The position numbers and the translations under genes were made by a program. Below, piece after piece: positions 1-64,000 of a stretch of DNA of 64,000 nucleotides. The stretch comes from Callorhinchus milii. Its lineage: Eukaryota. Where the stretch lies: the NCBI RefSeq assembly GCF_018977255.1, contig NW_024704746.1, forward strand, positions 32,736,001-32,800,000, written 5' to 3'. The notes under the pieces are model-generated. The model worked only from the letters and a program-made list of their open reading frames with translations. It ran no database searches and was not told where the DNA came from. Within the stretch, counting starts at the first letter, position 1; each line of letters begins with the position of its first letter.

Positions 1-1089
1 ATGTTACGGTGGATATCTGGGAATATTTGCAAGTCACTAATTTAATTGTTCAAGTAACAGCATGAACCACAGGAGCAAAGATCAAGTCATTTATTAAATG
101 TTCCCAGAACGCTAAGATTAAATGAAACAAAATCCTATGGTAACTGTAATCTTTCACACTGGGATCCAACATGTGCTATTCTCCAATGTTAACAAACTGG
201 TCGTTCTAGCAACTAGGAAGAATTAAAGAGCTCCAGGTCAAACCAGTCAATTTAAAGAACTATTATCTTCAACATAAGGATGAGACCTTATTACTAATAT
301 ACTAATATACATGACTCATTTCAATATCACAAGATTAAGCCATAAAGTTCTGATTTTCTCGTTAAACAAGTTACATATTTTTGCTTGCGACTACTTTGTT
401 CACTTTCAGTGAGGTAAGTGATTTTCCCTCCACCAATAGTTTCATTTTATTACACGAACTTGCATTTAAATAATGCCTACCCCATAGGATATTGCAAATA
501 GTTTGAGGTAGAAATACCGAAAGTGAAAATATTACCACATTTGTATGATAATAAAATAACCAGAAATGAATGTAAATGAACCAGCCTCCATTTTTTACAT
601 TAAAAGCTGTAGGTTATATGAATGGCTTCCAAATCCTTTTTTCCTTCTTTCCCCATTGATAAAAACATGCTGTTTGGGTCCCAGTTTTCATTACTGAGGC
701 CTTTGTGTCTTCAATGATACTTGTGTGTTGTACATTCAAGTTTCAGAAAGAAAATTCCAATAAGGGAAAGTGAGAAAGAAACATGATTCTGTTTATTCAA
801 TAATGTATTTTGAATAGCATTTTACATAGCTGTGAAACTGAATTGATCTTACTTGGAGATTGTTTTGGGGATGTAGCATTTGGTAAGTACTAATGATTGA
901 GATGAAAGAAGTCATGGAGTCAGCAGCTTTAATTATCATTGTGAATACATAAATCTCATTCATCACAAAGTTCAGTGTTTAATGGCAGCACAAATAGAAT
1001 AAAGATAATTAGATCTCACCTACCAAGGTATTTCTACAGTCTGAACCCTTAAATGTAACAGTAAATGCACATGCACAGAACACCCCCTC

Positions 1090-1395
1090 CATGGAATAAT
1101 CTGCTCTGTGGGCTTTATGCAGCAAATTAGTTGACGTGGGCTAAGCATTGCACTCATAGTTTAATAAAGTATCTAATTTTGTCCTTGAGCACTTATAAAT
1201 AAATGTAATGCAATTTTAAATTAAAATAACATGAAAGCAGAAATATAAAATTAAATTATATATTTAAAATTGCATTACATTTATTCATAAACCCGTAAGA
1301 ATAAATTTGCTAATTCCTGAATAGGGCAAAATAGTGTTACGTATTCGCCGATGTCAACAAATTTGGAATAAACAAGGTTCAGTAATTCCATACAA
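1090..1395. repeat. Long imperfect palindrome (likely a MITE relic) with a perfect 24-bp inverted repeat
   Basis: 1198-1221 AATAAATGTAATGCAATTTTAAAT is the exact reverse complement of 1262-1285. Outer arms CAAATTAGTTGAC and GTCAACAAATTTG also pair. Confidence 0.7.
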
Positions 1396-2429
1396 TTCAG
1401 AATTTCAGGCAAACTTTGCTTTCCTGGATGTTTGGGCTGAATGTACAAATAAAACAAAAAAGGCTAAACGTGATTTATACTCATCCTCCCTAGCATGGTG
1501 AGTGTTAAACTGAGGTCATGTCTGCTTGCTCAGGTGGATGGCCTTGGGGCTGTTTGGAAAAAGGAGTTTCTCCTGGTATCCTGGCCAACAAACACAGAAA
1601 TAGCTGGTCATTCATTTAATGATAGTTTGTGTGACATTGGCGTGTGCAAATCCACAAACGCCACAGTACATTATCCTGGGAAGCACTTTTAGAACATGCT
1701 CCTGATTTTGCAGCATAATAATGACAAAGAGGAAAACATCCAGTGCCTCAGTTAACTGTCATCTTCCACCGAGAGCTGTTTACAAGTAGTTTTTATTAAG
1801 TGGAACCCATCATCACATACCTACACCCCATTAGTGATTAGAACTGTATTCATTTTAGAGCAATTTTAAATGTCAAAGCAACAAAAATGTTAACCATTAA
1901 TTGCAAACATGGGAGAAAAGAAGGGTATGAAGGGGAGGGAGGGGGGTAGATTGAGTGGAGATTCACATGGAATACAAACACCAGCCAAGACTGGTTGGAT
2001 CCAATTGCATGGTTGTGTGCTGGAGATTTTATTATTTAGAATGATGATTGGAATAGATTGGATTAGATTAATGAGACTAAATCTAGAGCCTCCCCTCTCC
2101 ATTCCCCCATTCCAATCCCTCCTTCACGAAAAAAGCTTTTGCCCAACTTTTTGGGGAGGGGGTTTACAAAAACCAGCTACAGTGACTCAAACCATCTTGG
2201 AAACTGGTCAAAGGAAGCTCTTAGCATCATCACAAAACTACCCATTCTGTTTTTAAAAAAGTCTGTTAAAACACGTTTTCTAGGAAATCAACGATCCTTT
2301 AGTGGCTGTGGCTCATTTTACACTTAAATGCTGTGAATGGGAACGGATCTGATGTGATCAGTGTCAATTTCGGAGGTTGACTGTGAGATGGTGAGGTGTG
2401 TGTCTGTGTTAATGATTGCAGCTCAGAGT

Positions 2430-2450
2430 TTGCACCTGCACATTATAAAC
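2430..2450 (+). promoter_or_regulatory. Candidate TATA box (TATAAA 2444-2449) with an upstream E-box (CACCTG) for the ZP gene
   Basis: CACCTGCACATTATAAAC lies about 200 nt upstream of the signal-peptide ATG. Motif match only. Confidence 0.4.
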
Positions 2451-2644
2451 CAGTCATTTGCCTCATTCAGAGCCTTTTTTTGGTAACAGAAAGGTCTCCA
2501 TTTCCAAGACTTGCATTTGTTTCCTGGATTTAATGTTGTGTTTTGATCGACCCTGTTGTAAAAGGAAGTATTGCTGCTTGCACTGATACAGAGAGAAGTG
2601 GCTGCTATCTGTCTGTGTGTGTGCGTCTCTGGTCCATGTGTTGG

Positions 2645-5600
2645 ATGGCGAGTGTGAGCTCCTGCAGCTCTCTGCTGTTCGGTGCTATCCTCCTCTCAAC
2701 CTGCTCAGCAATCCAACCACTGAAACCAGCAGGTAATGCAGAACTGCAGGTCTGGTTTTCTCGAATTAAGAGCAAAAACAACATCCAAAAAAAAGTACAA
2801 ATGCATGTTGATCTGGTCATGTTAAACATTTTGTTCAAAGGCACTTTTCAACAAAAAATGAGTATGTGTGACAATAAATAAGAGTTTAATTTGCAATGTA
2901 TAGATATTGTCAATGCAGTATTGTTCTTGTCTCTCTATACGTTCAGGAAATTCAGTAAAAGCCCAATTCTGGATGTTGGTACTGTTGAGTGCATTACTAA
3001 TGGAGTCGGGTAGCGCAGTGGTTAGAGCCCTTGCCTCCCAAGCATAGAGGACCTGGGTTCTATTCCTAGCAGAGCAAAATATTGGGCAAGTTTTCCTTAC
3101 TCCACACTTCTCTGTTTACCTAACAGTAAGTAGGAGCCCAATTGTTAGTCAATTGGTGGATTGCTTTTCCAGGGGTAATAATTCTTTTAAAAAAATAATT
3201 TGGTCACTTCAATCCACGACTTTGTGGGACACTGCTGTGTACAATTGACCGGTGTGTTTTGCCCACAAAATATAGTCAATTCATTTTACAGTATATATTC
3301 TGTGAAGCACTTTGAGATGTCTCGAAGACCTGTTAAGGGGCTATATCAATTGCAAGGATTATTATTATTACACCATTCAACTTCAATATAAGTGTTACCA
3401 CTAAATGATAACCATGTTGGTTGGATCTATGAATGACTGGAGTTATTGGACATAAAGATCTTTCTGTCTTTCAAGTTGGGCCTTGAATATATTTTGGGGG
3501 CTTTACTGATCAGTCGCTAAAACCACAAGATTACATTTTTGCAAACTGTAAAATAATCTATCCACATGAATATATTTCATTCTGTATTTTTCAGGGGTGA
3601 ACCCAGGGAACTGTGGTGCTGTCTTGCTTTGCTGGGAAATAACATCAAGCGCTGTATCTGAAAGGTAAATGCCATAGTGAGAAAATTTGTACCATATTTG
3701 TAGCTTAATATTGTTAGCTCTCTGAGTTTAACACCCCCTCCGTAAATATTGTCGCTACAGTGACATTAAAGGTCTTATAGTTAGTGAAACGGGCCATTTA
3801 ATCCAACTAGTCCGTGTCGATATTTATGCTTTATATTATCCACCACCCCTCCTATTCCAGTTCAGATGAAATTGGAATGCAGTGATATCAATGAATTGCT
3901 TCTGAATGTATGCTTAATGTGCTTAACATATAACGATAATATCAACCAGAGGGAGTCGAATTGTTGCCTATCCTATTCCGTTAGCAGTGTTAGGATCTTT
4001 GTGTATTTTATGTATGTCTTTCAGTGACTTTTGCTTGTAATAAAATCTGAAGACTAAGTTATTTGATGTCTATACCCAGTTTGAATCCAACCTTGACTGA
4101 TTGTGTGGGTGTACATTGTGTTTCCAGTAGACTTGGGTCCAAAGTATTTAAAAATTCCCACTTTAAGGGGTTGTTAAATGTCCTTATACGATGTAGCAGA
4201 AAAACTGGCCTTGGGCTGCCCGTAACTTTGCAAATTTGTGATTTTTAAATTTTGCAAACTTGTGATTTTTATTTCTTGTTTTGTTCTATTAGAGAATTTT
4301 ATTTAAATGGCAACAACGTAATTCATGCTGAAAGATTGAGAAGATCTGGGTCCTTACTGTTGGAACCTCAGGCGAAGCACATTATGCAGTACTTTCATAC
4401 TAATGGATCACTGACTTGGAGAATCTATACTACATGTATGTAAATAATGACAATTCAGCTTTGTCGTACGCATTCTTTCTCTGATCAATGTTTGGATTAA
4501 TAGCTAATTACTGTTCTGGCTTTTAATGGATGTCTTTCTGACCTGATAGATTTTATTTTAAAGTAACTGAGACTGGAACTTAAGAGCTAACCTAACAGCA
4601 ACCTGTTCATTGACCAATCGTAACTAAACCAAGCTGTTAGGAGCTTTAATTGAGTGTTTTTCCTGTGTGGGTTCATATAACTATTTGAATTTGTGTGTAC
4701 AAGTGACTTGACTTTGGCAAATTGCTCTGCTTCTTGACTTTCTTTCGAACAAATCTTTGTTTTGTACTTCTTAAACCTTTGAGGCCCTTCACGCATAGAA
4801 GCCTTGTCCATGAATGGAAATATCACAGAGGTGGTTTCCCACAGTATTGAAAAGGTAGGATAGCACTGGCATTGTTCGTTGTAAATAGGAGCTTTGCAAC
4901 TTATGATGGGAGAGGGGATTTAGGTGAACGCTTTAAACAGAACTAATTTTGTTAATAATCATTGTTGTATTTGCTTTCTAGAAAACTGTAAACAACAAGC
5001 CAAGTTTAGCGTTCTTAAGAAGCACTAAATTGGTTTGTATGGGTGAAATCCTTCACTTCTCAGAGAAAGATGGGTTTTCCTTGGCAGTAGGTAGGTTTCC
5101 TGCTCTTGATGTTGAATTCAAAATACAGCACCTATTGTGTGATATTTGTAAGAAGTCTCTTAATAGGGAAGCCTGATGTACCCATTATTGCCTTCCTCTT
5201 CAAATAAATCTATTTTTGGAGCAGAGTTCCTGTGTGGTGATGTGATGTACATTTGGTTACACAAAAGAGTTCCTCCTCAGATTCCTTACTCAGGACTCTG
5301 TTTGAAATTGACTGTGTTAGATGCCAATGAATGTATGACTTGTGTGTATAACACAGGGTTTATAAATCATTGAATTGTTAATCTATTCCACTAACTTAAA
5401 ATTTCTATAATTCTACAAATGAGTAAACTGTTGACCTGATGTAAATGCCTGTGTCTATAATGGAATTGAATGACCATTCGAACATTGTACAAAGCGATCT
5501 CAATTTGTGGGGTGGGGGGAAGAAAAGCGTTTGTTAAACACCGGCTTTTAAAAATTGTTTCTATGTCTTGCAGCAATTGCTGATCACTTCCCTTTGGAAA

Positions 5601-8600
5601 TCATCACTGCTCCCACCAGTATCTCCCCAAGTGTTTCCTCAAATTTTAGCAGCCACATACCTGAAGATCTCCCTTGCGCACTATTATTGTTCAGTTCAGA
5701 CGAGAATATCTTGCATCAAGAGACCGTTCAAGACCGAAGACTTGAATTCACGGGTTTAATGCCATGCAATCAATACACTGTGTGTTTGACTATTGGTGAG
5801 GACCACAGTATCTGTGCTACAACTGTAACAGGTAATAAAGATTTTGGTTTTTAATTAATAATAATAATAATCCTTGCATTTGATATAGCGCCTTATCACG
5901 TTTTCACAGGCCCGATAGGCCGAATGGACTCCTTCTGTGCTGTAATATTCTGTGATTCTATGAATAAGAGTAAGTTGTATTCTTTTGGGTTTATTGGACT
6001 GCTGAGGATTTATTGTTAATAGTGAAATCTACATGAAGGAGCATGGTAGACAATGCAGGCAAGCATCAAGATTGAAAAGAGCAGGAGAACAGATTAGATA
6101 AATCTAACAAGTTAAGCAACTGACATCTAGCTTGGACTCAAATGTCGAATGTACAGAGGCAAGTAGTCCTACAGTTTGAGGTTCTAGAAAAATACATGAG
6201 GTGGCTTTAAATTCATAACAATGGAGATATAGGTTTACATGCCTTGCCTTCCTGTAAGTTTTCAGCTGGGGTTGCCGGAGCTCTGTGGAAAATACTGTCT
6301 ACTGCAGTATCACACAATAAAATGAGCTTCAAGGAGCAGTGTGAACCTCAGATAAAAATTCTTTCCATAATACTGCAATGGAGAGGATAAAATCTAGAGA
6401 TCTAAGAGCTATCACCCATCAGGTTTTTTTTTTTTTTTGCATCATTTTCAAGATTGCCCTGGAGAATTTCCCCAGAGGTGTGAGCAATGTTCAAGACTTT
6501 AAGTGCGCTGAGATGTTACCCTGCATGGAGCACGCTATATAAGTGCAAGTTGTTGTAAGTTGTTGTTGAAGGTGATGTAAGAGTTCTGAGAATGTAATAT
6601 TTCTGTCAATCCAAAAATTACTAATCTGAACATTCCCTTTAAGGATTTACTCAATAAGAAAATTCTTCAAATGAAATCCTGGAAGTCAGGAAGCAAATCT
6701 GTCATCTGGTAACTCTAGATTTCCCCTATGGTAATGCCACATTTTTGCCTTTAATTTCCCCCTGATGGTTCCTGATTGGTTTCCAAAAGAACTGATTTCA
6801 TTGACGAGTTCTCTGCTGTCAATGACCATCCCAATTTTGGTTTTCAAGGGTGTGTGCAATTTCTGCTAATCCCTGAATTTTATATTTTAACAATATTGGA
6901 TCTATATTTGGAATCCAGATGTTGCTTCTGGATGTGATCACAGCATCTGGACCTGAACAAACCCATTCTCAGGTGGACTGAAGCTACATTTCATTGTAAA
7001 TTGTCCTGGCTGTCATGATGAAGAACATTTCCTTGGCATCAAGCATCTGTACTGCATGGTTGAGTTAGTTCAATTCAAACTACTGTATTACAAAATTGCC
7101 TTTGAAATATCATCCCTTTATAGATTTGATGGGTTCTAGTTATTTCAGTTCTGCCAGTGAAATGGAAAATTGCTGTTCCCAAAGTGCACGATTTGTATCG
7201 AGGCTTATTAAAATTTTAGAGCAGCAGCTTTTTAATAAAAAAAGTTCTAATACTTGTACACCACAGATTTATGGAAAATCATGTCTTTAAGAAAGTTAAC
7301 CCTGCTGAAACATTTTGTACACAATATGACAAGTTTTTTTAAACCAGTTGGAATAGATTATATTGCATGCTCGAGTTGCTACAGAACTGTGTGATCAGGT
7401 TTAAAAATAAATCATCTTACATAAGGGATGTCAGTGGGAGTGGAACACAAGTCTATTTTGCACCTAGGTTACCGTTGAACAGTATAAGATCCAGATTCAC
7501 TCTCACTGCCCTAACAATGTCAATTAACCCAAACTCTGAGTGCTTCCTTCTGCATCAGTGAGATACAGTATTTCCCATTTCCCACATCAATCGTGCTTTG
7601 CCCTTTCCAATTGGTACCAAATTGAAGGCAGTTTCTTGCTGTGAGCCTGTGCCGAGTACGAACTAAATTGTGACTATCTGATCTCGCTTCAAGCAGGAAT
7701 CTACAGATAACTGAGGGATGATTTTATCCTTTTAGTCTGAACTGGGCTTGAATCCAGAAAGGAGTCGGCATATCCACAGTATATTATTATTATTATATTC
7801 TATGAAAGGTTATTTAGTGAGGTAAAATGCTGGCTTGCCCACAAAGAATCATGCGTGTGTAATAGGTTTATGCTAACAGATGACTATCATTTTCATCATA
7901 CTGTCTAGGATAATAGAATTTCAGAAGCCATTTCCTTCTGAAATTGTGTGTTAAACTGTCGTGTTTGAGTGTGGAGTGCAGGATTTAACTGTTGTAAGAG
8001 CAACACTATTAAATGGGATAAAATGCTAACTTCACGTTTTAGAATGCCCATCTCTTGAACACGCAAATGAAAGGCTAGGCCAATATACTAATTGTTTGAG
8101 TCATTTCCATTATATGATTCGGGTAAAGTACTTGAAATGTATAAGCTAAGTCAAACACGCATTCCCTGGTTTGTAACTCAGCCAATAAACTTTATTCTTG
8201 GACTGGAAACATTCAATCATATTCTACACAAATTACCATGAAGTTGTTTGAACGATGAGATACAAAGACAGATGCAATACAGTATTAACTCTGAACTTTT
8301 TTTGTTGTAGATCCAACTCCACCCAGTAACTTAACTGTAATAACTTCAAGTTCCGATAGTGTTACTATCTCCTGGGATAAACCAGCTTTGGGACGTTTTG
8401 ATTGGTTTCTACTGAAAATCTATCTGTTCGGGCAGCGTGGAGAAGCTGGTGATTCATTACTTCAGTCTTACAATTTAATGCAGAGCGGGACTGCATTTGT
8501 CGTTGATGAATTGCCTGCTTGCCAGAAGGTGAATATTTCTCTTGCCGCTGTATGTGAAGCTGCTGCAATAAAGACAAGTCAGGTGATCTACATCATAGCT

Positions 8601-11600
8601 GTTACAGGTGAGCTGGTCAGCAAAAGAACTGAAATTAATGACGAGAATCTGCTTAACCAATAATAAAATGGAATTGTGTTTCCTGCCTCCTCCCCCCACA
8701 GCCCCAATAATGTTTAAAAAAGTGACTCAAATCGCTGGTTCCACTGACAGCTATAGTGTTGCTTGGTCAGTGACTGGTGATCCATCGGAAGTCACGTATG
8801 ACATTTACAAAAGTGGAGTCCTGCAGCTATCTCAGAAACTGAGTGAGTATATGTCAGCTGGCCTCAAACCTTGTACCCAAGAGATCCTCACAGTGGAAGC
8901 TGTCTGCAGAGATGGGAGTGTGGCGGACAGGAGGACAATCACCGTAGCTACAGGTCAGTAGAATTATTTCCGTGGTTTCAAATTGGACTACGGTTTATCA
9001 GTACGTTTTTTTTAGTTGTTAGATTTTATAATGAGTTGGGCGTAATAATAATTGCATTTGATATAGCGCCTTATCACGTCATTGAGATGCGTCAAAGCGC
9101 TTCACAGAATGTTCTGTGAATTGATGTTTTGTGGGCAAAACGTGGCAGGCAGTTGCTCACAGCAGTGTCCCACAAACATTCATTAATTGAGTGACCACAG
9201 TATTTATTTTTAAGGGATTATTACCCCCAGAAACTGATCCGCCAATTGACTAACAACCAGGTTCCTACTTATGAGGCGTATGGAGGAAGGACACTTGACT
9301 AAGGATAACGGATGCAAGAGACCTTAAATGACTCCACATATTTTAAATGAAGAAAAATTGAATTTTGTGCGTTGGTGATCTACGTTAGGTAGTGATTTAG
9401 TAACACGAATACAACTTGCGTACAGGCTCACAGCACATGCTTGTGCCTCCCACTTTTTCCCCCTTGAAGCACATCAAGAAAATAAAGAAATCTTCCCAAT
9501 GGCGACTTGCTCGAGCAGTGAAAGCTTCTGATGGGATTACATTTCTGTCCCATTTTGATAAGAGCAGGATGTGAGCTGCCCGCCACGTTTGTTTACTGGC
9601 TTCGTCTGTCTGCCAGTATCATGCTGCAGTTCATGGTTACAGTTCACTTCACATCCCAGGTCTATCCGCATGCTTTAATCAAAATGAATCAGCTAACAGT
9701 TTAACGCATCGTGTGTGACATATGGTTACTAAGATTGTGTTGCGTGCAAAGCCAAAAATGTGATTAGGGTTCTATTTTAATAATGAGCTATTTTTATGGA
9801 GGCACACATCCTTCAAATGGCCCATGAGATGTTTATTTTTAAAACTGTTTTGGTTTACCTTGAGGGTAGCCGTTCATTCTTGACACTTTTAGATGCCGCA
9901 AATCACTATTTATATTAAAAAAAACCTTGCTATTGGTTTCCTCGGGGAAAAGTGCAAAATATTTTTTGGATATCTTTGCCAGTCAACGTTGCTACTGTCT
10001 GTTAGGGTTAGTGGTTTCTGAATGATGGTAGTTTAGAAAGTATGAAAAGGTTGACACTATATCTTACGTAAAGCAGTCTAAAGTGTCATACCAATTTTCT
10101 TTCTATTTGCTAAGCCCGTTTTCTTTCTCCCTGGTTCCTGTTTTTGGGGGGGAAATGAGGCAGGGTTAATAACCTTCATAACAGATGCTCTGTAATCTCT
10201 TCAGCTCTATGGTCTTGGTGACCACTGTTCTTCCGTGCTGCTTTATTGCTGGCTCTGGACTATTCCATCAATGGATCTGCTGTGATCAACCTCTTCATAT
10301 ATACTAGCGATTTCCAGGAGACATCCTCTCCCATCCATGTTGGGTATCTTGATCCTGTATTGCAATACTGTGGCCTCTTCAATTGTGCTTTTGGCCACTT
10401 TCCTTTCTACCCCCTCCCCCCAGCTTGGGTTTCTAATTGACCTTGTGAAGCGCTTTGAGATCCTCTTGGGGGTGAAAGCCACTTTATCAACATAAATTGT
10501 TGTAGACTGAACCTGAAGTTGTCAGTAGATTCTTAGCTGTATCCAAATCTGTATCAATTGGGGTGAGAATCTGTTCTACCCCATTGTATTTGAGTTAATT
10601 TTCCCCTATTTAAATACTATTTAATTTTAACACAAAGCCTTTAATTCATGAATTGGATGTTTTTTTCTTCTAGCTCCAGAGATGATTACTGCCCTTCAAT
10701 ACAAATGCTCTATGGATGGAGGCTTTTTCTCCTGGCATGCCCCACCGACATTCCACCTTATATTTATCAGCATTGACCACATTTTAACAAGTGTTACCAG
10801 GAAAGCATATCATTTGGTGACTGGTTTAGCCAGCTGCACACAATACCAGTACAAGTTTGAAGCAGTATGTGGAAGATGGCGGAGTAAAGCTGTCATTTGG
10901 ACAGATGCTACAGGTATCCTTAGAATTAATGTGGAGGGGGAAAAACTAATTTGTATAACTGATGCTAACAATCTTAGTCAAAGGTGCTTTTTCTGTATTT
11001 TTTTCTTATCCCTTTCGTGTTGTGATGATTGATAATGGAGTTGGAACCAATGAACTGTCCCAATGAATATGCAACAACAAGTTTACATTTGTATAGCCCC
11101 TTTCATGTCAGGAGGATTTCCCAAGACGCTGGATAGTGTACAGCATTTCATATACTATTAAACATGAAAGGTTTCATTAGATGAGTTGTTTGAAATTCGG
11201 TAGCTTGCCAACTAATATATAATATACACAGATTACTGCTTTGCATGATGGAATGAAATGTAATGCCATGCAAACATGAAATTTGACATCTTACAGAATA
11301 CATGCATTTTTGGTACTCAGTTTCTTATACATATCCACCATCTAACAAATGTGTAAAGAAAAGGTTGAGCGTATAAAGAAACCACCAATTCTAATGCCCT
11401 CAAACCCAAGGCTAAGAATACAAAAAAAATTGTAACTTCCCACTTTTGCATGATATCAGCCATTGCTTTAAAACCCAAAGTGCTATTTCATGGAAAAATA
11501 ACCTTCTACAATAATCTATTGCAATATGTTCAAATAAATCTTATTTGACTACCTAGTTTCAAATAGAAACAGCCTTTTTTTAAAAAAAAGCAATGGTATG

Positions 11601-14600
11601 AGATAACAAAATACAATACAAAATTACATTTCTATCATAGCACCTTTCACGTTGGGAGGACGTCCCAACGCGCTATACAAATGGTTAAGTAGGCTTGATG
11701 GGTTGAATGATCCATTCCTGTGGCTGAGTCTTGTTAGTCTGTGCCCATGTACTATAATAGTAAAATTGTAGTATATGTAACATTTTAGAATTCCAAAGGA
11801 TTTGCTACAGCCAAAGCAATTGTTAATTTGAGTTTTGATTGTATGTCCAGAAGGAATTTTTGGACTCAGAAAGGTTAACCACTAAATCTCTTGGGGAAAG
11901 CCTGGATTAATTTTAATTTGCTTTCAGGCAGTCTGGCATGATGGAACTTAATTGAGTCTAAATAATTAAAGAAGAAATGAGGCAGCTGAGGGTGGTGCCT
12001 GGCATTATTACCTTGCGTTGATGCAAGGAGCAAGTTGCCCTTTAAGCTAAAATGCTTCGCTATTCCTGGAAATGTTTTTTTGTTAAAAACCACTTTGATC
12101 CATTGCAATGAAACTTCAGCATGTGATTGGGGAAATAGAAAGCGAGTCCTGATTCTGATCTTCACTAACTGATGACTTGACAAGTTTACATTTTCAAAAT
12201 GTTTATGCATCATGTGAGAATTTAACTTCTTGCTGGTAAGGTGACATAAAACATCTATCAATCACCTCACTGATTTAAATGAATTGTAATGCTCGAAGTC
12301 CTCTTATCATGGATCCACAAGACTAAGGATACATGTGAATCTAGCCACTAGTCATTTTCTGTTTATCTGGATAATGGTGAGGAGAGGATTGGATTTCGGT
12401 GGAATGGATTCGATGCTTGAATAGCCTAGCAAACTAGACTCGCACACAAAGAACAGACATGGGCAATATTGCTGGGCTGAACTATATTCCTGCTCAAATC
12501 ACAAGCTTCAGACGGAACAAGTAGGAAGCAAACTGATAAATAAATTCTTACCTTAGAATATAAGAGATTAATAGATCTGAGAGTACTATTTCTCCATTAA
12601 TTTAGATCCTTTTATTTATATTCCTTAGACTGTCCAGTAGAAACCTCACTTTCAGTTTATAAGAGTGCCATAATGTTGCCTGGTAAAATGTGCATCTGCA
12701 TTCATTTCCCATGGAAGTTTGCAGACTATATGGATGACCCATCTTCCAGAGCATATCAAGAATTGTCAGCTATTGCTAAGTCCAAGGTAAGACTTGACTA
12801 TTATAAGGGTGCACTTCAGATTTTACGGTCACTTATTTATCTCTAGAGCTAAAACCCAAACTTGTGCTTCTAAATTACGGTGGTTAGGAAGCACAAAAAA
12901 TCTAGATAATTAAGATGTTGCAATTCTAGGTGATATTGCTGAGTTTAAGGTACATTATCATGAGCGAGGGAACCTGACTCATCATTTGTGTATGCCTAAG
13001 GTTGAGTTTATTGAATTCTGGTTTGTAAGCTTGAGTATATTGAATGCTGCTTGAGTGAGCTTATTGAATGCTGCCATGTCATTAAGTAGAAATATGTATT
13101 TGTTTATATGCTTTTTTTCTGTAACTTGAACTTGATGTGTTATCTTCAGATTCTCGAGTTGTTCTTAAACTATGGAGAGTTCCCCAATGCTGAGGTGGAG
13201 CTGTTGTACATGGTAAAAAACAACAATACAGTTGAGATGGGAATAGAGGTCCACTTCAATGAGAAGAAGCTAAACCTGTCGACCACAACTCTTGTACAGC
13301 TTCTGCCCTCTTTAAATCACACTACTGTGTTTATAATGGGTGATGCACTGTTCTGGAATGGTGAGTATATGATTTTCTGCTTAAAAATGATACCTTTTGA
13401 TGAAAATGATGAATTTCAGAGATCAGAATTTCAAACTATTCCAATCCAATTTTGTCTGCACTGAATTAAAACCGATTAAAGAAAAATGAGAACCAATTCC
13501 TATGTGAATAAATACTTTTGAAAACGTGCATTAAGCCTTGTTCCTCGCAAGCAAAAGCAATGCTTGTGAGGGACAACTCTTCCACAGTGTTGGTCTGTTA
13601 ATTATCTTTTACCAAATCTATTCTGGATACACAACCTGCACTTGTATAGAAACATAATCATTTCATGTAAACAGTGCCAGTATTCTTCATTTCTGTCAAG
13701 CTTGTGTTCAGTTCATAAACTATTTTATACTATTATTTTGCATTCATCTTGTTAATACAGATGAAGATGAATGTACAAACACTGCTCTGAACAACTGCCC
13801 TGAGAATTCTGACTGCATCAATACTTTCGATTCATTTACGTGCATCTGTCACCAAGGGTTCTATGACATTCATGATGTTGGTGCAGATCATCAAGCAATT
13901 CTCTGTACAGGTAATCGTTTACTCTATTGAAACAATCTTTGCATTTGATATAGGCACTTCATGTTGGGAGAACATCTCACTGCTTCATAGGCATTGCTGT
14001 AAAGTGCAACTGTATTTTTTAGGCAAATGATTTGCACTGGCTTTTACATTGAATAAATCTCAAAGTACTTTAGTAAAACCTAGTGGGAGCTTGAGCAAGG
14101 TAAGAGCTGAAAGATGGAGGTTGGGGATGGAAGTGACTGAAGGTGCTGCCAATTTACTAATCAAAATATTCTTTCAGCTTGGCTTAGATGGTAGAATTCT
14201 TGCCTGAAGGTCAAAGTGTAGGTGCAAATCCCTCTCTTCTCCCCACCCTGGGCCAGAACTTAAGGTCATGACTTAAATTAACACTTAAGTTCATTAGTGA
14301 GGGAGCACTTTGTCAGAGGTGCTCTTGTGGATGAAAGATTAAACTAAGGTCCACTTGTTCTTCAGGTAGGTGTTAAAGATCTCCCGACACTATTCAAGGT
14401 GGTTTGTTGCTGGCTTCACAGCACAGTAAGGCAGTGATACCAAGAGTATTACAATCTCCCAAATAAAATTGGTCACACTCCATGGCTATTTGTGGGACGT
14501 TGCTATGCCCAACTGGCTGCTGCATTTTGCTCACAAGCACAATCAATCCACTTTACAGTATAATCCTTGAAGCATTTTGAGATGTCTCAATGATGTGAAA

Positions 14601-17600
14601 GAAGTTATATCAAATGCAAGTATTATTCTTTACACGGAGGGTAATAATGGATAGAATGGATTCTTGGGAAAAGTGTTTGATGCCTTTAAGAAACAACCTG
14701 AAGCTACAAATAAAAATCAGATTCAGATGAAATGGGCTAAAGGCTTTCTTCCATATCTCTGGTGATGTTTTGAAATGTATGTTTTGTCCCAATAGATCAT
14801 GGAATCTTTACAACTTGTGAAATGGATCTCATGAAAGTTAGCATTTCAAAAGAATTTCTCATGGGTCGTGTGAGTTTCCCACAAAATCTAATCCTGAATG
14901 ATGGAAGTTGTGCAGTCAAAGAAGAGCCAGAATATTACACATTCATTATTACTGAAACCAAGACCTACTGTGGAGGGCAACTTCTGGCAAGTAATCTGTT
15001 TTTATTCATGCAGGCCTCATGGATTTGTGGGGAATGGCTGACGTTGACTCTACAAAATGCACTGAGTTGAATGAACAACCTTACCACACTGCACTTTATC
15101 CATTTTAATTGATTAAATCCAAGGAGATGAGAATAACAACAAATTATATTTCTTTAGTGCCTTTCACGTTGAGAGGATGTCCCAAGGCACTGGTCAGTCA
15201 ACGATTTACACCGGAGCTGGGCATCCGGATTAGGAGGGTTGGAGGGCATGAGCACAACAAGAATGAAATGTCAATGTTGTGTTATTTTTATACTGATGTT
15301 TCCCTCTTCCTCCTCCAGATGAATGAGACCCACATAATCTTTCAACATATCATCATTAACAAATATTATTTTGATTCTTATATAATCAGAGAAGATCCCC
15401 TAACACTTGTATGGAAATGTGTGTACTTACGCAACTCTTTTGTGAAAATGTCTCTGCCAGTCCCTCTTCCAAGAAGGTAAGATTGAACTTGTCTCTACAT
15501 GTGACAGAATTGTTTGACTAATCTGTCAGCTGTCTCTTTAAAGTTATCAAATTATAAAATATTTGCCTATATATATCTTCAAAGGTAATGGGATTCCTTT
15601 TGTGGAATAGTTCTTGCTTATTCTACAAAAAATAACATTTTATAAGGGTGTTTTTACATTAAAACCCTTTTAAACAAAAATTGGCAGTACATTTCTGATT
15701 TCTATGATTAAATGTTGCACAGAATATGAAATAGATTCTAGTTTGCCAAGGTGTCTGTATCTGAAATTGCCTATTGTCTGGCTGTTATGATCAATCAAGA
15801 GAACAGTGAGTTTGATCTATATACTGTAGCAGTAATGGGAAAACTGGCCACAGAAACACTTAATTTTCTGATTGTATTGTATTTTTTTCGAGAAGATTTG
15901 AGGCGATAGTGCACCATTATACTGGAGAGAATCTTCAACTCGCCATCTCCCTTTACAAAGACGATTCATTCTCGGCTGATGGCATTTATGAAGCAAACCC
16001 AATAATCCATCTCAATGACGAACTCTATCTGGAAGTCAAACTGTCTGTGTCTCGTGGAAGCTTTGCTGCTCGATTTGTTTTGGAAGTACTTTCCTGTTGG
16101 GCTACAATAACATCTGATCCTCAAGCGGACAAAAAGTTCTACTTCCTACAAGATGGGTCAGTAACTTAAGTATATTGGTGGCTTTATTCAGGTTTTATTT
16201 CCATGAAATAAACTTCTTCTGATAGTCTAGAAGAACGGGAACACTTAAAATCTATTTTTGTATTGCCTTCTAGATGATATTGAATTTTTTAAAGAAACAT
16301 GTGTTATTGGAATGATAAAGGGCTTTTTCTTATAAGCCCACCATTCCCCCTTGGAAGATAGCTATATTCTATTTTTAAAGTATGTAATATCAATATACCT
16401 TAAGCGCTTCCAACATTTGTATTTCTACAATGGAACTTTCCGAGTAAAAGACATGAGTTCCTCTGGAATACCTATAATGTACCGAGTGTGAGCAAGTTAG
16501 TATAACCTTACTTGTAACTCAAAGGAGTCTTGAGTCATTACTATAACAATGGTATAGTACAGCCTATATAAAATAGTCACTACACCTGATTGGTAGTTAC
16601 CCATGCATAAGATGCTTTGGCTTAATTGGGTACTATGAAAACACCTCTTTCTTTCTGTTGATTTTAGTTTCTGTATATCTAAGGTAACTTGCAAACCTAA
16701 TTTACGTGTTAACCTTTTTGAAGTTTTTTTTTGAATCCCTTGAATGTGAGGACCTACATGAAAATTGAAAAAATTTACAAGCCAGTTCCATTATAGTTTT
16801 TAACAAATGTGAACTTTCACTTGAAAATTCTTATCTACCCCCCGATTTCTTTTAAGGTTTTGAAGCCAGTGTGGTTACGGCTTGAGTACATTTGATTTTG
16901 AGCAATTTTCAAAGTGTCAGCAAGTTAAAAACCTGGCTGAGTCATAGATGCATCGAACTATCCTGATCATATCCATGATAACATCTAACAAGAAGAGATG
17001 TCAATCAACACCAACTAAGCCACTAGTCTGCAGAACTCAGTATTAAACGGAAAAAGAATGTTTGTTCATACTGATTGAAAGTTTAATTTTTTTTTAAATC
17101 TTCAAATAGTTGCCCAGAAGATGAGACCTTTAGATGGCACGATGGTAATGGAGCTTCTGGTATCAGTCGATTCTCTATTAAAATGTTTCGCTTCAGCAAT
17201 ATGGCAAATGCTCCCATATACATTCACTGTCAGGCCAAGATCTGTGATATGGAAAGCACGGACAGCTGTTTAACGGTAAGCTACCTACTGCTCTGCATAT
17301 AAAATGCATTAATTGTGAAGCGCAGTATTGCTGCTTTATACAGTGATAAACTTAGCCTAACAGTATCTGTTCCTTTGATAAGGAAGAGCTCTTAAAGTAC
17401 TTGACATGTGTTTGATTCCCTTTAAGGAATGTCCAACTACACAGGTTTCCATCAGGTCAGGTCGGAATGCATTAAAAGTGGACTCCAAACAAGTAAAAGT
17501 AGTAGTTTCTGTTGGACCTATTGAGGTATGGATCGGTGATAAAAGTGAGATGAAGGAATCTGGAAATGTACTGGAAGACTGTAAGTATAAAGGAACTAGC

Positions 17601-19024
17601 TGTGAATCATTGCTGATACTATAGTCCTGTAATTTCTATTAATTTCTTAGAACCAAGAGACGTGATCATAAATACTCTGACCTTATATAGTTAGCGATAT
17701 TGCAGAGAAACAAGCCATTCAGTTCAAACTGGTATTTATACTCCACACAAGCCCCTAATCCTCTCTTTCCCCCTCCCAATTATTCCTTTCTCCATGTGTG
17801 CATCACACGTTCTCAAATACATTGATAATATCTTAACAAAATAAATGTCTATGTAAGTGTCTTTACATAAGTACCTTTAGTATCATAACATGTATCACTG
17901 TTTGCCACTTCTTTCTATTTGTATGTAGCTGAAGCTTGTAAGGTGAAAAGCTCCCCAGGCTCTGTCATTCCCCTTTTAACATCACTGTTTAATTTACCAG
18001 AAAACAAGAGACATAGTTGGCAAAATAAATAATTTACTTCTCAATGGATAGGGCAGTAGAAAATAGTTAGTCCTGGTTATTAGTAGCTTAGTTTCTTAGT
18101 GAGTCCACAGCACTGAAATGTTCACTTTGTATTAAATTAGCAGCCTCACTGCAAGGTTAGGAGAATGCTATTTCATCTTTCCATACAAGATGGTTTGTAT
18201 CCTATCTGATGCCAAGATCCTTTTACATTGGTTTTCCACCCAATTGCTTAACTGCTACTTTAATACAATAACTATAGTGGAACTCAGGAGCCTCATCTGA
18301 TTTCTGGGAAACTTAGTTTCTCACCAATGAATGAGATGGCTGTGAAAGCAACTTTAGATCTGTCAAAACTTCTCCAATGTAATCAGAACCAAATCAAAGT
18401 ACTGTATGCAGAGCTGCATAATATTGATATGAAGATCATCATTAGTGGAATGGGCAAACTCAAACTATTTGATCTTGGATTAGGGATTAAGTCAGAATTT
18501 ACAAGATAGTGAGTGATTTAACAGCAAGTTTGAATAACTTCAACCCAGAATACTTTCACACCATCTAGTGGCTTTGTTGCAGAACAACATTGGCAGGAAC
18601 TTGGATGTGATGAATGTCACCAAAGAATTGGACTGAAAATTACTTGGATACTGGCAGAATGTCCCAAGTCATCCTTTGATTTTTTTTAAAAAAAAAGTTA
18701 GTTTAATTCTAAACCATATCTTGCCATTAAATCTTGGTAAATTATTGAAAACCATTTTTCTGCTTTGGATTAAACAAGATTGAATATCAAAATCTTGATG
18801 TGCTGTTTTGCAAAACAAATGAGATGAACAAATTCTTACAAATGTATTTTTTGTTCACAGGGGAACACCTAGAAGTTGTTCTCTGCATAGTTGGAGGTGT
18901 AGTAGGAATAGGACTACTGATTATATTTGCTACCGTTGTATTCAAGAACGTCATGAGTAACAAGACCAAGCTTAAAACAAGTCAGCAGTTGAATGAAGGA
19001 CAGACAGCTTTCTCTAATTTGTAA
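2645..19024 (+). CDS. Uromodulin-like ZP-domain type I membrane protein (signal peptide, ~5 FN3-like, SEA, Ca-binding EGF, ZP, TM), ~986 aa, 16 exons
   Basis: Phase-consistent exons: 2645-2732 ([22 protein letters not shown] signal peptide; alternative ATG 2636), 3595-3664, 4293-4435, 5574-5831, 8311-8607, 8702-8953, 10674-10913 (FN3-like, e.g. [31 protein letters not shown]), 12629-12786 and 13150-13360 (SEA-like, [11 protein letters not shown]), 13761-13910 ([18 protein letters not shown]), 14796-14986, 15319-15476, 15896-16156, 17110-17275 (ZP: [31 protein letters not shown]), 17427-17580 ([14 protein letters not shown]), 18861-19024 ([25 protein letters not shown], then stop). Exons 2-3 are the least certain. 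Confidence 0.85.
3002..3370 (+). mobile_element. tRNA-derived SINE (long subfamily) with L2-type tail
   Basis: A-box TAGCGCAGTGG and B-box-like GGTTCTATTCC head, a central GTGGGACACTGCTGTG..AATTG block, and a tail ending GCAAGGATTATTATT. Confidence 0.85.
9044..9300 (-). mobile_element. SINE, 5'-truncated
   Basis: Reverse complement of the body and tail of the same family. Confidence 0.75.
10240..10505 (+). mobile_element. Old, degenerate L2 3' fragment
   Basis: CTGGACTAT-like segment, pyrimidine tract and a GTGAAGCGCTTTGAGA..TTGTTG tail. Confidence 0.45.
14170..14625 (+). mobile_element. Old Deu-domain SINE (SacSINE1/AmnSINE1-like) relic
   Basis: GAGGGAGCACTTTGTCAGAGGTGC..GGATGAAAGATTAAAC..CAGGTAGGTGTTAAAGATC..CACTATT resembles the DeuSINE central domain, and the segment ends in the shared tail. 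Confidence 0.55.
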
Positions 19025-19662
19025 AATAAGCCACTTAAACAACTCTGTGTATGAGTGTGCGTGTGTATGTGTGTGGATATACACAATACATTTTATGTTG
19101 GTGTTCATTTATAAGTGTTGGCCTGCTAGGTCCCATATTAGTGTTATAAAAGGAGCCTGCATCAACAGGCTAAGTTAAGTAGCAGGAAGCTGTCATAAAT
19201 AGTGAGTTAAATGCTCCAATTGATTTCTTTTTGGATCCTTTGTCATTGAAAATCATGCTGTTGTCAATGATGGGAAGAATGCATTATTAATTACATTAAT
19301 GCAAGAAAATCTACATAACCCAACATTTAGTAATGTTATCCCAACAATTAGCCAAATTAGGGCTCCAAGTTCTGATGAGACACGCAGCAATATTTTCATT
19401 GGAGATGGATCTTAAAATGTTGAAAGGCATAGAAGTAGATGTAAGTAATCTAAACCTTTGTATCAGTTTTGTTTTAAAGTTGTGTTTTAAATAAGTTGCC
19501 TAATACGATGATTGGGACTGAGAGTCTGTTACCACACAAAAAAATAAAGTTCAGTTCTAACCATCATGGGGAATGTTTCACTGTTAATTGTAATGAATGG
19601 GATTCCAAGATTGTAATGTATGATAAACTTGGTGAAGGGGATTCGGCTGCGCAAAATGTCTT

Positions 19663-20031
19663 GAGCTCCTGTAGCTGTCGAGTGTTGTAACTCAATGGTG
19701 AGGACTTTCCTCGCAAGCGAGAGACCAGGATTCAATTCCTGGTAAGGCGAAACATTGGGCAAGTTTCCTTACTCCACTTGTCTCTGTTTACTAGAGGTAA
19801 ATAGGAACTCAATTAGTCAATTGACATTGCTTTTCCGAGGGTAATAATTGCTTTTTAAAAAAAATAATAAATTGGTCACTCAATCCAAGACTGTTTGTAG
19901 GAAACTGCTGTACGCTATTGACTACCACGTTTTGCCAACAAAATATACAGTCAATTCACTTGACAGTATATTCTGTGAAGCACTTTGAGACATCTGGAGT
20001 GCATGATAAGGTGCAATATCCAATGTTATTG
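19663..20031 (+). mobile_element. tRNA-derived SINE, near full length
   Basis: tRNA-like head (GGATTCAATTCC B-box), body and tail as in the 3002 copy. A partial minus copy follows at ~20143-20280. Confidence 0.8.
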
Positions 20032-20399
20032 TTGAGACGTCCTTCCAACGTGAAAGTCACTACAAATAGTAATTACACAATTACTATGTAGTTGCGGCCC
20101 AACTACAACAGGCTGGCACTCTGCCCCAGGAATGCAAGCATTATAATAATCCTTTCATTTAATATAGCACATTACCACACCATTGAGACATCTCAAAGCG
20201 CTTCACAGGATATCCTGTAAAGTGAATTGACTGTATTTGGTGGGCAAGATGTGGCAGCCAGTTACCCGGAGCATTATTATTACATAAGCGCTGTATAAAT
20301 GTACTTTGCTGTAAGTCTGACTGTCTCAATTCTGATGAGGTTGATTCCTTGGACCTCTGCTGATATCTGGAGGAGGTGATCAGGTGTTACATCTAATGC

Positions 20400-20730
20400 A
20401 AGTATTATTATCATCAAATTATTTATTATTATATTATAATTATTATATCAAATGATTTATTATTACATCAAATATTATCAAATAGTATTATTATATCAAA
20501 TATTATTATAATTATATCAAACATTAACAAATAGTATTATTATATCAAATATTATTAACAAATAGTATTATTATATCAAATACTATTATAATTATATCAA
20601 ATATTATCAAATATTATCAAATATTCTTATAAAATAGTATTATTATATCAAATTTTATTATAATTATTTTATAAAATAATTATATCAAATGATTCATTAT
20701 TATTATATCAAATAGTATTATTATATTCAA
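20400..20730. repeat. AT-rich degenerate tandem repeat (TATTATATCAAA-like)
   Basis: Repeated TATTATTATATCAAAT units. Confidence 0.85.
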
Positions 20731-20764
20731 ATGCCTGTGTTACTGTGATTACTTTGATGAGTAT

Positions 20765-22022
20765 TTGAGGCCCTGGTATGCGTGTGTGGGCGGTGTTTGC
20801 TGAGGCCCTGGTGTGTGTGGGGGGTGTTTGCTGAGGCCCTGGTGTGTGTGGGGGGTGTTTGCTGAGGCCCTGGTGGGTGTGTGTGTGTGTGGGGGGGGGG
20901 CGGTGTTTGCTGAGGCCCTGGTGTGTGTGGGGGGTGTTTNNNNNNNNNNNNNNNNNNNNNNNNNNNNNNNNNNNNNNNNNNNNNNNNNNNNNNNNNNNNN
21001 NNNNNNNNNNNNNNNNNNNNNNNNNNNNNNNNNNNNNNNNNNNNNNNNNNNNNNNNNNNNNNNNNNNNNNNNNNNNNNNCTGGTGGGTGTGTGTGTGTGG
21101 GGGGGGGGCGGTGTTTGCTGAGGCCCTGGTGTGTGTGTGTGTGGGGGGCGGTGTTTGCTGAGGCCCGTGTGTGTGTGTGGGGTGTGTGTGTGAGCAGTGT
21201 TTGCTGAGGCCCTGGTGTGTGTGTGTGTGTGTGAGCGGTGTTTGCTGAGGCCCTGGTGTGTGTGTGTGTGGGGGGGGGGGGGGCGGTGTTTGCTGAGGCC
21301 CTGGTGTGTGTGTGTGTGGGGGGCGGTNNNNNNNNNNNNNNNNNNNNNNNNNNNNNNNNNNNNNNNNNNNNNNNNNNNNNNNNNNNNNNNNNNNNNNNNN
21401 NNNNNNNNNNNNNNNNNNNNNNNNNNNNNNNNNNNNNNNNNNNNNNNNNNNNNNNNNNNNNNNNNNNNNNNNNNNNNNNNNNNNNNNNNNNNNNNNNNNN
21501 NNNNNNNNNNNNNNNNNNNNNNNNNNNNNNNNNNNNNNNNNNNNNNNNNNNNNNNNNNNNNNNNNNNNNNNNNNNNNNNNNNNNNNNNNNNNNNNNNNNN
21601 NNNNNNNNNNNNNNNNTGTGTGTGGGTGTGTGTGAGCAGTGTTTGCTGAGGCCCTGGTGTGTGGGTGTGTGTGTGTGGGTGTGTGGGGGGGNNNNNNNNN
21701 NNNNNNNNNNNNNNNNNNNNNNNNNNNNNNNNNNNNNNNNNNNNNNNNNNNNNNNNNNNNNNNNNNNNNNNNNNNNNNNNNNNNNNNNNNNNNNNNNNNN
21801 NNNNNNNNNNNNNNNNNNNNNNNNNNNNNNNNNNNNNNGCCCTGGTGTGTGTTGGTGGGGGTGTGTGTGTGTGTGTGGGCGGTGTTTGCTGAGGCCCTGG
21901 TGGGGGTGTGTGTGTGTGTGTGGGCGGTGTTTGCTGAGGCCCTGGTGGGGGTGTGTGTGTGTGTGTGGGGAGGGGCGGTGTTTGCTGAGGCCCTGGTGTG
22001 TGTGTGTGTGTGTGTGTGTGTG
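20765..22022 (+). repeat. G/T-rich minisatellite upstream of KRR1 (core GCGGTGTTTGCTGAGGCCCTGG plus variable (TG)n/Gn), with N gaps
   Basis: At least 14 visible cores and three assembly gaps. Confidence 0.9.
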
Positions 22023-22246
22023 CACAGTGAGGGCTGAGGGGCCTCGGGCTCCGCTGCTGCCTCTGATCCCCACACACGCACATGTCCCTGGTCTGATTGA
22101 CGTCGTCGTCACCATGGCGACCGCGGTGCCCGGAAGGTTTTATTGGCTGCACTCACCGCGCGGTGGGGGATGAAAGCGTCGCCCGGACGGTTTTGTTCGC
22201 TGCACTCGTCACGGCGGAAGGTGTTGGCGGCGGCGGCGGCGGCAGA

Positions 22247-28518
<6,272 letters not shown>

Positions 28519-29118
28519 TGCAGCTTCACAAACGTAGGTCAGCCCTATTATAGCATGGTGCTTTGGATCCAGAAAACTAGATGCCATGTTATAATGGGTT
28601 TGTGGGTGGGGGGGAAGGGTTAACTCGACCCTGACATTATGTTGCCAAGCATGTCATGTTAGAGTCAGTTGAGCTCCAAGGAGATCCTGGAAATGCACTG
28701 TGGGAGAACGAAACTTAACAATTAAAATAATATTCTTTATAGCTCACAGTTGCATCCCAACTTAATGGAAAACAATGTTTGCCCTTTGAAAGCTAATTAA
28801 ATAGCTGCTGAGCAATCAAATATCAGCTCACAGGCTAAATTCAGTCTGTTATAGATGTTTGATATTACCACTAATAAACCCAGCTGTTAGTGAAAGAATT
28901 CCTTTTTGCACTCTTGATTACAGTTTCTGATTTTCTAGTAATTAGTTAGCAGCATCAGTGTTCACTGGAGTAGAATTGCAAATGGTACCTTGAGCCTTTG
29001 TATGCAGAACCTAGCTGGATGTTTACATTTCCATCTACATATTTTATATCGCGGTTATTGTTGGATATATATATATTGTGTAACCTAAAATTATTAATGT
29101 GTTCATTAAATACTGTTT

Positions 29119-29124
29119 AATAAA
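29119..29124 (+). terminator. Candidate polyadenylation signal of KRR1
   Basis: AATAAA about 600 nt after the stop codon, followed by T/GT-rich sequence. Confidence 0.5.
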
Positions 29125-29339
29125 AGTATTTACTTTATTTTGTGTGAGATGTGCTAGCTACTTCCTTTGGCCAGTTCTGAAACGTGTACTTCTCTGACCT
29201 GAAGGTGACTTCTGTAGTGTAATAATTTTTATAAAAAAAGCTTTTCATATTGAGGAATGTGCTGTTATTACACATTGAAGTAAGTGAACTGTTTGTGTCA
29301 ATTATGAGACTCATGAAGTCTAGCAGAAGACCTTTTACA

Positions 29340-29760
29340 TAAAATATAGAGCATAGAAACAGGCCACTCAACCCAATTGGTCTATGCCAGTGTTTATGCT
29401 CCACATGAGCCTCCTCCTGCCCTTCCTCAATTAAACTTATCAGCATAACCTTCTATTCCTTTCTCCCTCATTTGCTTATCTAGCTTTCCCTTAAGTGCAT
29501 CTATGCTATTTGCCTCAACTAGCCTTGTGGTTTCGAATTCCACATTCCCACTGCTCTCTGGGTAAAGAAGTTTCTTCTGATTTCCCGATTTGATTTATTC
29601 CCTATTTTATGTTAATGGCCCCTGGTTTTGGTCTCCCCCACAAGTGGAAACCTTTCATAATTTTAAAGACCTCCATTAGGTCATCCCTTTTCAAGAGAGT
29701 CCAAGCTTATTCAGCCTTTCCTGATAGGTATAACCTCGCAATTGCGATATCATCCTTGAA
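29340..29760 (-). mobile_element. CR1-clade LINE 3' fragment
   Basis: The minus strand reads RNFFTQRAVGMWNS, a CR1 ORF2 C-terminal motif, followed by a GGGTTGAGTGGCCTGTTTCTATGCT-type 3' UTR. Confidence 0.75.
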
Positions 29761-29948
29761 AATCTCCTTGCAAAGCTTTCATACATTACCTAACTATGCA
29801 ATAGCTATAATTTTGTTAAGTGTCAGCTTAGCTCAGTTGGTTGTGCTCTTGCCTTTCAGAAGGCTGTGGATTCAGTCCCCATACTGGGACTTCATACTTG
29901 CATAGCCTGGGCTGCATTGTCAGAGGTGCCATCCTTTAAATGAGGATT

Positions 29949-30299
29949 TAATAATCCTTGCATTTGATATAGTGCTGTATCATGTCTTCAGGACATCTCA
30001 AATCACTTCACAGAATATATTGTAAACTGAATTGACTATTTTGTGGGCTAAATGCAGCAGCCAATTGCACACAGCAGTGTCCCACAAATAGTTGTGGATT
30101 GAAGTGACCAATTTATTCGTATTTTTTGAAGGAATTATTACCCCCAGAAAAGCAATCTACCAATTGACTAACAACTGGGTTCCTACTTACTGCTGGGTAA
30201 ACAGAAGCGTGTGGAGTAAGGAAACTTGCCCAACAATTTACTCTGCTGGGAATCAAACCCAGGTCTCTCATATGCGAGGTGAGTGCGAGTGAGCTACAG
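29949..30299 (-). mobile_element. tRNA-derived SINE nested in an older Deu-domain SINE (~29822-30410)
   Basis: Full minus copy from the TAATCCTTGCATTTG tail to the GAGCTACAG head. The flanks join into GTCAGAGGTGCCATCC..|..CAGGTGGACACTAAAGATC. Confidence 0.75.
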
Positions 30300-31319
30300 G
30301 TTTTACATGGCCTTTTCTGTGCTGTAACATGTTTGATTATAAGCCGAAGTCCTGTCTGCTAGATCAGGTGGACACTAAAGATCGCCCCGTAGCACTCTTC
30401 AAAAAGAGAATAGTTGTGCTCTTAGATGGGAAGGGTTAATGGGTCAGGGTATTACAGAGCAACAAACAAAATGTGTTTTACAGCTAATAATAATCCTTGC
30501 ATTTGATATAGCGCCCATCATGTTGAGACGTATCAAAGTGCTGCACAGAATATATTGTAAACTGAACTGACTATTTTGTGGGTGAAATACATGTTGCTAT
30601 TTTAAACATTAAACACAGAATATTGATTTCTCCTATAAACCATTTCTATTAACAAGGTTTTATTAACAATGGTATATAATGCTCTGCAGTACAATGACAG
30701 TACATAACTGAATTACAGAGGTCCAGATCAACAGTGTATAATAAACAGAATACTGAATCATAACTTGAATCCTATCTAATTTCAAACAACAAACATGGTC
30801 CATGATGCACAACCTGTAAAAATTCCAAACCAGAAGATATCATGGTAGAATGTATGAAATGTTTAAGAATATCAAGAATAAGCAATCACCATTAAAGGTA
30901 ACTTTTAATTTGGGGTAAATAATAATCCTTGCATTTGATATAGTTCCTTATCACGTCTTCGAGACATCTCACAGCGCTTCCCAGTATATAATGTAAAGTC
31001 AATGACTGTTAATTTTGTGGGCAATATGGAGGGAACAAAGTGTATTCACGCTTACAGCAGATGTTTTTTTACACCATTCTAGGATTGGAAGCCGTGTCTA
31101 TTTATCCATTTTAATGCTGTAATAATGCTGGGACAATGTTAGGAAGGCTACCTTTTAAAAGCAAGGTGTTCAAGCTACTGACGATGAGAAACTAAAGCAT
31201 CAAATGCATTGCTGCGTTATGATCACAAAACAGTACAGAAGAATGTTTAATGTAACAGAGAAATAAACTGGAAGAGAAATGTTTCAAAGATCTATCCTAC
31301 ATATTGTGTTTGGGTAGTT

Positions 31320-34300
31320 TTACTGTAGAATATAGGCTGCAATAATAGAAGTAAGTAGCAGTGGTTGGTTGCAAAAGAAAATGGAGGCCAAAGAATACTT
31401 TGGGCTCCATTTGTGGTACCCTGTAAGAAAGTGAAACAAAAACATTAAATGATTGATTTACAATAAATTATTAACATTGAACTAAAATGTTCTAGTAATA
31501 ATATAAAAGCGTACTTTTGATAAACTCACGTTTCGCCTTACCTGATGAATAAATAGATAAACATGTGAGTGAATATAAACTGGTTTATATTGGATTTTCT
31601 ACTAAGTACTACATAAAATCAGCTCAAAAATGCCATTTCACTGCCATTAACGACAAATGAAGAATTTGCACTATTCAACTTACTGCACAGCCTGTTTGTA
31701 CAAGTTTCTTCGGGGCATCCAAAACATGGTACTCCTATATTATATGGTTTTGATATCCTATCATTTCCACTGGAAGTAAATCAAACATCACATAAACCAG
31801 AGTAGTGTAACTATTTTAGTTTCAAAGCACAAGATGGTTAAATTCATAAATTAGTCAGCGTCTTGTATTGACAGACAACACCACCCATAAAAACAAATGA
31901 ATAAGAAGTGAAAACATTTTCATCTGTTTTTGTATATATACTGTGGGGAGAATTTTTTTTTTTAGCAGGGATGGCAACATCGTTAAGCCTTTTATGGTTA
32001 ATCCCAGCAAAGATAAATGCATTGATATTTGATGAAATGTATAGCCAGATGAAACAAATTAGACTGGAAGATATGTGAGTTTTATTTCCTTATGGATTCT
32101 CTTTTCTACCCAATTTTGCATTTGTTAGTACACATAGTTAGTACATAAATGGGCTTCATGAGATGATAGATTTGAATAATACTAGCTAGTCATTGATTGA
32201 GTATTCCTAATTTAATATCAGTGATAAATTAAACTACAGGAATTGCTGCTTCATGCTTGTATAGCAAGTATGGTCCAGGATGACTAGTAAAGAGTATCAA
32301 CACAGCGAGTTTAGATTATAAACCCCTCATTATATTAATGATATGATCTGAATAAGTTTTAAACTGTTTTCTCAAACATGAATACACTAAGAATATTACA
32401 AACGCTGAAAACAAATGAAATTAGATGGAACATAATAAACTTACGGTGGTCCATAGTTACAGATAAAGATAGTTCCAGGGTTCCGATTGAAGTCTTGAAT
32501 TCCTCGACCACAAAAATGAAGCGCGCAGCCAATCTTATAACTTGATGCCCAAATCATCTGAAAAGAATGTGGTGATATTCAACATTAGGTGGTGTATTCC
32601 TTCATTTAACTGAGGAATGGTCTACATGGCATTGAGATCAGCAAACAAATAGGTAAATCATAGGAAGGACTTATTTCTTCAAGACCACCGTCCGTTCCAA
32701 CAGTGCCTTTTCCATCAGTTTTTATTAGTGAGGTAAGAAACATTTTTGTAAGGAATAGACATGTGTATTGATCAGTCTAATGACAATTTATACAGTTATG
32801 ACGTGTTGCAAACCAGTGTTGGTGCAGCACAAGGAGTATTACAAGGATATACAGTAAAGGGAATTTTTTAATTATTTCAAGATGCAAGAAGCCAAGTTTG
32901 TGGTATTAAACTTCTACCATTTCTACAGCTTTCAGCTGTTGGTTGGTAGGATATCAAGTTTTGGAGTTTGTTTACTAGAGTACCGATAATCCATTAACGT
33001 GAAGTGCACTATCTGCAAGTCCAATGTCATCAGCTTAACTTCTCAGGCTTTTCACTGAGGACAGAGTGACGTGCAAATCACAGGATTATTTGATGCAAGG
33101 GATGGTAGATATCCTTCACATTTACAGAAGAAATCTGAGCGCCTTCGAAAATCAGAAGTAGAACTTACAGAACAAGGTAAGATTTAAGAATAATAGATTT
33201 TGTAAAAAAAAAAAAAAATAAGTGAGCGTTCACAGACGGCACAACAGGTATGGAATGGAATGCAAACTATCAACCGACCACCCTACTTAAATCACAATAC
33301 TGCACGCGTTCGAATTGTGCAACTGGAGAAGGGAAAAGGTACGCTGGAAAATGTTCTAAAGAACAAAAAGAAGGAAGTGCGGTTTAAAACGAAACCTGAA
33401 GACTACCTGGGTGTAATTGTCGCACGAACCGTCGCATTTGTTTGTGTGGTAGTTGAAATTATTCATTTCTTGGTGCCACACATTCAGAGAGTTTCTGACA
33501 GTGAAGGCGTCTACTGGAGAAACGTACATGTTTTCTCCAATAAAATCAAACTCTGGATGGCCCTTTCCAAACTTCGACATGTCTGGATTGTGGGAAAATT
33601 TACAGATCCTGCTCCAAGCTCTTGCGGTTTTAGCGAGACCGTCATCCCAGCTCTGGTTTCGTGAGACAAAAGTTACAACGTTAAGAACATTTTTCTTTTG
33701 TGCACACCAACTGCAGCCCTCCGCCCACAACTAACACCATTTCAGATCACCGCTGGCGCAAGCTGGAAAGAGGAGCCGACACACCTCCATCTGGTAACCC
33801 CCACCCCCCCAATACACACCTCCATCCTGTAACCCCCCCCCACACACACACCTCCACCTTGTAACCCCACCCCCCCCCCAATACACACCTCCATCCTGTA
33901 ACCCACCGCACACACCTCCACCCTGTAACCCCCCCACACACACACCTCCACCTTGTAACCCCCCCCACACGCCTCCACCCTGTAACCCCCCCCACACACA
34001 CGCCTCCACCTTGTAACCCCCCCCCACCCCCCCAATACACACCTCCACCCGGTAACCCACCGCACACACCTCCACCCTGTAACCCCCCCCCACACACACC
34101 TCCACCCTGTAACCCCCCCCACACACACCTCCACCCGGTAACCCCCCCCCACACACGCCTCCACCCTGTAACCCCCACACACACACACCTCCACCCTGTA
34201 ACCCCCACACACACACACCTCCACCCTGTAACCCCCCCACACACACCTCCACCCTGTAACCCCCCCCCACTACACACACCTCCACCCTGTAACTCCCCCA

Positions 34301-35763
34301 CACACACACCTACACCCTGTAACCCCCCCACACACGCCTCCACCCTGTAACCCCCACACACACACACCTCCACCCTGTAACCCCCACACACACACACACC
34401 TCCACCCTGTAACCCCCACACACACACACACCTCCACCCTGTAACCCCCCACCACACACACGCCTCCACCCTGTAACCCCCCCCCCACACACCTCCACCC
34501 TGTAACCCCCCCCACACACACACACCTACACCCTGTAACCCCCCCACCACACACACGCCTCCACCCTGTAACCCCCCCCCCACACACACCTACACCCTGT
34601 AACCCCCCCACACACACACCTCCACCTTGTAACCCCCCCCCCACACACACACACCTCCATCCTGTAACCCCCCCACCACACACACGCCTCCACCCTGTAA
34701 CCCCCCCACCACACACACCTACACCCTGTAACCCCCCCACACACACACCTCCACCTTGTAACCCCCCCCCCCACACACACACACCTCCACCCTGTAACCC
34801 CCCCCACACACACACACCTACACCCTGTAACCCCCCACCACACACACGCCTCCACCCTGTAACCCCCCACCACACACACCTCCACCCTGTAACCCCCCCC
34901 ACACACACCTCCACCTTGTAACCCCCCCCCCACACACACACACCTCCATCCTGTAACCCCCCCCCACCCCCAGACTTTATCCTCACTGACTTCACACTTC
35001 ACATTCAGATTATGTCACTTACATTTTGCGCTCATATTTGCAGTTTTTGATATTCGATACGTAATGTGTTAAATAGTTCACATTGAATGCAAAATGCAAA
35101 GATACATATGTGTATGTATATATCTGCGTGTGTGTGTGTGTATATGTAGCGTGTGCGTATGTAGTGTATGTATGTCGCGTTTGTGTATGTAGTGTGTAGG
35201 GGTTGTGTGTGCGTGTATGTANNNNNNNNNNNNNNNNNNNNNNNNNNNNNNNNNNNNNNNNNNNNNNNNNNNNNNNNNNNNNNNNNNNNNNNNNNNNNNN
35301 NNNNNNNNNNNNNNNNNNNNNNNNNNNNNNNNNNNNNNNNNNNNNNNNNNNNNNNNNNNNNNNNNNNNNNNNNNNNNNNNNNNNNNNNNNNNNNNNNNNN
35401 NNNNNNNNNNNNNNNNNNNNNNNNNNNNNNNNNNNNNNNNNNNNNNNNNNNNNNNNNNNNNNNNNNNNNNNNNNNNNNNNNNNNNNNNNNNNNNNNNNNN
35501 NNNNNNNNNNNNNNNNNNNNNNNNNNNNNAAGGTGATGCATTAATTAAAATACAGTGCGTAACTTTGTGCCCCTTTTTCTTACCAGGAACAACATGTCCG
35601 AGGCCCTGGGCTGGACATCCGAGCGATACCTGTTGTGAGTGTCAAGTATCTCGTTGATAAATTTCATGTTGTAGATGGAAATCCGACTCAGGTCACCAGG
35701 AGAGGAAAACAACGTCAGCAACTCCAGCAAAACACCCAGGAAAAGCCACCTGACCATCGCCAT
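31320..35763 (-). CDS. GLIPR1-like CAP (SCP/PR-1) protein A, ~245 aa, hydrophobic C-terminus (possible GPI signal)
   Basis: Minus-strand exons 35763-35584 (signal peptide, LDTHNRYRSDVQPRASDM), 33652-33407 (SWDDGLA..GENM..WHQE..CDNYTQ), 32557-32445 (MIWASSYKIGCA..FICNYGPP), 31769-31684 (GN..PY..C..C..C..C hinge), micro-exon 31541-31530, and 31420-31320 (ends LLLTSIIAAYILQ*). Confidence 0.92.
33778..34972 (-). repeat. ~30-bp minisatellite (CACACCTCCACCCTGTAACCCCCC) in GLIPR1-like A intron 1
   Basis: Roughly 40 tandem units, G-rich on the minus strand. Confidence 0.92.
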
Positions 35764-35767
35764 GTGC

Positions 35768-36590
35768 TGTCACTCGCCCCCCCACCCCACCGTCAGTCTC
35801 TCCCCCCGTCAGTCTCTCCCCCTGTCAGTCACTCCCCCCCCACCGTCACTCCCCCTCCGTCACTCCTCCCCTTGTCACTCCCCCTCCGTCACTCCCCCTC
35901 CGTCACTCCCCTCCGTCACTCCCCCAGTCACTCCTCCCGTCACTCCCCCCGTCACTCCCCCCGTCACTCCCCCGTCACTCCCCCGTCACTCCCCCGTCAC
36001 TCCCCCCGTCACTCCCCTTCCGTCACTCCCCCCGTCACTCCCCCCGTCACTCCCCCGTCACTCCCCCCGTCACTCCCCCCGTCACTCCCCCTGTCACTCT
36101 CCCCGTCACTCCCCCGTCACTCCCCCCCGTCACTCCCCCCGTCACTTCCCCCGTCACTCCCCTTCGTCACTCCCCCGTCACTCCCCCCGTCACTCCCCCC
36201 GTCACTCCCCCCGTCACTCCTCCTCGTCACTCCCCCCGTCACTCCCCCCGTCACTCCCCCCGTCACTCCCCCCGTCACTCCCTCCGTCACTCCCCCCGTC
36301 ACTCCCCCCGTCACTCCCCCCGTCACTCCCTCCGTCACTCCCCTCCGTCACTCCCCTCCGTCACTCCTCCCCGTCACTCCCCTCCGTCACTCCCCCTCCG
36401 TCACTCCCTCCGCTCAGTCACTCCCCCTCTGTCACTCCCCCTCCGTCACTCCCCCCAGTCACTCCCCCTCCGTCACTCCCCTTCCGTCACTCCCCTTGGC
36501 ACTCCCCTTGTCACTCCCCCCCCGTCACTCCCCCTCCGTCACTCCTCCCCTCGTCGCTCCCCTACCGTCACTCCTCCCTCTGCCTCTCTC
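35768..36590 (-). repeat. 11-13-bp tandem repeat (CGTCACTCCCCC) abutting the GLIPR1-like A start codon
   Basis: Roughly 60-70 units, starting 5 nt upstream of the ATG. Confidence 0.92.
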
Positions 36591-36599
36591 TCCCCCCTC

Positions 36600-37700
36600 A
36601 CCACCTTCTAAACACGATGAGAGTTGCCCGCGGTGCAGTACCGGTGGCCACCTGCAGGAGGCGCCCGGCCTGGGGACCACCCAGTGGAGGCTGACTGCGT
36701 GGGTCACCAACACAGTAACACACAGTGACAATGATAGCACAGTGTCCTCCTGTAGCTCAGGGCTCACAGGGGGTTAAATACTCACTGATTCCCGCCCCCT
36801 CCCCGACAAAGATATAAATTGCGTGGCTTCGATCCACGACCGCGTGCGGGGCCGCGGTGGTACGGCACCAAACACGCCACACAGTCACTACACCTTGCCC
36901 TAAGCCCTGCCCAGCGCTCCGAGACGTCTGCGAAGAACGCCCGTCAAGCGCGAGGAACCGGGGTCGCACCGTCATAATGATCGTAACTGCGTATGAAGAC
37001 GTCGCGTAACACTGCAGCGTCGGAGTCGTCGGAGTCGTCGTCTAATCCTCGCGTCCGATGCAGCGCCTGTATCACGTCTTCGCAGACGTCTCATCGAAGA
37101 GCTCCGCGGGTGGGGGGGCGGAGCGCGGAGTGAATTGACCGCACGTGTTTTTTTTGTGGGCGAAAGTGCGTTTTGGTTTTTAACTCGCCTCCTTGCCGTG
37201 GGGTGACTGCCTGTCGTTCGCCGTATTACCGGCCAGAATAGTGGGCAACGTGGGCGAACGTGAAAAGACTTCAGCACCGGGGAAACGCCGGCGACGTTGG
37301 GTGACGGCAGAAGCTGTCCCATGGCGGTCAGCTCGAGCAATTGGAACGGCACAGCAGAAGAAAGCAAGCCCAGCCCGGGGGGCGGGGGCATGTCGTGGCA
37401 CAGGGCAATCAGCATTTCGATTGAGGACGTCTGGCACGTCTTGCGAAAGAAAAGTAAAGGGAAGGCTGTTTAAGTTCAGTGGTCGGCTCTTAAATAGATA
37501 CACATGTAAACATACACTTACCTGCCTCGCACGGAAAGGTGCTTTAACAGTCGCTGCGTTTGATGTCGCGCCTTATCACGTCTTCGGCACGTCTCAAAGC
37601 GCTTCGCAGAATACACTGTCAAGTGAACTGGCTGTATATTCTGGGGGCGAAACGCGGCAGCCAATTGCGCGCAGCAGTGTTCCCACAAACGGTCGTGGAT
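36600..37700. promoter_or_regulatory. CpG island upstream of GLIPR1-like gene A
   Basis: About 1.1 kb of high CpG density, 0.8-1.9 kb upstream of the minus-strand ATG at 35763. Confidence 0.55.
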
Positions 37701-37895
37701 GGAGTGACCAAATTTTTTTTAAGAAGGGATTATTACCCCCCGGAAAAGCGATCCACCAATCGATTAACAACCGGGTTCCTACTTACTGCTAAGTAAACAG
37801 AGGCGTGTGGAGAAAGGAAACTTGCCCAACATTTTGCCCTGCCGGGAATCAAACTCAGGTCCTTTCGCTCGCAAGTGCTCTCACCACTAAATTGC
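37556..37895 (-). mobile_element. tRNA-derived SINE (CpG-rich copy)
   Basis: Same family with CpGs retained. A further partial copy lies at ~38002-38125. Confidence 0.8.
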
Positions 37896-38968
37896 ATACA
37901 TACATAATACAGGTTATGTTGCAATGCTTTCAAGCAGTTCCTCATTTTGCCTGCCCTGCCCTCCCCCCCCATAGAGATAAGCCATAATCCCTGAAGGCAG
38001 AAATAATAATAATAATAATCCTTGCATTTGATATCGTGCTTTTTCATGTCTTATAGACGTCTCAAAGCACTTCAAAGAATAGACTGTAAAGTGAAGTGAA
38101 TTGACTGTATATTTGTGGGCGAAAGTTAATTAATAAGTACACCACCATGGCACAGTTCAAACAAAATTAAATCCATTTTAATACATCTTTGCAGTCTGCT
38201 TTTCTTTAATTTGGACAAAAATAAATCACCAGTTGGACACAGTGGAATTAAATGGATGATGATTCTCACAGCCACTAATACAAAAGTCCTCAAGGTGAAT
38301 TGTTCCTGCAAGTCTTTGTGGTCAAATGATCCTTATCCTTATATTGTAGCAGACTTCTCGCCTGGGATAGTTCTGGCTTTGGAGCCTCCAGTGCACACTG
38401 TATTCCTGGAACTCTCTTGCTCCTCCTTCATTTGAAATGCATAACCAAAGCCACTACAGACAAGCTTTCAATCCAAAAATAAATACTATTCACTCCACTC
38501 AAAGCCTTTGCCTATCACCTTCAGTGTTCATCGGCTTCTTAGATTGGAATACAGTAAACAAACTCTCAACCGAGGAGTGCTTTGTGATTTTCTTTTAACA
38601 AGGACTTAAAAAGTCAAATTGGCCCTTTTTCCACCAGTCAATTTTTACTGCAGTTTTGTTAACTGAGGTTTAAGAGCATTTGTTTTTTTTCCCCCCAGGT
38701 ATTGCTTTCCCAATTTCTACAATTTTGCAAACATTATTGAAGACATGAATGTTGGTCTCATTGTTTCAAAATTCAGTAACGAAAAATGGTTTTAGATTTC
38801 TATGTTATCTGTTTAGGTCTGTTTTTTTTTACTTGTTTCTTATCACTAAAAAGAAGACATTTCATAAGTGTCACACTATTCTCCAAATTTAATAAAGATT
38901 TCTATAAAAATATTTGTTTCAATGTTAATCTGCAGAACAGTTGATTACAATTAAACAAAGATTAGGAA

Positions 38969-41655
38969 TTATAAATAAGCAAACATGTTTGGATAGCTTT
39001 GTTGTAGAATATACACCCCAACGAAAATAGCAACAAGGGATAGTGGCCTTAGTAGTAAAACTGTAATACAAAACTCGTTGCACAAGGAATCCGAATCAGC
39101 TGTAAAAAAAAAGTTTATGGTTAAAATACTAACCATTAACTTTCAAAATATTTAATTTCAGTTTTAATGATAAAAACATACTCACTCATCTCACGTGTCT
39201 TATTTCCTAGTAAAAGAAAGAACAAAATGTCAAAGTATATCTAGTGGTAGTCAAAATTAAGGTTCTTTTTTGAACACATAAATAACAAGTTCACTTTTAA
39301 GTCACAACTATGACTAAACAACATCAAAACAATGTACAATAAGAAAGATTTTGTGATTGTTAAACTTACGGCATAATTTGTTCTCACATCGATCCATGTA
39401 GCATTTACTGCATTCCTTTCCGGTTAAATAAGGTTGTTGTGGATAATTTCCACTGCAAGTAAAAAAAACAGCGCGTAGATATCAACAACATTGTAAGTCG
39501 ATTAAAATGAAAATAACAGGAACATTTTTCTAAATACTAAGAGAAACTTACGGTGGCCCATAATCACAAACGAAAATGGTTGAAAGTCTGGAATTGAAAT
39601 GAAAAATTCCAGAAGGGCAGGTGTGAACAGCACAGCCAACTTTATAACTTGTTGCCCAGACAAGCTTTAAATTGGAAAGAAAAAAACAGGATCAGATTCA
39701 GGAGAACAAATTCCTGGATAAATAAATGTTTGAACATTGTTCACTGCAAAAATTAAAAGCAAAAAATAAATTACCTGGGTATAATGGCCACAAATTCTGC
39801 TGCATTGGTTTGAACCATAATTATAATCTGCCACTTCATTATACCAACTTTTAGTGGCACTGGTGACATTTAAATTCGAGCCTGTTGTGACATAAATGTT
39901 TTCTCCTAAAGTCTTGAATACCGGATGGAGCTTTTGGGGCACTTTCAGGTCAGTGTTGTGATCAAAAATGCACTTCTTGCTCCATTCATGGGCCACTTCT
40001 GAAAGAATCCTGTCCCAACTCTAGGACGGAAGAAAGGGGGAAAAAATATTTTGTTAAGTGTTTCAAGACATTCATCTCCGTGAAACATCCTATTGTATAT
40101 AAGTCCGAGTTATTGACCAGCTTTATGGTTTCAGCACACGCACATTGTAGCAACATGGATGATGCAAATCAAGGATTTAGGATCAAGAACTTATTACTAC
40201 TTGCAATACACATCTAAGCTTATGAATCCATTGAAAATAGGGGTCTTGTGTATGAGGCAGCAGCCCGTCTTACACTAAGCTTTCATCATCATTATAAGAT
40301 AACCAGTAACAGATCAAGAATGGAGGAGTAAATTCTTCACACAGAGCATCAGTTTATTTAAGAGGAACCTTGACGCGTAGTAACTAGGAACCCAGTTGTT
40401 AGTCGATTGTTTTCCAGGGACAATAATCTTCAAAAAAAAATTATAATTTGGTCACTCAATCCACGGCTGTTTGTGGGACCCTGCTGTGTGCAATTGGCTG
40501 CCACATTTCACCCACAAAAATATACGGTGAATTCACTTTACAGTATATTCTGTGAAGTGTTTGAGATGCCTCAATGACATGATAAGGTGGTATATCAAAT
40601 GCAAGGATTATTATTATTATTACATAAGGCAGAAGTGAAAAGGGTTGGGGGTCAGTTAACTAGAAAGGACAGAAACTCCTGCAGTACTGTATGAACGCCA
40701 ACACGGACTATTTGGGCTGAGTGGCCTGTTTCTGTGCTGTTAAATTTACTGAAATTCTATGTAATTCTTTGACTGCAGGAATTATTTTTTCTTGCAATGG
40801 AGTTTTCCGAATTTCACCTCAGTCTGCTTTAAAGCACGACTGAGTCTGCAACAGGAGTGCTAAAGAGTATCATATTATCCAAATGGAATCTTAGGAATTT
40901 CCTCCAGTATAATTTTTTCTGTTTTGGGATTGATTGCAAAAGAGCCTTTAAAATTATATAAAAATCACATTTTAATATGTTATTGTTATTAAAGAGATTG
41001 TTGTACGTTCACTCTAACAGAAACATACATTTTCAACTTCCCTAATCTTTTTATTGCTACTCACGCCGCACAATGGAGGCAAAACATTTTTTCATGTTAC
41101 ATTTGAGTTTCTTCATTGTAAGCAAACATCCACAAATGTTCTACAATGAAACAGAAATAACCCGTGTTGCATGTTTGGAAGAATAGTTGGACAACTTTGC
41201 CCATTAGCCAAATTAATACAACCGCTATCTAAGGTGTTAGAATCATATTCGGTGTCAGCAATAACTACAAAGCACAGTTGAAAAACACAGGAAATGTTAA
41301 CTGCTTTCTGCAGTAGATAGCAATAATACTAATGACATTACACCTCTATGTTTCAAACAAGCTTATGGATTTCTAATAAAATACTAAAACATCATAAATT
41401 TATGTTTGTTTATTTTTAAAAATTCTCAGCATTAAAAATGCAATCAATACTAAGCAATAATGACCTTACCATGTACAGCATGTTGCTGGCTGAAGGGTTT
41501 ACTCTTGAACGGTAGAAATTATGAACATCAAGGCACTCCTTAATAAAAGCTTTATCATAAATGTCCACTGCTGACCCAATACATTGAAGGTGAAAAAATA
41601 TTTGAAGTAGAAAGTTGCAAAGCAGTCGTTTCGACCCTCTGGCACCCATAGTCAT
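38969..41655 (-). CDS. GLIPR1: GLIPR1 / glioma pathogenesis-related protein 1-like CAP protein B, ~259 aa, C-terminal TM
   Basis: Minus-strand exons 41655-41470 (FIKECLDVHNFYRSRVNPSASNMLYM), 40020-39775 (SWD..HP.F..LGENI..WYNE..CGHYTQ), 39664-39552 (LVWATSYKVGCAV..FVCDYGPP), 39452-39370, 39206-39186, and 39099-38969 (TM, then YPNMFAYL*). The symbol rests on similarity to the GLIPR1 C-terminus; one-to-one orthology is not proven. Confidence 0.9.
40375..40622 (+). mobile_element. SINE, 5'-truncated
   Basis: Body plus a GCAAGGA(TTA)n tail. Another 3' fragment lies at ~41865-42015. Confidence 0.75.
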
Positions 41656-42359
41656 TTTCTGCAACAGGAAATTATGAGGTGTTCACATTTGGAACTTGTG
41701 AAGTTTGATTACAGGAACCAACCCTTTTTCTAAAAAAAAAATCAGTCAAGGAAATATCAGTTGACATCTGCAAATCATTGCGCTGTGAGTGAGTGAGTGA
41801 GTGAGTGAGTGATGCTTCGCTGTGTGTTTGCCAGCTCTCTACCAGAAATGATTTTCAAACAGGCTGTTTGTTCGTTGCATTCATCCAACACGTTTCGCCC
41901 ACAAATATACAGTCAACTTACTTTACAGTCCGTTCTGTGAATCACTTTGGAGACGTCTCGAAGACGTGAAAACGCTGTGCCAAATGCGAGGATTATTATT
42001 ATTATTGTATTATTATGTTAACATAACAGTGCGGACTGCTTTGCTGCATGCAAGTCATTCCATAGTAGTGACTCTCATTTCTGCGGGAATGTTTCCCAAC
42101 CCTGAACCACTCCTTTTTTGGTGGGTTAAGATGACCCCTTATTGAGGCTGTTTTCAGGGTCTGAACGTGTGGACTTTGTTTTGCCCAATCCTTTGGAATT
42201 CTGCTCTTGGAAGTGCCAGATAATGAGGCACATTGTGTGCGTAAAATACTGCTGGAAAACACAACCCCCCCCCCAACCCCACAAAAAAGATTCATTCATT
42301 CTTGAGGGGAGGACAGGAGGAAACATGTATTGAGCTCGAGGCGAACTCGAAGCTTTCTG

Positions 42360-43117
42360 AGAGAGGGAGAGAAAGAGGGAGGGGACAGAAATAGAGAGGG
42401 TGAAGGGAAGAGAGTGAAGGTGAGGTAGGAGGGAGAGGGAAGGAGGAAAGGAGAGGAGAGCAGGGAGGGAGAGAGAGAGTGTGAGGGGGGGGAGAGAGGG
42501 AGAGATAGAGAGAGTGTGAGGGAGAGAGAGATAGAAAGAGTGAGGTGGGGAGAGGGGGAGAGACAGAGAGAGGGTGAGAGGGAGAGACAGAGAGAGGGGG
42601 AGAGGGAGAGACAGAGAGAGTGTGAGAGGGAGAGACAGAGAGAGTGTGAGGGGGAGAGAGGGAGAGACAGAGGGAGTGTGTGGGGGGGAGAGAGGGAGAG
42701 ACAGAGAGAGTGTGAGAGGGAGAGACAGAGAGAGTGTGAGGGGGAGAGAGGGAGTGTGTGGGGGGGAGAGAGGGAGAGAGAATACGTGGGAACAGAGAGA
42801 GTGTGTGGGGGAGAGAGAGGGAGAGATAGAGAGAGTGTGGGGGGGAGAGAGGGAGAGAGTGTGTGGGGGAGAGAGGGAGAGATAGAGAGAGTGTGTGAGG
42901 GAGAGAGGGAGAGACAGAGAGAGTGTGGGGGGGAGAGAGGGAGAGACAGAGGGAGTGTGTGGGGGGGAGAGAGGGAGAGACAGAGGGAGTGTGTGGGGGG
43001 GGGAGAGAGGGAGAGAGTGTGTGGGGGAGAGAGGGAGAGACAGAGGGAGTGTGTGGGGGGGAGAGAGGGAGAGAGTGTGGGGGGGAGAGAGGGGGAGAGA
43101 CAGAGGGAGTGTGTGGG
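42360..43117 (+). repeat. GA/G-rich tandem repeat upstream of the RIC3-like gene
   Basis: GAGAGAGGGAGAGACAGAGGGAGTGTGTGGGGGG-like units forming a polypurine tract. Confidence 0.9.
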
Positions 43118-43119
43118 CA

Positions 43120-43740
43120 GAGCTGAGGCTGGAGCGGCCGCGGGGTGTCGCTGTCGCGGGAGCGGTTGGGGGTGAGGGTGGCGATGGCGCTGTTGGGGCA
43201 GACGGTGCTGGCGGCCTGTGTGTTTGTGGGGGTGTTGGTGCTGATCCCCAGGATGGCTGTGGGGCCGCGCGGAGGAGGGACAGGGACGAGGCCGAGGACG
43301 GCGGGACCCGGGCCGAGGCCGCCAGGTACAGCCCCGGGGACAGAGAGCCGCCTCCGCCCTTCACCCCCGCGGAGGCCGAGGCTCTCCTGTCCACACTAGG
43401 CCGCTCGGCCCTGAACTAATAATAATAACAACAATAATAATAATAATAATCCTCGTGTGAGGTGTTAAGCGCCTTCTCACGTCGTGGAGACGTCCCCCAA
43501 AGCGCTTCACAGGAAAGGCCGTAAAGTTGGCGTGAAGGGGCCCCTCCATAAATACAAGTAGTTGCTGTCGTCGTCGTTGTCGTCGTCGCGACGCCTCGAA
43601 GCGCTTCGCGGGACACAACGCCGCGATGCGCTCTCGCCCGCGAGAGGGTCGCGGCCGCCCCCCCCTTCGAGTGGGGTAACGTCTCGTCAGCCGGAGTCTG
43701 ACCAGTGCTGTTCATGAGTACACTGGGGTTTAGCGGGTGA
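43120..43740 (+). promoter_or_regulatory. CpG island over RIC3-like exon 1, divergent from GLIPR1-B
   Basis: GC- and CpG-rich sequence spanning the first exon and the start of intron 1. Confidence 0.65.
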
Positions 43741-43775
43741 GGCCAGCGGTTACATCACCCCCACCCCCACCCCAC

Positions 43776-43807
<32 letters not shown>

Positions 43808-46800
43808 CCTCGCATTTGATATAGCGCTTTTCACGTCAGGAGGACGTCCCAAAGCGCTTCACAGAACACACTGTCAAGTGAATCGACTGTATATTTGTGG
43901 GCGAACGCGGCAGCCAATTGCGCACAACAATGTCCCACAAACAGTCGTAGATTGAAAATGACCAATTTATTATTGTTTTTGGTTTTGGAGGGATTATTAT
44001 TAGGCTCTGTGTGGAGTAAGGAAACTTGCTCAAAGTTTCGCCCTCTGCCTGGAATTGAACTCAGGTCTCTCACTTGCAAAGCGAGTGCTCTAACCACTGA
44101 GCTACAAATACTTCTCCCCAATACGCAGTCTGGGCTCGATGTCGCCCCTGGGTATTGGCAAAATGCGCTTACAAATTCTCCAGGATCAGGTTTTCCAGGG
44201 TGCGCTCTTCTCCAGAGAATGATCACTCCCATCACCAGACAAATGGAAACCCATACACATGTGGTGCGCACTTCAGTTTGGTTTGGGGGAACCCCCTCGA
44301 GCATTCGCGGCGGCATATCCCATCGAATGACCCCCAAAATTGTCTGGTAACCATTTGAGCTGCCCAGGGTGCGCAAAGCTGTGGGTCCGATTTCCATCAG
44401 ATAATTATTAGTTCCAATTTCCTTGTCTCAAAACATTATTATATTCGACTATATACAGAATGATACATTTCCAGCCTTTCCAGTACACCTTTGGTGCATT
44501 GCACATCCTACATTTCAGTGTATTCTGCTGTCTCAAATCAATATTTTATATCGGGCGTAAACAAAATGTTGTCAACTTTTTTTCTAACTTAAAAACTTTT
44601 AATCTAGATTTACTGAAGTAATGAGGAAAATCAGTAGTAATTGAATGTATGGATTTCTGTATAAGTACAGTATTTTCCAACCTGTCTCCTTAACCTATTG
44701 TTATCCTGACCCTTGTGAAATTGACTTAAACAGTTCCTTTTCATGTAAATAAACTTTGCAAAAGTTACAAACTCAATATGACATGTGCAAGTACTAATTG
44801 TGTTGCAAATCTCTCTTGTAAAGTTTTACTGCAGCTTCAGTTTGTTGAGGAAGTTGGAGCTAATTCAAGCATTTATGGAGCTATGTCACTTCATGTGATA
44901 TTTTAAAATATTAATACACAAACCTAGACATAAAAAATTTGCCTTTAAACATTTCCAAAACTAATTGCCCATTTTTGCATTACATTTAAATAGGAATTAA
45001 ATAATTGAGAATAATGTGGAGGACCGACATAATTCAAAGTACTGTACTGTAAATTCCAACTCTTTGTTTCTTTCTCTGATTTCTTGCTACACCTATTGTC
45101 TGTAATTGCTTTTCCTTACTTCTCCTTTTCTGTACCAAACTTGCATTTTGTTTTATTTTAGGCTTCATTTTCTCTGGCTAAAGCTCAAGTAACAGTCTTG
45201 GTGGTGAGTGAAAAGTTAAACAAGCTTGTGAAAAAAAAGTAACCATTGGTTGTAACTTTCAAAAAGCTTTTAACCATTGATAATAGGTCAATTCCTGATT
45301 GATTTTACATTTTAACAATTTCCAAAATGTCTTATTGCACACCATTTACCACTGGGAGGGGGGGTCAATGATGGCCATTTGCATTGTCGTAAAATATATA
45401 TGAATTACATGACTACTTCTTGTGCATCAAGTCAATTTCACTGGGACTATGATTATTTCCTCTGCTTTTATTTATGTATTTATACATATGCTTAACCTGC
45501 CACTCTGAATAATTCAGTACTGAGTCCTTTTCCCTTGGAGTGATGCGTTATCAGGACTTTACTGCATTAGCTTACACAGACTTGTGTTCAGTGATTGCTA
45601 GTTCTGGTTGCACCTTAGGTCAGTTCCTTTTCACATTGAAACAATTTATTTTTTAGGTTCTGGAAGAGGCCAGCCATTGAGCACACATTTTCAGAACAAC
45701 CCCTTAACATCACCTCATCATGGGATGCAGCAGATGAGAAGTGCAATTGAAAAGGAGATGAACAGAAACAAGATTAGAGGAGGAAACAAAGGATATGTTT
45801 TTCAGATGATGCCACTATATGCAATAGGAATAGGTGTTTATGTCATTTACAAACTTGTACAGGTAAGCAATATTACTTAGCATGCAGTTTACTTGCGGAT
45901 GACACCCAACTCTACCTTTCCTCCTCTACTCTCAACTCCACGACCACCGATGTCCTGACAGCTGCCTGTCTGACATCGAATCTTGGACGAGAGACAACTT
46001 TCTTCAGCTCAACGTGCGAAAAACCGAGGCCCTCCTGATTGGCTCACGTCAGCGCCTCCGCACCTCAGGCGCCGACACCATCAGCATCCAAGGCTGCACT
46101 CTCCACCTCTCAAAGCCAGTCAGGAACCTCGGCGTTTTGTTCGACCCTGAGCTGTCCTTTCTCCCTCACATCCGCACCACAACTGGCACCGCCTTCCATC
46201 ACCTCCGGAACATCGCCAGACTACGGCACTACCTCACCCCTCACGCTGCTGAAACCCTGGTCCACGCCTTTGTCACCTCAAGGCTGGACTATGGGAACTC
46301 TCTCCTCGCCGGCCTTCCCGCCACCTCCCTCCACAAGCTGCAGGTCATTCAGAACTCTGCAGCTCGTGTACTGTCCCGCACCAGGCTTCGGGACCACATC
46401 ACACCCACCCTCGCTCGCCTCCACTGGCTCCCCATCCCCCAGAGGATTGATTTCAAGATCCTCATCCTCACCTATAAGGCCATTCACGGCCTCGCTCCCT
46501 CCTACCTCTCTGACCTACTATCCCCCTACCTACCTGCCCGTACCCTCCGTTCCTCTGGCTCCAGTCTGCTCCACGTCCCCCGCCCCAATCGCCCTACCAT
46601 CGGTGGTCGGGCCTTCAGCCTCTCAGCCCCGAGGCTCTGGAACTCTATCCCCCAGTGCCTTCGCCGCTTCCTCCTTCAAGGCCGGTCTCAAAACCTTTCT
46701 CTTTGACCGAGCCTTCAGCTCCCCTCTCGACTCTCTTCCCCCTCCTCGCTCCCTCCCTTCCCTCCCCTCACCCTGACCATTTCCCCCCTCCTCGCTCCCT

Positions 46801-49800
46801 CCCTTCCCTCCCCTCACCCTGACCATTTCCCCCCCTGCTCGGGTCCTGACCCAACTGTACAGCGCCTTGGGACGTCCTCCTGACGTGAAAGGCGCTTTAT
46901 AAATGGAATCTTGTTGTTGTTGTTGTTGTACTTATCGTGGCACAATATTATATTATAATTGAAATGTTAAAAAATTTTAACAAAGTATTAACAATCACAT
47001 AAACGTAGTTGGGATCATGGCAAATACCTAAACGTGTTATGCTATATTAACATATTTACAGTTTTTAAATGTTTTGGGGCTATTTATTTTTCAATGTAAC
47101 CAAACTTAATTGGTCCATCATTCAACAGTGAAACGTGATGCATACTTGAGGGAAGAGTGGTGAAGGCAGGCTTGTGTGGAGTATAAATACGGATCGATTA
47201 GTTGGGTTGAGTGGCCTGTTTCTGTGATGTACAGTCAATTCACATTACAGTATATTCTGTGAAGCACTTTGAGATGTCTCAAAGACGTGATAAAGCGCTA
47301 TATCAAATGCAATATTTCTATTATTATTCTATTAGAATCAAAAATCATGTACCAGTGAAGTTACAAAAGTAGGAAGATGTTCCTAGAAAAATATTTTCAA
47401 TGAGACTTACCTCTGGAGAATTCAGTTATTAAACTATTGCACTTAAACCAAACAATCTATATTTTACATAGAGCATTAGCCCACAATTTAGCTTTACTGG
47501 AATAATTGTGTGACTTCCATAGAGAGGAGAAATAACATCCGGGTTAGTCTGTAGTTTTGATGGAGCTTTCTAAACTTCTCAGATTATTATTGATAAGGTA
47601 TATTCTGTATTTTCAGGTAAAATCCAAAGAAAATGAAAAACTATCCCAAAAGAAAAATAAAATTGATAAAAAGAAGATTGATACAGGTATTTCGTTTTTT
47701 TAAAAAAAGATTTTTTGTTTTATTTTCACATGGCGCTACTTTCAAAGTACACACAGGATTTCAAATGGAATGTACAATGCTTAATTAATTAGTGGAGTCC
47801 TGTAGCTCAGTGGTTAGAGCACTCGCTTTGCAAACGAGAGACCTGAGTTCAATTCCAGGCAGAGGTTGAAACCCTGGGCAAGTTTCCTTACTCCACACAG
47901 AGCCTAATAATAATCCCTCCAAAACCAAAACAATAATAAATTGGTCATTTTCAATCTATGACTATTTGTGGGACATTGCTGTGCGCAATTGGCTGCCGCG
48001 TTCACCCACAAATATACAGTCAAATTCACTTTACAGTGTGTTCTGTGAAGCGCTTTGGGACGACCTCCCGACATGAAAAGCGCTATACCAAATGCAAGGA
48101 TTATTATTATTAATAGATTGGGCTTTGTTTTGACCTAGAGTATCAGCTTTCTGAACTAGAGCTCCGTTTGGCCCAGACTGAGAAGATGCTAGATTCATTG
48201 GTGAAAGAATTGGATCCATTGGCCAGTTGGTAAGGAATTTATGCTGTGATATTGTAGTCTACTGAAGTATTTGTTTATGATGTGACATTTTATTTAGCAA
48301 ATATGCGAGGGTTTGTTCCCCTCATTCTTCCTACCTTCCGCAGGAATTCTTAGTTGAAAGAATGGTTTTGTCCACTTCTTAATATCTACATAATTCATTG
48401 AATGGCAGTCTTGACTGACCTGCTAGGAAGAGTGTTTTAAATAATACGAGATGAGACAACCCTTTGTAAATGCTGAGCCAATCGTAAGTCTAGAAGATGT
48501 GAAAAGCGCTATATCAAATGCAAGGATTATTATTATTATTACGTTACACAATCTATCTATGATGATCCACTGTCCATGCTTTCTTTTGTTTAACTTTGCT
48601 AAAATACTTATTAAATTGCATTTTTTTCACAAAATGCAACACTGTTATAAAATTGCTTTAATTTAAAAAAATGCTCCATACAAAAAAAATCAAAATACTA
48701 TTTGGAGTCCAGCTTGTTCAAAATTAAACATCGAAATGAAAGGTCTTTATTTGTAATAATAATAATAATCCTTGCATTTGATATTTGTACCTGTTTAAAA
48801 ACAATGTAATACCTGAAATACAGGAAAACTCTGATATTTAGCCCCTAGGATAAATAGTCAACCCCACATAACTAGTCACTTACTCAATATCCTGACTATT
48901 CGAGTACTTTGTACTTTTGAGATACTATTCTTTGGATAAGTAGTAATTTGAGCTATTTCTATTGGGGTGATGAGTTAGCGAGTTTCACTGTAGTTGTTCA
49001 ATTCTTAATAGATCTTGGATTGAGCACTAGCTAGCATGGGCATATAAAAATAGGAATCAAATGATTGTCGCATTGCATTTGACTTTTTCCAACCCCCTCT
49101 GTGATTTTTTTCTTTGTTTTCACTATAGTGTTGATGCTGTAGCCACTGAGCAGACAAGTGAGATTATGACACAACTTCAGCAAATCAGACACCTGATGAA
49201 AGAGAGAGAGACACCTACATTTGAAGGTAAAATGATTATTATGAGTGGAATGAAGTATTCAGTTGGAAAAACATTGAATTATATTAAAGCACATCTCCAA
49301 CTCGAGGTATGATTATGGTCAAGTGCCATTTTATAAATATTTATGTCAGACACAATGCACCATTACCAAAACAGGTTATGGTTTGACTTTAATTGTTTGT
49401 AATGCGTGAGCATATTTCTCCATGCAAACGAAGGGACACTTTGAAAATGTTTACTTATGTTTAAGTAAATTTTGGCAATATCTTTTAAGGAAGAAAAAGA
49501 CTTCCTTAAGTAAATTTTGGCAATATCTTTTAAGGAAGAAAAAGACTTCCAGAATTGCAGCAAAAAAAAGCTTCTTGTGGATTCTTGTAATCTATTTTAT
49601 ATTGAAATCAGCCTATTCATAAATAAAACATTGCCTTTCCTTTTTCAATTTCATCTTAACAGACTGTTGGTTTTTTTTTGTAAGGAGGTGAGATTTGTTC
49701 TCGGTAGTCAGATATTAGTGCTAGAAAATAGAACATTTAATAATTTGGGGAACTCCACATGAAATACATTCAGATCATGCTATTGTAGCATATCCTGTTT

Positions 49801-50945
49801 GTGAACGGAACACATGTGTTAAAGCTCACTACATTGCAGAGTGAGTTAGAGCTACAAGAGGATGAGGCAATGTCTGGTGAAGTGACTGCTACAAACAAAC
49901 AAATTACACTTGTATAGCGCCCTTCACGTCAGAAAGATGTTCCAGGGCCCTGGACAATCGGGTTTTGGATCCGAGTTGAATCAGAAGGGGAGGAAGGCAG
50001 ATGGGGTGGGAAAGTGGCCGAAGACACGATGGACAAGAAAGGTCTTCAGACGGGACTTGAAGGAGGCAAAAGGGGGTGAGACGGATAAATTCCATGTAAT
50101 ACTGAAACTTGTCATAATATCTCAACAAATGTGAATGAGATAAACTCAGGTTGAGAACTATGTTGGGGAAATGCCAGAAACCTTTGGACCATAGGTAGAT
50201 ACAGAGTAAGACTCTGTAATGTGTCTATTCACAGCCTCAAAAGAGAACCCTGTACACATGCTGCTGTAACCATAGTACAGTATCGTATGCTGGTATTTAT
50301 CGTAAGTGCCACAGACTGCTTATAGTCTAAATATGTGAAGTCTGTATATCCTGTTGGTGAAACAGGAACAAATGTGTTAAAGTTCACAACATTGAAAGGC
50401 AATGTACCTTTCACCTAGAATAGAGTTTTTGATGAATACTCTATTTGGTCGCTCTTGCCTCAGCTATGTAGATATGTACGAATCGCATTTCGATCCTTAA
50501 TTCTCGATCTGTGTCAAAATGCCAAGTCTGAGTTTCGAGCCTGTAATCAATCCAAAATGTTTTCACCAAATTAAGTTTTTTAGTTTTTCGTTTCATGGAT
50601 ATTTATATTAAGGATTTTGTCTGTACTTTACATTTAAGATTCTACCTCCACCCGGGAAGGACGGATTCATTTGTTTGAGAATGTACAGGAACGAGAGGGG
50701 ATAAAATGCAATGGATGAAAGATCAGGCCATTGCAGAGAGTGAGGAAGAGCTACAAGAGGATGAGACACTGACTATAGAAGTGACTCCTCCAACATTTCA
50801 CAGCAATACTGAAACTTGTCACAATAACTCAGCACATGTCAGTGAGATAAATTCAGAAGCCGTAACCTGTGTTGGGGATATGCCAGAAATCTTTGGACCA
50901 ATGAGATTGAGAAAACGCAACAAAATGAATGAGTATGGAAAATGA
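43184..50945 (+). CDS. RIC3-like protein (RIC-3 family, nicotinic/5-HT3 receptor chaperone-like), ~287 aa, 6 exons
   Basis: Exons 43184-43325 (hydrophobic N-terminus ending LIPRM, then a Pro/Gly-rich linker), 45657-45862 (TM FQMMPLYAIGIGVYVIYKLV, compare the RIC3 IPxYxxGIxxYxLY motif), 47617-47686, 48139-48229 (coiled coil EYQLSELELRLAQTEKMLDSL), 49129-49226, and 50689-50945 (acidic, ends LRKRN as in RIC3). The acceptor of the last exon is inferred from frame. Confidence 0.82.
43778..44107 (-). mobile_element. tRNA-derived SINE (short subfamily)
   Basis: Near-identical in reverse to 47793-48112, with an (AAT)n tail. Confidence 0.88.
45880..46928 (+). mobile_element. 5'-truncated L2-clade LINE (RT C-terminal part plus 3' UTR and (TTG)n tail)
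   Basis: ADDTQLYLS at ~45895. ORF 46014-46706 has KTEALLIG, VRNLGV.FD..LSF, SRLDYGNSLL.G, LHWLPI.QRI.FK and LWNS.P motifs. The element ends in (TTG)n and is flanked by a candidate TSD, TACTTA (45874-45879 and 46929-46934). Confidence 0.93.
47793..48112 (+). mobile_element. tRNA-derived SINE (short subfamily)
   Basis: Head GGAGTCCTGTAGCTCAGTGGTTAGAGCACTCGCTTTGCAAACGAGAGACCTGAGTTCAATTCC, L2-like tail and (TTA)n. Confidence 0.88.
48821..48990. mobile_element. Tigger/pogo-like MITE relic
   Basis: TA|CAGGAAAACTC ... GAGTTTCACTG|TA forms imperfect terminal inverted repeats with TA flanks. Confidence 0.5.
49461..49550. repeat. Perfect 45-bp tandem duplication
   Basis: TTAAGTAAATTTTGGCAATATCTTTTAAGGAAGAAAAAGACTTCC occurs twice in a row. 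Confidence 0.9.
49832..50191 (+). pseudogene. Decayed duplicate of the RIC3-like terminal exon
   Basis: Aligns by eye to 50729-50900 (GAGCTACAAGAGGATGAG, AATACTGAAACTTGTCA, TGTTGGGGA.ATGCCAGAAA.CTTTGGACCA), with indels and an L2 insertion. Confidence 0.8.
49895..50086 (-). mobile_element. L2 LINE 3' fragment inserted into a duplicated exon copy
   Basis: The reverse complement matches the L2 tail at 63080-63288. Confidence 0.7.
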
Positions 50946-52055
50946 GTTTTAAGACCCTAATGAATGCTCTCCTAATATTCATACTTTATGTACTTGTCTG
51001 CCTATTGTGCTTGGTGTGAGTCATTTTGAAGAAATGTCCCTATTGCATGTGATTGATGGATTAATAGAAACCATTACATAATTGCCTCAAATACACTCAG
51101 GTCGGCCACAATTATAATTGTAACTTACATCTGAATGAAATGATAGAATTACAGTGTAAATTCATATAGAAATGTATCCCTATTTATTCATTGTACAGTA
51201 TTAATGAGGTTGGTCTTTCTACATTAAAAACTGCCTTTGAGAACAACAAACATGTAGCTGTGTCATTTTGAGACATCTGAATTTAATTTCGAATACACAT
51301 GCATTTCATTTTCCATCTGTCAGATGTTTCATGTCTTGAAAACGACAGTTTGCAATGCAAACAAGACTTGTGTAATCCATGGGTATCATTCAAGGCTTTT
51401 CGATTAAGACATTTCTGAACCCTGCTGAGTGGATTCTTCCAGTATTTAATGGTATAAAATGTTGACTGTAGATGTTTAAGCAACCCATGCACTTACATAC
51501 AGCTGAGGCAATTGAGCCCTCTCCTCGTCGTCTTATCACAAAGGTAAGGTAATAATGAGATTGTTGTTAGCCACATAAAGCAATGCCGCAAAATTAACTC
51601 AAAAGCTGAAAGCATTTTATTGGAAGTACTATGCAATGAAAAACATATTCTGTGAAGCGCTTTTGAGACGTCTCGAAGATGTGATGAGGATTACTATTAT
51701 TATTATTGCAAGGATTGCTGTTGTTGTTATTTACGATTTCCAAAGTACGACTCGCGCAAAGAAGAAATGGGGCTCGGGTGCGTGTACGACTCGGGGGGTG
51801 GGGGGGGGGGATTGCAAGAGAGATAAAAGCCCAGACCGGGGGCTGAGTTTCACTGTGGACGTGGTGTGGACACTGGACAGACAGGACAGGACCAGACAGG
51901 ACAGCTGTGGGTGGTGTGTCTACAGGTGGTGGGTCAGCTGCACGATACTGCGCGTGCGCGGCGGCGGCGGCGGCGGCCGGTTGCCAGAGCAACGCGGTGC
52001 GTGAGGCCTACGGAAGGATAAAGCCTCACGTTAATGGCCCCGCCGGTGCTCGCGA

Positions 52056-63466
<11,411 letters not shown>

Positions 63467-64000
63467 GTAATAAATGAATATACAACTTTTGATGTACAGT
63501 TTCTATCATACTTTCATATTTTATTTTTGGATATACGAGAATGGTATTTTCTATCTGCGTACATTTGAGTCCTATAATCCAGAATATCTTTATACCATGA
63601 GTTTCATCTGAGTTGGTTTGACCATCAATAAAATGTTTTTTTTTTAATTTTGAATTGCTTTGAATCTTAACCAAAAATAATTGAGATAACAGTGGCTATA
63701 AATTAGAATTCCAGATAATAATTTCAATGCTAATTATGCAATAATTGGGGCCAGAATATGATGCATGATTTGTGGAGTGGAAAAAATATGTTGCTGTTAG
63801 AACAATAGAAACTTGCAGATCAGAAGAAACCCATTTGGCCCTTCTTGTCGGTGTTAGCTCTTGAAAGAGAAATCCATTCATTTAATCTCATTTACCAGTA
63901 TTTTCCCCACACAAGTGGTTGCTTAACACACGTCTATCTGGTTTCCCTTTGAAAGCTAGTATGGATTCTGCATCAACCATAGCTCCTGGCAGGGTATCCA

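What the first reader, a model, noticed from the sequence alone, without database searches (positions are those of the whole stretch)
43184..50945. RIC3-like gene between GLIPR1 and CAPS2, a probable second RIC-3 family chaperone
Seen: an N-terminal hydrophobic segment, Pro/Gly linker, TM with MPLYAIGIGVYVIYKL, coiled coil and an acidic tail ending LRKRN, which is the RIC-3 layout. Known: mammalian RIC3 lies next to TUB/LMO1 on human 11p15, and I recall no such gene between human GLIPR1L1 and CAPS2. Inference: an ancient paralogue (possibly an ohnologue) lost in mammals, which could chaperone a different set of Cys-loop receptors.
Basis: partly seen in the sequence, partly recalled or inferred. 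Interest (0 to 1): 0.7.

Follow-up and report, generated by a model that had tools for sequence, protein, structure and literature searches.

The report
CCDC107, RIC3's overlooked vertebrate twin
This elephant shark gene is a spliced second member of the RIC-3 family, already labelled CCDC107 in databases; it likely arose by an early vertebrate genome doubling, likely survives in mammals at a new address rather than being lost, and is predicted, untested, to help membrane proteins assemble as RIC-3 does for nicotinic receptors.

Summary
The gene is real and is a RIC-3 family member (Pfam RIC3, E 1e-30). The organism is Callorhinchus milii, and RefSeq already names the gene CCDC107. A separate canonical RIC3 lies tail-to-tail with a Tub gene on another contig. 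Both genes have six exons with the same intron phases, and their contigs share 4 of 4 paralogue families tested, so an ohnologue pair is likely. 'Lost in mammals' is probably wrong: three trees nest platypus, marsupial and human CCDC107 inside this gene's clade (support 95-99), although an AU test does not exclude a separate paralogue (p=0.13). The mammalian gene sits beside CA9, is fast-evolving and has lost the transmembrane motif. Two corrections to the model: the assembly lacks one base in exon 6 (4 of 4 RNA contig sets carry it), and 3 of 4 carry a 42-base insert, inferred to be a stop-bearing cassette exon. Function is untested; an ER assembly-chaperone role is inferred from anatomy only. 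No paper linking CCDC107 to RIC-3 was found, and the scan's notes held no earlier finding on it.

The parts
43184..43325 (+). Exon 1: start codon, first hydrophobic segment (signal peptide or TM1, residues 3-21), Gly/Pro linker
   Evidence: covered by contigs of X1, X2, X7
45162..45203 (+). Inferred 42-base cassette exon with an in-frame TAA; would end the long frame after 53 codons
   Evidence: 42 letters between exons 1 and 2 in contigs of X1, X2, X7; bin depth fits (14.5 vs 14.55, 7.88 vs 7.89, 37.8 vs 33.4); best of 6 AG/42/GT candidates and the only one in that bin. Its letters were not printed by the tool.
45657..45862 (+). Exon 2 (206 bases): rest of loop, Met71 at 45725 (start of the 234-aa database isoform), TM2 with MPLYAIG
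   Evidence: Pfam RIC3 E 1.1e-14; spliced in 4 of 4 runs
47617..47686 (+). Exon 3: Lys-rich linker after TM2
48139..48229 (+). Exon 4: first coiled coil (LAQTE) and LDPL hinge
   Evidence: Pfam RIC3 E 2.5e-4; hit by the mammalian CCDC107 profile at E 6.8e-7
49129..49226 (+). Exon 5: second coiled coil
50639..50945 (+). Exon 6, coding part: acidic low-confidence tail ending in a basic LRKRN motif; the assembly lacks one base at 50702-50706
50946..51250 (+). 3' UTR; ATTAAA at 51223; contigs of four runs end at 51235-51250

Best explanation
This six-exon spliced gene encodes a RIC-3 family protein that is likely the shark orthologue of human CCDC107 and likely a genome-duplication twin of RIC3, and it is predicted to work as an ER membrane assembly chaperone. 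Shown: RIC3 domain, RIC-3 layout, splicing, a separate canonical RIC3 with identical intron phases, paralogous chromosomes. Inferred history (about 0.8): the gene stayed beside GLIPR1 in non-mammals and moved next to CA9 in the mammalian line, where it evolved fast. Inferred mechanism (about 0.5): the first hydrophobic segment targets it to the ER, TM2 anchors it with the Lys-rich linker, coiled coils and acidic tail in the cytosol; TM2 would hold unassembled membrane-protein subunits and the coiled coil would bring them together, as proposed for RIC-3. Clients likely differ from RIC3's, because TM2 has another motif and selection is strongest on the coiled coil. Cys-loop subunits are the single best guess for the non-mammalian protein (about 0.35). 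The cassette exon would switch output to a form without the first segment, or to decay.
For: Family: PF15361 E 9.8e-31. Two loci in the genome search, C5 (window) and C17. C17 gene lies about 10 kb from a Tub gene, tail to tail. Both have intron phases 1,0,1,2,1 and a 206-base exon 2; core identity 31% over 120 columns. Tub, NAP, myogenic and aromatic-hydroxylase families each occur on both C5 and C17, a NAP gene about 110 kb from the window gene. Orthology: window clade plus mammalian CCDC107 99/99, mammals with bony vertebrates 97/95; 99/98 and 95/93 with 67 rows; 100/100 and 99/97 without outgroup worms and eutherians. LDPL hinge in 29 of 29 window-clade, 10 of 10 mammalian, 0 of 18 RIC3 rows. 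No family exon in 200 kb around the shark CA-tropomyosin block where mammals keep CCDC107, while the same profiles find the window exons. A frog gene model fuses the orthologue with a GLIPR1 exon. Anatomy matches the RIC-3 description in PMC9318448.
Against: AU test does not reject the non-mammalian genes as one clade without mammals (p=0.127); only 121 columns, long mammalian branches, biased composition in marsupial rows. No mammalian, bird or frog genome could be read, so relocation rests on labels, one paper and contig sizes. No functional data. The RIC3 TM2 motif (PIYGFG type, 18 of 18 RIC3 rows) is in 0 of 29 window-clade and 0 of 10 mammalian rows. Marsupial CCDC107 (2 of 2) has no Pfam RIC3 hit and eutherian and platypus rows (6 of 6) fall below the cut-off. 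A 17,255-clone screen for alpha7 enhancers with NACHO names no CCDC gene in its main text (PMC6588605; library content unknown). In 3 of 4 runs the assembled contig carries the stop-bearing insert, so the 304-aa form may not be the main product.
Confidence: 0.6

Rival explanations
1. One reading: the window gene is a RIC3 ohnologue lost in mammals, and mammalian CCDC107 is a third, separate paralogue that non-mammals lost.
For: AU p=0.127 for the non-mammalian clade without mammals. Mammalian CCDC107 has other neighbours (Rmrp, Sit1, Car9 in mouse, PMC3198473; seal and otter models labelled CA9 isoforms) and only 26% TM2 identity to the window protein.
Against: 0 of 200 bootstrap trees hold the non-mammalian genes together. 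It needs losses in every non-mammalian line. No named row shows both types in one species (no mammal among the named rows, only mammals among the named rows of the 120 listed). No family exon near the shark CA-tropomyosin block. Platypus is intermediate in the coiled coil.
Confidence: 0.12
2. Same history, different job: the protein is an ER-anchored coiled-coil adaptor or tether with a conserved non-receptor partner and has given up receptor chaperoning.
For: Coiled-coil region is more conserved within this clade (74% mean identity) than within RIC3 (56%), TM2 less (73% vs 85%) (the two sets were sampled differently). Mammals keep the coiled coil and lose the TM2 motif. Mouse Ccdc107 is expressed in fibroblasts. 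A BioGRID table lists a CCDC107-TRPM7 affinity capture (PMC12699267). No CCDC hit named in the alpha7 screen.
Against: Both hydrophobic segments, the loop and the PxYxxG core are kept for over 400 million years (age recalled) in non-mammals. Five worm-like RIC-3 rows score no better against RIC3 than against this clade, so this TM2 is no further from them than RIC3's is.
Confidence: 0.3
3. A simply translocated canonical RIC3.
For: Same domain and exon layout.
Against: A canonical Tub-linked RIC3 exists on C17; AU p=3e-5.
Confidence: 0.01
4. A decaying pseudogene (frameshift in exon 6, stop-bearing insert).
For: Frameshift in the assembly; insert in 3 of 4 runs.
Against: 4 of 4 runs have the base that keeps the frame, in two forms that both read Lys; database proteins run through; intact orthologues at 44-57% identity in sharks and rays.
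Confidence: 0.03

Closest known systems
CCDC107 (human, RefSeq NP_001182129.1; C. milii XP_007893521)
   Same: Database name of this very gene; shared LAQTE and LDPL coiled-coil signature and basic LRRR-type tail motif; nested in one clade.
   Different: Mammalian protein lacks the PLYAIG motif, scores below the Pfam cut-off, and lies beside RMRP and CA9, not GLIPR1 and CAPS2. No function found in print.
RIC-3 / RIC3 (Pfam PF15361), ER chaperone of nicotinic and 5-HT3 receptors
   Same: Two hydrophobic segments, flexible loop, cytosolic coiled coils, acidic tail; six exons with the same phases.
   Different: 31% core identity to shark RIC3; TM2 PLYAIG for PIYGFG; LDPL-C hinge absent from RIC3; lacks the conserved acidic stretch of RIC3's exon 5-6 junction; no receptor data.
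Second RIC-3 family gene of lampreys (XP_078719940.1, unnamed LOC)
   Same: Has an LxPL hinge; falls on the CCDC107 side (91/85) when worms are left out.
   Different: Keeps the RIC3-type TM2; falls on the RIC3 side (95/63) in the 67-row tree. Position unresolved.

Membership tests
RIC-3 family (PF15361) | RIC3 profile above the curated cut-off | tested here: met
   107.6 bits vs 28.9
RIC-3 family (PF15361) | Signal/TM1, loop, TM2, coiled coil, variable disordered tail | tested here: met
   Hydropathy, heptads, model pLDDT; feature list from PMC9318448
RIC-3 family (PF15361) | Shared exon-intron structure with RIC3 | tested here: met
   Phases 1,0,1,2,1 in both
RIC-3 family (PF15361) | ER residence | not testable with these tools
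   Basic C-terminal motif only; its reading as a retention signal is recalled
RIC-3 family (PF15361) | Binds Cys-loop subunits and changes receptor assembly | not testable with these tools
   No experiment available
RIC3 orthologue | Groups with canonical RIC3 | tested here: not met
   AU p=3e-5
RIC3 orthologue | Adjacent to TUB | tested here: not met
   The C17 gene is; nearest Tub genes on C5 are 16 and 20 Mb away
RIC3 orthologue | PIYGFG-type TM2 | tested here: not met
   0 of 29 window-clade rows, 18 of 18 RIC3 rows (motif chosen after seeing the alignment)
CCDC107 orthogroup | One clade with mammalian CCDC107, in species order | tested here: met
   mammals with sauropsids not rejected (p=0.46), separate paralogue also not rejected (p=0.13)
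CCDC107 orthogroup | Reciprocal profile preference and LAQTE/LDPL signature | tested here: met
   10 of 10 mammalian rows
CCDC107 orthogroup | Conserved neighbours with mammals (RMRP, CA9) | tested here: not met
   No family exon near shark RMRP (150 kb) or CA-tropomyosin (200 kb); read as relocation
CCDC107 orthogroup | Intron positions shared with mammalian CCDC107 | not testable with these tools
   No mammalian genome held
Ohnologue pair with RIC3 | On paralogous chromosomes | tested here: met
   4 of 4 chosen families on both C5 and C17; families picked from recall of human 11p15/12q paralogy; 0 of 3 other families searched
Ohnologue pair with RIC3 | Duplication dated to the vertebrate stem | tested here: inconclusive
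   Older than jawed vertebrates; lamprey second gene unresolved; no invertebrate chordate outgroup obtained

The most novel reading that the evidence does not exclude
All jawed vertebrates, humans included, carry a second RIC-3-type chaperone, CCDC107, born in a vertebrate genome doubling. It assembles a different or overlapping set of Cys-loop receptors, is switched by a stop-bearing cassette exon in shark, and could be the redundancy behind the mild effect reported for RIC-3 knockout on alpha7.
Probability: 0.22. Interest if true: 0.72.

Novelty: new member of a known kind. Interest (0 to 1): 0.4.

Why it matters
CCDC107 is a human gene with no function in the papers found, and the searches found no paper that ties it to RIC-3. 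The shark, fish and bird versions make the kinship plain and give the best proteins to test, since the human one is heavily diverged. A review notes that RIC-3 knockout only slightly lowers alpha7 toxin binding (preliminary; PMC9318448), so a hidden paralogue is a cheap hypothesis to test. The gene and its domain are already in databases, which limits the surprise.

Tried and rejected
PDB sequence search: nothing meaningful (3 hits, E 0.4-0.6). Structure model: pLDDT 63.5, pTM 0.26, long helices only; no fold search was run on it. Complex prediction (homodimer) was not available: no verdict. Genome search with platypus CCDC107 missed even the window gene, so it cannot exclude a diverged third copy; the Pfam model is also weak on mammal-type sequences, so 'two loci' is a lower bound. 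RMRP as a synteny anchor failed: in shark it lies beside ING-type and NWD-type genes. No RhoGEF (ARHGEF39) exon was seen among 97 of 107 filtered ORFs scanned upstream of the CA gene, so the exact empty site is not pinned. No run is on record as RNA; tissue is unknown. Whether DNA runs carry the extra exon-6 base stays open. Papers: CCDC107+RIC3 gave 1 listing (no occurrence in the 300,000 characters held), CCDC107+RIC-3 0, RIC-3+paralog+zebrafish+chaperone 0, 'zgc 92489' 0, RIC3+whole genome duplication 2 listings not read, CCDC107 alone 78 papers, 30 listed, none functional by title or abstract start. Two primary RIC-3 papers were not held. The screen's supplements were not read and could say whether CCDC107 was in the library. 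ESM Atlas named CCDC107 first (0.93), RIC-3 third (0.83): consistent, not independent. The scan's notes returned nothing relevant.
Full report
Observation. The window holds a six-exon gene at 43184-50945 (+), all introns GT..AG. Exon 2 hits Pfam RIC3 at E 1.1e-14 and exon 4 at 2.5e-4; the full 304-aa protein scores 107.6 bits against a cut-off of 28.9. Hydropathy peaks lie at residues 3-21 and 93-117, heptads at 139-165 and 170-196, and the tail is acidic and low-confidence in the model. Upstream are KRR1 and two minus-strand CAP-domain genes, downstream calcyphosin-2-like exons (300 of 317 filtered ORFs scanned). Exact look-up names the protein's cluster as Callorhinchus milii 'coiled-coil domain-containing protein 107', with a UniRef alias 'RIC3 N-terminal domain-containing protein'.

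Transcript. Contigs from 4 of 4 laid runs (2 studies; RNA is the tool's guess, but they skip introns 2-5 at GT..AG) cover the gene. All four have one more base at 50702-50705 than the window, one run an A and three a G, both reading Lys. The window as assembled translates exactly to the 228-aa RefSeq model P0002, while other records run through to 304 and 234 aa. The frameshift is therefore most likely an assembly error; I could not check DNA runs. In 3 runs the contig has 42 letters between exons 1 and 2; the fourth starts at exon 2. Depth in the bin 44949-45255 fits a 43-letter piece, and the only AG/42/GT candidate there is 45162-45203, with strong splice sites and an in-frame TAA. This is inferred by arithmetic, not read. 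It would explain the 234-aa records that start at Met71. Two amphibian RefSeq short isoforms start at a similar place. The direct exon 1-2 junction rests on database models and on conservation of exon 1.

A second, canonical RIC3. The family search of the genome gave two loci, C5 (window) and C17 (7 candidates scored). The C17 gene has the PIYGFG transmembrane motif and ends about 10 kb from a Tub gene, tail to tail. Its six exons have the same phases as the window gene, 1,0,1,2,1, and exon 2 is 206 bases in both. Core identity is 31%. Forcing the window protein into the RIC3 clade is rejected (p=3e-5). Four families that I picked from recall of human 11p15/12q paralogy (Tub, NAP, myogenic, aromatic hydroxylase) each have members on both C5 and C17; three families searched for another purpose have none on either. 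This supports an ohnologue pair at chromosome scale. Lampreys have two family genes; the second falls with CCDC107 in one tree and with RIC3 in another, so the round of duplication is open.

Not lost in mammals. Close relatives occur in sharks, rays, ray-finned fish, lungfish, coelacanth, amphibians, turtles, crocodile and birds, with no mammal among the named rows (96 hits). A profile of 20 of them, run over 1.84 billion representatives (201 hits, 150 listed), also retrieved platypus, marsupial and eutherian CCDC107 (named); a further search gave the human protein. On 121 core columns, mammalian CCDC107 groups with the window clade and, within it, with bony vertebrates against cartilaginous fish: 99/99 and 97/95 (31 rows), 99/98 and 95/93 (67 rows), 100/100 and 99/97 (26 rows). 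Rows were chosen by me from full-length hits; the five outgroup rows are called nematode, and most RIC3 rows RIC3, by resemblance, not by a looked-up name; P0185's organism was not shown. All 10 mammalian rows prefer the window-clade profile (44-56 vs 9-18 bits) and carry its LDPL hinge, absent from 18 of 18 RIC3 rows. Against this, the AU test does not reject mammals as a separate paralogue (p=0.127), though it fits mammals-with-sauropsids much better (p=0.46).

Relocation. Mouse Ccdc107 lies by Rmrp, Sit1 and Car9 (PMC3198473, passages read), and two carnivore models are labelled CA9 isoforms. The shark has a carbonic anhydrase, tropomyosin and talin block on C1 (read as CA9-TPM2-TLN1 from recall of the human order), and five profiles find no family exon in 200 kb there while finding the window exons. 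A frog model fuses the orthologue to a GLIPR1 exon, and bird orthologues lie on 161-207 Mb sequences, too long for the Z chromosome by recall. I could not read any of those genomes, so the move is inferred.

Mechanism. RIC-3 is described as an ER protein with a first TM that is cleaved in some species, a lumenal loop, a second TM, coiled coils and a variable tail; TM2 is its most conserved part, and coiled-coil dimerisation is proposed to pull subunits together (PMC9318448, section 7 and passages; PMC4850696, passages). The window protein has each element, with 9 Lys/Arg in the 27 residues after TM2, which predicts a cytosolic coiled coil. It differs where it may matter: TM2 reads PLYAIG, and conservation peaks in the coiled coil (74% within clade vs 56% in RIC3). 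I commit to an ER assembly chaperone with shifted clients (about 0.5), Cys-loop subunits being the best single guess (about 0.35), and a coiled-coil adaptor as main rival. Weak evidence against alpha7: no CCDC gene is named in the main text of a 17,255-clone screen (PMC6588605, passages). A database table lists one CCDC107-TRPM7 capture (PMC12699267, one passage).

Novelty and verdict. The gene, its name and its domain are in databases. Ten literature searches found no paper that treats CCDC107 as a RIC-3 relative; subscription journals are mostly outside the library. The corrected reading is modestly more useful, because it gives an orphan human gene a testable ancestry. Interest 0.4.

Noticed in passing
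window:50702-50706: One base missing in an A run; the current 228-aa RefSeq model inherits the truncation. RNA contigs show two forms of the missing base, both Lys.
   Followed up: yes
window:45162-45203: Inferred stop-bearing cassette exon, in contigs of 3 of 4 runs.
   Followed up: partly
window:49821-49894 and 50098-50191: Degenerate partial copies of exon 6 (79% and 82% identical) in intron 5, split by a repeat; also an exact 45-base tandem duplication at 49461-49550.
   Followed up: partly
window:45903-46703: 267-aa ORF in intron 2 that looks like the end of a LINE reverse transcriptase (recalled resemblance; very high repeat depth).
   Followed up: no
window:33404-33661 and 39772-40020 (-): Two tandem GLIPR1-like CAP genes, 37% identical in the main exon.
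   Followed up: partly
window:8295-17299 (+): Gene with fn3, calcium-binding EGF and ZP domains (UMODL1-like by recall) just upstream of KRR1.
   Followed up: no
G000:C1:58225301-58225595 (L025): Shark RNase MRP RNA gene lies about 2 kb from an ING-type PHD gene and near an NWD-type gene, about 70 Mb from the CA-tropomyosin block, unlike mouse.
   Followed up: partly
P0181, P0220 (lamprey), P0185: Lampreys have two RIC-3 family genes; the second mixes a RIC3-type TM2 with a CCDC107-type hinge.
   Followed up: partly
G000:C5:48.68 Mb and 52.35 Mb; C5:31.44-31.46 Mb; C533:23-24 kb: Two Tub-family genes on C5, two adjacent aromatic amino acid hydroxylase genes, and a third talin locus on a small contig.
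   Followed up: no
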